Positions 1 to 54,142 are shown, counted from the first letter of the stretch. The stretch is 54,142 nt of DNA from Candidatus Woesearchaeota archaeon (GCA_964355745.1 CAYHEN010000003.1:1-54142), one strand, 5' to 3'. The notes: generated by a model from the sequence alone, not told the origin. Made by a program: numbers and translations.

Positions 1-34
1 AGTCCTGCCCATTTGACCGCTCTGGCACTCCCGC
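1..34 (-). tRNA. 5' part of a long-D-arm (Leu/Ser-class-like) tRNA, cut by the window edge before the anticodon
   Basis: Reverse complement reads GCGGGAG-TG-CCAGAGCGGTCAAATGG-G-CAGGA-CT. This gives an acceptor strand, a long D-arm and the start of the anticodon stem-loop. The anticodon itself lies outside the window. Confidence 0.5.
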
Positions 35-138
35 AGAGCATGTTCGCGAAACTTCAGTATCGCCCATAATTTTCAGCAGACGTGCGAACTATGATGTTTG
101 TAACAAAATAATTATACTTAAAAATCTATTGAAAAGCC

Positions 139-1389
139 GTGAAAGAAAATACTAATAAGCCAAAACAAGACAATTTAAAACCGAAAGCATTTTATAGGAA
201 AGTCTTTGCTGGAATATTAGGGCTTTTTTTCCTGTCTGGCATCTCATTGCGTAATGAATATAACCAGCAATCAACACAATTTTCTCCTGTTAGAACTGAA
301 AAACATTCAATGATAACGGTGTATAATATCCAACAGCAGAAGAAAAGATTACACGCAGTAACACAAGATAATATACAGGGTGTTCTAGAGAAAATTGCAT
401 TAGAGGAAGGCTTTTATGATTACAGGACTAGAGAAGAAGTTACCCCAAATGCTAGAATACTCTATATTAGTGAAAAAAAGAAACATGGGTTTATTCCAAT
501 TTTTGGTTTGCATGGATTAGCCAATCATCTGCGTATTTCAATCACATCTGAAAAATTTGAAGCATGGCTGAAATATATGGTTAAAAATAATTATTATTTT
601 ATCAATGATGAGCAACTGCTCCAAGGAGATTTTACCCGTGTGCCAAATAACAAAAAAATATGCCTGGCAGGAGCAGATGATGCTACAGTAAATCAGTTCA
701 CTTATGTTATCCAAGGAGATAAGAAACAAATTAAGTCAGATTCTATGGTGGCTCTCCTTGAAAAATATCTCCAAAGAGAACAGGGAAAGATTAATTTTAC
801 TTTTTATATTTCACATTCTACTGAACCATTCTTACAGAAAGACTTCACAAGAGAAAAACTTCATTATCTTGCAGATAATTTCCATATAGGAAATCATACT
901 TATAATCATTGGATGACAAGAAATCTATCTCCAAGGGATTTCCTTGATGATATTACTCGTGCTTTTGAATATTTTGAGCAGCAGATTGGTAACAAGGTTT
1001 TTCAGATAAAGACATTAGCATATCCTTATGGAATTCTTGATAAAGCAGATATTTTTTCAGATGCATTAGAGCATTATTCCTACAAAGGGCATAAATTACT
1101 TGGAGCCTTTGATTATGATGGAAATTTTACACCGAGCCCTTTTTCAGAAAAATTTCAGAAATGGGATATCCAACGATTAGCACTTGACAATTATACATCT
1201 AACTTCATAACACAATGGCTTGAAACTACTGAGATATATACTTCAAAAAGAGCAGTAGTTATTATTACCCCCAAAGAGATTATTGCTCCTAAAATAAAAA
1301 CTGCTTTCCCGGAACTAATTATAGGCAATGATGAGCCGGTATATCTAATAGTTACAAATAAGCCTGATTTAGAAAAGTCTCTTGAATGA
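139..1389 (+). CDS. Membrane-anchored polysaccharide deacetylase (NodB/CE4-like) family protein
   Basis: 416-aa ORF with a GTG start and an N-terminal TM segment. NodB-like motif order is present: 'GADDAT', then 'HTYNH', then 'LAYPYG'. Confidence 0.5.
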   Translation: MKENTNKPKQDNLKPKAFYRKVFAGILGLFFLSGISLRNEYNQQSTQFSPVRTEKHSMITVYNIQQQKKRLHAVTQDNIQGVLEKIALEEGFYDYRTREEVTPNARILYISEKKKHGFIPIFGLHGLANHLRISITSEKFEAWLKYMVKNNYYFINDEQLLQGDFTRVPNNKKICLAGADDATVNQFTYVIQGDKKQIKSDSMVALLEKYLQREQGKINFTFYISHSTEPFLQKDFTREKLHYLADNFHIGNHTYNHWMTRNLSPRDFLDDITRAFEYFEQQIGNKVFQIKTLAYPYGILDKADIFSDALEHYSYKGHKLLGAFDYDGNFTPSPFSEKFQKWDIQRLALDNYTSNFITQWLETTEIYTSKRAVVIITPKEIIAPKIKTAFPELIIGNDEPVYLIVTNKPDLEKSLE

Positions 1390-1415
1390 AAGATGATTTT
1401 TCTTTGCTCGCGAAA

Positions 1416-1488
<73 letters not shown>

Positions 1489-1572
1489 ATGTATCAACTA
1501 GCGAACCAATCTCTTTTATTTTTAGGGAGATGGTATGGGGAACTTACCACGAAAACCGTGGCACGCTTCTCA

Positions 1573-1588
1573 TGAGCTATTGAGGCAT
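1573..1588. repeat. 16-nt direct repeat of the tRNA-Thr 5' end (second copy; first copy at 1475-1490)
   Basis: 'tgagctattgaggcat' occurs identically at 1475-1490 and 1573-1588. Confidence 0.9.
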
Positions 1589-1665
1589 ACTTCTATAGGA
1601 AATCAAGGATATTAAAATCTATTCTGGAGTATAATAATTTTTAAGAATAAAAAGCAAATTACAAA

Positions 1666-2220
1666 TTGGTGTATCAATGTAGATATAAAACATTAAGATC
1701 TCTTCAGCATATAGAACAAGGTAACAGAAAAAATCTTGTTAGTGTAATCAATAATCCAGAAAAAGTGAAGAGGATTTTAAATAGGTTAGTCGGGGAAAAA
1801 GTTATAGTGTTATCGCAAGCAGTATCTTTAAAAGATGGAACTCTGCTTGGAGAGTTCAGGGGAGGAAGATTAAAAGACATTGAGTTTTACGGAAATGGAA
1901 AGTTTTCAAATGCAAATTTATGGTTTAATCAAGAGTATTTTGCAACAAGACTAAATGGGGTTTTTGATGTCATGCTTTCTGATTCTCTTGTTGAAGGGGG
2001 AAAAAATCCTTCTTTTCAGGATGTGCGAATTTTCCATTTTTTTGATGATGCTGGTGATGAATCTAAGGTATTGCATGTTGACCCTTATTTAGCTTATAAG
2101 GCTTTGACAGATAAAGATAAAAGAGTATGTTTTGTCCAAAGACTATTACAAGTAAAAAAAATAAGATTAGGAGACTATAATACCATATTCCCAAATCAGT
2201 CTGTGCATTCTGATGATTAA
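1666..2220 (+). CDS. Hypothetical protein
   Basis: 184-aa ORF with a non-ATG start in the track. No motif recognised. Confidence 0.4.
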   Translation: MVYQCRYKTLRSLQHIEQGNRKNLVSVINNPEKVKRILNRLVGEKVIVLSQAVSLKDGTLLGEFRGGRLKDIEFYGNGKFSNANLWFNQEYFATRLNGVFDVMLSDSLVEGGKNPSFQDVRIFHFFDDAGDESKVLHVDPYLAYKALTDKDKRVCFVQRLLQVKKIRLGDYNTIFPNQSVHSDD

Positions 2221-2227
2221 ATTATTC

Positions 2228-3196
2228 CTATTCAAATAATCCAGAAATAGAAAGTCCTTTTTGTGCTCTGTATATGGCTTCTGCAAAAACAGGAGAAAGG
2301 TCAATTATCTCGACTCCACCCAAGTCTAAATTTTCCCTGTAATGAGTATTGCTTGTCATAACCCTGTCAAAACTATTGCACAGAACAGAAGTTCCTTTTG
2401 AAAAAATCCCATGAGTCCCATAACAATGCACTTTTAACGCCCCATTTTCTCTCAATAATTTTGCTGCACTGCATAAAGTTCCTCCAGAATCTATGATATC
2501 ATCCACAATCAAAACTTCTGAATTTCTCACATCCCCTACAAGTTTCATCTCTGCAACCTCTCCTGGCTTGTCTCTTCTTTTGTAAATAAAGGCAATTGGC
2601 TGATGAATTCCGAGTTTTTGTGCAAATGCTCTTGCCCTGCTTACACCCCCTGCATCAGGAGAAACTATTATCAAATTATTGGAATCTGAAATTGGATGTT
2701 TTTCAATATATCTCACAACTTCAGGAAAACTGTGAAGATTATCTACAGGACAGTTTGCAGGATAAAAACCTTGAATCTGGTCTGTGTGCAAGTCCATAGT
2801 AATTATTCTTCTTAATTGGGGAGAAATTGAAGTTGCTAATGCTCTTGCTGAAATTGGAACATGTGGTTGTTCTTTTCTGTCTTTTCTGCTGTAAAGCAAA
2901 TCAGGAAGAACAAATGTAACACTCTCTGCAGATGCATTCAACAGCAAATCTTTTAAGAGTAAAAGTTCCATCCACCATTCCTGCGGGTTTTTTGCAGAAT
3001 CATGTATAAAATAAATTTCTTTTCTCCTGACATTTTTTGGAACATGCATATCTATCTCTCCATTATTAAAATGAGTTATAGAAACCTCTTCAAGAAGAAC
3101 TTCTGCTCCTCTCTGATTTTTAATATAATCCCTTATTTTAACAGCAAAATTCCAAGAGTTTGATTTCGGATCTGCTAATAATATTACCCCATCCAT
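2228..3196 (-). CDS. prs: Ribose-phosphate pyrophosphokinase (PRPP synthetase)
   Basis: 322 aa. Contains the PRPP-binding loop 'VLIVDDIIDSGGTL' and 'VSPDAGGVSRARAFA'. Full-length two-domain layout. Confidence 0.9.
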   Translation of the reverse strand: MDGVILLADPKSNSWNFAVKIRDYIKNQRGAEVLLEEVSITHFNNGEIDMHVPKNVRRKEIYFIHDSAKNPQEWWMELLLLKDLLLNASAESVTFVLPDLLYSRKDRKEQPHVPISARALATSISPQLRRIITMDLHTDQIQGFYPANCPVDNLHSFPEVVRYIEKHPISDSNNLIIVSPDAGGVSRARAFAQKLGIHQPIAFIYKRRDKPGEVAEMKLVGDVRNSEVLIVDDIIDSGGTLCSAAKLLRENGALKVHCYGTHGIFSKGTSVLCNSFDRVMTSNTHYRENLDLGGVEIIDLSPVFAEAIYRAQKGLSISGLFE

Positions 3197-3294
3197 TATG
3201 CAAAACCTCTTGTTTTGTATCTTGGTTGAATTTCCAATTCTACCATAAAATACGTTGCAAGAATTTATTTAAATTAATTGTGGTAATGATTTAT

Positions 3295-4077
3295 ATGAAT
3301 AAGAAAAAAGAGGTATTTTTGCTCGTCTTTTTAATCCTTCTTTTATTTGCAATTAATTATAGATTTCTTGACAGCAAATTCACGGAATTTTTGGAAGAAT
3401 CAGATTTCGGCATTGTTGAAAGGATTGTTGATGGCGATACTTTAATCGTAAATGGAAACAGCACAAGACTTCTCGGAATTAACACGCCTGAAAGGGGGGA
3501 GAAATATTACAACGAAGCGAAGAGTTTTCTCTCTGAAACAACATTAAACAAGACAGTTGAGCTAAAAAAGAGTAATGAAGATAAAGATAGATACAATAGG
3601 TTGCTGAGATACGTCTTTATCGATGAAAAGAACATCGACTTAGAATTAGTCAAACAAGGATTTGCTAATCTCTACTTTCCTTCTGGAAAAGATATTTATT
3701 ATAACAATTTTAGAAACGCTTGGGAAGAGTGTCTAATAAAAAATATAAATTTATGCGAGAAATCAAGTGATGAATGTGCTAAATGCGTTGAATTGAAAGA
3801 GCTAAATGTGAAAACACAAACTATTACTCTATACAATAATTGCACTTTGGACTGCAATCTTGATGAATGGAGCATCAAAGATGAAGGAAGAAAAAAATTC
3901 ATTTTTAATGATTTTATATTAAATAGCAGAAGTGAAGTCAACATAATTGTTGGAAACAAAACAAATAGAGATGATATTCTCTTCTGGAATGATGAAGAAT
4001 ATGTTTGGACATCTTCTGGAGATACTCTGTTTTTGAGAGATGAGGAAGGGGGGTTGGTGGTTTGGAGAAATTATTGA
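3295..4077 (+). CDS. Secreted/anchored thermonuclease (SNase-like) fused to a lamin-tail-like (LTD) C-terminal domain
   Basis: SNase motifs 'VDGDTLIV', 'RLLGINTPE' and 'YNRLLRYVF'. An N-terminal TM follows the internal ATG at 3286/3295. The track's 3160 start overlaps prs and is rejected. The C-terminal beta-rich domain ends 'LFLRDEEGGLVVW'. Confidence 0.75.
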   Translation: MNKKKEVFLLVFLILLLFAINYRFLDSKFTEFLEESDFGIVERIVDGDTLIVNGNSTRLLGINTPERGEKYYNEAKSFLSETTLNKTVELKKSNEDKDRYNRLLRYVFIDEKNIDLELVKQGFANLYFPSGKDIYYNNFRNAWEECLIKNINLCEKSSDECAKCVELKELNVKTQTITLYNNCTLDCNLDEWSIKDEGRKKFIFNDFILNSRSEVNIIVGNKTNRDDILFWNDEEYVWTSSGDTLFLRDEEGGLVVWRNY

Positions 4078-4078
4078 T

Positions 4079-4375
4079 TTACCATTCAACTTGCAGGCAT
4101 GAAAGCAATTCCCCATTTAATCTTTTTTGTTCAGCAAGATAATGTCTTCTACATAGATAACTCCAACCTTTTTTATTACTGTTTTTCATCATAAATGGAT
4201 AAACCTCTGCATATGCTTTATTTGTGCATTTTCCTTGAAAATCACAACAAGGAAATTCTTTTCCATCTTTCAAAAATTTAAATCTTATTATTGATTTTGG
4301 CTTGGTTGCACTGTTTTTAAGAATCTTTAATTTTCCCAGTCCATCATAGTATTTAGTTAGTATTTTCATTTTCAA
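4079..4375 (-). CDS. Small Cys/His-rich protein (possible Zn-binding), third gene of the toxin operon
   Basis: 98 aa. Contains 'CCDFQGKC...CRRH'. Its start overlaps the stop of the upstream gene by 4 nt. Confidence 0.45.
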   Translation of the reverse strand: MKMKILTKYYDGLGKLKILKNSATKPKSIIRFKFLKDGKEFPCCDFQGKCTNKAYAEVYPFMMKNSNKKGWSYLCRRHYLAEQKRLNGELLSCLQVEW

Positions 4376-4698
4376 TAATGAAATCTTCTTTCATATTCTG
4401 GATGATTAAACCATTCTAAAATTATAGAAATAATCTCAATTTTATTAGGTGTTGTTATGGTATATATCATTCTCCACCCACTAGGCAAATCATATTTCCA
4501 TAAATTATTGACTTGATATTTTTGGATATATTCTTTTGGGATTAATCTTTTAGGTATTGGTATCCCACAGAAAGCATTTTGTCTAATCTCTTCAATTGCC
4601 CGATTAATATGTTTTTTGAGTTCGTCGTCTTCATCAAGACTATTAAATTCCTCTTCAATTTTGTCATTTACAAAAATAACTTCTGATTTTTTAATCAT
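4372..4698 (-). CDS. RelE/ParE-superfamily-like toxin (tentative)
   Basis: 108 aa. Contains 'LWKYDLPSGWRMIYTI...IEIISIILEW..H..Y', which is typical of the RelE-fold C-terminal half. A small partner ORF sits immediately upstream. Confidence 0.45.
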   Translation of the reverse strand: MIKKSEVIFVNDKIEEEFNSLDEDDELKKHINRAIEEIRQNAFCGIPIPKRLIPKEYIQKYQVNNLWKYDLPSGWRMIYTITTPNKIEIISIILEWFNHPEYERRFHY

Positions 4699-4701
4699 CT
4701 T

Positions 4702-4971
4702 TTAATACCTCTTTCGCTTCATGAATTTCTTTGCTATTTCAGGACTCCAGATATAAACAAGAATGTCATTACTGCTTATTGCAATTTTGTTTATGCTTTG
4801 TAAATATTCTAAGGTTATAAGGTATGTTTGCCACATAACCTTTTTATCAAGTTTTTTCCATATTTCTGTTCGATTAAATTCCCCACTATATTTCTCAATT
4901 GTTCTTTCAATCATCATAACTGTATCAAGAGTCGGACTTCTTGCAAACGGATTTATTGTTTCATTTCTCAT
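4702..4971 (-). CDS. Putative antitoxin / small DNA-binding protein
   Basis: 89 aa. First gene of the three-gene operon, 3 nt upstream of the toxin-like ORF. A palindromic operator-like site lies directly upstream. Confidence 0.35.
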   Translation of the reverse strand: MRNETINPFARSPTLDTVMMIERTIEKYSGEFNRTEIWKKLDKKVMWQTYLITLEYLQSINKIAISSNDILVYIWSPEIAKKFMKRKRY

Positions 4972-4977
4972 TATTTC

Positions 4978-4999
4978 TTATATATCAATTGATATATAA
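4978..4999. promoter_or_regulatory. 22-bp perfect palindrome (TATA-rich) 7 nt upstream of the 4971 start; candidate promoter/operator
   Basis: 'ttatatatcaattgatatataa' equals its own reverse complement. Confidence 0.6.
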
Positions 5000-5013
5000 A
5001 TCTTTCCATCTCT

Positions 5014-5064
5014 TTGTTCCTGAGGGATGGGGAAGGGGGGTTGGTGGTGTGGCGAGCCTATTGA
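5014..5064 (+). pseudogene. Orphan copy of the last 16 codons plus stop of the SNase-LTD gene
   Basis: Reads LFLRDGEGGLVVWRAY*, compared with LFLRDEEGGLVVWRNY* at 4027-4077. 41 of 51 nt are identical by hand alignment, including an identical 17-mer. There is no upstream ORF. Confidence 0.8.
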
Positions 5065-5124
5065 ATAGCGACAAATTAGTGTATTATTAATAACGACTTT
5101 TCAAAATTCATCTATACATTAGAA

Positions 5125-5595
5125 TTATTTCTTTAATGGAATTTTATACATAAGATTAATATCAAGACGGAATGGTTGTGTGCTCTCTTGTTGCGAAGGT
5201 ATTGGCAAAATTAATCCTCCTTCTACTCCACCAAATATTCCTCTTTCTCTGCCTGTCTCAAATCCTGCTCCTATATCCAAACCAAAAAAAGGCCCGTCTA
5301 CACTTTCACGTAAAGCATACATCCAAGGAGAAATTCCAATAATTCCCCCATATCCATATATATCCACCCAATTAAATAATTTTTTCTTGTATCTTAAATC
5401 AACTCCTGAAAATATTCCAACATCTGCCTGTACTCCAAAATTATCATTCCAATCCCATACTCCTCTCAATGCAACAAGTCCATGAGATGGAGATGACAAT
5501 CCCAGAGATAATGTACTCTCTTCTGCTTTAATTTTTGGAACCGGTGCTGTAGCCAATGCAAGTCCCATTGCTAAGGCTCCAAGTGTTTTTTTCAT
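5125..5595 (-). CDS. Secreted Gly/aromatic-rich protein with small beta-barrel (OMP-like) character
   Basis: 156 aa. Signal peptide 'MKKTLGALAMGLALATAPVPKIKA'. Alternating Gly/hydrophobic/aromatic pattern. Visibly higher G+C than its neighbours. Confidence 0.5.
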   Translation of the reverse strand: MKKTLGALAMGLALATAPVPKIKAEESTLSLGLSSPSHGLVALRGVWDWNDNFGVQADVGIFSGVDLRYKKKLFNWVDIYGYGGIIGISPWMYALRESVDGPFFGLDIGAGFETGRERGIFGGVEGGLILPIPSQQESTQPFRLDINLMYKIPLKK

Positions 5596-5686
5596 ATAAG
5601 AAATATTATATACATATTTTTAAAGATTTATATGGTTTTAATTAAGAAAAAAATTCTCTAAATTTTTTTAAAAATAATATTGTTTT

Positions 5687-5733
5687 ATAAGAGATGAGAA
5701 AGACAGGCTGGTGTTATGGGCAGGGATATTAAA
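5687..5733 (+). pseudogene. Second, more decayed orphan copy of the SNase-LTD gene 3' end
   Basis: Reads IRDEKDRLVLW, compared with LRDEEGGLVVW. The frame is lost before a terminal 'tat taa'. About 17 of 24 nt match over the core by hand alignment. Confidence 0.5.
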
Positions 5734-5737
5734 AGAA

Positions 5738-6190
5738 TTAATTCATTTCCTTGCAAGTCTCTGGAGGAACTATAAACAGAGTTCCATAGCCCTTATTCAG
5801 AATCATCCTATTGACAAATAATAATTCACTTGAATAAGAATCATTAACATAAACATATCTCAATAATCTGCTGTAGTTATCTTTGTCTGTTATAGAGTGT
5901 TCAAGGATTGCCTCTTTATTTAAGATTAAAAACTCAAGAAATTCTTTAGCTTCCTGATGTCCTTCCTGAGATTTTTCAGGAGTATCCACACATAAAAGCC
6001 GTATTATCTCTCCTGAATTTATCTGAAAAGTATCTCCATCTATTACATTTATTACATAATTATCAGGAAGTTCATTGCCTTTGCCGGGATTAATACTAAA
6101 ATTATCTGAAAAAATAAATATTAATGAGATTAAAGCAATTAGAACAAGAGCAAAGAATATTGTAAACCTGATTAATTGTTTATTTTTCAT
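5738..6190 (-). CDS. Membrane-anchored thermonuclease (SNase-like), no LTD domain
   Basis: 150 aa. N-terminal TM. Motifs 'VIDGDTFQI', 'IRLLCVDTPE' and 'YSRLLRYVYV'. Confidence 0.8.
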   Translation of the reverse strand: MKNKQLIRFTIFFALVLIALISLIFIFSDNFSINPGKGNELPDNYVINVIDGDTFQINSGEIIRLLCVDTPEKSQEGHQEAKEFLEFLILNKEAILEHSITDKDNYSRLLRYVYVNDSYSSELLFVNRMILNKGYGTLFIVPPETCKEMN

Positions 6191-6199
6191 CCTAATATT

Positions 6200-6568
6200 T
6201 TATTTCTTTGCCTTTCTTCCTGTTTTTTTTCTTGAAAAAACAGATATCAGAGTATCATCCAGCTTTTCATCATAGGCAGTTTTTTTCTTTGAGTGGCTGA
6301 TTGTGCTTCTTCTTAAAATATCCTCTATCTGCTCGCCTATTGTCAACATATTCTTTTTTGCCCTTTTTTCAAGCATATTCAGAAGTTCAGTATCAAGAAA
6401 AACAGAAACTTTATTTTTGAATTTGTATTTGGGTTTTAAAAATAAAAAGACCTTTTCAATTTCCTCAGATGGCCAACCTTGTTTTAATAATGGCTCTCTA
6501 ATCTCATAATCATCAAATCCTCTTTTTCTTGCCTCTTCTATAAATTTTACAAGTTTTGGGTTGGGCAT
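6200..6568 (-). CDS. Small protein with an N-terminal helical 'GW' module and a C-terminal ribbon-helix-helix-like segment
   Basis: Start moved to the ATG at 6566-6568, directly after the stop of the upstream gene. Contains 'KFIEEARKRGFDDYEIREPLLKQGWPSEEIEKVF' and then 'VSVFLDTELLNMLEKRAKK'. Confidence 0.5.
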   Translation of the reverse strand: MPNPKLVKFIEEARKRGFDDYEIREPLLKQGWPSEEIEKVFLFLKPKYKFKNKVSVFLDTELLNMLEKRAKKNMLTIGEQIEDILRRSTISHSKKKTAYDEKLDDTLISVFSRKKTGRKAKK

Positions 6569-6569
6569 T

Positions 6570-6881
6570 TTATTTTTTACCTGGCGCTTTTTGACCCACA
6601 TAAACTTTCTGGACAGCAAAACTCTTGTAAATTCCCTCAAGGATATCTGTTCCTGCGTATCCTGCAAGAAGAGATAATCTATAATCAAAATTGAATATAA
6701 GCCCGACAAACACCCCAATAATCAGAGCAACAAGAACAGTGATTGCATAATATCCCCATAATATCCTTCTTCTTAAGGAAAGAGCTTTTAACAATCCTAT
6801 AAAACCTCGTGTTAATCCTCCGACTCCTCCCAGCAATGCAGGAAGAGCTAACTGATTCAACATCTCTGCTTCTATTACCAC
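6570..6881 (-). CDS. Small integral membrane protein
   Basis: 103 aa, about three hydrophobic helices. Tightly coupled to the downstream gene. Confidence 0.5.
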   Translation of the reverse strand: MVIEAEMLNQLALPALLGGVGGLTRGFIGLLKALSLRRRILWGYYAITVLVALIIGVFVGLIFNFDYRLSLLAGYAGTDILEGIYKSFAVQKVYVGQKAPGKK

Positions 6882-7200
6882 TTCTTTTCACCTCTTAAAA
6901 AGTTAAAGGGAAAATGTTTTTATAAATGTTTTTGAGGAATGGGCGAGAGGGATTATTGAAATTAGTTTCATCAAAACACAGTGATAACAAAGAGTATATC
7001 TTATAGGATAATTATATTTTTAAAGAAATTAGCATTAATTTTTTAATGGTGGAATTAAAGGGGATTAATTTTTCTTATTCTTTAACTATTTATTCTCATC
7101 CAAATTCTGATTTTGGTTTTCTTAATGTTCATTATTCTGCTCATTATCCTTTTAAGGATAATTTTATACAGCTGAAAGGAGGTTTAAAGAAATAAAGAAA

Positions 7201-8211
7201 ATGATGAAAAAATTAAGAGAAAAAAAGATTAATCTCTTTGGTAAAAAGGTTTCTGTGTTCGTGATTGTTATCATGAGCCTTGCTTTAGTGAGTGCTGCGT
7301 TACTAACTTATTATGGAGTTATTACTGGAATGGCGGTGGTAAGTCAATCTGTAATAGTTGAAGATAGTCCGATTACTGGAGCATGGGATACATCTCTCGT
7401 AGCAGGAACAACTGTTGTTGATTGTGATACTGATCAGGGTGAAGAGGGTAGTGGTCATTCTGTGAAGAATAATGCAGATGTTGAAGCACCAGTTCAATTT
7501 GGGACAACCTGTAGGAATGTAGCAGGAACTGATGATGGTGTGCAATATGAAAGTTATATCGATTGGGCTGATGGTATTGATAGTCCTGAATGTGATGGAA
7601 TTGTAACAGAGATTTATGGGGTTTTGAAATTGACAAGTAAAAATGTTGTGTTTGGACAATCTCCATGGACTGAAACAGCTGACATGAAAGCAACTGTTAA
7701 ATATACAATTGTTGGAGATGAGTTTTCAGCAGAAGTTATTGATTCTGAAGGGGAGTGGAATTTAGATAACTATGTTTTAGTATATTACTCTGATAATATA
7801 GATAGATTTACAAATCCAAGTGTAGCAATTAAAGTTGAATATGTTGATGAAAATTTACCATATGCAGATGATGAGAACGTAGATGAATACAACTATTGCG
7901 GAGATACATATGAGGAAGGTATATCAACAGGAGATAACTATGAACATTGCCATGGAGCAAAGATTTGGTATGTTCCAGCAAGTGCATTAACAGATAATGA
8001 AGATGGAACTTGGGCAATTAACTGGGGTCAAGCAAGTAACTTCTTATTTGAAACAGATTTAATCATGTATTCTGATGATACTGGAAATGTAATGGACCTT
8101 CTAGCAAATGGTGGAGGATTTAACTTCTGTGAAAGTAATGCCTTTGCATTGAACTTAGTTCCAGACACATACACAATAAGAACAGAAATACAACCAGTAA
8201 CAACACCATAA
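7201..8211 (+). CDS. Secreted/anchored acidic surface protein
   Basis: 336 aa. N-terminal signal-anchor ends 'SAALLTYYGVITGMAVV'. The ectodomain is Asp/Glu-rich. Confidence 0.6.
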   Translation: MMKKLREKKINLFGKKVSVFVIVIMSLALVSAALLTYYGVITGMAVVSQSVIVEDSPITGAWDTSLVAGTTVVDCDTDQGEEGSGHSVKNNADVEAPVQFGTTCRNVAGTDDGVQYESYIDWADGIDSPECDGIVTEIYGVLKLTSKNVVFGQSPWTETADMKATVKYTIVGDEFSAEVIDSEGEWNLDNYVLVYYSDNIDRFTNPSVAIKVEYVDENLPYADDENVDEYNYCGDTYEEGISTGDNYEHCHGAKIWYVPASALTDNEDGTWAINWGQASNFLFETDLIMYSDDTGNVMDLLANGGGFNFCESNAFALNLVPDTYTIRTEIQPVTTP

Positions 8212-8341
8212 AACCAAAATAATTTATTTTTTATTTTACCTGTTTTATTTTTAAGGAGAAGAGGAAGAAAAATGAAGCCCTCGCAAGAGGGAATTCATAA
8301 TCACGCCTAACGAGGCAGAGAAACACGGAGAAAGAAAAGGA

Positions 8342-8911
8342 ATGAAAAGAAAAGCAACAGCGATAATTCTTGGAATTTTACTAATTGGAATTGTCTCTGC
8401 TTCTTTATTAACTTATTTTGGACAAATTACAGGAACTGTTGAAGTTAACGGACCTATATTATATCTTAATGGATATGATTCCGGAATTTATCATGATTTA
8501 TTAATTAATGAAATTCCTTCTTTTGAAGAAGAGGTTTATTTATGGGATGGACAAAGATTAATGTTCAATACAGAAGAACTTGGAGTTGAAGATTTTTACG
8601 GGGCTAATTTTGATATCAAAATATGGGCAAAAACAAATATAGAAGGAAACATTTTACAATTTCAAGTTGTAAGAATCAAACCCGGTTTAGAAGAAGAAAT
8701 TATTTGTGTTCCGCCTTCCGTAATTTTAACAAATACCATTAATTATGTTGAAAAAGAAACAACCTGCCAATCTTCAGGAGAAATAAACTTAAACCCAGAA
8801 GATGCAATAGGACTAATAATCTCTGGAGCAGGAGCAGATTCAGAATACTCGATAAGCACAGGGGAAGAATATACTGACGGCTATTCAAGAGTAGAGGTAT
8901 TAGCAACATAA
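8342..8911 (+). CDS. Secreted/anchored surface protein (N-terminus paralogous to 7201)
   Basis: 189 aa. Signal-anchor ends 'SASLLTYFGQITGTVEV'. Confidence 0.6.
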   Translation: MKRKATAIILGILLIGIVSASLLTYFGQITGTVEVNGPILYLNGYDSGIYHDLLINEIPSFEEEVYLWDGQRLMFNTEELGVEDFYGANFDIKIWAKTNIEGNILQFQVVRIKPGLEEEIICVPPSVILTNTINYVEKETTCQSSGEINLNPEDAIGLIISGAGADSEYSISTGEEYTDGYSRVEVLAT

Positions 8912-8912
8912 A

Positions 8913-9794
8913 ATGAACAACAACAAAATACCATTAATCATTTTTGCAACAATTTTCCTAATTGGAATTGTCACAGCAGGAACAATAACAAATGTAATTC
9001 CAACCACATTAGACATTCCAAGTTTTATTGCAGGGGGAACTACAGAAACAACCTTCAGCTTTGATTATCCGAATGTGGGAGGAAATTATAACAATGCTCC
9101 CCTTGTCGCAAGAGTCAATATAATTTCCTTAGATGAAGATTATCCTGTATGGAAGGGAGATTTTCAGATGTTCATGTATGCTGAACAATATTTGCTTCCA
9201 GGATTTTTCTATTATAACACAATTCCCATGACATGTTCAGAACAAGCTCCGATTAACTTTAAAGCAAAGGACAAGCCAGACATTCAGTATACAATTAATG
9301 AACTTTTGAATGGAACATTTTATTGCTACAATCCCAATTATTACATGCTGCAATTGGATTCAAATGATGAAGTAACATTAATTATAGGTTCTAATCCTGC
9401 TCTTTATCCAGGAGAATATCAAGTCAGTGTTGAATTACTGGAAATGGAGCCAGACAATCAAGGCCCAGTAATCCAATTAGTCTCTCCAGTTAATGGCTCA
9501 ATATTTTCTGACAATAACAGCATAATTCCGATAAAATTCAACATTACAGACATGTATAATATTGACGATTCAAGTGTAAAATATAAAATAGTAACTCTTG
9601 GTGTGCCTTCTGACGGGACAGGATTAAATGCAACCTACTATGACAGCGGATGGATTTATGATATAACTTATAATTCAACTTCTAAGTTATATGAAGCACA
9701 ATTTAACATGACTCAACACGGATTGAATCAGAGTGGTTCTTACTGGCTTTACGCAGAAGCAAAAGATGTGATAGGAAATAATGGAAAGTTATAA
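8913..9794 (+). CDS. Secreted surface protein with an Ig-like C-terminal part
   Basis: 293 aa. N-terminal TM. Starts 1 nt after the upstream stop. Confidence 0.55.
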   Translation: MNNNKIPLIIFATIFLIGIVTAGTITNVIPTTLDIPSFIAGGTTETTFSFDYPNVGGNYNNAPLVARVNIISLDEDYPVWKGDFQMFMYAEQYLLPGFFYYNTIPMTCSEQAPINFKAKDKPDIQYTINELLNGTFYCYNPNYYMLQLDSNDEVTLIIGSNPALYPGEYQVSVELLEMEPDNQGPVIQLVSPVNGSIFSDNNSIIPIKFNITDMYNIDDSSVKYKIVTLGVPSDGTGLNATYYDSGWIYDITYNSTSKLYEAQFNMTQHGLNQSGSYWLYAEAKDVIGNNGKL

Positions 9795-9795
9795 A

Positions 9796-10545
9796 ATGAA
9801 AACATCAATCTTCTTGGCATTAACAATAATTTTGTGCATTGGATTTGTAACAGCACAGGCAGAAATCTGCGTGGATTTTGATAAGCCATCTGCTCCCTCA
9901 AATTTAATTCTAACACCAGTCAGCAATGGAATTCAATTAACCTGGAATCCTGCAACAGATATTCCTTCTTGTAGCGGGATTAGTTATTATGATATTTACA
10001 TGGGTTTTAACCAAGAGAATTTAATTTGGATAGCAAATACCGATAATACAAATTATTTGGATAATATAAATCCTCAAGTAGGAACTTATACTTACATAGT
10101 TCATGCATGGGACTTAGTAGGACATAATGAAGGAAATGGAGTTTCTAATTCAGTCAGTATTGGAACTTCTGGAGGAACAACTCCTCCTTCTGGCGGTGGA
10201 GGAGGCGGAGGTGGAAGCAATATTTATTCGTGTGGAGACTGGGAAGAGTGTATTGATGGGATTCAAAAAAGAATATGCACAACTGGAAATTTACAAACTA
10301 CTGAGACAAGAAACTGTCTTACGACTCCTGCACCTACCCCCCCTATAAATGAGACACAACCAGAACAAACAACTACGGGATTTTTGGGAATCACAGGAGC
10401 AGCAATAGGTAACTTTGTCAAATCTGAAGAAGGAATTGCTACAATTCTGGTTTTGATAACAATTGTGGTTTTGGGAATAGCAATTACTTCTATAAGAAAA
10501 AGAAAAGTAACTAATAAAGAAAATTCTGAAGTAAAGATAGAATAA
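9796..10545 (+). CDS. Surface protein: signal peptide, FN3-like domain, Gly run, C-terminal TM anchor
   Basis: The ATG at 9796 lies 1 nt after the upstream stop. Contains 'PSAPSNLILTPVSNGIQLTWNPA', 'PPSGGGGGGGGS' and 'TGFLGITGAAIGN', followed by a TM and 'RKRK'. Confidence 0.6.
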   Translation: MKTSIFLALTIILCIGFVTAQAEICVDFDKPSAPSNLILTPVSNGIQLTWNPATDIPSCSGISYYDIYMGFNQENLIWIANTDNTNYLDNINPQVGTYTYIVHAWDLVGHNEGNGVSNSVSIGTSGGTTPPSGGGGGGGGSNIYSCGDWEECIDGIQKRICTTGNLQTTETRNCLTTPAPTPPINETQPEQTTTGFLGITGAAIGNFVKSEEGIATILVLITIVVLGIAITSIRKRKVTNKENSEVKIE

Positions 10546-10578
10546 CAAAATTTATAAAATTTAATAATCTTATTTAAT

Positions 10579-11700
10579 ATGATGAAAAAGGTGTGGTTGA
10601 TGTTTTTTTTAGTTCTAATTTTAGGAAATATGTTGTTCGTAATAGTTAGTAGAGTCAGTGCTGCAGAAACAATTGAAAATGCTACTTTAACCAGTATAAA
10701 AGAAGATGCTGATGCTCCAGTAATTTCAAACATTAATATAACTCCAGTTTGGCCAGGTTGTGCACAAAGAGTTGATATCTGTGCAGATGTTGTTGATGCT
10801 TCAGCTATAATCTCTGTAGGATTGAGTTGTTCATCCCCAAGACACGAACTTACTAATTACATGAATTTAGTAAGTGGAGACAGATACTGTACCTGGTTTG
10901 CAACTGATACAATGGATGCGGAAACAATGTCTTGTGTTATTAATGCAACAGATACTTCTTCAAACCACAATTCTCGAACTGCGCAAGTTTCTCCTTTCAC
11001 ATATGACTGTGCTCGTCCTCTTGCAGATATAGAATCTCCTATTAAGACATTTGATGAAGGACAATTAGTTTCCTTTAATGGTTCAGGTTCATATGATAGT
11101 GTAACTCCAACAAATGAATTGCTTTATTTATGGGATTTCGGAGATGCGACTCCTTCAGGTTCAGGAATGACCCCAAGTCATGTATATGCAGATAATGGAC
11201 TTTATTTTGTAAGATTAACTGTTACAGACTATGTTGGAATATCAGACAACGATGGATTAGAAGTAACTATAACTGATAGAATTCCAACTGCAAATGCAGG
11301 GGAGGATCAGACTGTTTTGGAAAATGAGAGTGTAAATTTTACAGGAAACTATACAGATGACCCCTCAGATTTAGTCACCCTTTATGAATGGGATTTCAGC
11401 TATGTTGAATCAGAAGGATTTAATGTAGAGTCCTTGGAACAAAATCCAACATATGTATACAATGAAAATGGTTCTTACACTGCAGCATTTAGAGTTAAAG
11501 ATGAAGACAGTTATTCAAATATTGATACATTGACTCTGACTGTAAAAACAAAATGTGATATGAAGCTTAAATGCAAGTCTCATTTCAACCCCAAGTGCCT
11601 TTTATGGAAATATAGGAATAGGATGTCCAGATGGAACCATCACTGCGAAGATGAAGATGAACAAAACAACCAGAGAGTTCTGAAACAAAAGAATAAATAA
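10579..11700 (+). CDS. Secreted protein with two PKD domains
   Basis: 373 aa. Contains 'LWDFGDATP...HVYADNGLYFVRLTVTD' and 'YEWDF...TYVYNENGSYTAAFRVKD'. The last ~50 aa are atypical (see findings). Confidence 0.7.
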   Translation: MMKKVWLMFFLVLILGNMLFVIVSRVSAAETIENATLTSIKEDADAPVISNINITPVWPGCAQRVDICADVVDASAIISVGLSCSSPRHELTNYMNLVSGDRYCTWFATDTMDAETMSCVINATDTSSNHNSRTAQVSPFTYDCARPLADIESPIKTFDEGQLVSFNGSGSYDSVTPTNELLYLWDFGDATPSGSGMTPSHVYADNGLYFVRLTVTDYVGISDNDGLEVTITDRIPTANAGEDQTVLENESVNFTGNYTDDPSDLVTLYEWDFSYVESEGFNVESLEQNPTYVYNENGSYTAAFRVKDEDSYSNIDTLTLTVKTKCDMKLKCKSHFNPKCLLWKYRNRMSRWNHHCEDEDEQNNQRVLKQKNK

Positions 11701-11702
11701 CT

Positions 11703-11858
11703 TTATCTTCTTCTTTTTTTGGGTTTCCCTTTTCTAGATTTCGCGAGTTTAATCAACTTTTTTATTTTAGAAGTCTTACTTTTGTTACTAGCACATCTGC
11801 TTCTGCATTTTGATTTCCTAACTTTTCTTGCTTTTTTCACACTTTTTTTCTTTGCCAT
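11703..11858 (-). CDS. Possible very basic 51-aa protein
   Basis: 'MAKKKSVKKARKVRKSK...KPKKRRR', taken from the internal ATG. Low-complexity, so it could be an artefact of a T-rich plus strand. Confidence 0.25.
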   Translation of the reverse strand: MAKKKSVKKARKVRKSKCRSRCASNKSKTSKIKKLIKLAKSRKGKPKKRRR

Positions 11859-11876
11859 TTCTCTTATATTATAAAA

Positions 11877-12100
11877 GCTGACATCTGGACTCGGTGGAGA
11901 AAGTGCCTTAAGCACGAACTGAATGAATCTTAACCTACAAATTTGCTTTAAAGGTTATCTTCTTCGCTTCATAAATAAGCTTAACAAGTGCAGGTTTCGT
12001 ATAGTGAGTTATAGTCCAGTCACCATATTAATAGTTAGACACTTGACAGAGGCTTTTATGATAACGTCCTTTTCAGGACAACCGAACTGTCCTAGTCAGC
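11877..12100. ncRNA. Candidate structured RNA of unknown identity; strand unresolved
   Basis: Terminal helix GCTGAC/GTCAGC closes nested helices found by hand: GGAC/GTCC, CCT..GCAC/GTGCAGG, ATGAA/TTCAT, TAACCT/AGGTTA. The plus strand carries RNase P-like 'GGAGAAAGTGCC' and 'GACAGAGGCTTTTAT'. The minus strand has a well-spaced TATA box and a T-tract at its end. Confidence 0.4.
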
Positions 12101-12213
12101 TATGATTAAAAGAAAAAAGATTATATAAGTCTATTTGAGCATTTTGTAGTGACTACAAAAAAGTAATTCCTAAAGAATAAAATATTTTTAAACAGGCGAT
12201 ACCTTAATTTTAA

Positions 12214-13161
12214 ATGCAGTTAATAAAGAAGAAGAGTGGGTTTATTTTTCTGATATTTATCTTCCTATTTGGAACAGTTAGTGCAACAATTTCAAATGTT
12301 CATACAGAACCATTATACCCTAACTTGAGTTCTGATTTGATTAAAGTATATGCTGATGTTTCTGATGTTTCTAAAGCAACTCTTTATTACAAAATAAATG
12401 ATGATACTTACAGCAGTCCTTTCTCTGTTTTAAGGGGGGCTGGAAGCATTCCTTATGGGGATATATTGGATAATCTTCAAGTATTCTATTGGATAGAAAC
12501 TACTAATCTTTCAGGAAACAAAGAATCAACACAAGAATTTAGTTTCACCTATGATGGCTCTGCTCCTGTCATTAGCATTCTTGGAGAGAACCCATTAACA
12601 ATAGAAATCAATTCTACTTATCAAGAATTTGGAGCAACTGCGTTAGACAGCGTTTATGGAGATTTAACTTCAAGCATTACAATTACAGGAGAGGTAAATA
12701 TAAGTGCTCTTGGAGAATACATTATCACTTATACTATCTCTGACTTAGCAGGAAATACTGCAACAGCAACAAGAACAGTCAGAGTTATTGAACCTATTCC
12801 TGTATCTTCTCCTAGTAATAATGCAGGGGGAAGCGGAACTCCTTACTCTGCTTCAAGTTCTGGAGGCAATAATTCAATTATAATAATAAATGATACTGGT
12901 GCTTCAAATGAAGAAGAGGCAAATGTAAGCACAGAAGAAACTCAGAAGAAGGGATTTTTGAGCATTGTTGGTAGTGTGGTAACAACACCATTCACATTCA
13001 TATTTGGCAATAGAACAAGAATATTCATCTTCGCAGTATTGCTTTTGGTTATTGCAGGATTCCTTGTATTTAAATTTGTTCTAAAAGGAAATTTAACTAA
13101 ATGGTTATTGTCTTTAAAGAAGGAAATTCGTTATATTATTAGAGTAAGACGGGGATATTGA
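12214..13161 (+). CDS. Surface protein with a DUF5011-like Ig domain and a C-terminal TM anchor
   Basis: 315 aa with a signal peptide. Contains 'APVISILGENPLTIEINSTYQEFGATALDSVYGDLT...TYTISDLAGNTATATRTVRV' and then 'KKGFLSIVGSVV' followed by a TM. Confidence 0.65.
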   Translation: MQLIKKKSGFIFLIFIFLFGTVSATISNVHTEPLYPNLSSDLIKVYADVSDVSKATLYYKINDDTYSSPFSVLRGAGSIPYGDILDNLQVFYWIETTNLSGNKESTQEFSFTYDGSAPVISILGENPLTIEINSTYQEFGATALDSVYGDLTSSITITGEVNISALGEYIITYTISDLAGNTATATRTVRVIEPIPVSSPSNNAGGSGTPYSASSSGGNNSIIIINDTGASNEEEANVSTEETQKKGFLSIVGSVVTTPFTFIFGNRTRIFIFAVLLLVIAGFLVFKFVLKGNLTKWLLSLKKEIRYIIRVRRGY

Positions 13162-13212
13162 GTAACTATATTTAAAGAAAAAGGAAAATAAAAAAGAAAC
13201 AGAGGACAGATT

Positions 13213-13566
13213 ATGAAAATTTATGTAACTAAAAATAGCGAATATCCTGTAACTATGATTGGCGAGCTTGAAGCTATAACTGCTATTGAAGAGAATAAAG
13301 GTAAACTTTATGGGATACTTGGCTTTTGGGATGATAAAACAAAAATAGGAGCTCATACATTTCAAGGAGAAGTAGAATTTATTTCAGGGGGGGGAGAGCG
13401 AATAAATTATGATAATCTATCAAAACTTTTAGATAACACTCCAAAAAGAGGGAAGCAAATTGTTGCAAGATTATTGGGAGAAGATAAAAAATTTGTTCGG
13501 CAGGGGACTCCTTGGGATATTATGATAACCTCTCCTATACAAGAGATTAGAGAATATAGTAAATAG
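13213..13566 (+). CDS. Hypothetical protein
   Basis: 117-aa ORF. No motif recognised. Confidence 0.4.
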   Translation: MKIYVTKNSEYPVTMIGELEAITAIEENKGKLYGILGFWDDKTKIGAHTFQGEVEFISGGGERINYDNLSKLLDNTPKRGKQIVARLLGEDKKFVRQGTPWDIMITSPIQEIREYSK

Positions 13567-13600
13567 AAAAGTAAAAGAGAATTCTGAAGAAAAAAATAAA

Positions 13601-13852
13601 TTATTTATCATAAATATTTTTTCTATGTCCAATTCTTACAACGATAATCTTGTTCATAGAAATAATCACGTCTACAACAGCCCTGTAATCTCCAACCCTT
13701 AATCTCCATAATTTCTCACCCTGAAGTCTTTTAAGATACCTAAATGGATTTTCTTTCAGGGAATAAATTTTATTTAAGATGATATCAGAATATTGTTTAT
13801 CAAGTTTTTTAAGAAATCTTTTTGATGTTTCAGTTAATTCTACTGAATACAT
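13601..13852 (-). CDS. RelE/ParE-family toxin
   Basis: 83 aa. Contains 'LWRLRVGDYRAVVDV...IIVVRIGHRKNIY'. Confidence 0.8.
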   Translation of the reverse strand: MYSVELTETSKRFLKKLDKQYSDIILNKIYSLKENPFRYLKRLQGEKLWRLRVGDYRAVVDVIISMNKIIVVRIGHRKNIYDK

Positions 13853-13853
13853 T

Positions 13854-14090
13854 TTATCTCAATTGTATCCCCAGTTCTTTAGCAACTTGTTCGATAGGGG
13901 TTGTTCTTCCTGCTCTAACATCTTCAAGGCCTTTTTGTATTTCATTAATTTCTTCTTCGCTAAGACTTTCTTCTTCTATATTTTCAATTAAATTATTTAA
14001 TATATCATCATAAGATTGTCTTTCAAAATTCTTTAGTGTTTTCAACTTTTCAAGAGTTTCTACATTGATTTGTATTGTGGTTTTTTCCAT
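13854..14090 (-). CDS. Antitoxin partner of the RelE-like toxin
   Basis: 78 aa. 1-nt spacing to the toxin. Contains 'TTIQINVETLEKLKTLKNFERQSYDDIL', the same N-terminal motif as the ORF at 51229. Confidence 0.65.
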   Translation of the reverse strand: MEKTTIQINVETLEKLKTLKNFERQSYDDILNNLIENIEEESLSEEEINEIQKGLEDVRAGRTTPIEQVAKELGIQLR

Positions 14091-14091
14091 G

Positions 14092-14119
14092 TTATATAGT
14101 AGCTATAAGTACTATATAA
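14092..14119. promoter_or_regulatory. Inverted repeat (10-bp arms, 8-bp spacer) abutting the antitoxin start; candidate operator/promoter
   Basis: 'ttatatagta' - 'gctataag' - 'tactatataa'. Confidence 0.55.
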
Positions 14120-14177
14120 ATATTTCTATTTACTTAAACAAAAACCCTTAAAAACCCCTTTCTCTCTTTTATATTCG

Positions 14178-14435
14178 TAGACTAGGTTGGCGGATTAGCC
14201 CTACGCCATTTGCAAACGGGCTTTATGGCAGACTGCAAGAAGGCGAGTGAGTAGAGTGTTAAAAAGTCTTTATTCGGACGTTGACGCTTTGTCTGTTTTG
14301 ATCTTGCAGGTGCGAAATGGGTCAGACCTTGATCGGAGCAGCCCTAAACATTTGTTGAGATGCTTAGCAGGAAACAGAGCTGAGAAAGATTAAAGGTAGC
14401 TTTTTAGTTCTTTACAGGCAAACCTTCGAGTCTAC
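14178..14435 (+). ncRNA. Signal recognition particle (7S) RNA
   Basis: Non-coding island with raised G+C. The 5' and 3' ends pair (GTAGACTAGG... / ...CCTTCGAGTCTAC). The helix-8 core 'GGGTCAGACCTTGATCGGAGCAGCCCTAAAC' matches the conserved SRP motif CAG-N9-GGAGCAG..AAAC, with the spacing I recall for human and bacterial SRP RNA. Confidence 0.7.
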
Positions 14436-14438
14436 AAA

Positions 14439-14771
14439 TTAACTTTTAATAATACTGCAGATTTTATCTTCAACTTCTTTTATTTTAGCTCTATTTAGTC
14501 TTCCTGCCTTATATAAAATGATTGAATCCCTTAATGTAAATAATATTGAGGGTTTGATGAAACAATTAACTTTTAAAGTTCCCTGTAGAAAATCTTTTTT
14601 GTCTAAAGAGATTTGATAAGGATCTTTCCTTTCTTTGGAAGTAATCTGACATAGAATAACATCTTCTCCCTTTAATGCTGCAATCACAAGGGCAGGTCTT
14701 TTAACAGAAGAGGTTAAATCAGAGAAAGGAAAAGGAGTTACAACAATGTCTCCTTTTACAAATCGTTCCAT
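14439..14771 (-). CDS. MazF/PemK-family toxin
   Basis: 110 aa. Contains 'KGDIVVTPFPFSDLTSSVKRPALVI'. Confidence 0.8.
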   Translation of the reverse strand: MERFVKGDIVVTPFPFSDLTSSVKRPALVIAALKGEDVILCQITSKERKDPYQISLDKKDFLQGTLKVNCFIKPSILFTLRDSIILYKAGRLNRAKIKEVEDKICSIIKS

Positions 14772-14965
14772 GTAGAATTATCCTCGTCACTAAGCCAGTT
14801 TTCTGCCAATAAATTTTCATCAGCATATATTTTTGATTTTATAGTGCTTAACTCTTTAATTCTCTGCTGAATGCATTTTCTGACAAATTCACTCCATTTT
14901 ACTTCAGAAAAATCCTTCATTTTCTTATAAACTTCATCATCAATAGACAAGGTTATGTTAGTCAT
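14756..14965 (-). CDS. Antitoxin (RHH/MazE-like) partner of MazF
   Basis: 69 aa. Overlaps the toxin start. Contains 'ITLSIDDEVYKKMK'. Confidence 0.6.
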   Translation of the reverse strand: MTNITLSIDDEVYKKMKDFSEVKWSEFVRKCIQQRIKELSTIKSKIYADENLLAENWLSDEDNSTWNDL

Positions 14966-14971
14966 AATTTG

Positions 14972-14989
14972 ATAAGTGAGTTCACTTAT
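14972..14989. promoter_or_regulatory. Palindrome upstream of the MazEF-like operon; candidate operator
   Basis: 'ataagtga gt tcacttat' (8-bp arms), 7 nt from the start codon. Confidence 0.5.
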
Positions 14990-15249
14990 TTAAACTTTTC
15001 GTCCAGAGTCCAGAATACAAATCCACAATTATACTTCTTTCGCTTTAACATAATTACTACATTTAGGACATCTGAGATATTTGAATCCACTTTTTTGAGT
15101 TAATCAATGCGGGCCAAAGAGGTCTTTAAAAAAAGATATCTTAAATTTTTTATTGCGTTTTGGACATTAAAACTATAGATAGTTTATTATTAACAATTTA
15201 TTCTAAATAATTTCAAAAACTTAATAAAGTCTTTTTTCTTTTTGTATTG

Positions 15250-15798
15250 ATGAATTTAAAAAGAGGGAAACAAGCGCAATTTTTTCTTATTGCTGCTGTT
15301 GTTATAATTATTATTATTGTAAGCGTTGTGACAGTTTCAAATTATACGCAGAAAAAACAGGAGGTCAAGCTTTATGATTTGGGGGAAGAGCTGGGAATTG
15401 AAAGCCAGAATGTTCTTGACTATGGAACGTACAGTGAATTGGATGAAACACAATTAAAAGTATTGATGGAAAGTTTTATTCAAAATTATGTAACTTATAT
15501 AGAAGAAAAGAAAAATGTTTATTTTATTTTTGGAAACAGCCAAAAGATTAATGTGCTTGGGTATCAGGAAATAAATCTAGAAGAAGTTTATATCGATATT
15601 GGAGAAGGAAAATCCCCTTTACAGGTAATGGGAAAAACGCAGGAGTTCTCTGCTGCTAACGAAGAAATAAGCAGGGTTGTAATTACAATTGCAGATATAG
15701 AATACCAATTCAGATTAAAGAGGGGGGAAAATTTCTACTTCATAATCTGGCAGGAAATTGGTGGAGAGAAACATGTTATTACTAGTGAAGACGAATAA
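15250..15798 (+). CDS. Prepilin-like protein (class III signal peptide-like N-terminus)
   Basis: 'MNLKRGKQAQFFLIAAVVIIIIIVSVV'. First gene of the pilus locus. Confidence 0.45.
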   Translation: MNLKRGKQAQFFLIAAVVIIIIIVSVVTVSNYTQKKQEVKLYDLGEELGIESQNVLDYGTYSELDETQLKVLMESFIQNYVTYIEEKKNVYFIFGNSQKINVLGYQEINLEEVYIDIGEGKSPLQVMGKTQEFSAANEEISRVVITIADIEYQFRLKRGENFYFIIWQEIGGEKHVITSEDE

Positions 15799-16318
15799 AC
15801 GTGCATTGAGCATTGTTATTGGATATATCTTATTAATTGCTATTTCAATAGTAATGAGCGTTATTGTCTATCAATGGCTGAGAACCTATGTTCCAAAAGA
15901 CACTGTAAAATGCTCAGAAGGAACTTCTATTTTCATAAAGGATATTTATTACGACTGCATAAATTCTAAATTAGACATAACCTTGAAGAACAACGGAAAA
16001 TTCAGCGTCAATGGATATTTCATTCATGTATCTAATTTTTCTAATCCTGATGTATTAGCAACAATAGATATCTCAAGGAATATTGTATCAGGAGGGGTTG
16101 TTTCTGGGAATTCAATTACCTTCTCTGACTTGCTGGAAAACGCCCTTACTCCTGACGAGCCGACAAATATCAAATTATCCTCCTTTGATGTCGGGGAATA
16201 TGGATTATTGTACAGCATTGAAATAATTCCTACAAGAATACAGGAGATAGAAAATAAAAAGAGACTTGTCAGTTGCGGAAATGCAAAAATTGAGGAAGCT
16301 CTGATATGTGATGCATAA
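15758..16318 (+). CDS. Archaeal type IV pilin (Pilin_N/DUF361-type N-terminus)
   Basis: 'KTNKRA|LSIVIGYILLIAISIVMSVIVYQW' followed by a beta-rich domain. Confidence 0.7.
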   Translation: MVERNMLLLVKTNKRALSIVIGYILLIAISIVMSVIVYQWLRTYVPKDTVKCSEGTSIFIKDIYYDCINSKLDITLKNNGKFSVNGYFIHVSNFSNPDVLATIDISRNIVSGGVVSGNSITFSDLLENALTPDEPTNIKLSSFDVGEYGLLYSIEIIPTRIQEIENKKRLVSCGNAKIEEALICDA

Positions 16319-16410
16319 ACGAAAGAATTTAAAAGTAATATGTTGCTTATAATTAAAATAAAAGAGGTTAAACCCAATAATTTTTCAGTACAAAAATCGT
16401 AAAGAGGAAG

Positions 16411-16950
16411 ATGGTAAAAAAATTCAAGAAAAAGAATAGTAAAACAGGAAATTTCCCAATTACATTTTTTCTAAAGAAAAAACGTAAGGGATTATCGCCG
16501 ATAATCACGACTGTTCTGTTAATTGCTCTCACAATTGTAATCACTTCTGTAGTTTTCTTGTGGTTTAGAGGAATGGTTGAGGAAGGAGTCACTAAATTCA
16601 ATCCTCCTAAAAATATAAAACTTGTTTGCGATGATGTGGAATTTGAGGCGGGTTATTCTTCTGGAACACTCAGCATAGTTAATAATGGAAATGTTCCTTT
16701 ATTCAGAGTTAATTTAAGAGTATTTGAGGCAGGAAGTTACATAACGAAAGATATAAAGGACTTATCTGGGGGTAGCACTTGGCCTAAAACAGGATTAGGG
16801 CAAGGTGGAACATTTTCTGGAAATATTGGAAGCGATCCGGCAATTGGAAATGCTGAAAAGATATCGGTATTGCCTGTCTTAATCGGGACATCAAGCGAGG
16901 GCAAAAAGACTTTCATGTGCGAGGGGCAATATGGAAAAGAAGTACTCTAA
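16411..16950 (+). CDS. Archaeal type IV pilin with a 27-aa basic leader
   Basis: '...KKKRKG|LSPIITTVLLIALTIVITSVVFLW' is the canonical archaeal pilin N-terminus. No alternative start codon lies nearer the cleavage site. Confidence 0.8.
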   Translation: MVKKFKKKNSKTGNFPITFFLKKKRKGLSPIITTVLLIALTIVITSVVFLWFRGMVEEGVTKFNPPKNIKLVCDDVEFEAGYSSGTLSIVNNGNVPLFRVNLRVFEAGSYITKDIKDLSGGSTWPKTGLGQGGTFSGNIGSDPAIGNAEKISVLPVLIGTSSEGKKTFMCEGQYGKEVL

Positions 16951-17560
16951 GCATACTCGCGATCCCGCTCGTCACTGGATTAAGCGGTCTCTCTCACGAA
17001 ATCGCTCTACTCACGACTCCGCTTGTATATTACGTGCCTTAACTCCGCGAAATCGCTCGGGATTATCTACAATTGTAATTACTGTTATTCTTGTTGCTTT
17101 AAGCATGGCTGCAATAGTTCTTGTATGGGGATTTGTAAACAACATGATAAAAAAACAAATCAGTAGCAGCGAATCCTGCTTTGGAAATTCTGAAAAAGTC
17201 ACGCTAAATACACAATATACCTGCTACGAAGAAATAGACAGCACGGATTATAATTTGAGATTTTCGTTGAGCATTGGAGATATTCAGATAGATAAAGTAA
17301 TTATCTCTGTTGCATCTGCAGGAAGTGTAAAAAGCTATCAGATAACCAACACTCCACAAGATATCACCAATTTAGTTATGTATTCTGGAACTAATCCTAC
17401 AAACATAATTCTTCCTGGGGAAAATTCAGGATTAACTTATAACGCAACAGGATTTAATGACAAGATAGATTCTATACAGATTGCTCCTGTTATTGGAGGA
17501 AATCTTTGCGGGGTTTCTGATTCTCTTTCTGAAATTGAAAATTGTGTGCTGATGAGTTAA
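16931..17560 (+). CDS. Archaeal type IV pilin with a 44-aa leader
   Basis: '...TPRNRSG|LSTIVITVILVALSMAAIVLVW'. The only in-frame start is the ATG at 16931. Confidence 0.65.
   Translation: MEKKYSKHTRDPARHWIKRSLSRNRSTHDSACILRALTPRNRSGLSTIVITVILVALSMAAIVLVWGFVNNMIKKQISSSESCFGNSEKVTLNTQYTCYEEIDSTDYNLRFSLSIGDIQIDKVIISVASAGSVKSYQITNTPQDITNLVMYSGTNPTNIILPGENSGLTYNATGFNDKIDSIQIAPVIGGNLCGVSDSLSEIENCVLMS
17047..17062. repeat. 16-nt GC-rich repeat encoding the RNRSG cleavage motif (second copy 17652-17667; partial copy 16997-17007)
   Basis: 'gcgaaatcgctcggga' is identical in two otherwise dissimilar pilin genes. Confidence 0.9.
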
Positions 17561-17601
17561 GAATACATTAATTATTTAAATTAAAATTTACTCATAACTC
17601 T

Positions 17602-18174
17602 ATGAAAAGGGGAAAGAATACTAGCGACTTCGCTAAATACAAGGGCGACATGCGAAATCGCTCGGGACAGGTTTGGATAGAAACAGTAATTTATACTTTG
17701 ATTGCTTTTGTGATGATTGGGTTAGTTTTAAGCTATGCTCGTCCTAAAATAGAAGAGCTTCAAGATAGGGCAATTCTCCAGCAGTCTACTGAAATGATGA
17801 AGCAGATAGACTCAACAATTCAATCAATGGGGGGGGCAGGAAATCAAAGGATATTGGAGATAGGAATAAAAGACGGAACCCTGAAAGCAGATGCCTTAAA
17901 CAACAAAATTATTTTTGAGCTGGAAACCAAGAGCATTTACAGTGAGCCGGGAAAGCAAATCAGCGACGGAAGCATAATAGTTTTAACAGAGGAAAAAACA
18001 GGCGGCAACATAGTCACATTAACGAGAGATTACAGCAGCAATTATGATTTAAAATTTGAGGGAAAAAATGAATTAAAGACGATAAGCAAGGCTTCAAATC
18101 CCTACCGGTTAACAATATTAAATGAGGGAGAAGATGCAAATGGAAAAATTGTCATGAACATTTTACTTAGTTAA
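17602..18174 (+). CDS. Pilin/pseudopilin-like protein with Glu at +5 (alternative start ATG 17650)
   Basis: 'MRNRSG|QVWIETVIYTLIAFVMIGLV'. Confidence 0.65.
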   Translation: MKRGKNTSDFAKYKGDMRNRSGQVWIETVIYTLIAFVMIGLVLSYARPKIEELQDRAILQQSTEMMKQIDSTIQSMGGAGNQRILEIGIKDGTLKADALNNKIIFELETKSIYSEPGKQISDGSIIVLTEEKTGGNIVTLTRDYSSNYDLKFEGKNELKTISKASNPYRLTILNEGEDANGKIVMNILLS

Positions 18175-18179
18175 TTAAA

Positions 18180-19724
18180 ATGCAACCAATAAAAACTTAC
18201 GAGAAAATAAAAATAGATTTTCATGTGAAGATTCCTCTACTCGAGAGAATAAAAGACAAAACAAAAATAGACATCAGGTATTGTGTTATTTCCCCCTTTG
18301 CATTTATTCACATTTACTGGGATGAAAAAACTTACGAGCTTGTTTATGATATTGAGGAGCCAATTTTAAACGAACAGGAAAAATTATACAGAGAGCAGCT
18401 CACTTCTGCCATAAAAGATTTGATAAATTTTGAAGAGATTGTCGAGAGAAACGAAGAAGCGCTTCTGGATTATATAGACAAAAGATTAAGGCTTCTTGCA
18501 ACTGAATTCGGAATGGATATCCCTTATGATTCATACAAAAAAATATATTATTATTTATGCAGAGATTTTATCGGGATAAATGAAATAGAACCTATGCTTA
18601 GAGATTATTTTGTAGAAGATATAGAATGCAACGGCATGAATAGTCCGGTTTATATAATTCATAGATTGTACAGAAATATAAAAACAAATATTGCTTTTGA
18701 CAGCATAGAAAGGCTTGAAAGCCTTGTAGAAAAACTTGCACAGAGGTGTGGGAAGCATATTTCTTATGCAGATCCTATTCTTGATGGGACTTTGCCTGAC
18801 GGAAGCAGAGTAAATGCCACTTACACAATAGATATTACCAGCAAAGGTCCAACTTTTACAATAAGAAAGTTCACAAAAACTCCCTGGACACCAACGCAAT
18901 TAATTTCTTTCCGTACATTAAGTCCCGAAATGCTTGCTTATCTATGGATGCTTGTGCAGTATAAAATGAATATATTGATAACAGGAGGAACTGCATCAGG
19001 AAAAACCACATTACTGAATGCTGTTGCATTTTTTATTCCTCCAGAAGCAAGAGTTGTAAGCATTGAGGATACAAGAGAATTGAATCTTCCGAGGGAAAAC
19101 TGGCTTCCGAGTGTTGTGAGAGGTTCAACAGGAAATAAAAGAGAAAATGAAATAACATTATTCACGCTGTTGAGAAGTTCTTTCAGGCAGAATCCGGATT
19201 ATGTCATTGTTGGAGAAGTTAGGGGGAAAGAAGCCTCTGTTTTGTTTCAGGGGATGGCTTCTGGGCACTCTTCTCTAAGCACTATGCACGCGGATTCTGT
19301 AGAGACATTAATCAAAAGACTTGAAACTCCACCAATAGACCTTTCTCCTACTTTGCTTAATGTTCTTGACTGCATATGCATTATGACGCATGCCATTGTC
19401 AATAAAGAAGAGACGAGAAAACTTAGGGAAATTGTGGAAATAGTAAATGTAAATCCAGACGGGGTAGCGATAACAAACACCCCTTTTACATGGAATCCTG
19501 GAGATGACAGATTTTATTTCAAAAAGAGCAGCAAAGTATTTGAAAAAATAGCAAAAAGATATGGGATAAGAATAGAGGAATTGGAAGTAGAATTTAGAAG
19601 AAGAGTTCAGGTAATTTATCAGTTGTACAAAAAGAAAGTATTTAACTTTGATTATATTCAGGAAATAGTAAACAGATATTACAAACGTCCTGCAGAAGTC
19701 TTGAAAGAATTGGGAATTCAGTAA
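18180..19724 (+). CDS. Type IV pilus/archaellum assembly ATPase (FlaI/PilB, VirB11-like superfamily)
   Basis: 514 aa. Walker A 'GGTASGKTT', 'DYVIVGEVRGKEA', and His box 'GHSSLSTMHA'. Confidence 0.9.
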   Translation: MQPIKTYEKIKIDFHVKIPLLERIKDKTKIDIRYCVISPFAFIHIYWDEKTYELVYDIEEPILNEQEKLYREQLTSAIKDLINFEEIVERNEEALLDYIDKRLRLLATEFGMDIPYDSYKKIYYYLCRDFIGINEIEPMLRDYFVEDIECNGMNSPVYIIHRLYRNIKTNIAFDSIERLESLVEKLAQRCGKHISYADPILDGTLPDGSRVNATYTIDITSKGPTFTIRKFTKTPWTPTQLISFRTLSPEMLAYLWMLVQYKMNILITGGTASGKTTLLNAVAFFIPPEARVVSIEDTRELNLPRENWLPSVVRGSTGNKRENEITLFTLLRSSFRQNPDYVIVGEVRGKEASVLFQGMASGHSSLSTMHADSVETLIKRLETPPIDLSPTLLNVLDCICIMTHAIVNKEETRKLREIVEIVNVNPDGVAITNTPFTWNPGDDRFYFKKSSKVFEKIAKRYGIRIEELEVEFRRRVQVIYQLYKKKVFNFDYIQEIVNRYYKRPAEVLKELGIQ

Positions 19725-19783
19725 GATAGGCTTGTTTTTCATTCTGACAAAATATTTAATAACGTGTTTTGCCTTTTTCTTAT

Positions 19784-19948
19784 ATGAAAAAAGAGGAAGT
19801 TTTATTCTTGAATCAGCTTATTAAATCCCTTGAAGAAGCCGGAAGAAATTTGGAAAGCAGTTATGAAAAAAGAGATTATGAAAGTTTCAATAAGTCAAAA
19901 AAAATGATGCTTAAACTACAAAAAGAAATTTCTAATATGATAAAATGA
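19784..19948 (+). CDS. Small coiled-coil ORF (54 aa) between the ATPase and platform genes
   Basis: Not in the ORF track because it is under 60 aa. Hand translation: MKKEEVLFLNQLIKSLEEAGRNLESSYEKRDYESFNKSKKMMLKLQKEISNMIK*. Confidence 0.3.
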   Translation: MKKEEVLFLNQLIKSLEEAGRNLESSYEKRDYESFNKSKKMMLKLQKEISNMIK

Positions 19949-20012
19949 GAATCAGTCATGAACACAAATTTAGTGGGAAGATTAAGCGAAAGAAACCGGA
20001 GGTGTCTGCGCA

Positions 20013-21305
20013 ATGACAATAGAAGAAAGCGTCCAAAGAGTAAAGGAGCTGGTTTTCAAAGAGAGAAAAATGGTGTATGAATTTACTTCCTTGATTAGCT
20101 ATTTAAATGATGCAGATAACCAAGAAAAAAAGATGTTTAATAGGCAGATAGAAAAATTAAAAGATTCTTTAAGAAAGACGAATGACGAACTCCTAAATGC
20201 CTTGGAAGAAACAGCAGTTCAGAAGCCATTAAGAGAAGTAAAAGAAACAAAGGAAATTGCCAGAGATTTGGAAACTGAAAAGAAAGAAAGAATTAAGCCA
20301 GAGAAATCCAGGGAAAAGATATCTGAATTAGACAGAGAGATTTTGAAGAGGCTGAAAAGAAAAAAAGAGAAAGTCATTATAAAAAAAGAGAAAAAACCAA
20401 GCAGGTATATCAAATTTGCAAACACCCTCTTTGGGGACAGGGTTAAGGCTCTGATTAAACAGAAAAAATTAGCAACTCTTGAAAGAGATTTGATAAAGTC
20501 TAATTTAGAATATACTCCCATAACCTACATTTCTGTTTTGATTTTGACTACGATTATTTCTGCAATTATTAGTTTTATGGTGTTTGGTTTTTTCTTATTC
20601 TTTAATATAAGTCCAGAATTTCCTATAGTAACAAGGACAACAGAAGAATTTTTTGACAGGCTAATGAAAGTTTTTTGGATTGTTTTCCTTGTTCCCTTAG
20701 GAACCTTTTTATTCATGTACTTGTATCCTTCGTTGGAAAAGAAATCTCTTGAAAACAAGATAAACCATGAACTGCCTTTTGCAACAATACACATGGCTGC
20801 AATTTCGGGTTCGATGATAGAACCGATTAAGGTATTCAGCATAATCTCAACGACAAAAGAATATCCTAATCTAGAAAGGGAATTCAACAAACTGCTCAAT
20901 GAGATAAATATCTATGGTTATGATATTGTAACTGCTTTGAAAAATCTTGCCATAAACTCTCCAAGTTCAAAACTTGCAGAGCTTTTTAATGGCTTGGCAA
21001 CAACAATAACTTCTGGGGGAGATTTATTTGATTTTTTTGAAAAGCGTTCGCAGAGTTTGCTTTTTGAATACAGACTTGACAAAGAGAAAAGAACAAAAAC
21101 AGCAGAGACATTTATGGATATTTACATAAGCGTTGTAATTGCTGCTCCAATGATTCTTATGCTTCTTTTAATGATGATGAAGATAAGCGGGTTTGGAGTT
21201 TCTTTAAGCACTTCAACCATCACCTTTCTTGTTGTTGGCGGAGTTTCTCTGATAAACACGTTCTTCCTGATATTTTTGCAATTAAAACAGCCTGCTAATA
21301 TCTGA
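20013..21305 (+). CDS. Pilus platform membrane protein (T2SS-F/FlaJ/TadC-like) with a ~170-aa charged N-terminal extension
   Basis: 430 aa. Lys/Glu-rich coiled-coil-like N-terminus, then TM helices and a T2SSF-like cytoplasmic domain ('LPFATIHMAAISGSMIEP'). Confidence 0.7.
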   Translation: MTIEESVQRVKELVFKERKMVYEFTSLISYLNDADNQEKKMFNRQIEKLKDSLRKTNDELLNALEETAVQKPLREVKETKEIARDLETEKKERIKPEKSREKISELDREILKRLKRKKEKVIIKKEKKPSRYIKFANTLFGDRVKALIKQKKLATLERDLIKSNLEYTPITYISVLILTTIISAIISFMVFGFFLFFNISPEFPIVTRTTEEFFDRLMKVFWIVFLVPLGTFLFMYLYPSLEKKSLENKINHELPFATIHMAAISGSMIEPIKVFSIISTTKEYPNLEREFNKLLNEINIYGYDIVTALKNLAINSPSSKLAELFNGLATTITSGGDLFDFFEKRSQSLLFEYRLDKEKRTKTAETFMDIYISVVIAAPMILMLLLMMMKISGFGVSLSTSTITFLVVGGVSLINTFFLIFLQLKQPANI

Positions 21306-22144
21306 TGGAGTTAAAAAGAATTCATTGGTTTGGAATAATCACGGGAATTGTAGTTATCGCTCTTTCCTTTTTATTCTTGGGGACGAGATTTTTCTTTTTT
21401 ATAATCTGGTTTGGAATATTGATTGGAGTTTCTCCTTTTGTCTTCAGTGTAATGCAAAAAACAAGAATTGCCGGAGAAAAAGAGGAAATGTTTCTGGAAT
21501 TTACGAGAAATTTAGTTGAAAGTGTAAAAACTGGCACTCCAATAAGCAAGAGCATAATAAATATGAGAAAAAAATCTTTTGGGGTTTTGAGCAGACATGT
21601 GGAGAAATTATCAAATCAAATTTCTATTGGAATTCCTCTTAAGAGTGCATTACAGACATTTGCAAGAGACATAAATAATAACACAGTAACAAGAACAATC
21701 ACTTTGATAGGGCAGGCAGAAAAGGCAGGGGGAAATATCGGGGAAATTTTAGAAGCTGTTGCAAAAGCAGTAAGCACAGCAAACAAACTGAAGAAAGAAA
21801 GAAAAGCAACGATTTCTACTCTTGCTGTTCAGGGCTATATCATTTTCTTTGTTTTTATGATAATTGTGCTGGTTATGCAGTTTTACATAATTCCAATGAT
21901 TTCCGGAATTGCGAGTCTTGGAACATTGGGGGTTGGGGGAGTAACAACGCCAAGCACAGATACAACGGCATTAGATGTATCAAGGGCTTTTTTGTATCTT
22001 CTTATAATTCAGGGTTTGTTTAGCGGATTGACAATAGGAAAACTTTCAGAGGGAAGCATAAAGGCAGGAATAAAACATTCCTTTGCATTGGTAGTTTTGT
22101 CTTTTTTAATAGCCACAATTGCGAATGTTCTTTTCGGAGGATAG
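21305..22144 (+). CDS. Second T2SS-F/TadB/C-like platform membrane protein
   Basis: 279 aa. Contains 'ALQTFARDINNNTVTRTITLIGQAEKAGGNIGEILE'. Its start abuts the upstream stop. Confidence 0.7.
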   Translation: MELKRIHWFGIITGIVVIALSFLFLGTRFFFFIIWFGILIGVSPFVFSVMQKTRIAGEKEEMFLEFTRNLVESVKTGTPISKSIINMRKKSFGVLSRHVEKLSNQISIGIPLKSALQTFARDINNNTVTRTITLIGQAEKAGGNIGEILEAVAKAVSTANKLKKERKATISTLAVQGYIIFFVFMIIVLVMQFYIIPMISGIASLGTLGVGGVTTPSTDTTALDVSRAFLYLLIIQGLFSGLTIGKLSEGSIKAGIKHSFALVVLSFLIATIANVLFGG

Positions 22145-22180
22145 AAAATAAATATGAATATCAGGCAATATAAGTAAAAT

Positions 22181-22978
22181 ATGGTAAATAAAAGCAAGAA
22201 AACAGGAAATTTTTTAGCTACAATTTTTCTTGCGAAAAATCGTAGGGGATCGCATGTAGGGATGATTATTTCTTTTGTTATTTTCATCACCTTTATAGTA
22301 TTCTTGTATGTTGTTGTTAATCCTGCTGTCAACACAGGACAAAATCAAAAAACAACCCTGGATTATATTAAATCTCAAATATTAAAAAATGTTTCTGCAA
22401 ACTTCACAAGCGCAAGTATTAACATAAATAAGAATCAGGGAAATAATTGTGTTAGGTTGCAGAATTTACTTTTTGCTATGTCATCAGAAATTGATTATTA
22501 TTATAACGCGATAATTAAAAATGAATCTGAAAGCAAACAGGACGCATATAGAGGAGATGTTGGTACTGGTGATATTGGGGATTTGAAAATAAATAGAAAC
22601 GTTAAGGATAATGTTTTTTTTAAAATCTATTTTTCTCCAGAATTCAGTGGTTTAGCAACAACCACAATAAATTGCAATCAAATAAAAGAAGGAGAAGATT
22701 ACAGCATCGGCTCAATTACAACAGGTAAATACATTTTTGAGAACAGCATATACAAATTTATAGATTATTACAAAACTAACTATGAAAAACTTAAAACTGA
22801 ATTCAAGATTTCTCCAGGAGCAGAATTTGCATTTGATTTCATACAGGCAGATGCAACAAGAATAGATGTTGGGGAGCCAGCAACAACAGCGAATGTTTAT
22901 GCAGAAGAAGTTCCAATTCAGTATATTGATAATCAGGCGAATATTTTGTCAGGTTTTATAAATATAAAAGTATGGTAA
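22181..22978 (+). CDS. Prepilin-like protein with a 23-aa leader related to that of 16411
   Basis: 'MVNKSKKTGNFLATIFLAKNRRG|SHVGMIISFVIFITFIVFLYVV'. Confidence 0.6.
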   Translation: MVNKSKKTGNFLATIFLAKNRRGSHVGMIISFVIFITFIVFLYVVVNPAVNTGQNQKTTLDYIKSQILKNVSANFTSASININKNQGNNCVRLQNLLFAMSSEIDYYYNAIIKNESESKQDAYRGDVGTGDIGDLKINRNVKDNVFFKIYFSPEFSGLATTTINCNQIKEGEDYSIGSITTGKYIFENSIYKFIDYYKTNYEKLKTEFKISPGAEFAFDFIQADATRIDVGEPATTANVYAEEVPIQYIDNQANILSGFINIKVW

Positions 22979-23418
22979 GAATAATGAATAGGGGGGGGTG
23001 GATACAGATTGTTGAAGCATTTGTTTCTGTTTTGCTTGTAGTTGGGGTTGTCTTAATAATTTTGAATAAGGGGTATCTGGAGAGGACAGACATTTCAGAA
23101 AGAGTCTATAAGACACAGCTTTCAATTCTTAGAGAAATACAGACTAACGACACATTCAGAACAGAGATCTCAACTGCAGCAGAACCATTGCCAATTACAT
23201 GGACAGACACAAGATTTCCAAACGATCTCAAAAATAAAATAATTGCAAGAACCCCCAATTATTTGGATTGTGTTGGAAAAATATGCGAGATGAATATCAT
23301 TTGCAGTTTGGATGACACGCAGCAAAAAGACATTTATTCTCAGGCCATTGTAATAAGTACGACACTGGAACAGGGAGAAGTTTACAGAAAATTAAATTTA
23401 TTCTGCTGGACAAAATAA
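22972..23418 (+). CDS. Pilin/pseudopilin-like protein (alternative start ATG 22984)
   Basis: 'MNRGG|WIQIVEAFVSVLLVVGVVLII'. Confidence 0.55.
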   Translation: MVRIMNRGGWIQIVEAFVSVLLVVGVVLIILNKGYLERTDISERVYKTQLSILREIQTNDTFRTEISTAAEPLPITWTDTRFPNDLKNKIIARTPNYLDCVGKICEMNIICSLDDTQQKDIYSQAIVISTTLEQGEVYRKLNLFCWTK

Positions 23419-23424
23419 TAAAAA

Positions 23425-23832
23425 ATGAAATACAAGTTTCTTGAACACACAGCAGACATAAAATTTCAGGCATTTGGGAAAAATATTAAGGAGTTATTTA
23501 AGAATTCTGCATTAGCATTAAAAGAATCGATATCTGGAAAAATAAAAATTAAAGATAAAAAAGAAAAAATCATAAAAATCAAAGGAAAAGATTTTGAATC
23601 TCTTATGTATAAATTCCTTGAAGAGATTCTTTTTCTGCTTGATTCAGAGAATTTCCTTATTTCAAAAACAAAAGAAATAGAAATAAAAGGGTTCAGATTA
23701 ACAGCAGTTGTTGTTGGAGACGATGTCAAAAATTACAAGTTCACAAATAATGTTAAAGCAGTAACTTACAACGATATGTTTATAAAAAAGCAGAAAGACA
23801 AATGGATTAGCCAAGTTGTGCTGGATGTATAA
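23425..23832 (+). CDS. Archease
   Basis: 135 aa. N-terminus 'KFLEHTADIKFQAFG' and C-terminus 'VKAVTYNDM...VVLDV'. Confidence 0.85.
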   Translation: MKYKFLEHTADIKFQAFGKNIKELFKNSALALKESISGKIKIKDKKEKIIKIKGKDFESLMYKFLEEILFLLDSENFLISKTKEIEIKGFRLTAVVVGDDVKNYKFTNNVKAVTYNDMFIKKQKDKWISQVVLDV

Positions 23833-23967
23833 TTCTTTCTTAAAGTCTGCGCTAAAGCGCAATTGATTAATTAGTTAATAGATATTCTGAGAGTTAATCA
23901 TAATTAGCGTTTCTTCATTAACTATTTCTCTCTGGACGGGTGGGTGGGAAAGACATAAATCATAAAA

Positions 23968-23975
23968 TTATAAAA
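23968..23975 (+). promoter_or_regulatory. TATA box for rtcB
   Basis: 'ttataaaa', with 22 nt between the box and the ATG at 23998. Confidence 0.5.
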
Positions 23976-23997
23976 ACTCTTTCATACTTAATTTCTT

Positions 23998-25419
23998 ATG
24001 GAACTTAAAAAAATCTCGAAAAATGTTTATGAAATTCCTAAAGAAGGAAACATGAATGTGCCTGGAAGAATTTTTGCAAGCGAAGCTATTTTAGAGAACA
24101 TAAAAAAAGACAAAACCCTCGAGCAAGTGAAGAATGTTGCAACACTGCCTGGCATTTTGAAATTCTCTATTGCCTTGCCAGATAGCCACCAAGGTTATGG
24201 TTTCCCAATAGGCGGAGTTGCTGCATTTGATTTGGATAAGGGAGTTATTTCCCCTGGTGGAGTTGGTTATGACATAAACTGCTCAGTAAGACTTCTAAAA
24301 ACAACCTTGAAAAAAGAAGACATATTAAACAAACAGAAAGAAGTTGCTGAAGCACTGTATAATAAAATTCCTTCTGGAGTCGGAAGAGGAAGCAAGTTCA
24401 ATATCACAAGACAGGAATTGAACAAGTTGCTTGAAGGAGGAGCTCAGTATCTTGTTGAAAGAGGCATGGGAACAAAAGAAGATTATCTGCATATGGAGGA
24501 AGAAGGAAAAATGAAAGACGCAGATGCAAGCAAGGTTTCTGATAGAGCAATAAAAAGAGGAATAGGGCAAGTCGGAACTTTAGGAGCAGGGAATCATTTT
24601 TTAGAAGTGCAATATGTTGATGAAATCTTTGATGAGAAAATTGCAGAAGAATTGGGAATAAAGAAAAATCAAGTGATGATAATGATACATTGTGGAAGCA
24701 GAGGATTAGGACATCAAGTAGCAAGTGACTACATACAAGCAATGGAAGAGGAATATGGTTTCAAAGATTTGCCAGATAGAGAATTGATAAACGCTCCGAT
24801 AAAAAGCAAGTTGGGAAAGGATTATTATGCTGCAATGTCTGCAGCAGCAAACTTCGCTTTTGCTAACAAGCAATTAATAACTTATTGGATTAGAGAAGAA
24901 TTTGAAAAGCTTTTTTCTGAATTAAAGCCAAGAATTGATGTAATTTATGATGTGTGTCATAATATTGCAAAGTTTGAAGAACATGTTGTAGATGGGAAAA
25001 AGAAAATGGTTTGCATCCATAGAAAAGGCGCAACTCGGGCGTTCGGAGCTGGAAGAAAAGAAATTCCTGTTGCATACAGAAAAATAGGACAGCCTGTCTT
25101 GATTCCTGGCAGCATGGGAACCTCGTCTTATCTATTAATAGGAACAAAAAAAGCAGAAGAAATGACTTTTGGCTCGACAGTTCATGGCGCAGGAAGAATT
25201 TCAAGCAGGAGCGAAGCATTGAGAAACTTAAAAGGAGAGGAAATTAAAAAGCAACTCAACAAAAAAGGAATTGAAGTTAAAGCAGGCTCGTGGCAGAGCT
25301 TGGCAGAAGAAGCCCCTACTGTCTACAAAGACATTGATGAAGTTGTAAGGGTTGTTGATGAATTAGGTATCAGCAAAAAGGTTGCGAGAATGAAGCCGAT
25401 GGTTGTTGTGAAGGGGTAG
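23998..25419 (+). CDS. rtcB: RNA 3'-phosphate ligase RtcB
   Basis: 473 aa. Contains 'GYDINCSVR', 'GAGNHFLEVQ', 'HCGSRGLGHQ' and 'HGAGR'. Confidence 0.95.
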   Translation: MELKKISKNVYEIPKEGNMNVPGRIFASEAILENIKKDKTLEQVKNVATLPGILKFSIALPDSHQGYGFPIGGVAAFDLDKGVISPGGVGYDINCSVRLLKTTLKKEDILNKQKEVAEALYNKIPSGVGRGSKFNITRQELNKLLEGGAQYLVERGMGTKEDYLHMEEEGKMKDADASKVSDRAIKRGIGQVGTLGAGNHFLEVQYVDEIFDEKIAEELGIKKNQVMIMIHCGSRGLGHQVASDYIQAMEEEYGFKDLPDRELINAPIKSKLGKDYYAAMSAAANFAFANKQLITYWIREEFEKLFSELKPRIDVIYDVCHNIAKFEEHVVDGKKKMVCIHRKGATRAFGAGRKEIPVAYRKIGQPVLIPGSMGTSSYLLIGTKKAEEMTFGSTVHGAGRISSRSEALRNLKGEEIKKQLNKKGIEVKAGSWQSLAEEAPTVYKDIDEVVRVVDELGISKKVARMKPMVVVKG

Positions 25420-25506
25420 AATACTTTCTTTCAAAATATATCTTTTGTTCCCCCTTTATAGTAACAAAAAACAAAACCTTAAATACTACCGATTTCTATA
25501 TATAAT

Positions 25507-26871
25507 ATGGTAAAAACCCTATTAAATAAACTTGGAAGGGGTTTCAAGAGAGGAATTTTAATAGCCACTGCCGTGGCTTCTCTTGGCTTTGGAAGCTGTA
25601 AATTGCCTGAACCTGATCCTGTGAATTATGCGCCTGTAGCAAGTCTTTATGTAAATCCCACTTCTGGAACAGCCCCTTTAGACATACAAATCAATTTAGG
25701 GGGGGCAGACCAAAATGGGAATGATGACATTGTAGAATATAGGGTTTCTATAGACAAAGGAGATGATGGAACAATTGACGAGGTGATAAGTCAACCAACT
25801 CCCATAAACACAACAAGAAATTTTAATTATGTTGGAAATATAAAAATGTCAGGACAGGTGACTGATTCTCAAAATGCAGTAGACAAAAAAGAACAATTAA
25901 TTACACTTTCTAATCCGCCAGTAGATAATGATTTTTTGGATGTTGAGGGACATTTGCAGGATAATGAAACAGATACAGGGAAAACAGGAAAAGTAAAAAT
26001 TTATGATTCTTTAGAAAACTACATTGGAGAAACAGAAACAATTGATTCAAGTGGACATTTTGTTTTTCATTCAGATACAATTAAATCAAAAGATTTAACC
26101 AATGTTATAATTAAAGCAATAACCGGAACAGAAACAAGTCCAACAAGTTATGTCAGAAAAATAACTGCTAATGTAGATTCTGCATCAGAACCAGATGTAT
26201 CTTTATCTCAGCCGATTAGAGCTGTTCCTTATCCAACTTTTTGCAGTAATGATAATTTTAAAACATTTGTGGAGCAAATTAATATTTTCACAGAGGGGCT
26301 TAGAAAGTGGGACCTAAATCAATTAAAAGGGATTGAAATATTATCAAGTTACCCTGATTATTCTAGCTCTTTTACTAACCAACAGCAAGATAAGATCGCT
26401 AGTAAAATAAAAGATTCAATCAATATAGAAAAATTTGTAGAAGGAAAACAATTGGACAATTATATACAAAGAGATGGTCAAGATGGTGGAACAATACATT
26501 ATGGTGATTCATTTACTAATGGTGTGGATGATGGATGGGTAATTGTTGTCCCAAATGATAGTCTTGGAGGAGGTCGGACTTTTTTTGAACCAACCTCAAC
26601 AATAAATAAAGTATGGATTGAAATAGATCCAGATTATGTAACAGACATAAATCCAGTAACAACTCATGAATTTGGGCATGCATTTATTGCTCGCGGAGGT
26701 TCAGATCCAAATGGACATACAAATGCTATCTCTGGGAATTTAACAATTATGACTGCTAGCCAAGATAGAAATACCCCTGGTGTTGCAGATGAAAAGGCAG
26801 CTAAAGTTATTTATGAAGATACATATCAGGTTGGAGAAGTATTAGATAATATTTTAGGAACTAATTTTTAA
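25507..26871 (+). CDS. Secreted (lipobox-like) protein with a C-terminal HExxH zinc-metalloprotease motif
   Basis: 454 aa. Contains 'ASLGFGSC', an N-terminal PKD-like segment, and 'THEFGHAF'. Confidence 0.55.
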   Translation: MVKTLLNKLGRGFKRGILIATAVASLGFGSCKLPEPDPVNYAPVASLYVNPTSGTAPLDIQINLGGADQNGNDDIVEYRVSIDKGDDGTIDEVISQPTPINTTRNFNYVGNIKMSGQVTDSQNAVDKKEQLITLSNPPVDNDFLDVEGHLQDNETDTGKTGKVKIYDSLENYIGETETIDSSGHFVFHSDTIKSKDLTNVIIKAITGTETSPTSYVRKITANVDSASEPDVSLSQPIRAVPYPTFCSNDNFKTFVEQINIFTEGLRKWDLNQLKGIEILSSYPDYSSSFTNQQQDKIASKIKDSINIEKFVEGKQLDNYIQRDGQDGGTIHYGDSFTNGVDDGWVIVVPNDSLGGGRTFFEPTSTINKVWIEIDPDYVTDINPVTTHEFGHAFIARGGSDPNGHTNAISGNLTIMTASQDRNTPGVADEKAAKVIYEDTYQVGEVLDNILGTNF

Positions 26872-26893
26872 TCTTTAACAAAAAACAAAAATC

Positions 26894-26901
26894 TTTATAA
26901 A
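26894..26901 (+). promoter_or_regulatory. TATA box
   Basis: 'tttataaa', 21 nt before the ATG at 26923. Confidence 0.5.
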
Positions 26902-26922
26902 ACGCATTTCATTAAGGTAATA

Positions 26923-28728
26923 ATGAAAAAAGGGGGAGTTGAATTAGCAATATTCGCATTAGTTCTGTTAGTTTTATTGTCTTCAGGAGTTTTTGCTGCT
27001 GCTCCACAGCAAGGAACATGTGGAATAGTTCCAAGGGCAGATTGTGATACTCCAGGCGAAGGATATGCTCTTATAGGACTTTCTTCTTTGACAAATGCTC
27101 ATGCACAAGGTTTTCCAAATACAGATTACCCTTATGTTTTGTGTTGTGCTTTTGGTGATGGAAATAAAGATTGTGCTCCATTAAGTGCAAATAAAGTCGT
27201 TGGACTTTCTTCTTTGACAAACGCGCATGCAGAAATTCCTTCTTTGAATAACTATCAAACAGTGAAGGTATGTTATGAAGATTTAGCTTGTGTAAAATCT
27301 ACAACAGGGTGTACAGATGCTACTGGAACAGAAGTCGTTAATCTCTCCTCAGACACAAATGCGCATGTAGGAATAGGAGCAGGATTTCAGACAGCAATAT
27401 GCTGTAGATCCTCTAAATTTTTGAGTTCGTGCACAATAACATCGGCAACATGGAATTTAGCAGAAGCAATAGAAAATCAGGGAGTCAGATTAGAAGTCAC
27501 TGGAAGCGGATTAGAGTGTGACAATCAGGCTGTTGCATTTGAAGTTAAAGGAGGTTCTAGTCCTGTTACAACAAATCCTGTTTCTGTTGGATTTAATGGA
27601 AATAAAGCAACAGGAATCTGGTATGCAGAATATCAAAAAGGATGCGGGCTTTTAGGATTAAGTGATTGCAGTTATTATTTCGATGCTTCAATAGTGAGAA
27701 GCATTCCTTTAAGAAGCATGATAAGTGCTGATCCTAAATTGCTTGTTAAGCAAGTAAATCTTGCAGAAGAATGTTCAACTGTGACAATATGCGGAGATTA
27801 TAGCGATAGAGGAAAGTGTGAGAGCGATGCGAGTCTGTGTAATGTAGCAAAAGACAGCAGTCTTCAAGGAGTAGATTGTAGCAGTGCTGGAATATCTTGT
27901 GCATGCTTGTGGGACACAACAGAAAACAAATGCGATTTTAGTTATACTGAAATTAAGTCTGGGTTGTGTGAAAATGGTTTTACTTTATGCAGTTCACCAT
28001 CAGGAATAAATTATTGTTATGCTGGAACAAGCTGTCCAAGTGGACAACCTCCCTCTGATTCAGATGGATTGTGTGAAGTTGATGATAGTTGCGCTTCAGC
28101 TGATTGTAAAGACGGAGACCAAGCGAGTTGTGCTTCAGGAACAAAATGTCAAAGCGGAATGTGTTATTCTGCAACTCTTCCTGTAAATAGCCCTCTTTGT
28201 AATTATGGTTTTACTCTATGTAGAGAACCAATTTCAGGGGTGAATTACTGCTATCCTGGAACCAGTTGTTTAACAGGAAATAATCCTGTACAAGATGATG
28301 ATAAGGAATGTGAGGTTGGAGAGGGCTGTTTATTGTCTGCTGATAGTGACTGCAAAGACGGGGACCAGGACAGCTGTTCAAATGAAACTTATTGTTCTTC
28401 TGGAAAGTGCTCATCTGTACAACCCATTATAGATCTCGGAGTTTTAGGAGGATGCAAGATAACTCAAATAATAGAAAAGAATTGCGACGAAGAACCTGTA
28501 GGTTATAAAATTTTAAAGTGGACAGGAGTCTGGACAGGAGATGAAGCTAGCAAAACAGGCGCAGCATATCAGAGATGTATAACAGGAGGAAGCAGCACTG
28601 TTCCTTGCCCTGCACAAGTTCAACTTCCATTCTTTGATTATTATGAAATAGCAATTACAATAGCAGTTATTGCATTAGTTTATATCTCTTTAATTTTCAA
28701 AAGAAAATTAAGAAGAAGAAAAAAGTAA
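26923..28728 (+). CDS. Large cysteine-rich surface protein with internal repeats and a C-terminal TM anchor
   Basis: 601 aa with a signal peptide. Three 'LSS(L/D)TNAH' units and two ~70-aa Cys-rich modules. A TM followed by 'KRKLRRRKK' at the C-terminus. Confidence 0.7.
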   Translation: MKKGGVELAIFALVLLVLLSSGVFAAAPQQGTCGIVPRADCDTPGEGYALIGLSSLTNAHAQGFPNTDYPYVLCCAFGDGNKDCAPLSANKVVGLSSLTNAHAEIPSLNNYQTVKVCYEDLACVKSTTGCTDATGTEVVNLSSDTNAHVGIGAGFQTAICCRSSKFLSSCTITSATWNLAEAIENQGVRLEVTGSGLECDNQAVAFEVKGGSSPVTTNPVSVGFNGNKATGIWYAEYQKGCGLLGLSDCSYYFDASIVRSIPLRSMISADPKLLVKQVNLAEECSTVTICGDYSDRGKCESDASLCNVAKDSSLQGVDCSSAGISCACLWDTTENKCDFSYTEIKSGLCENGFTLCSSPSGINYCYAGTSCPSGQPPSDSDGLCEVDDSCASADCKDGDQASCASGTKCQSGMCYSATLPVNSPLCNYGFTLCREPISGVNYCYPGTSCLTGNNPVQDDDKECEVGEGCLLSADSDCKDGDQDSCSNETYCSSGKCSSVQPIIDLGVLGGCKITQIIEKNCDEEPVGYKILKWTGVWTGDEASKTGAAYQRCITGGSSTVPCPAQVQLPFFDYYEIAITIAVIALVYISLIFKRKLRRRKK

Positions 28729-28782
28729 TAAAAAGTTTGTTCTTTAGTTAAAAATATAAATGTGTCCGGGATTAAATATTAA

Positions 28783-29097
28783 ATGAAAAATTTTAAACTT
28801 ATTTTTGATGGAGTGATGGTGAAGCAACTCAAAAAAGTTAGCAAAAATAATGCAATAAAAAATATACTTTCAAGAATTTTTGATAAAATTGAGGAGCTTG
28901 GACCAAGAGCCGGGAGATTGATTGATTCCCAATTGCATATTTATGAAATAAAAATGAAAAGTCCCCCAATCAGATTATATTATAAACATGATTTATCTAC
29001 AAATGAAATTTATGTATTCGAATATGAAATGAAAACTTCAGAAGGAAAACAGAACAAAACAATAAAAAGAATAAAGAAACTTTTATTAAAATCCTAA
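28783..29097 (+). CDS. RelE/HigB (Gp49-like) family toxin, no obvious co-directional antitoxin
   Basis: 104 aa. Contains 'LHIYEIKMKSPPIRLYYKHD...EIYVFEYEMKTSEGKQNKTIKRI'. Confidence 0.55.
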   Translation: MKNFKLIFDGVMVKQLKKVSKNNAIKNILSRIFDKIEELGPRAGRLIDSQLHIYEIKMKSPPIRLYYKHDLSTNEIYVFEYEMKTSEGKQNKTIKRIKKLLLKS

Positions 29098-29238
29098 GTC
29101 GTCTCTTGTATATTTTTTTCCCTTAGATATATTTTTTTCAAATTCCAATAATCGTTTATAGATTATAGAACTTCTAAGAAAAATTATTTCCTTTTTCATT
29201 CTTTCAAATTGTTCTTTTGGAAGTGTGACGGTTTCCAT
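29086..29238 (-). CDS. Small convergent ORF (50 aa), possible antitoxin-like protein
   Basis: Hand translation: METVTLPKEQFERMKKEIIFLRSSIIYKRLLEFEKNISKGKKYTRDDLGF*. It overlaps the toxin 3' end by 12 nt. Confidence 0.3.
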   Translation of the reverse strand: METVTLPKEQFERMKKEIIFLRSSIIYKRLLEFEKNISKGKKYTRDDLGF

Positions 29239-29348
29239 AAAAAAGATTAATTAATGCGATTTATATATTTTTCTGTATGTGGTTTTGCTGAAATGCATAT
29301 TTATTAGCCAAGAAATAAAGTTTTAGAACTTTCCACAACGACAAATAA

Positions 29349-29356
29349 TTTATAAA
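29349..29356 (+). promoter_or_regulatory. TATA box
   Basis: 'tttataaa', 28 nt before the ATG at 29385. Confidence 0.45.
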
Positions 29357-29384
29357 TACTTTTTAGCTTATATTGTCAATAAAG

Positions 29385-32009
29385 ATGGTGAATAATAAGT
29401 TAAAAGGGTTTGTAACTTTTGTTTTGATAATCTTTCTTATCAGTTCTGTTTTTGCAATAGTTACAAAAGGAGATTTAAGCTATTCAATAGAAAAGAATTA
29501 TGCTCCTAAAGATACAATAAAGGGGTGGATGAATATAAGTTTAAGCAACGAGCCTATAACCTCTGTTTTAAAAAGTTCATTTGGAAAAAACATAGGTTTG
29601 ATTGATTTAATACAAAAAACTTCAAATTCAGCCTTTGAGTATACTTGCAATCCACTTTCATGCGCATCAAATTACTTAGCAAGCAATGAAGCAACTTCTA
29701 AGATTCTCAATTTAAATGAAAATCAAACAGTTTTAATTGGATTAAATGTTTCAAAAAAAGGGGGCTTATTAACAGACATATCGAGTTTTACCTTGCATTT
29801 AGCGAGCAATAATCCTGAAACAGACAAACTTCCTCTAACCATAGACATTTTAAATGATGAACAAAACGAATGGATAGCATATATTGCCTCTGAAAATTTT
29901 GGGCAGGAAAATTACGGATGTTTCATAGGGACTCCTGGAATGAGCAGAGCAAACATAGCTAATGTTCAATATTGTGAAAGAGTAAAGCTCTCTAAAACTC
30001 CTGAAGTAAGCATAGGAGCTTATGTAGAGGAAATAACTCCTGGAAGCGGCACAATTAATTTCGACATGATAATAACAAAAATTGACGGCAGTAAATCTGA
30101 AGACTGTCGTGTAAGCGCTTCAGAAAGCGGAAGAATTAGTTGCATTCCTCCTTCTTTCCCAATTAATGAAAACGGAGATTATTTTGTCTGTATTCGTACT
30201 TCTAGTGCAATGGATGTGAATAAATACAGAATTGCTTATGAGCAAAACTCTCCTTGTGGTTTTTCCGGAACCTTTGAGGGCATATATGACTATGATTTTG
30301 AAATTTTTGCTCGCCCAAAAATGTATGCTGCAGGGGTAAATTTTAATTTGGATAATGGCGGGCTTATTAAAGCAGGAAGCCCTGTAAATAATGTAGAACA
30401 GTACTTAGAAGACTATATTGCAGAGACCTATAATAACAATTGCTCAAAAGATTGTATAATCCCAATAAAAATATTTTCAGGGGTTCAGCAGCAATTAAGC
30501 ATTTCTGATTTATCTTTGTCTTATTTTATAAAAATATCAGATACAACAAATAAATTATATGACGTCTCAATTTCCCCTAGCCAGCTAACTTCTTCTGGAT
30601 TTCAGAAACTATATTTAACTGATGCGGGATTTGAAGTCCCAATAGAATATGGAAATCATGCCTTTTCTCTTAGTTTAAATTCTGAGGAATTATTTTCTGA
30701 AAATATTGTTGTGGTGCAAATCGCTGGAGTAAAATCGCTCACTCCTACAAAAACTGCAATAAAATACCCCACAAAATTCAGCGTTCTTTTAAATGACACT
30801 CAGAATATAAGCCGGTATATCTGGAAATTTGGAGATGGAGATTCTCAAACCACAACAACAAATTCAGTAACTCATACTTATAATACTGTCGGAGAATACA
30901 AATTAGCAATAACAATTATGGATTCCAAGGCCAGAAATTCTTCAAAAGAATTCAGTGTAACTGTTGGTCTAGTTTCAACAATTGTTCCTGATTTGCTCGC
31001 AGAAGCAGAAACAAATCTTGCATATATAAAAAGCCAGATTGCTACTTTTTCAGGATTTGAACAAAAAGCACTTAATTATTCGTTAAAACCCGACGATATC
31101 AGTAAGGACATAACAAGATTAAGGAATTCTGTTTCTGGGGGTTCTGAAGCACAATACGAAGCAGTGCTTGGAGAGCTACTTGAAATGAAGATTCCAGGAG
31201 CAATTGCAAAAACTGCTTACAGTGAAGACATAGCTTTTTACCCAAGTGGAAACAGCATTGATTTGGATATTATTAAGCAAATTGGTGGAGGAGATTATGA
31301 GGAAAACAAAGAAAACCAGTACAAGGAAGCTGTTTTGGCTTGGGAAGAGGCAAACACCAACACAGTATTGGTGTACAGCGAGATATCCTCTATTTATGAA
31401 GATTATGAAGAACCTTTCTTAAGGACTTTTGATATTTCTGTAACAAATAACAAAGGACAAGCTTATTTGATAATAAAGGATATGGAAAATCTTTTGTTTA
31501 AAGAAGATTATTCTGAAAAAGAAAAAGATGGATATTCTTACATCACGCTTAATCAGGGGGAAAACAACATAGTTTTTTCAACAACAGAGAATGTTGATTT
31601 TGTCAGCCTGCCTGCTTTTGTTTCCCCTGCAATAAGTGAATTGACATTAGCGGTGTGGACTGTTTTCACACCAGAAGGAGGATTGAAAAGATGGATTCTT
31701 TTTGTTATTACTGCAATATTAATTATTCTGGCTGCATTAGTTGTTTGGATAATTTTACAGATGTGGTATAAGAGGAAATATGAAAATTTCTTATTCAAAA
31801 ATAGAAATAATTTGTACAATCTGATGAATTATATTGAAAATGAAAAGAAAAAAGGAACAAGTGAAAAAGAGATGGCAGAAAAGTTGAGAAAAGCAGGCTG
31901 GAATTCTGAACAAACCAGATACGCACTAAGAAAATATGCTGGAAAGACAACAGGTATGCCTGAGATAATTTCTACAGAGAAAATATTCAAAGGAAAGGGA
32001 AAAAAATAA
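29385..32009 (+). CDS. Large surface protein with a PKD domain, a C-terminal TM and a cytoplasmic helical 'GW' tail module
   Basis: The ATG at 29385 is preferred over the track's TTG at 29373. Has a signal peptide. Contains 'WKFGDGDSQ...HTYNTVGEYKLAITIMD', a TM near the C-terminus, and then 'GTSEKEMAEKLRKAGWNSEQTRYALRKY'. Confidence 0.75.
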   Translation: MVNNKLKGFVTFVLIIFLISSVFAIVTKGDLSYSIEKNYAPKDTIKGWMNISLSNEPITSVLKSSFGKNIGLIDLIQKTSNSAFEYTCNPLSCASNYLASNEATSKILNLNENQTVLIGLNVSKKGGLLTDISSFTLHLASNNPETDKLPLTIDILNDEQNEWIAYIASENFGQENYGCFIGTPGMSRANIANVQYCERVKLSKTPEVSIGAYVEEITPGSGTINFDMIITKIDGSKSEDCRVSASESGRISCIPPSFPINENGDYFVCIRTSSAMDVNKYRIAYEQNSPCGFSGTFEGIYDYDFEIFARPKMYAAGVNFNLDNGGLIKAGSPVNNVEQYLEDYIAETYNNNCSKDCIIPIKIFSGVQQQLSISDLSLSYFIKISDTTNKLYDVSISPSQLTSSGFQKLYLTDAGFEVPIEYGNHAFSLSLNSEELFSENIVVVQIAGVKSLTPTKTAIKYPTKFSVLLNDTQNISRYIWKFGDGDSQTTTTNSVTHTYNTVGEYKLAITIMDSKARNSSKEFSVTVGLVSTIVPDLLAEAETNLAYIKSQIATFSGFEQKALNYSLKPDDISKDITRLRNSVSGGSEAQYEAVLGELLEMKIPGAIAKTAYSEDIAFYPSGNSIDLDIIKQIGGGDYEENKENQYKEAVLAWEEANTNTVLVYSEISSIYEDYEEPFLRTFDISVTNNKGQAYLIIKDMENLLFKEDYSEKEKDGYSYITLNQGENNIVFSTTENVDFVSLPAFVSPAISELTLAVWTVFTPEGGLKRWILFVITAILIILAALVVWIILQMWYKRKYENFLFKNRNNLYNLMNYIENEKKKGTSEKEMAEKLRKAGWNSEQTRYALRKYAGKTTGMPEIISTEKIFKGKGKK

Positions 32010-32073
32010 CCGGCAGAAAAAATGATTTGTCGAGGAAAAAATTATCAATTATATCACTTTTATTACTGAAATA

Positions 32074-32081
32074 TTTATAAA
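32074..32081 (+). promoter_or_regulatory. TATA box
   Basis: 'tttataaa', 21 nt before the ATG at 32103. Confidence 0.5.
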
Positions 32082-32102
32082 CCAGTAAGACGGGTTTATA
32101 CT

Positions 32103-32744
32103 ATGGAAATAAAAATTTTCAAGAATTTTTTTAAAAGGGTGTTTTCCAATCTTTTCAAGAACAAAAAAGAAGTTAAATTAGGATTTTACGGGCCTCCAAA
32201 TGCAGGAAAAACCAGTTTAGCAAACAGAATCTGCAAGGACTTTACAGGACAAGAAATAGGAACAGTAAGCAAGATTCCTCACGAAACTAGAAAGGTCCAG
32301 TTTAAGGAAAAGGTAGAAATAGAGTTTAAAGGGAAAAAGATGGTTTTCAAAATGATAGATACTCCTGGAATTGCCACAAGAATAGATTACGAAAATTTTC
32401 TGAAATACAAGATGTCAAAAAAAGAAGCGAAAGAAAGAGCAAAAGAAGCGACCCAAGGAGTTATTGAAAGTATTAAATGGCTTGACGACATGAATATTGT
32501 AGTTGTTGTTCTTGATGCAACAGAAAATCCCTACAACCAGGTTAACATAACAATAATAGGAAATTTGGTTGCCAGAAAGATTCCTGTTTTGATTGTCGCA
32601 AATAAAGTTGACTTGAAAAAAGCAGACATAAAGAAAATAGAGGCAGCATTTCCAGAATATGATGTTGTGGGGATAAGTGCGAAATTTGGAGATAACTTAG
32701 AAGAGTTTTATGAATCCATTTTCAGATTATCAAAAAAGATTTAG
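32103..32744 (+). CDS. Small GTP-binding protein (Era/MMR_HSR1-like P-loop GTPase)
   Basis: 213 aa. G1 'GPPNAGKTS', G3 'DTPG', G4 'NKVD', G5 'SAK'. Confidence 0.8.
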   Translation: MEIKIFKNFFKRVFSNLFKNKKEVKLGFYGPPNAGKTSLANRICKDFTGQEIGTVSKIPHETRKVQFKEKVEIEFKGKKMVFKMIDTPGIATRIDYENFLKYKMSKKEAKERAKEATQGVIESIKWLDDMNIVVVVLDATENPYNQVNITIIGNLVARKIPVLIVANKVDLKKADIKKIEAAFPEYDVVGISAKFGDNLEEFYESIFRLSKKI

Positions 32745-32778
32745 TAAAGATTAAAAAGCATATTTGTTTATTTATAAA

Positions 32779-33198
32779 ATGAGTGATAAAAAAAAGGGGG
32801 TTGGAAAAAATCTTGGGAGAATAAAAGGATTTTCCATTCAGTTTCTTCCATTCTCAGAAATTAAATCGCTGAGTAGCGATGAGAGAATAAAAAAGATTCT
32901 TGGAATAATTCTTGATAATAATATACTTATCCTGCAAGGAAGACTAACAGCAAACGAGGAAGCCAGGTTGATTGGGGACACAATGGCAATGATAGGGCAT
33001 GTAAAAACCTTCAAGGGAATAGAACTCGCAGTTATTTCTGGAAATGGAAAAGAAGGATTTTTTGGAAAGATGGGAAAAGGAATTGCAAATGTTCTCGCTG
33101 GCGGAGATTTCAGTGCTATAACTATTATCGGACCTGCAAGCATTGTGAAAGAAATGAAAAGAAACCCCAAGAAAATAGAATTATTGTTAAGTAGATAA
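32779..33198 (+). CDS. Conserved archaeal protein (DUF2073-like), partner of the GTPase
   Basis: Read from the ATG at 32779. Contains 'ILDNNILILQGRLTANEEARLIGDTMAMI'. The gene order GTPase / this ORF / Zn-ribbon protein is typical of archaea, as I recall it. Confidence 0.5.
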   Translation: MSDKKKGVGKNLGRIKGFSIQFLPFSEIKSLSSDERIKKILGIILDNNILILQGRLTANEEARLIGDTMAMIGHVKTFKGIELAVISGNGKEGFFGKMGKGIANVLAGGDFSAITIIGPASIVKEMKRNPKKIELLLSR

Positions 33199-33264
33199 TT
33201 ATTTTATTAATTGTTGTGATGAAAATATCAAAAACATTAAAAACTATGTCTTGTTAGAATTTAA

Positions 33265-33678
33265 ATGCCACACCAATGCGTACATTGTGGAAGATTATAT
33301 CCTTCTGGTAGCAAAGAACTGCTTAGCGGATGCAGCAATTGTGGAAGTCATTTTTTCTTTTACATTAAAGACGAACAGTTAGCAAGAGTTTTGGAAAGCC
33401 CGATTGAAATTCCTACAAAGGATAAGCATCAGGTTGAAAAAGACATAAGAGAAATGGCAGGGATCATTGAAGAAGATACTCCTGTAATCTTGGACATAGA
33501 ATCTGTGAGAGTAACTGGAAGCGGGAAATTTGAAATTGATTTAGTAAATGTGTTTAACAAGAAAAGGCCATTGGTATATAAAATAGAAGAAGGAAAATAC
33601 ATAATTGATTTGGCTTCAACTCTGCAGCAAAATGTAAAGGATTTGAAAGAAATAAGAAATCCGGATGAAGAAAGATAA
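33265..33678 (+). CDS. Zn-ribbon protein (COG3364-like)
   Basis: 137 aa. Contains 'CVHCGRLY...GCSNCGSHFFFY'. Confidence 0.6.
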   Translation: MPHQCVHCGRLYPSGSKELLSGCSNCGSHFFFYIKDEQLARVLESPIEIPTKDKHQVEKDIREMAGIIEEDTPVILDIESVRVTGSGKFEIDLVNVFNKKRPLVYKIEEGKYIIDLASTLQQNVKDLKEIRNPDEER

Positions 33679-34014
33679 TCAAATATCCATGCGCTGTTGA
33701 TTAAAATAAATTGAATAATAATTTCCATCGAATATCAAGTCAACTCTTTCAGAATTTGCGGAGTCTATAACTGGCTTTTTCTCATCTTCATTTTGTAAAT
33801 TCATCCCAAAATAAAGTTTATCTCCTGAAAAAAAAGGCATGATTAAATAGTCGAACTCTTGTCCGTTTTTTCTTTTAACGAATATATCCGCTGGAAATAT
33901 TTTACCAGCTCCATCTCTCTTGCATGAAAAATTAACATGCTTTGATAATCTTTCAATTTTACTCTCTATCTGTTTTAAATCCTCCCCTGAAGTAACCAAG
34001 TAATGAGTATTCAT
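33679..34014 (-). CDS. Hypothetical protein (112 aa)
   Basis: Trimmed to the internal ATG at 34012-34014. The longer track ORF overlaps the cca start and reads as low complexity. Confidence 0.4.
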   Translation of the reverse strand: MNTHYLVTSGEDLKQIESKIERLSKHVNFSCKRDGAGKIFPADIFVKRKNGQEFDYLIMPFFSGDKLYFGMNLQNEDEKKPVIDSANSERVDLIFDGNYYSIYFNQQRMDI

Positions 34015-34057
34015 TTTTCCATAATATTGAGATAATTTATAAATATTATTACATTTC

Positions 34058-35356
34058 TTGATATATATGGTTAAGAATGTTAATCCAGTTTTAAAAGAGG
34101 TTTTAGACAAGATAAATCCAACAAAAGAAGAATTAAATTCTATTGATAAATATCTAAAACAGTTTATATCACAATTTGAGAAAAAACTTAAATCAAGCAA
34201 GATAAGTGCAGAAATTTTTGTCGGCGGAAGTTTTGCAAAAAAAACCATGATAAGAAAAGGCGGGTATGATATAGATGTTTTTGTAAGATTTGACGAGAAA
34301 TATAAAAAACAGGATATTTCAAATCTGACTGAAAAAATTCTTAGAAGTTTTAAATCAGAGAATCTCATTTCTATCCACGGCTCGAGGAACTATTTTAAAA
34401 TAAATGTAAATTCCACTTTCTTTGTGGAAATTATTCCTGTGCTGAAAGTCAAGAATCCAAAACAGGCAGAAAATATAACTGATTTGTCTTATTTTCACGT
34501 GAATTATATAAAAAGAAAATTAAAAACAGAAAAAATGCTTGAAGATGTTAGATTGGCAAAGGCATTTTGTCACGCAAACAAGTGTTACGGAGCTGAATCT
34601 TATATAAGCGGATTTTCCGGATATGCACTTGAATTGTTAATTTATCATTACAAAGGATTTTTGAATTTTTTAATGGCAATGGAAAAGATAAAAGGAAAAG
34701 AGATAATTGACATTGAAAAACTTTACAAAAACAAATATGAAATTGCAATGAATATGAACAGCGCAAAGATGGGTTCTCCTATTGTACTGATTGACCCAAC
34801 TTACAAAGAGAGAAATGCTTTGGCTGCTCTTTCTCACGATACCTTTAAGAAGTTCCAGGAAGCATGCAGAAAATTCTTGAAAAACCCCTCGAAAGAAAGT
34901 TTTGAAATAAAAGAAATTGATTTGGGAAGAATAAAGAAAAATGCGGAAAAGAGTAATGCTGAATTTATTTTAATCAAAGCAGAAACAGAAAAGCAGGAAC
35001 CAGGTGTTGCAGGAAGCAAATTGTTAAAATTCTATAAGCACATCAGCGAAGAGGTAGAAAAATTCTACAAAATAAGCAATAAAGGCTTTGAATACAATGA
35101 GAAAAAAGAGGCAGAATTTTTCTTTGTCGTAAAGAAGAAACACGAAATAATTCAGCAAGGCCCAAATTCAAGAGATAGAGACAATGTATTTCTCTTTAGG
35201 AAGCATCACAGAAATACTTTTATGAAGAAGGAGAGAATTTATGCAAGAGATAAGTTTGATAAGAAGATTAAAGAATTTATTGAGGAATGGAAGTCAATAA
35301 ATTCAAGGAAAGTGAAAGAAATGCACATAAAGAATTTGGAAATTATAACCTTCTAA
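34058..35356 (+). CDS. cca: Archaeal class I CCA-adding tRNA nucleotidyltransferase
   Basis: 432 aa. Contains 'VGGSFAKKTMIRKGGYDIDVFV' (nucleotidyltransferase GS..DxD). Consistent with the tRNA in this window lacking an encoded CCA. Confidence 0.8.
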   Translation: MIYMVKNVNPVLKEVLDKINPTKEELNSIDKYLKQFISQFEKKLKSSKISAEIFVGGSFAKKTMIRKGGYDIDVFVRFDEKYKKQDISNLTEKILRSFKSENLISIHGSRNYFKINVNSTFFVEIIPVLKVKNPKQAENITDLSYFHVNYIKRKLKTEKMLEDVRLAKAFCHANKCYGAESYISGFSGYALELLIYHYKGFLNFLMAMEKIKGKEIIDIEKLYKNKYEIAMNMNSAKMGSPIVLIDPTYKERNALAALSHDTFKKFQEACRKFLKNPSKESFEIKEIDLGRIKKNAEKSNAEFILIKAETEKQEPGVAGSKLLKFYKHISEEVEKFYKISNKGFEYNEKKEAEFFFVVKKKHEIIQQGPNSRDRDNVFLFRKHHRNTFMKKERIYARDKFDKKIKEFIEEWKSINSRKVKEMHIKNLEIITF

Positions 35357-35417
35357 TCTTATTTCCTTTCTACTCTCCTGACTTCACTCAATAAATTTTT
35401 GAGGTTAGTTCGTGAAA

Positions 35418-36197
35418 TCACTTGCCAATTGCTTTTTCAAACAAAGAAGTAAGAGCTTCCACAAAAAAATCAGAATTGAGCCAGACAGCAATGTCCTCAT
35501 TTCCATTCCCGTCTCTTGAAATGTAAAACAAAACTTCTCTTCTGTCAATTATAAAGAATTTGGCATCAATTTCAATCCTCTTTACTTTAACTTGTAATTT
35601 GTCTTCTATTTCCTTGATTGTTCTTGTATCTCCTGACAAAGCAATTTTTATTTTTATGTCTCCTTTCTTAAGAATTTCCAAAGTTTGGGAGAATAATTTT
35701 GCTTTTGATTTTATTTCTTCTGCATTTGTGCAGATTATCACTTCTTTCTTGGCATTTTTTATTATTTCTTTCAGGAAATTTGAAATATTTGATTTTCCTC
35801 TCAATGATGCAGAAATATCCTCTCTCTTTACAGGATTTATTCCTTGTTTATATAGTTCTTCTAATTTCATGAATTCCTCTGTTTCTTTTATTTTAGACAA
35901 ATCACTCACTCTTTCTTCTGCGTTTTTTCTTATGTCTGTTTTTATTCTTTCAAGAATTATCTGCGGCTTAACTCCCAAATACTTCACAGGCTTTCCCATC
36001 CTTATTATTGCAAATCCCTTTTTTTCCAGACTTTCTAAAACATCATAGCTTCTGCTTCTTGGAACACGAGAAATAGCTGCAACTTCTCCAACAGAAGCAA
36101 CTCCTTTGCTTAATAAGGCAAGCCAAACTTTTGTTTCATAAAGATTCAAGTCGAAATGGTCTTTAATCCGATTAACTAATTCTTGTGCTAGAATCAT
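35418..36197 (-). CDS. TrmB-family transcriptional regulator
   Basis: 259 aa. N-terminal wHTH 'LYETKVWLALLSKGVASVGEVAAISRVPRSRSYDVLESLEKKGF'. Confidence 0.8.
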   Translation of the reverse strand: MILAQELVNRIKDHFDLNLYETKVWLALLSKGVASVGEVAAISRVPRSRSYDVLESLEKKGFAIIRMGKPVKYLGVKPQIILERIKTDIRKNAEERVSDLSKIKETEEFMKLEELYKQGINPVKREDISASLRGKSNISNFLKEIIKNAKKEVIICTNAEEIKSKAKLFSQTLEILKKGDIKIKIALSGDTRTIKEIEDKLQVKVKRIEIDAKFFIIDRREVLFYISRDGNGNEDIAVWLNSDFFVEALTSLFEKAIGK

Positions 36198-36199
36198 GT

Positions 36200-36727
36200 T
36201 TAAGAGGTTGGCTTTGGTTTAGTTGAATTGTCTCCTCTTTTTTTTTCTTTAAGTAATTCCTTTAAAGTTTCTGGGTCTTTCTCACTTAAAACATTAAGAT
36301 CTTCTCCTAAGTATGGCAATTCGCTAATTATTTCTCCTCTATAGTGCTTATTTGTTGCTGCTTTTGGTTTTCTTTTTTTTGGCTTATTTAATCTATCATA
36401 TCTTCTTACAAAAGACTCAATAATCATTGCACGTGCATCTCCTCTTTCATATTCTGGCAGGTTTTCTTCTCCATAACGACTCTCTCTAATAAGTCTTAAA
36501 ATATGTTCGTATCTTGATTTATCCTCTTCTAAATGCTCATAAACAAATCTAACAATTTTAGAGTATCTTCTCCTCCCTTCATCAGAAAGATTGATATTGC
36601 CTTCCCAGACAGAGAACAATAAGTCAAATACCCTTGTAATCTGTCTTCTAAAATCAGTTGTTACTGGGGATCTCTTAATTCTATTCAAAAGAGCGTCGTA
36701 TTCAATTAATTCTTCTTCTATTCCCAT
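36200..36727 (-). CDS. Hypothetical protein, co-transcribed with the TrmB-like gene
   Basis: 175 aa. 2-nt spacing to the downstream gene. No motif recognised. Confidence 0.45.
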   Translation of the reverse strand: MGIEEELIEYDALLNRIKRSPVTTDFRRQITRVFDLLFSVWEGNINLSDEGRRRYSKIVRFVYEHLEEDKSRYEHILRLIRESRYGEENLPEYERGDARAMIIESFVRRYDRLNKPKKRKPKAATNKHYRGEIISELPYLGEDLNVLSEKDPETLKELLKEKKRGDNSTKPKPTS

Positions 36728-36785
36728 AAAAAGCTATAGAAAGGATTGTTTATAAATCTTATGGTTTGTTACCTTCCAATAGTAA

Positions 36786-37721
36786 CTACAAAAGGATATA
36801 ACTCAAAATCATGCCAACAAACATCCCTGCTGTTATAAAAGGCATTGCTGGATAGAACTTCTTCTTCTCTGAGAACATCAACAACAAAGCCAAGCCAAGA
36901 GTAGCTCCTGCTATAACAAAGATTGCAGAAGTAAACCCCAAAGTCTTCAGCATAACGCCTGCTGTAATTATTGGAAAGATTACATCTCCTCCCCCCAAAA
37001 TAGCAATATTTACCTTAACTTTCTTCTTTTTCAGCTTTTTGTTTTTTCTTAATTTCTGCAATTGTTTTCTCATTTTCTTTGATACATAAGGAACAAAAAA
37101 TCCTGAAAACACTTTCAGTTTGTTTATCTGATATTTAGCCATCTTCTGCATTATTCCAGAATGCCATACAGCCCAGATATCGTAAGCAGAAATTATAAGC
37201 AATAGGACAATTATAGACCAAAAATTCAAAATTGGAACAAAAATTGTTGCTATTCCTGGATAGATTAATAATTCTGTCACATTATGAACAAGAAAACTTC
37301 TTTTGAATATTTTCAAAAAGCTCAGAGTGAGAGCTAAAACTATCGCTGGAATTAAGAAATAAACAGAGTTTATGTATCTTGGGAAAAATGCATTAAAGGT
37401 TATGAATAACGCTATTGCAACAACAACAAAAAACCAAACTCTAAGTATGATATCGATCTTGAATTTTGTCAGAAGAAACAAAATAAAAATTGCTAATATA
37501 AATGCAAAGATTATAGAAACCAAATATTGTGTGAAATCAGATTCTCTTATAATTTCAGGGGGTTCAATTGCAGACAAAATAGGATTTGTCACAGTTTCAT
37601 TTACTCCACCAACTTCTACTGTTCTGTGGAATATATCTGAATCTATGACATACAATCCAATAAATTGTGTCAGAACAAACATTGACAAAAGCAGGATTGT
37701 AATTTTAATGTTGTGCTTCAT
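36786..37721 (-). CDS. Presenilin/signal-peptide-peptidase-like intramembrane aspartyl protease (A22 family)
   Basis: 311 aa, polytopic. Has 'YD' ('ISAYDIWAV'), 'GGGD' ('AILGGGDVIFP') and a PAL-like 'YPAMPFI', in the canonical order. Confidence 0.75.
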   Translation of the reverse strand: MKHNIKITILLLSMFVLTQFIGLYVIDSDIFHRTVEVGGVNETVTNPILSAIEPPEIIRESDFTQYLVSIIFAFILAIFILFLLTKFKIDIILRVWFFVVVAIALFITFNAFFPRYINSVYFLIPAIVLALTLSFLKIFKRSFLVHNVTELLIYPGIATIFVPILNFWSIIVLLLIISAYDIWAVWHSGIMQKMAKYQINKLKVFSGFFVPYVSKKMRKQLQKLRKNKKLKKKKVKVNIAILGGGDVIFPIITAGVMLKTLGFTSAIFVIAGATLGLALLLMFSEKKKFYPAMPFITAGMFVGMILSYILL

Positions 37722-37772
37722 TTTATCACCTTACTATAACAAAGAAAAATTAGTTTTTAAATGTTTAAAGAA

Positions 37773-38585
37773 TTAAGGTTTCATCTTCCATAGCCTATCA
37801 TCACCACTCCACTTACATATAGCAGCGATATTATAATAACCCCAAGGATTCCAAAAATCACGATAATCATTATACCAAGTTCCTTGATAGAAATTATTTG
37901 GATTATAACATGCATAATTAGTAATATATTTATATTTTCCAAAAGGACAACTTCCACAACCAGTGCCACTCCATCCAACACAATGTCCTTGTCCATCACA
38001 AGAATGCCAATCATCGCCAGCACAACTTGTTGCTTTTGACTTATAGGAAGCTCCTAAACATGAACCATCGCATTGAGTAATTCCGAGATTAACACAAGAA
38101 GCATCTGTTCCAGAAGGAAAACAAGACTGTCCGAAATTAGAAACACAAACAAAAATATGAGAAAGCCTACCCTGATTAATCGCATTTTGGAGATTCATAA
38201 TTCCTCCAGTTGTACTAACATTTATACTTTCTGCATATTCCCCACCAGCAGGAAGAATTGTTGTATAAGATTGCGTTGCTCCCAAACGAAAGACACCATT
38301 ATCAATAGCTTCTTGAAGAGTCATTTTATAATTATCTTTAGTAATAAGAACTTGATTTGCTAAATGATAAGGAGTAGTTATTGGAAGAGAGTCATAAGAG
38401 GAAATTGAGCCAAGAGAACTACTATCAATCGCCCTTTGTAGAGTTACATATTTTCCAGAAAGTTGAATATAAACCTGCTCACTATTATGTCCAGGATTTA
38501 TAGCAGTAACTGCTGCAAAAATTTCTGATGACAGAAATGCTAATAAAAACATTAAAAGAATAAATCTCCCAACCCTCTTTTTCAT
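37773..38585 (-). CDS. Secreted repeat protein with a Cys/Trp/Tyr-rich C-terminal domain
   Basis: 270 aa with a signal peptide. Three 'xxLQxAI(D/N)xG' repeats, followed by a Cys-rich tail. Confidence 0.65.
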   Translation of the reverse strand: MKKRVGRFILLMFLLAFLSSEIFAAVTAINPGHNSEQVYIQLSGKYVTLQRAIDSSSLGSISSYDSLPITTPYHLANQVLITKDNYKMTLQEAIDNGVFRLGATQSYTTILPAGGEYAESINVSTTGGIMNLQNAINQGRLSHIFVCVSNFGQSCFPSGTDASCVNLGITQCDGSCLGASYKSKATSCAGDDWHSCDGQGHCVGWSGTGCGSCPFGKYKYITNYACYNPNNFYQGTWYNDYRDFWNPWGYYNIAAICKWSGDDRLWKMKP

Positions 38586-38619
38586 AATTTAATAAAGATT
38601 AGACATTTTTTAAAACTTC

Positions 38620-40503
38620 TTATCTAAGCCTCAATGTTTCCAGAATTCTCGGAACATTTGTCTCAACATGATTAAGCTTGTACAAAGCAGAAGCCAAATC
38701 CAAACATTTTGAAACCTCACCATGTTGAATGATTATTCTTTTTGGTTTTGGGCGTATGTTATTGAAAAAAGAAAGAAGTTCATTTCTGCCTGCGTGAGCG
38801 CTAAAGCCAGTTATTGTTTCAACTTCCAATTCAACTTTGATTATCTCTTCTCTTCCTTCCACTATCATTTTAGTTTCCTTTATTCCTTCCTGCACTTGTC
38901 TTCCCAAACTTCCTGCCCCCTGATAACAAACAAATATTATGGAATTATTTTTGTTGCTTGCAAATTCCCTGAAATATTCTACGCTAGCTCCCCCAACCAA
39001 CATTCCTGATGTAGCAAGAACAATGCACGGACCGCCTTCAATTACATTTCTTCTTTCTTGTGGCGAACCGACTCTTGAGAAAAATTCAGAAATAAACGGA
39101 TTCTTGTCCTGAAAAATGTCTGTTCTCACTTTGCTTCCCAAAAAGTCTGGGTAAGCAGTATGGATAGCATTGATATCCCAAATCATTCCATCAATGTATA
39201 TTGGAACTTTTTTTATTCTTCCAGTAGCCATTGCATCTTCCAAAACAAGCATTGTTTCCTGCGCTCTTCCTAGTCCAAGTTCTGGAATTAAAATTTTGCC
39301 GTTTCTTTCAATTGTCTTATTTACCAAATCTATCAGCTTGTCTTCTGTATCTTTTCTTGGAGGGAATACATCTGTTTTTGCCCCATAAGTTGATTCTGTT
39401 ATAACTGTCTCTGCTCTTGGAAAGCTTGCAACAGCCGGATCAAGAAGCCTTGAGCGGCTATATTTGAAATCTCCTGCATAGATAAGATTGTGCAAACCAT
39501 TTCCAATATTAAGATGACACAATCCTCCTCCCAATACGTGTCCGGAATTGTAAAATGTAAGCCGTATGTCAGGAGTTACATCTGTAACCTCGTTGTAATT
39601 CAAACAAATGCTGTGCTTAACCATTTCCTTTATATCTGTCGAATCAAAAAGAGGTTTTGTTGCCTGCTTATAAGCTACCCCAATAAAATCCAGGGCAAGC
39701 AAAGCTGCAATATCCCTTGTAGGCGGAGTCATGTATACAGGTCCACGATAACCCATCTTGTACAGATAAGGAAGCAACCCTACATGGTCGAGGTGTGCAT
39801 GAGAAATTATTATCGCATCTAACTGATTCAAATCAAATTCAGGGATGTCCATATAAGGAAATTTGTCTACTCCTTGCGAAGCAACATCTATACCACAATC
39901 GAGAAGTATCTTTGAAACAGGAGTCTGAAGAAGAAAACAACTTCTTCCAACCTGTCTTGCTCCTCCCAAAAATGTCAGCCTAACCCATTCGTCAACTTTT
40001 TCAGGATTCCATTCCTTGTAAATTTTCTTTCCTATTAAATTCAGGAATTTTCTTCTGTAATTGTTGTTAGCATAAAGAACCTCTCTTATGCTGTCGGTGA
40101 TTTTGCTTTTTATAGCCGGAGAACGTTGCACTTGTGAACTCCACATTGTTGTTTTTCTTACTTCATCCAAAATGCTCCCTTGTTTTCCTATAACCATTCC
40201 TGGTTTTTTCGCTTCTATTATAACGATGCTTCTCTGAACATCAAAGATTATTTCTGTAATTTCTGCTTCTTGTGGAACAATTTTTCTTATTTCTGCTTCT
40301 GTTTTTCCCTGCTCCATCAAAATTTTCTCATCTGCTCTTAACTCAATTCTTTTTTTGATTTGGTCCACAATTCCTTTTATCTTTGCTTCTCCTTCTTTGA
40401 AAAATTTGGCGTTATCTGTATAAAGAACAATATTTGCCCCTTCAAAAGTCGCGTCAGTTATACTTTCGTGTAACTGGTCTGTTATCTGTTTTAGAATGTC
40501 CAT
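38620..40503 (-). CDS. aCPSF1-type KH-domain beta-CASP ribonuclease (archaeal transcription-termination/RNA-processing factor)
   Basis: 627 aa. N-terminal KH region, 'LGGARQVGRSCFLLQT' and 'ISHAHLDHVG', then beta-CASP. Confidence 0.9.
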   Translation of the reverse strand: MDILKQITDQLHESITDATFEGANIVLYTDNAKFFKEGEAKIKGIVDQIKKRIELRADEKILMEQGKTEAEIRKIVPQEAEITEIIFDVQRSIVIIEAKKPGMVIGKQGSILDEVRKTTMWSSQVQRSPAIKSKITDSIREVLYANNNYRRKFLNLIGKKIYKEWNPEKVDEWVRLTFLGGARQVGRSCFLLQTPVSKILLDCGIDVASQGVDKFPYMDIPEFDLNQLDAIIISHAHLDHVGLLPYLYKMGYRGPVYMTPPTRDIAALLALDFIGVAYKQATKPLFDSTDIKEMVKHSICLNYNEVTDVTPDIRLTFYNSGHVLGGGLCHLNIGNGLHNLIYAGDFKYSRSRLLDPAVASFPRAETVITESTYGAKTDVFPPRKDTEDKLIDLVNKTIERNGKILIPELGLGRAQETMLVLEDAMATGRIKKVPIYIDGMIWDINAIHTAYPDFLGSKVRTDIFQDKNPFISEFFSRVGSPQERRNVIEGGPCIVLATSGMLVGGASVEYFREFASNKNNSIIFVCYQGAGSLGRQVQEGIKETKMIVEGREEIIKVELEVETITGFSAHAGRNELLSFFNNIRPKPKRIIIQHGEVSKCLDLASALYKLNHVETNVPRILETLRLR

Positions 40504-40536
40504 TTGTCTCTTTGTCGTTTTTGAGTAAAAATAAAA

Positions 40537-41196
40537 TTAATCCTCTTTGTAATTAGGTTGAATCTCCTGTGATACCACCTTTTTTAATCCATCTTTTGTG
40601 ATAGAATATACATCAATTCCAAAACCGCTCGCTATATCCCTTTGAGTTGAACTCTTTATCGCTTCTACTGCCAATTTTATTCCTTCTTCAACGCTCATTC
40701 CTTTTTTATATTGCCTCTCTAATAAACCCAACATATAGGACATTCCACTTCCAAAATTTGCATTATAATCTTCTACTTGAAATATACTTCCAGCAGGGTC
40801 AATAGTGTAAAGTTCAAACGTTCCATCTTCATTAAACCCTGCAATCAGAGCCCCCATTTCATCAGGAATCATTGAAGGCTGTCTTATCGTTGAATAAATT
40901 ATTGATGCAAGTAAATTTGCGGCTTCTTTCACTGAGGGACGTGATTTAGAACGAAGCTCTTTTAATTTTAATTCTGCTGGAAGAATCTTTTTTATTCTGT
41001 CTGACGCAGCAGCCAGGCCACATGCGGAAAAAACTAAATAATCGTTTAATTTAACTACTTTTTCTTTATCTTTATGCACAACAACAGTACCTGCTGTGGT
41101 CTGTCTATCTGCAGCCATTACAATTCCATTTTTACAGACAACACCCAATATACTTGTCCCTGTTTTCAAGATTTGATTTTTTAATTCGCTGTCCAT
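40537..41196 (-). CDS. psmB: Proteasome beta subunit
   Basis: 219 aa. Propeptide followed by 'TGTSILGVVCKNGIVMAADRQ'. Confidence 0.9.
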   Translation of the reverse strand: MDSELKNQILKTGTSILGVVCKNGIVMAADRQTTAGTVVVHKDKEKVVKLNDYLVFSACGLAAASDRIKKILPAELKLKELRSKSRPSVKEAANLLASIIYSTIRQPSMIPDEMGALIAGFNEDGTFELYTIDPAGSIFQVEDYNANFGSGMSYMLGLLERQYKKGMSVEEGIKLAVEAIKSSTQRDIASGFGIDVYSITKDGLKKVVSQEIQPNYKED

Positions 41197-41254
41197 ATTA
41201 ACGTTATAGAATAATCTCTAGATGTTTTTTAACAGTAAGCAGGCTTTATAAATT

Positions 41255-41602
41255 TTATGTATGATAATTTTTATCTTGTATTCCGAAATATTTCTTAATC
41301 TTATCATTCAACGCCCGTGATTTTAGCAATTCATATAGAGAAAGAAGAGATGCAAGCGCTATCCCTTTCAGTTTGGGAGGGAATCTTCCAACAATACCTG
41401 AAGCATATTCTATCACTTCTGGATTTTCTTCTCCAATTTCATCAACCCACTCAACTAATATTGAATCTGGACATTCTCTAATCTCTACTTCTACTTCAAG
41501 GCTTTTTGAAAAAGCAGTCCTGGTTTCTTCTGTAAGCACAGGAATTCCTTCTTTTGTTTTGGTATGTCTATTGTTATGCAAGATTTCTGACAAGTCCATC
41601 AC
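41255..41602 (-). CDS. Hypothetical protein
   Basis: 115-aa ORF. No motif recognised. Confidence 0.4.
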   Translation of the reverse strand: MMDLSEILHNNRHTKTKEGIPVLTEETRTAFSKSLEVEVEIRECPDSILVEWVDEIGEENPEVIEYASGIVGRFPPKLKGIALASLLSLYELLKSRALNDKIKKYFGIQDKNYHT

Positions 41603-41631
41603 ACATCAAATAACATGAAATATTTAAGTTT

Positions 41632-43692
41632 TTATATAGAAGTATTATTTTCGACATTCGTGATTCCGGAATTTTTCTTGAACTTGATGACATTTTCCAC
41701 AAAAGTTTCCATTTTTTGCTCGTGAGAAACAATGATTAATTGCTTAACATTTAGCTGCTGTAATACGTCACGCATCTTGTCTAACTGCTGTTCGCTGAAC
41801 CCATCTGTCGGCTCATCTAAGATAACCAAATCTCTTGTTTTTATTTTGCTCAACAGAGAATTAATAACCTGATTCAAAGCAAGACGATATGCCAAAGCAA
41901 TTGCTGTTCTTTCTCCTCCTGAAAGGTATGCATAATCTAATTCATAATCCTGCTGTTCTATTACTGGTGTGAAATCATCGCTGAGCTTTACATTGAAATT
42001 ATCAGAGACAAGCATGTAAAACCATTCTGCAAATAACTTAGAGAATTCTGTTTTAAGCTTGATCATAACATTTTTTTCAATAAAAGAAATCAAAGAGACA
42101 AATTGTTTTGAAAGCCAGTTTTCAAGTTCTGTGATATATGCTAATTGCAGTTTTATTTTTTCTGTCCTCTCTATTTCTGCCTTTAATTCTTCTATTTGCA
42201 TAGAAAAAACCTCTATTTCTTTTTTTAATTCAGCTACTTTTATGTCAGCAAGTCTTTCCTGCCTTAAGGCTTCGTCCAATTCCTTTTGTTTTGTTTCAAG
42301 GATATTCACGAATCTCGTCAGGCTAAGAACAGAGGTTGTAAGTAAATTCATATGTTGTTTCAACAATTCCACATCTTTTGCAAGAGAAATATTGGATTTT
42401 TCTATCTGTTCTATTTGTGTCTGTTTTTCTTTTACGTCTTGGAGTTTCATCTTAAGAATTTTTAAATCAGTTAACTCCCCCTCACCAGAGTTTATTTCCA
42501 ATTCAATTCGAGTTATCTTGGATTCTGCTTCTTTTTTCTGCTGTTCTAATTCTCTTAATTCCTTTTTGCCCTCAACATCATCGCTATGTATCTTGTTAAG
42601 AACATTTGCCTTGTAAACTGCATCTACATTCTGCAAACAGGTAGGGCATATTTCCAAATTTGAAATCTTTTTTTCTATTTTTTGGTTCTCTTCGTTCTTT
42701 AAAAGAATGGAATTTATCCTTGAACTTATTTCCAGATTAATCTTGTTTAATTTTTCCTTTTCAATTTTATTTATGGAAATGGATTGTTCCAGTTGCTTTA
42801 ATTTATTCTCATCGAATTTTATTTTTTGAAGTTCTGCAATCTGTTTTTTTAATTGTTCTATTGTTTTAGTGTTGTTGAAAATTGTCTCGTTCTTATTCAT
42901 AATCATAATCTTTGTTTTTTCAGTTTCGCTCTGAAGTTTAATTCTTTCCTCTATCTTTTTTGAAACTTCTTCTTTTTCCACCTGAATTTTTTTTCTTATT
43001 TCTGTCTTCTCAAGAAGCTCTTTTTCGATGGAAAAAACATTCTGCTGTTTTGCTTCAAGTTCGCTTTCTTTTGAAATAAGATTAAATTTATTTTGCTCCA
43101 AGTTGGCAGTCATACCTTCTTTCAGTCTTTTTTCTTCTCTTAATTTTGTCGTTAAGATAGACACATTTTCAAGAACTCTTTTGTATTTGTCTATACCAAA
43201 GACATGTCTTAGAGTGTTAATCCTCGTTTCAGAATCTTCCAAGATTATCTGTTTCATTTCTTCCTGCGGGGTGTAAACTGTGAATGTATACAAAATATTC
43301 TGCTTCTTTGCAAACTCAGAGGGGTAATTCAAAAGCTCGAGAATTTTTCCCTTTAATTCTGTCACAGACAATTCCCTTCTCTCGTTGTTTATTATAATTG
43401 AACAATAATCTTGGGAAATTGTTTTCCCTTTTTTCAATGTTCTTTCTATTATTATCTCGTCATTATCTATTTCAAAAACCATTTTTACTTTCCCTTCTTT
43501 TTTTCCGTTTCTTAATAACGCTAAGCCCCTTTGTCCTGGCTGCAGTCCAAAAAGTGCAAATTCTATTGCAAGAAGAACACTCGTTTTCCCTGAACCTATA
43601 TCTCCTGACAGCAAAGTGGAGCCTTCTGGGAAATTTATTTCTTGATGTTCATAGCTCCTTATGTTATCGAGGATTATTTGTTTGATTTTCAT
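41632..43692 (-). CDS. rad50: Rad50 ATPase (short coiled coil)
   Basis: 686 aa. Walker A 'GDIGSGKTS', zinc hook 'CPTC', signature 'LSGGERTAIAL', Walker B 'LVILDEPT'. Confidence 0.9.
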   Translation of the reverse strand: MKIKQIILDNIRSYEHQEINFPEGSTLLSGDIGSGKTSVLLAIEFALFGLQPGQRGLALLRNGKKEGKVKMVFEIDNDEIIIERTLKKGKTISQDYCSIIINNERRELSVTELKGKILELLNYPSEFAKKQNILYTFTVYTPQEEMKQIILEDSETRINTLRHVFGIDKYKRVLENVSILTTKLREEKRLKEGMTANLEQNKFNLISKESELEAKQQNVFSIEKELLEKTEIRKKIQVEKEEVSKKIEERIKLQSETEKTKIMIMNKNETIFNNTKTIEQLKKQIAELQKIKFDENKLKQLEQSISINKIEKEKLNKINLEISSRINSILLKNEENQKIEKKISNLEICPTCLQNVDAVYKANVLNKIHSDDVEGKKELRELEQQKKEAESKITRIELEINSGEGELTDLKILKMKLQDVKEKQTQIEQIEKSNISLAKDVELLKQHMNLLTTSVLSLTRFVNILETKQKELDEALRQERLADIKVAELKKEIEVFSMQIEELKAEIERTEKIKLQLAYITELENWLSKQFVSLISFIEKNVMIKLKTEFSKLFAEWFYMLVSDNFNVKLSDDFTPVIEQQDYELDYAYLSGGERTAIALAYRLALNQVINSLLSKIKTRDLVILDEPTDGFSEQQLDKMRDVLQQLNVKQLIIVSHEQKMETFVENVIKFKKNSGITNVENNTSI

Positions 43693-43810
43693 TTTAAAGA
43701 CCTACAGTTTTTATACCCCCCGACCTCACTCGTTTTGGATTATAAATCCTCGTAAAATCACTCGCCCTCAAACGATTTTCTCTATTTGCCTCTGATGAAA
43801 ATCTTCCCAT

Positions 43811-44980
43811 TTAAAATTTCAAGATTTTTTTAGATTCTTCAAGCAGCCTATTATTGAAACTTTCTATTTTTTCTCCTTCCTGCTTGTCGATTGAAAGAGA
43901 ATTTATCAGCTGAGGAATTAGGGCATTAAAATTAAATTGATTAGGATTTTCTTCTGAATAAATTTTAATTGTCTCTTCCTCTATGTTATCTATATTCTTT
44001 ATTTCAACATTGCCCATTTTTACTTCTTTTGTCTTCAAATCATGGGTGTTTTTCAAAAGAAAATAAGCCTTTTTCCTATTAGCAGTTTCTTCTATTTGGG
44101 AGAATTTTATATCTGAATTATTTCCTGATTCTAGCTCTCCCCTTACCCTCAGAAGAATTATTTTATCTTCGATATCTCTTTTTTCTATTTCAGAAATTAT
44201 CTGCTCTGTTGCATTCACAATATTTTTCACTTCAACATTCACCAAAACAACATCTTTTATTTTCAATTCTATTTTTTGCATTGGATTTTCCTTGTCTGTA
44301 TCCACAATATAAAAACCCCCGTGCTGCAAGTCTTCCAATTCCTGAAAATTATTTGGAAATATTGGTCCAGGATAAACAAAATTCTGGTATTGGAAATCTA
44401 TGTGTAAATGTCCGAGAGCATAATAATCTGCTTTTGGAAGGCATTCAATCTCCAAAGCTTCTATCGGAAGAGTTCCTTTTGCTTTGTCTATTGTTGTGTG
44501 AAGCATAAAAATCTTGAATAGACCAGGACAGTCGTTGAATTTTATTTTTCTTAATTCTGGGATTTCCAATCCTGATTTTTTTCCAGGATAGCCATAGATA
44601 GCAACATTTCCATAAATCACTGGGTTGAGAATAATTCTTTCTTTGTTCTCCTCAAAATTTGCAACATTCTTGCAAAAGCCCGCTTTTTCCAGTACATCAA
44701 GGAAAGTTTTTCCTGAAATTGAATAATCGTGACTTCCTGCAATTATAAAACAGGGAAGTTTTGCTTCTTTTATTCTCTTGAATTCAAAAAAAGTTTCTTT
44801 TAAGATTTCTATAGAAGGATAAGCAGAATCAAACAAATCTCCTGAAATTAGAATAAAATCCAGTTTTTTCTCTATACAGACACTAATCGCCATTCTGAAA
44901 GACTGAAGATTCAAATCCTGTAATGGCTGTTGTTTCCATCCCCCTAAATGCACATCTGAGATGTGCGCAAATCTCACCAT
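43811..44980 (-). CDS. mre11: Mre11 nuclease
   Basis: The start is the ATG at 44978-44980 ('MVRFAHISDVHLG'). Contains 'ISGDLFD', 'AGSHD' and 'GHLH'. Confidence 0.85.
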   Translation of the reverse strand: MVRFAHISDVHLGGWKQQPLQDLNLQSFRMAISVCIEKKLDFILISGDLFDSAYPSIEILKETFFEFKRIKEAKLPCFIIAGSHDYSISGKTFLDVLEKAGFCKNVANFEENKERIILNPVIYGNVAIYGYPGKKSGLEIPELRKIKFNDCPGLFKIFMLHTTIDKAKGTLPIEALEIECLPKADYYALGHLHIDFQYQNFVYPGPIFPNNFQELEDLQHGGFYIVDTDKENPMQKIELKIKDVVLVNVEVKNIVNATEQIISEIEKRDIEDKIILLRVRGELESGNNSDIKFSQIEETANRKKAYFLLKNTHDLKTKEVKMGNVEIKNIDNIEEETIKIYSEENPNQFNFNALIPQLINSLSIDKQEGEKIESFNNRLLEESKKILKF

Positions 44981-45073
44981 TTTACGCTCTTGAGGTATAT
45001 ATTTATCCTTGAAAAAGTTTATAATCTTGGAATAATAGTGGGATATATAAAATTGATGGTGTTGCATAACAAG

Positions 45074-46567
45074 ATGAAACTAACAATACTTTTTGGCGGT
45101 AAAGCAGGGCAGGGAGCAAATATTTTATCTGCTATTTTAGGGCATGCTCTGACAAAAAAAGGATATTATGTTTTTGTTTCGAGAGACTATCAATCTTTGA
45201 TAAGAGGGGGGCACAATTTCAATGTTCTCACGTTTTCTGACTCTCCTGTAAGCAGCAATGATTCTGCCTTGGATCTCATAGTTGCCTTGGATGAAAATAC
45301 AATAAATCTTCACAAAAAGGAACTGAAAAAAGACGGAAATATAATCTCTGGAGAAGGAAAGGGAAATATGTATTTTGCTGGAAGGCTTTTCAAAATTCTT
45401 TGCGTTGATTTTAAGGTTCTTGAAGAAGAGTTGAAAGAACTGAAAGAAAGATTTGAGCAGAATATCAAGGAAGCTAAGGAAGGTTATGAAGATGAGAAAA
45501 AAGTTGCGTGTAGGATTATTTTCAATAAAAAAGATTTGTATTTCATGAACGGCAATCAGGCTGTAGCAGAAGGTGCGATTAAATCTGGGTTGGATGTTTA
45601 TTATGCGTATCCAATGACTCCTGCAACAAACATTCTCTCTGAACTGGCAGAGAAGCAAATAGAAAATAATATTCTTGTTCTTGAATTTGAAAGTGAAATA
45701 GGTGTTATTAATTCTGCAATTGGAAGTGCAATAACAGGAGCGAAAGCAATGATAGGAACTAGTGGAGGAGGATTTGATTTAATGACAGAAGCACTTTCTC
45801 TTACTGGCATGGCAGAAGTTCCTCTTGTGATTTATCTGGCTTCTAGACCTGGGCCTTCTACAGGAGTTGCGACTTACACTGGACAAGGAGATTTGTCTCT
45901 CGCATTGCATTCAGGACATGGAGAATTTAATAGAGTTGTTCTCGCACCTGGAAGCCCTAAAGAAGCAGAAGAATTAACAAGCCAGGCATTTTATCTAACT
46001 CAAAAGTTCAAAGTTCCTGCAATTGTTCTTTCAGACAAGCATCTTGCAGAGTCTTTTTACACTTTAGATGAGAAGCCGGTAATAACTTCCTCAAAAAAAT
46101 CAACTTTTCTCAGAAGATACAATAGCTATGAAATGGATGAATTTGGAAGTGCGACAGAAAGTCCAGAGAAAATAGTAAAAAATGTTACTAAGAGATTAAA
46201 AACAGGAATCGAGACAGAAAAAGAAGCAGAAAAATTTGAACAATATCTTGTTTATGGAAAAGAAAGTTCCAATAATGTAGTTGTTTCTTTCGGAAGCACA
46301 AAAGGAGCAATAATCGACGCTATAAGAGACTTAAACACGAGTTTTGTCCAGATTTTGTATTTGGAGCCATTCCAACAAGAAATTAAAAAACATTTCAAAA
46401 ACAAAAACGTAATTTTAGTTGAGAATAATGCAACAGGACAATTAGGAAAATTAATCGCAGAAAAAACAGGAATTTTCATATCAGAAGGGAATAAAATTTT
46501 AAGGTTTGACGGCAGGCCCTTTCTTGCTGATGAATTAAAAAAAGAAATTCATAAGAGGTTAAAATGA
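45074..46567 (+). CDS. 2-oxoacid:ferredoxin oxidoreductase, fused gamma-alpha subunit
   Basis: The start is the ATG at 45074 ('MKLTILFGGKAGQGAN', gamma-like), followed by the alpha domain 'NGNQAVAEGAIKSGLDVYYAYPMTPAT'. Confidence 0.85.
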   Translation: MKLTILFGGKAGQGANILSAILGHALTKKGYYVFVSRDYQSLIRGGHNFNVLTFSDSPVSSNDSALDLIVALDENTINLHKKELKKDGNIISGEGKGNMYFAGRLFKILCVDFKVLEEELKELKERFEQNIKEAKEGYEDEKKVACRIIFNKKDLYFMNGNQAVAEGAIKSGLDVYYAYPMTPATNILSELAEKQIENNILVLEFESEIGVINSAIGSAITGAKAMIGTSGGGFDLMTEALSLTGMAEVPLVIYLASRPGPSTGVATYTGQGDLSLALHSGHGEFNRVVLAPGSPKEAEELTSQAFYLTQKFKVPAIVLSDKHLAESFYTLDEKPVITSSKKSTFLRRYNSYEMDEFGSATESPEKIVKNVTKRLKTGIETEKEAEKFEQYLVYGKESSNNVVVSFGSTKGAIIDAIRDLNTSFVQILYLEPFQQEIKKHFKNKNVILVENNATGQLGKLIAEKTGIFISEGNKILRFDGRPFLADELKKEIHKRLK

Positions 46568-47022
46568 GCAAACAGGATTGCATCTTCTGTAGAATAGTTG
46601 AAGGAGAAATTCCAAGCATTAAAGTTTGGGAAGATGAAAAACATTTGGCAATATTAGATGTTAATCCAAATACAGAAGGGATGACATTAGTATTAACAAA
46701 AAAACATTATGACAGCAACGCTACTGACATGCCTGAAAAAGAATATTCTGATTTAATGTTGGCTGTAAAAAGGGTTGCTAGATTGCTAGAAAAAACTCTT
46801 GGTGTAAAGAGAGTCGCTTTTGTTATGGAAGGAATGGGAGTAAATCATGTGCACATCAAATTATACCCTCTTCATGGAATTGGCGAAAAGTTCAAAGAAA
46901 CTTGGGCAAAAGATAAGACTTACTTTGACAGATATGAAGGATATATTTCAACCCAGCTCGGTCCTCAGAAAAGCAGAGAAGAGTTAGAAAAAGTTGCGGA
47001 AAAAATCAGGGGTGCAAGATGA
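46564..47022 (+). CDS. HIT-family nucleotide hydrolase/transferase
   Basis: 152 aa. Contains 'CIFCRIVEGEIPS' and a histidine-triad region 'NHVHIKLYP' (variant of HxHxHxx). Confidence 0.75.
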   Translation: MSKQDCIFCRIVEGEIPSIKVWEDEKHLAILDVNPNTEGMTLVLTKKHYDSNATDMPEKEYSDLMLAVKRVARLLEKTLGVKRVAFVMEGMGVNHVHIKLYPLHGIGEKFKETWAKDKTYFDRYEGYISTQLGPQKSREELEKVAEKIRGAR

Positions 47023-47567
47023 CAAAAGTATATATAATTCATGGATGGGGCCTTGATTCAAACATGCCTTGGATAAAATGGCTTGAAGAAGAATTGAGAA
47101 AAAATAAAAAAGTACAGGTTTATGCTTTAGACATGCCGAATACAGAATCTCCAAAAATTGAAGAATGGGTAAATTATCTTAAAAGAAATGTTGGAATAAT
47201 TAATGAAGTAACTTATTTTGTCGGGCACAGCATAGGTTGTCAGACGATTATGCGATTCTTAGAAAAACTTCCAAAAAATGAACATATCAAAGGCTGTGTT
47301 TTTGTTGCTCCTTGGTTTGATTTGATTAATCTAAAAGATGGTGAGGTAGCAATTGCTCATCCTTGGATTCATAATAAAATCAATTTTGAAAGACTTGATC
47401 AACATACTGGGAATTTCTTAGCAATATTTTCCAATAATGACCCTTATGTTTCAGAAAAAGAGGTTGAGAAATTCAGACAATTTGGAGCAAAAATAATAAT
47501 TAAAAGAGACGAAGGACATTTTGATAACACAAAAAGAATTCAAGAAATTTTGGAGTTTATAAAATGA
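47019..47567 (+). CDS. Alpha/beta serine hydrolase (YdeN/RBBP9-like)
   Basis: 182 aa. Contains 'VYIIHGWG', the nucleophile elbow 'GHSIGC', 'SNNDPYV' and 'EGHF'. Confidence 0.65.
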   Translation: MTKVYIIHGWGLDSNMPWIKWLEEELRKNKKVQVYALDMPNTESPKIEEWVNYLKRNVGIINEVTYFVGHSIGCQTIMRFLEKLPKNEHIKGCVFVAPWFDLINLKDGEVAIAHPWIHNKINFERLDQHTGNFLAIFSNNDPYVSEKEVEKFRQFGAKIIIKRDEGHFDNTKRIQEILEFIK

Positions 47568-48421
47568 CACAGAACACAAATACAAATTTAAACACACCAA
47601 CTATTCCTAACTGGTGTCCTGGATGTTTTAACTTTCAGATACTTGCTGGAGTAAAGGATGTAATTCTTGAGCAAATAAAAAAGGGGAAGAAAAAACTTGG
47701 AGATTTTGCAATTGTATCTGGAATTGGATGCCATGCAAAAATTTTTGATTATGTTAATCTGAATGGGATTAATACCCTGCATGGAAGAGTGCTCCCAACT
47801 TGTTTAGGGATGAAAATAGGAAATCCTAATTTGGATGTTATAGGGTTTTCAGGAGATGGAGATGCCTATGCAGAAGGAATGGAGCATTTGATTCACGCTG
47901 CGAGGTACAATTCTGATTTCAAGTATTTTGTTCACAACAATCAGGTATTTGCCCTTACTGTCGGACAGCCAACACCCACTACAGAAATGGGCTTCAGAGA
48001 CAAGACAACTCCTCTTGGTGTAAAATTACATCCACTTAATCCTATAAAAATAATGTTGGCTGCAGGAGCCAGTTTTATTGCAAGAGTTTATGCGGAGAAA
48101 GAACAGATAGAATATGTTTTCAAAGAAGCATTAAAGCATAAAGGATTCGCATTCATAGAAGTAATCCAACCATGCCTGATTTTTCATGCTGATACAGAAT
48201 ACAAAAACAAGTTTTATTCGTTGGAAAAAAACAGACATGACAAGACTAATTTTGAACAAGCATGGAAAAAGGCACAAGAATTTGATTATGATATTCCACA
48301 CACTGAAAAAATTCCTATTGGAATTTTTTATCAGGAAGAAAAGCCAATTTTCGAGGAGCAATTTCCTCAATTAGTTGATTTGAAGAAAAAGAAAATTGGC
48401 TGGAAAGACATTAAGAGATAA
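47564..48421 (+). CDS. 2-oxoacid:ferredoxin oxidoreductase beta (TPP-binding) subunit
   Basis: 285 aa. Contains 'WCPGCFNFQIL', 'GIGCH' and 'GDGDAYAEG'. Confidence 0.85.
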   Translation: MTQNTNTNLNTPTIPNWCPGCFNFQILAGVKDVILEQIKKGKKKLGDFAIVSGIGCHAKIFDYVNLNGINTLHGRVLPTCLGMKIGNPNLDVIGFSGDGDAYAEGMEHLIHAARYNSDFKYFVHNNQVFALTVGQPTPTTEMGFRDKTTPLGVKLHPLNPIKIMLAAGASFIARVYAEKEQIEYVFKEALKHKGFAFIEVIQPCLIFHADTEYKNKFYSLEKNRHDKTNFEQAWKKAQEFDYDIPHTEKIPIGIFYQEEKPIFEEQFPQLVDLKKKKIGWKDIKR

Positions 48422-48443
48422 GAATCAAAGTTCCTAATACTCC

Positions 48444-49070
48444 CTATTCAATTATAACTAATTCCCAAATGCACAATCTTTCGAAAAACAATTTCTCACA
48501 ACCAATTTCTTTGGCATCATAGCCAAGATTTTTGAAATCAATATCTTCTGAAAGAGAAGAAGTTATCAAAAATATTTTTCCGTCTTCTTCCAAGTGTTCT
48601 TTTGCGCTTTTCAAAAATCTTATAACAATTTCATTTCCTTTTTTTCCTGCAGTTGTATCTTTTCTTGAGCTTTTGGGTTCGCGAGCATCTTCTGGAAGAT
48701 AAGGAGGATTGAAAATTATCAAATCAAAAGACACCTGCGGTTTCTTTTGTAAGCTTCCCTTTTGATTCTGCTGGGCGATTTCTTCAATTGCCTCTGATTG
48801 AAATCGCATATCTTTAAATGCTTCAAACAAATCAGAATGGATACAGTTAAACCCCAAAACATTGCAGTGCGAGACTGATTTTTTATCTATGTCTGAAGAA
48901 AAAATATTTTCATTTTTTATTCCTGAATTCAAAGCTGTTTGCAGATGAATCCCGCTTCCTGCTCCTATCTCTAAAAATTTCAAATCAGGATTTTTTTCAA
49001 TCAAATTTGGAACTTGTTCTCTTAAAATTCTTGACATTAAATAAGAATCCTCTGAAGCAGTGTAAACCAT
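48444..49070 (-). CDS. HemK-related (archaeal Mtq2/PrmC-like) SAM-dependent methyltransferase
   Basis: The start is the ATG at 49070 ('MVYTASEDSYLM'). Contains 'EIGAGSG' and 'IFNPPYLP'. Confidence 0.75.
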   Translation of the reverse strand: MVYTASEDSYLMSRILREQVPNLIEKNPDLKFLEIGAGSGIHLQTALNSGIKNENIFSSDIDKKSVSHCNVLGFNCIHSDLFEAFKDMRFQSEAIEEIAQQNQKGSLQKKPQVSFDLIIFNPPYLPEDAREPKSSRKDTTAGKKGNEIVIRFLKSAKEHLEEDGKIFLITSSLSEDIDFKNLGYDAKEIGCEKLFFERLCIWELVIIE

Positions 49071-49077
49071 TTTATTA

Positions 49078-49641
49078 TTAACTAAAAAACATGCCGAAAA
49101 AATCAATTAATTGCTCTCTGAACACAAAAATAACTCCCAACAAACCTATAAGCAAAATTAACAGGAAAACCAATACAAAGATTATTCCTCTTTCTTTTGT
49201 ATCTCTTTTTTCTTTTGAACCAGGCTGTTCATAACTGGAAACTTTCTGAATTGGGAGAGGTTTGCTTATTGGAATTTGCATTGGTTGTTCTTGAAATTGT
49301 TGGTTTAATCTTTGCAATTCTAATCTCTGCGCTACCAATGGTTGAGGTTGCTGGGGAATGGACCTAGCATATGGATGCAATCCTGGAAAAGACTTCACTG
49401 TTATTGGTGTTGTAAGCACTTGCGGAGCTTGTTTTATTTCAGCACTTTTAGGAACACTTTTTACTGGTGGCTGCAACTGACTTTCACTACTAAACTCCAT
49501 CAAACTTCTCGCAGCTTCTTCAATTTCTTCTTTTTTATACCCAGAATTATAAAGAGCCATCATTGCCCTTTGCAGAGATTGTCCTCTTTCTAAAGCAGAT
49601 TTTAATCCCCCAACAATTTCTTCATTAACCATATTATACAA
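49078..49641 (-). CDS. C-terminally TM-anchored protein with an N-terminal helical module and a Gln/Pro-rich linker
   Basis: 187 aa. Contains 'LKSALERGQSLQRAMMALYNSGYKKEEIEEAARSL' and a C-terminal TM. Confidence 0.5.
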   Translation of the reverse strand: MYNMVNEEIVGGLKSALERGQSLQRAMMALYNSGYKKEEIEEAARSLMEFSSESQLQPPVKSVPKSAEIKQAPQVLTTPITVKSFPGLHPYARSIPQQPQPLVAQRLELQRLNQQFQEQPMQIPISKPLPIQKVSSYEQPGSKEKRDTKERGIIFVLVFLLILLIGLLGVIFVFREQLIDFFGMFFS

Positions 49642-49666
49642 TCAAAGAATACTCTCTTTATAAAAT

Positions 49667-51043
49667 TTACAATCTCAATTTTTGTCCGTTTTGCATTAAA
49701 TGGCAATTTTTCCCTGATTTATACCCCATTTCTTTTGCAAGTTCAACCATAGGAGACAATTGCATCAATGAACCGTGAGCAGGAATTATGTGTTCTGGAT
49801 TTAGCATTGAAATCAAATCTCTCAAATCTTCTCTCCCTGCATGTCCTGAAACATGGATGTTGTCGAAGATTCTTACTCCTGCTTTATGAAGTCTCTTGTC
49901 CATCTCGTCTTTGTTCAAGGCATTTACAGGAGTCGGAATTGTCTTTGAAGAAAAAATAACATTGTCTCCTGAACGAAAATTGAATGGAAGCTTGCCTCTT
50001 GACAATCTATCCATTATGCTTCCTGGCTCTCCCTGATGTCCTGTGCAGACTACTAAAGAATTTTTTCTGTCTTTTTCAACCTTCTTTAAAACAGAATCAA
50101 CTTGTCTCTTGTAACTTATCAATTGAATATCTTTCTGAAATGGACACATTCCTACATCAATTGCAGAAGAAACATACTTTTTCAAGCTTCTTCCCATGAA
50201 ATAAATTTTTCTATTCAGTTTTTTTCCAAAATCAACAATGCTTTTCAATCTCGCAATGTGGGAAGAAAAGGTTGTCACAAAAATTGCAGAATGTTCGTTT
50301 TTGATTGTCAGCAGAACTTCTTCTACTAATGCCCTTGCAATTTTTTCGCTCGGGGTTTTTCTCTCAACTCCAGAATAAAGCGAATCAACAACAATTGCCT
50401 TAACTCCTTTTTTTGAAAGTTTTTTCAGTAAGTCGTAATTAGGGGGCAAGCCCAAAACAGGATTGTCGTCCAGCTTGAAGTCATTTGCATAAAGAAATAT
50501 TCCTTCTGGTGTGTGCAGTGCAATCATTGATGTTTGCAAAGTAGAATGTGTTATGTTTATGAAATCAGCCTGATAGTTTGCGCTTTTTCCCTTGACAAAA
50601 AAAGAAGAATTCGGATTGACAGTTTTAACCAGATTGGGAATTTTTATTCCTTCATCTTCCAGAATTTTTTTTAACACGCTTATTGTGAAAGGAGTTCCTA
50701 CTAAAGGGGCATTGTATCTGTAAGCAATATAAGGAGCAGCCCCAATATGGTCTAAGTGAGAATGTCCTAAGAAAACAGCCCTTACTTTGCTTCTCAATCC
50801 AAATTTGTCAAGAACCAAATCATCTGGAAATGCGCCTATTCCTCTCAGCCTCTTTTCAGAATAAATCTGCTTTTTGCCTTCTTCCTGCTCCTGTAATCCA
50901 ACAATTGCAGGGAGAAAAACACCCATATCGAATATAAATACATCTTCTCCTGTTTTTACAACAGTCATATTTTTTCCTACTTCGTCAAATCCTCCAATCG
51001 TGTAAATTTCCATCGTGTCAATGAGTTCGACGAGGTTTTGCAT
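49667..51043 (-). CDS. rnj: Archaeal RNase J (beta-CASP metallo-beta-lactamase)
   Basis: 458 aa. Contains 'IGGFDEVGKNMTVV...IFDMG' and 'GHSHLDHIGA'. No KH domains. Confidence 0.8.
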   Translation of the reverse strand: MQNLVELIDTMEIYTIGGFDEVGKNMTVVKTGEDVFIFDMGVFLPAIVGLQEQEEGKKQIYSEKRLRGIGAFPDDLVLDKFGLRSKVRAVFLGHSHLDHIGAAPYIAYRYNAPLVGTPFTISVLKKILEDEGIKIPNLVKTVNPNSSFFVKGKSANYQADFINITHSTLQTSMIALHTPEGIFLYANDFKLDDNPVLGLPPNYDLLKKLSKKGVKAIVVDSLYSGVERKTPSEKIARALVEEVLLTIKNEHSAIFVTTFSSHIARLKSIVDFGKKLNRKIYFMGRSLKKYVSSAIDVGMCPFQKDIQLISYKRQVDSVLKKVEKDRKNSLVVCTGHQGEPGSIMDRLSRGKLPFNFRSGDNVIFSSKTIPTPVNALNKDEMDKRLHKAGVRIFDNIHVSGHAGREDLRDLISMLNPEHIIPAHGSLMQLSPMVELAKEMGYKSGKNCHLMQNGQKLRL

Positions 51044-51195
51044 AAATGCAAAGGCATCTATTTTTGCCTCGCTTTGCTCGATTATTTAACTCCATATTAT
51101 TTTCTTTTTATAATATAATTAGAAAGAATAGTTTAAAAATGTTTTAAAGTTTCATAGGTGGATTTATCTTATTAAAAAAGATTGGAATAGATAAA

Positions 51196-51203
51196 TTTAT
51201 AAA
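51196..51203 (+). promoter_or_regulatory. TATA box, followed by 'ctatag tct ctatag' operator-like repeat (51204-51218)
   Basis: 'tttataaa', 25 nt before the ATG at 51229. Confidence 0.5.
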
Positions 51204-51228
51204 CTATAGTCTCTATAGAAAATATAGA

Positions 51229-51438
51229 ATGATAAGCACAATCCAAATAAGCAAAGAGACAAAGAAATTAATAAGTTCTTTTGGAGGAAAAGAAGATTCA
51301 TATGAAGATATTATTAAAAGAATTTATGCTCTTGCAGTAAAAGAACAATTAAGAGAATTTCTTATGTCTTCTGAAAATTGCATTTCCATAGAAGAAGCAA
51401 GAAAAGAATTAGATAAAAAATGGCCAAGATCGAAATAG
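51229..51438 (+). CDS. Antitoxin (same family as 13854-14090)
   Basis: 69 aa. 'STIQISKETKKLISSFGGKEDSYEDII' parallels 'TTIQINVETLEKLKTLKNFERQSYDDIL'. Confidence 0.55.
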   Translation: MISTIQISKETKKLISSFGGKEDSYEDIIKRIYALAVKEQLREFLMSSENCISIEEARKELDKKWPRSK

Positions 51439-51758
51439 TTCATTCTTTATTTAATGAAATCCAAAAAAAGTTTAAGGGAGAATCTCATAAAATTATTGAT
51501 TTAATAGAAACATTAGAAGAGAATCCTAAAAAAGGAAAATTATTGGGAAATGTTGGGGGAATTGCCATAAAAGAATTAAGATATAAAAGTTTTAGATTTT
51601 ACTTTATTACTGACAGCTTCAAATTAAAAATGCTTTCTAAAGAAGAACTTACTGATTTATTAATGAGGTTTGTCAGAATGTCTGACAAAAAATCCCAGCA
51701 AAAAACCATAGATGAAATCAGACAGGTTTTATTGAATTTGGGGGTATATTTATCTTAA
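51420..51758 (+). CDS. RelE/HigB (Gp49-like) family toxin
   Basis: 112 aa. Overlaps the antitoxin 3' end. Contains 'IKELRYKSFRFYFITD' and 'KKSQQKTIDEI'. Confidence 0.5.
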   Translation: MAKIEIVHSLFNEIQKKFKGESHKIIDLIETLEENPKKGKLLGNVGGIAIKELRYKSFRFYFITDSFKLKMLSKEELTDLLMRFVRMSDKKSQQKTIDEIRQVLLNLGVYLS

Positions 51759-51841
51759 TAATCATAAGAATTGTTGTTAAGAAAGTAAAGAATAGGACGG
51801 AAAGAAAAAGAGAAAAAATAATAAAACATAGAAAAGATGGG

Positions 51842-52138
51842 GTGGAAAGAGAAATAAAGAGGAATCATATAAATCATAAAAAAGCAGAGAAGAAGATTAA
51901 GAAGCAAATTAAGAAAGAAAATAGAGGAGAAAATAGAAAAAAAAGAAAAGTAATAAAAAGGCAGGAGAGAATTATAAATAAGAGAAAGAAAGCTGTTGAA
52001 AGAGAAATCAAGAAACATTCAAAAGCAGCAAGGAGAAATATAATAAAACCAAGAATAAATACAGATGAATACAAAAGAAATATAGAAGAAAAGATAAGGA
52101 GAGAGGGAATAAAAGAAATTAAAGAGTTTAAAAAATAA
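51842..52138 (+). CDS. Possible Lys/Arg/Glu-rich low-complexity protein (GTG start)
   Basis: 98 aa, encoded on a polypurine strand. Internal repeat 'VEREIK(R/K)(N/H)'. Coding status is uncertain. Confidence 0.3.
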   Translation: MEREIKRNHINHKKAEKKIKKQIKKENRGENRKKRKVIKRQERIINKRKKAVEREIKKHSKAARRNIIKPRINTDEYKRNIEEKIRREGIKEIKEFKK

Positions 52139-52146
52139 GAATAGAA

Positions 52147-52425
52147 ATGAAATCACTCAAGCCAACAATGAGAGAAAACAAGAGATATTTGTTAGTGGAA
52201 GGAACAGAATTAAGAAAAAATGTAGAGAGAGCAATTCTTGATTTTATCGGAGTTTTGGGTTATTCAAAAGTCGGATTAGACTGGATTAAGGACAATAAAG
52301 ATTCTGCTATTATTTCTGTGAACAGAGAAGCAGTAGATAATGTGAGAGCTTCTCTTTGCGTCTGGCCCAAAAAAATGGAAGTCAAAAAAGTGAGTGGGAC
52401 TTTGAAAAGCCTAAGAGTTTTGTAA
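52147..52425 (+). CDS. rnp2: RNase P protein component 2 (Pop5/Rnp2)
   Basis: 92 aa. Begins 'LKPTMRENKRYLLVE'. Sits in the conserved position upstream of psmA. Confidence 0.75.
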   Translation: MKSLKPTMRENKRYLLVEGTELRKNVERAILDFIGVLGYSKVGLDWIKDNKDSAIISVNREAVDNVRASLCVWPKKMEVKKVSGTLKSLRVL

Positions 52426-52567
52426 TCAAAATAAGATTTTGACTGGAAGGATTAAAGGGAGTAAAGGCGGCGATTTAGCCTACGAAAACTTTTTAAATGG
52501 TAAGAACATAGATTTTTTGAAGAGAAAAGGAAATTGGATTTAAATTATAAATTTCTCTAAGATTACA

Positions 52568-53293
52568 ATGGATATACCATTAGATATACAACATCAAGCA
52601 ATGGGTTATGACAGAACAGCTACTATGTTCTCGCCACAAGGACACTTGCTTCAGGTAGAATACGCTGAAAAAACAGTGAGACTTGGAAGTGCGAGTATAG
52701 GAATGACTTGTTCTGACGGAGTTTTTATAATCGCGGATTTGAGAGTTGAAGACAGGTTAATTCTTTCTAAGTCTGCAAACAAGATTTATGAAATCGATTC
52801 TCATATAATCTCAAGCGTTGCAGGAATTGTTTCTGACGCAAGAGTCTTAATTGAAAGAGCACAGGTTCTTGCTCAACAAAACAGGGTTACTTATGATTCC
52901 CCGATAGAGCCGGAATTGATAATAAAAGATTTGTCAAACTTAAAACAGCAATTCACTCAATACGGCGGAGCAAGACCATTCGGAGTTTCGCTAATGATAG
53001 CTGGAATAAACAACAAAAAGCCAGAACTTTACACAAGCGATGTTACTGGAAATTATTTAGCTTATCTTGCAAATGCAATAGGAGAAAACGACGACAAGAT
53101 AAAAGAAAAATTGAGAGAAAGATACAAATCTGATTTGACAATAAAAAAAGGAGTTAAATTGGCATTGGACATATTAAAAGAATTAGAAGAAAAGAAATTT
53201 AACATCAATAAATTTGAGTTGGTTTATATTAAAAGTGAAGGCAGCGAATTAAAAAGATTATACGGGGAGCAGTTATTTGAATTTACAAAATGA
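52568..53293 (+). CDS. psmA: Proteasome alpha subunit
   Basis: 241 aa. Contains 'YDRTATMFSPQGHLLQVEYA'. Confidence 0.95.
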   Translation: MDIPLDIQHQAMGYDRTATMFSPQGHLLQVEYAEKTVRLGSASIGMTCSDGVFIIADLRVEDRLILSKSANKIYEIDSHIISSVAGIVSDARVLIERAQVLAQQNRVTYDSPIEPELIIKDLSNLKQQFTQYGGARPFGVSLMIAGINNKKPELYTSDVTGNYLAYLANAIGENDDKIKEKLRERYKSDLTIKKGVKLALDILKELEEKKFNINKFELVYIKSEGSELKRLYGEQLFEFTK

Positions 53294-53961
53294 CAACAAC
53301 AATAGCAAGAATAAAACAAAAGGGGAAACACTTTGAAATTATAGTTGATTTGGATGAAGCATTGAAATTCAAGAAAGGGCAATCTTCTTCTTTTGAAGCA
53401 GAAGACGACAGAGTTTTCACAAATTCAAAGAGGGGAGAAGTTGCATCAACTTCTGATTTAACTTCCAGTTTTGGAACAGCAGACACTTCAGAAATTATCA
53501 GGAGAATAGTAAAAGAGGGGGAAGTTTTAGTAACTCAAGATTACAGGGATGAAGAAAGGGAAAAGAAATTGAAGCAAGTTGTTGACTTTCTGTCTAAAAA
53601 TAGTATAAATCCGCAAACAGGCTTACCACACAGCCCAGACAGAATACACAAAGCATTGGAAGAAGCTCATGTTAATATTAAAAACACATCGATAGATAAT
53701 CAAATTAAGGAAATTCTTGAAGAAATAACCAAGATAATCCCCCTAAAAATACAAACGAAAAGAATAAAAATCAAAATTCCTGCAATACATACAGGAAAAG
53801 CTTACAGTATCATAAACCAATATAAGGAAGACGAAAATTGGCTTAATGATGGAAGCTTGGAAGTTGTTATAAGCATTCCGGCAGGAATGATTATGGATTT
53901 TTATGATAAATTAAATTCAGCGACGCATGGAAGCGCAATAACAGAGGAAATAAAAAATTAA
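53290..53961 (+). CDS. SBDS-family ribosome maturation protein
   Basis: 223 aa. Contains 'ARIKQKGKHFEIIVD'. Canonical position in the exosome superoperon. Confidence 0.85.
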   Translation: MTTTIARIKQKGKHFEIIVDLDEALKFKKGQSSSFEAEDDRVFTNSKRGEVASTSDLTSSFGTADTSEIIRRIVKEGEVLVTQDYRDEEREKKLKQVVDFLSKNSINPQTGLPHSPDRIHKALEEAHVNIKNTSIDNQIKEILEEITKIIPLKIQTKRIKIKIPAIHTGKAYSIINQYKEDENWLNDGSLEVVISIPAGMIMDFYDKLNSATHGSAITEEIKN

Positions 53962-53962
53962 A

Positions 53963-54142
53963 ATGTCAGAAGAACATCCAAGAAAAGTCATAGTACCTGG
54001 AGAAATAATTTTTGAAGGGGAAGATTATCTTCCTGGAGAAGGAACAGAGAAGAGAGGAGAGGAGATTGTAGCAATAAGATATGGTTTAGCAGAAGAATCG
54101 AAAAAGTTAGTCAAAGTAATTCCTTTATCCGGTGTTTATCAG
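53963..54142 (+). CDS. rrp4: Exosome RNA-binding subunit Rrp4 (N-terminal 60 codons; runs off the window)
   Basis: 'VIVPGEIIFEGEDYLPGEGT' matches an Rrp4 N-terminal domain, and the gene order fits. Confidence 0.7.
   Translation, partial: MSEEHPRKVIVPGEIIFEGEDYLPGEGTEKRGEEIVAIRYGLAEESKKLVKVIPLSGVYQ

Follow-up and report, generated by a model that had tools for sequence, protein, structure and literature searches.

Small, self-contained cassettes of the toxin–antitoxin (TA) or defence type, which run from their own promoter to their own stop, have repeatedly docked at the stop codon of a nuclease gene in a Pacearchaeota (DPANN) archaeon and its relatives. The gene encodes a predicted secreted protein with SNase and lamin-tail (LTD) domains and lies on the plus strand at 3295..4077 (Pfam SNase 1.2e-15, LTD 1.8e-09; a second possible start is 3286) of the window, the whole 54,142-nt stretch of DNA analysed. 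Three copies of its 3′ end bracket two short inserts, the same architecture recurs at the orthologous stop codon in relatives, an empty site exists among them, and the copies have diverged in the manner of coding sequence. From these observations we infer the route of recombination and the enzyme behind it. It is a long-standing question how TA and small defence modules that lack mobility genes pass between genomes, and to our knowledge most chromosomal TA islets are without any scars. The scars kept here follow rules: the cassettes extend from promoter to stop, they dock at stop codons, they are accompanied by copies of 17–53 nt, and they are stacked by order of arrival. The displaced ends still resemble once-functional alleles, and the mechanism of cassette movement becomes directly testable. 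In DPANN genomes, which are otherwise streamlined, the nuclease stop is a hot spot of hypervariability, and it offers a rare view of cassettes that move without an integrase of their own in a DPANN archaeon.

Repeated gene ends and the two islets

The SNase-LTD gene is single-copy and conserved across Pacearchaeota, with 957 homologues whose source names are Pacearchaeota/Nanoarchaeia thermonuclease, and its C-terminal motif LFLRD..G.LVLW..Y, directly followed by the stop, is near-invariant among orthologues. Compared with relatives, the gene of the window is a mosaic. Copy 1 (4027..4077, plus strand), identified from the sequence and a repeat search, is the working 3′ end of the gene and reads LFLRDEEGGLVVWRNY with the stop TGA. 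Copy 2 (5014..5064, plus strand), recovered by repeat and profile searches, is a displaced former gene end that is non-coding but reads LFLRDGEGGLVVWRAY, again with the stop TGA. Copy 3 (5684..5733, plus strand) is an older displaced end and is frameshifted; its translation is (C)FIRDEKDRLVLWAG, after which a 1-nt deletion is required to reach TAT TAA. Both extra copies are preceded by in-frame stops a few codons upstream (8 codons in the case of copy 2), so that no ORF runs into either of them, as had been stated in the first-pass annotation. Two further assemblies from other samples (L001 and L002) have the same layout with both islets present, which excludes an assembly artefact for the layout. 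The L001 toxin, at 102 aa instead of 108 aa, was considered as a strain variant and rejected, the difference being an N-filled scaffold gap.

The repeat search returned a 36-nt family with members at 4030–4065 (the reference), 5017–5052 (86%) and 5684–5719 (75%), and a 53-nt pair at 4025–4077 and 5012–5064 (81%). Copies 1 and 2 are identical at 41 of 51 nt, with 10 differences, and copy 3 matches copy 1 in register at 27 of 36 nt. Over the entire window and both strands, a score of at least 24/36 to copy 1 is reached by the three copies only; the top score in control scans of relatives' flanks (n=434) was 25/36. A profile of 125 distinct orthologous gene ends (nhmmer) detected both extra copies, copy 3 with E=0.0056 and copy 2 with E=0.016. 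Repeat search, uniqueness in the window and profile E-values all agree that the gene end is present three times, as first annotated, and the control scans, the profile search and the whole-window scan make both extra copies statistically significant. The 17-mer GAAGGGGGGTTGGTGGT shared by copies 1 and 2 starts in the window at 4045 and 5032 only, even allowing 3 mismatches, and none of 100 shuffles yielded two matches to it; with 10 mismatches spread over 51 positions, an uninterrupted stretch of 17 matches would arise by chance with an estimated probability of ~0.1.

Decay of tandem nuclease-LTD paralogues, or chance similarity, is scarcely credible as an explanation of these copies. LTD C-termini share a motif, so that paralogue remnants would resemble each other. 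However, a second nuclease match, and with it the full-length tandem paralogues that had been named as the contrary case, was found in none of 168 related loci (0/168), and the junction is sharp, lying beside the promoter of an unrelated, opposite-strand cassette at the same codon in different lineages. Chance is excluded by the shuffles, the control scans, the profile search and the whole-window scan. A candidate copy 4 (6929..6964, plus strand, FLRNGREGLLKL), which would be very decayed, is uncertain. It matches copy 1 at 22 of 36 nt, a score reached at only 3 further positions besides the three confirmed copies in 108 kb of both strands, the candidate being one of these, and it sits in an intergenic gap where another copy would be expected (post-hoc p ~0.01, an estimate); it gave no nhmmer match with the profile of 125 gene ends. 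The suggestion, and it is only that, is that it would close a third minus-strand block at 5738–6881.

The inserts are about 0.94 kb (islet 1, between copies 1 and 2) and about 0.62 kb (islet 2, between copies 2 and 3), and are flanked by repeats of 51–53 nt. Islet 1 had been described as a minus-strand, three-gene RelE-like cassette with a palindromic promoter, and the ORFs, the fold model and an 18-nt palindrome bear this out. Nearest to the nuclease gene is a Cys-rich ORF of 98 aa (4079..4375, minus strand; ORF list), its stop 1 nt away from the nuclease stop; it has no family match in domain searches, and its homologues occupy the same position in L126, L091 and L092 and persist as a truncated remnant in L249. 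Next is the 108-aa putative toxin (4372..4698, minus strand), a YoeB-like member of the RelE/ParE superfamily by Pfam, TIGR, PDB and AF2 evidence. The sequence matches are weak and all under curated cut-offs (Pfam YoeB 1.9e-4 and ParE 3.9e-3; TIGR YoeB 3.3e-3; PDB YoeB 0.04), and the homologue in L258 is above the Pfam ParE cut-off (27.1 vs 23 bits). The AF2 model (pLDDT 81.6) matches HigB2, PfiT and ParE toxins, with probabilities of 0.93–1.0 in the top ten and TM ~0.5, and by this model the toxin is predicted to have the RelE/ParE fold; there are 1206 homologues, with the JGI name Txe/YoeB.

The antitoxin-like gene of 89 aa (4702..4971, minus strand; ORF list, co-occurrence with the toxin) lies 3 nt upstream of the toxin gene. 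The two genes co-occur in all relatives and the N-terminus of the 89-aa protein is conserved, while the searches detected no family or structural relative of it. The promoter-side end of the islet (4972..5013, minus strand) carries a perfect 18-nt palindrome, ATATATCAATTGATATAT, at 4980–4997, which overlaps the TATA region and is likely to be the operator, and a BRE/TATA-like element, GAAAGATTTATATAT, at 4992–5006 on the minus strand, with copy 2 starting 7 nt beyond it. A small upstream partner, a single operon and a palindrome in the promoter together make up a type II TA layout. The promoter-side end is identical to that of L003 at 37 of 42 nt, while the cassette proteins are just 42–51% identical, and this terminus adjoins different host-gene ends in L250, L249 and L258.

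Islet 2 holds one minus-strand gene (5125..5595; ORF list, AF2, Foldseek) for a signal-peptide protein of 156 aa with only 8 homologues. Its AF2 model (pLDDT 72.5) has 8 strands, and Foldseek matched it to Ail, OmpX and the OprF N-terminal domain with probability 1.0; the protein is accordingly modelled as a putative 8-stranded OmpX/OmpA-like beta-barrel, in keeping with the barrel-like, signal-peptide protein first annotated between copies 2 and 3. The annotation had also pointed to the GC-richness of this gene, an argument that is weak: its GC content is 37.2% against a window mean of 33.5% (SD 3.3%), and GC as a sign of foreign origin was rejected because 14% of same-size windows are equally GC-rich. 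In L265, a duplicated PRPP-synthase end next to the homologue of the 156-aa protein was looked for and not found.

Recurrence in relatives and divergence of the copies

The design is repeated at the orthologous nuclease stop in five or more other lineages among some 170 related loci: the gene end is followed by a cassette on the minus strand and then by a further copy of the end as it occurs in that genome. The cargo is a YoeB-like 2-gene cassette with the same promoter as the window in L003, an NTase cassette in L121, HepT+MNT in L037, NYN in L054 and another YoeB-like cassette in L250, and the proposal of insertion at the nuclease gene end is thereby extended to other cargo. The flank downstream of the nuclease is hypervariable, a minus-strand ORF from one of 26 families abutting the stop in 30 of 115 distinct loci. 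In L129, the nuclease stop directly joins DNA that in L037 is found beyond the distal copy (~90% identity), and L129 is the empty-site allele relative to L037; for the L037 insert, an allele of the kind that the first-pass annotation had suggested seeking among relatives does occur. An empty-site allele of the window strain was not found, L001 and L002 carrying both islets. A recombination break between L037 and L129 was considered, from a left flank of ~75% and a right flank of ~90%, and was rejected because the nuclease is faster-evolving than the right-flank gene in every pair.

Several other loci were inspected. The downstream flank of L094 is in common with that of L250 and the inserts are different; an 8-nt remnant in L094, AATTATTA, is too short to call as a gene-end copy. 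Tandem gene-end arrays in L067 and L082, with periods of 63 and 77 nt, were considered as cargo-free duplications and set aside, as such periods in SPAdes-style contigs may be assembly artefacts. A match to an IleRS end at +1650 in L153 lies inside the ArgRS gene on the opposite strand and was treated as chance.

The way in which paired copies differ is informative. Over three pairs found by self-similarity there are 29 nucleotide differences and 8 amino-acid differences, 1 of them at a conserved codon, with no frameshifts and no internal stops, and the stop codons differ only as stop to stop (TAG/TGA, TAG/TAA and TAA/TGA). Random mutation gives such a coding-like pattern with P<2e-5, and a simulation in which the target is duplicated and the distal copy then drifts neutrally gives it with P<=2e-4. 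Since the differences are mostly synonymous, conservative or stop-to-stop, the displaced copies are best read as fossils of functional ends; chance matching, remains of paralogues and target duplications that have drifted would each account for them less well. The earlier remark that several differences are synonymous was well placed, and the idea of a replacement end is favoured, the copies differing as two functional alleles would. The window and L003 share the codon at which the promoter meets the distal copy, despite cassette proteins with no more than 42–51% identity, and copies within a genome are alike at 41/51 and 44/51 nt, against 34–39/51 for orthologous copies of the window and L003. 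This likeness, together with the shared junction codon, is the pattern that would be expected from repeated refreshing by functional gene ends. The identical tract of the window repeat is 17 nt and lies mid-repeat, whereas the tracts of L003 lie at both ends and that of L121 at the left, so there is no common core.

Routes of insertion

Homology-anchored recombination that delivers a replacement end, serially repeated, is in our judgement the best reading, and we hold it somewhat better than evenly probable. Each arrival would place one cassette and an extra copy of the last 17–53 nt between the gene and the downstream DNA; the gene would retain an intact end, and the previous end would move distally, untranslated, and then decay. 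The window would hold two arrivals, possibly three, of which the newest would be the proximal YoeB/RelE-like three-gene cassette and the older, distal one the beta-barrel gene. The original interpretation of the extra copies is supported in this respect: they are former ends of the nuclease gene, displaced by successive insertions at its stop codon, so that the functional end is nearest the gene and the older ones lie farther out. The incoming DNA would have a gene-end copy beside the cassette and could be circular, or linear and derived from a cassette-bearing genome, and recombination would occur inside the short coding segment, conserved through protein constraint, by Campbell-type or "overlapping-arm" integration. 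The machinery may be that of the host (RadA; the window encodes Mre11-Rad50) or a recombinase acting in trans. The two flanking copies, as two functional alleles, may in turn mediate excision, cargo exchange and onward transfer. No circular form, donor molecule or excision junction was seen, and viral contigs scanned for the operator palindrome and nuclease relatives contained no episomal or attP form, returning one chance AT-rich match in an unrelated phage (L168) and distant phage SNases. Three loci weigh against the replacement-end reading, as a distal copy beyond the cassette at the nuclease stop was looked for in L126, L153 and L159 and none was detected.

Members of the YoeB-like cassette family also occupy the stop codons of two other genes, a helicase gene (L249) and a PCMT gene (L258), flanked by copies of those genes' own ends, with toxins 73–82% identical to that of the window. 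The L258 insert is 635 nt from promoter to stop, and its relative orientation is opposite. It follows that a replacement end is not a fixed feature of the cassette and that new gene ends must be captured, which is explained more simply by an insertion that duplicates its target. In that alternative, which we regard as a serious but distinctly less probable one, a transposon-like cassette would enter at a staggered break over the last 17–53 nt, and fill-in would leave copies identical at birth. Several features agree with it besides the use of three host genes (nuclease, helicase and PCMT) by one cassette family. The repeats vary in length (17, 41, ~47 and 51 nt) and are found in either orientation; the cassette family has a conserved terminus on the promoter side, ..ATAGAAAG-TATA..; and the young repeats of L250, L249 and L258 are near-identical copies. 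The MNT/HEPN-like cassette of L086, next to an acylphosphatase gene, is flanked by a near-exact repeat of ~50–60 nt that extends ~20 nt beyond the stop, and in L134 an RM gene is accompanied by a ~230-nt duplication of its end. The pattern also matches that of RM systems (Furuta et al. 2010, PMC2853133). On the other hand, older pairs are coding-like to a degree that simulated duplication and drift never reaches (P<=2e-4), which could be reconciled with target duplication only if the in-gene copy was later replaced by foreign alleles. Any boundary beyond the stop should be tolerable, yet the repeat boundary is at the stop codon in 8 of 8 nuclease, helicase and PCMT cases, and the cassette has no constant end on the toxin side, where the 98-aa gene is full, truncated or absent by lineage. 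A point against the homology-anchored reading is that the repeats of the three youngest cases terminate at or inside the stop codon, with copies that differ in its third base; that reading accommodates this only where the donor had the cassette next to a stop from the outset.

There are classical precedents for elements that integrate at the 3′ end of a tRNA or protein-coding gene and restore that end (phage 21 and e14 in icd; archaeal integrative elements), and the islets could be remnants of integrase-encoding integrative elements or proviruses, with the copies as attL and attR, whittled down to a TA module. Beyond these precedents, TA modules resist loss, and the 17-nt identical tract between diverged arms resembles an att core. 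We nevertheless consider this origin improbable. By Pfam, there was no recombinase domain in the 31 window ORFs of at least 200 aa or in the islet genes, in line with the annotated lack of an integrase in the window, and none in the precomputed Pfam lists around L003, L249, L250 and L258. In L003 and L121 the identical tracts lie elsewhere in the repeat, all inserts are minimal, a uniformity that random decay would not give repeatedly, and several host genes are used. The original analogy with integrase-driven, site-specific insertion at tRNA genes is not sustained, there being no recombinase domain in the window ORFs scanned, no common core, and other host genes in use.

A very improbable variant is an integron-like cassette array in which the repeated gene end serves as attC or attI. 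A small-cassette array with a repeated element, the newest member next to a "platform", would fit, TA cassettes are typical integron cargo, and integrons have been reported in Nanoarchaeota MAGs (PMC9668308). Against this, no IntI was found in the window, the repeats form no attC-like hairpin (fold z-scores -1.6 to +1.0), and there are no RYYYAAC...GTTRRRY (R''/R') pairs in 3900–7300; the cassettes have their own promoters, and the repeat is host coding sequence that changes with the host gene.

Relation to known systems

As in prophages of gene 3′ ends (phage 21 and e14 in icd), the gene stays intact, a displaced end lies beyond the insert, the copies differ mainly at silent positions and serial or nested occupancy is possible; the reconstituted target gene, the distal displaced end and the empty site of L129 are all features of an integrative element. 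The differences are that the inserts here are single operons of 0.6–1 kb with no integrase and no conserved crossover core, that the cassette family uses several host genes, and that the host is a DPANN archaeon. Integron arrays (Ghaly et al. 2022, PMC9668308) likewise consist of small, TA- and defence-rich cassettes with a recurring separator element, but here neither IntI in the window nor an attC structure was found, promoters belong to the cassettes and the repeat is host coding sequence.

Long target duplication is known for RM gene complexes (Nobusato 2000; Furuta et al. 2010, PMC2853133), for which a life cycle of invasion, amplification and release via the repeats has been proposed. 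The screen of Furuta et al. 2010 (PMC2853133) called for direct repeats >30 bp flanking an insert <20 kb without mobility genes, and no archaeal case passed it. Here, repeats of 51–53 nt flank short inserts without mobility genes, and the repeat is single-copy in the empty site of L129 as compared with L037. Selfish, addiction-type cargo without a linked mobility gene is common to both, as are variable direct repeats >30 bp that are single copy in empty-site genomes and in some cases lie over gene 3′ ends. The present cargo differs in consisting of TA-type RNase modules and not RM systems, the full range being YoeB/RelE-like TA, HepT-MNT, NYN, NTase and a beta-barrel protein; the repeat boundary is at the stop codon; and the coding-type divergence of the older repeats speaks against simple in-place duplication. 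Long target duplication, or replacement-end insertion, is thus extended to Archaea and to TA cargo. Minimal bacterial TA islets, consisting of only a TA system and no mobile-element genes, have been proposed to spread by recombining with the core genes on either side (Mol Biol Evol 2026, PMC13617665). They are alike in being minimal and TA-only, but are bacterial, with no flanking gene-end duplication reported, whereas the homology arm here is apparently as short as the last 17–53 nt and is itself duplicated.

It could be speculated, as a long shot, that a dedicated, so far undescribed mechanism targets the stop codons of several host genes in either orientation and leaves 17–53-nt copies of their terminal codons; equally conjectural is that such a mechanism would be an integrase-less archaeal counterpart of integron cassettes, with a host gene end as the attachment site. 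[quoted passage not shown] In the most radical form of this conjecture, an RNA end produced by the toxin could therefore help to set the junction.

Displaced ends of the nuclease gene and their cargo

The signal-anchored nuclease (SNase plus lamin-tail domain; Pfam SNase 1.2e-15, LTD 1.8e-09) is encoded on the plus strand at 3295-4077, and across related loci its gene is conserved and single-copy, with PRPP synthase as the usual neighbour. The source names of its homologues place the organism in the Pacearchaeota/Nanoarchaeia (DPANN archaea), in agreement with the archaeal housekeeping genes of the window (RtcB, proteasome subunits, FttA, TrmB and type IV pilus ATPases); Mre11 and Rad50 genes lie at 41632-45067. 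The first-pass annotation had described the end of the nuclease gene as present three times, with no ORF leading into either extra copy, and both statements hold. Copy 1 is the last 17 codons of the gene (LFLRDEEGGLVVWRNY and stop, 4027-4077). On the same strand, copy 2 (LFLRDGEGGLVVWRAY and stop, 5014-5064) matches it at 41/51 nt, including an exact 17-mer that is absent from the rest of the window, and copy 3 (5684-5733) reads FIRDEKDRLVLWAG before a 1-nt frameshift ahead of TAT TAA, with 27/36 nt identical in register to copy 1.

The extra copies stand clear of background. Over the whole window, both strands, only the three copies reach at least 24/36 identity to the gene end, and in 434 control scans of about 146 related loci, each with its own gene end (reverse strand, plus upstream on both strands), the best match never exceeded 25/36. 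A nucleotide profile of 125 distinct orthologous gene ends recovered copy 3 (E=0.0056) and copy 2 (E=0.016), and its remaining matches across all loci were solely further downstream, same-strand copies. The layout recurs in L001 and L002, which were assembled independently from the same population. All sequences used come from metagenome assemblies. Full-length tandem nuclease paralogues, of which the repeats could have been remnants, are absent from every related locus fetched, and paralogue decay or chance is the least credible of the explanations weighed here.

Between copies 1 and 2 (islet 1) lies a minus-strand operon whose three genes encode a 98-aa protein of unknown function, a YoeB/RelE-like toxin of 108 aa (1206 homologues) and an antitoxin-like protein of 89 aa. 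A perfect palindrome of 18 nt (4980-4997) lies in the promoter, which stops 7 nt short of copy 2. Islet 2, between copies 2 and 3, carries a minus-strand gene (5125-5595) for a 156-aa signal-peptide protein with a predicted 8-stranded OmpX/OmpA-like barrel (structure model, pLDDT 72.5; Foldseek matches to Ail, OmpX, OmpA and the OprF N-terminal domain, probability 1.0). It is curious that a transmembrane beta-barrel should be predicted in an archaeon without an outer membrane. The family is tiny, with eight homologues, and occupies other positions of the same neighbourhood in two relatives (L149, L265).

Immediately past copy 3, on the strand opposite the SNase-LTD gene, is a second secreted nuclease (150 aa, SNase only; 5738-6190, minus), with a best PADLOC match to a model described as 'SNc+LTD'; it could itself be the cargo of a further islet. 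The gap closing this minus-strand block (5738-6881), where another copy would be expected, holds a heavily decayed plus-strand candidate (FLRNGREGLLKL, 6929-6964, 22/36 nt), which is no more than suggestive of a fourth gene-end copy. At another locus (L034), genes homologous to two members of this block (172 aa and 103 aa) directly follow the nuclease.

Recurrence at the nuclease stop codon

A further 160 orthologue-carrying loci were fetched, and five other lineages show the same order: nuclease stop, minus-strand cassette, then a repeat of the gene end native to that genome. Their cargoes are a YoeB-like toxin and antitoxin with the same promoter (L003; distal copy 51 nt), a small ORF and an NTase (L121; about 50 nt), HepT and MNT (L037; about 25 nt), an NYN nuclease (L054; about 27 nt) and a YoeB-like pair (L250; 17 nt, exact). 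Six further loci (L126, L159, L096, L092, L091 and L153, the last with two in tandem) have YoeB-like cassettes adjoining the nuclease stop, a distal copy being undetectable in L126, L153 and L159. In L153 (10793-13480), one of the two cassettes adjoins the stop, and the second, at about +2.1 kb, shares its downstream gene with the L126 cassette. Altogether, a minus-strand ORF adjoins the nuclease stop at 30 of 115 distinct loci, and since these ORFs belong to 26 families, the 3' flank of the nuclease gene is a hypervariable hot spot. A conserved surface-protein and pilus cluster directly follows the gene in L005.

Alleles without islets had been predicted, and one pair of relatives provides such a case. 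The nearest nuclease to the L037 one is found in L129 (68% identity in amino acids), where the gene end runs directly into the DNA that follows the distal copy in L037, the two being about 90% identical, intergenic spacer included. What was inserted in L037 thus amounts to the cassette together with a single copy of the gene end. For the window strain itself, an empty-site allele was not found.

Cassettes at other host genes

The YoeB-like cassettes are not confined to the nuclease gene. An unbiased search for direct repeats around the cassette at eight further cassette loci revealed flanking repeats in three, all ending at the stop codon of the neighbouring host gene. One of these host genes is the nuclease (L250). 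The second is a DEAD-box-type helicase (L249; Helicase_C 1.5e-27), convergent with the cassette, with a repeat of about 47 nt whose copies differ by AGG>CGG, AAT>AAC, AGG>AGC and TAA>TAG. The third is a co-directional PCMT (L258; 1e-56), with a 41-nt repeat ending in TAG and TAA and an insert of 635 nt that spans exactly BRE/TATA to toxin stop. The promoter-side terminus (..ATAGAAAG-TTATATATCAATTGATAT) is common to L003, L249, L250 and L258, and the toxin-side end is variable, the 98-aa gene being full, truncated or absent. After the helicase in L249 (761-3439) stand several TA cassettes in tandem, in the order YoeB-like pair, MNT and HepT pair, and another 108-aa ORF, the repeat search having covered the first junction of this array.

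Two examples are unrelated to YoeB-like cassettes. In L086 (1216-2636), a convergent wHTH-MNT and HEPN-like pair beside an acylphosphatase gene is bracketed by near-exact copies of a tract of about 50-60 nt, comprising the acylphosphatase gene end and about 20 nt beyond the stop. In L134 (15080-17039), about 230 nt of the end of a 974-aa type IIG-like RM gene are duplicated around a 1.5-kb insert with three small genes, the last ~75 codons standing as a separate 78-aa ORF. Scanning 1714 ORF ends gave 14 own-end copies (at least 32/45 nt, downstream, same strand) against 3 in controls, tandem paralogues accounting for some of the 14. Gene ends are also repeated in tandem in L082 (~1540-1700; ArgRS, period 77 nt) and L067 (~1700-1900; 98-aa ORF, period 63 nt); the contigs have SPAdes-style names, so the repeats could stem from assembly and not from biology.

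Divergence of the copies and routes of insertion

The three pairs detected by self-similarity alone (window, L003 and L121) show 29 nucleotide differences versus eight amino-acid changes, one of which affects a conserved codon and is directed to the family consensus. First-position synonymous changes occur at Leu and Arg codons, neither indels nor internal stops are present, and across all pairs the stop is often swapped for another (TAG/TGA, TAG/TAA, TAA/TGA). Random mutation reached this pattern in 0 of 50,000 trials. At most 1 trial in 5,000 did so under a model in which the distal copy drifts neutrally after duplication while the gene takes synonymous changes. The displaced copies are best read, from their sequences, as fossil functional ends. 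Copies within a genome (41/51 and 44/51 nt) are closer than orthologous copies of the window and L003 (34-39/51). Between those two loci the cassette proteins share 42-51% identity, PRPP synthase 88% and the promoter 37/42 nt, and the promoter/distal-copy junction falls at the same codon.

The sequences thus show minimal cassettes inserted repeatedly at one nucleotide-level site, gene ends that are duplicated and have diverged in a coding-type way, and no linked recombinase in the window or in the gene lists around L003, L249, L250 and L258. Prophages such as phage 21 and e14 integrate into icd while supplying a replacement end, and the behaviour of the cassettes resembles this. Integrase-driven insertion, as in the tRNA-targeting elements to which the first-pass annotation likened the layout, is not demonstrable here, as a recombinase domain occurs in none of the 31 window ORFs of at least 200 aa, and decayed integrase elements are an improbable source. 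An integron-like array is very unlikely, the repeats having neither hairpins nor attC cores.

These footprints point, with moderate confidence, to homology-anchored recombination within a carried gene-end copy as the likeliest route. Incoming DNA would bring a gene-end copy, and homologous recombination, Campbell-type or with overlapping arms, would occur inside it. This would explain the allele-like differences between copies, different stop codons included, and why distantly related cassettes share a promoter/copy junction. It would also explain why the distal copy is 'refreshed' and why the copies in the window are successively more decayed (86%, 75%, perhaps 61%). Alone it does not explain the capture of new gene ends (helicase, PCMT) or the exact abutment of cassettes on stop codons. 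A recent study of bacteria (PMC13617665) attributes the spread of minimal TA islets to recombination at flanking core genes, but mentions no duplicated gene ends.

The main rival, a distinctly less probable one, is insertion accompanied by a target duplication of long and variable extent, a process described for RM systems (PMC2853133). The cassettes resemble these insertions of Kobayashi, for which Furuta et al. found no archaeal case (PMC2853133), and young, nearly exact repeats at different genes suit such a process, but it conflicts with the coding-type divergence and with the fixed boundary at the stop. RelE-type toxins cut mRNA at A-site stop codons between nucleotides 2 and 3 (PMC2680264), and the three youngest insertions have repeat boundaries that could likewise fall at TA| of the stop. 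An RNA-linked mechanism tied to this cleavage is of low probability; a simpler account of the L258 boundary is that the stop is supplied by the conserved ATAG terminus of the cassette.

Elsewhere in the window (48444-49641, minus), a 220-aa ORF with an Eco57I-type methylase domain is directly followed on the same strand by a 187-aa ORF, possibly an RM gene that has been split or has decayed. The nuclease gene itself (3295-4077) looks mosaic: its 5' and 3' thirds are nearest L003 (79-83% nt), and for the central third identity to L003 falls to 57-66% and other lineages (L005 type) are nearest.
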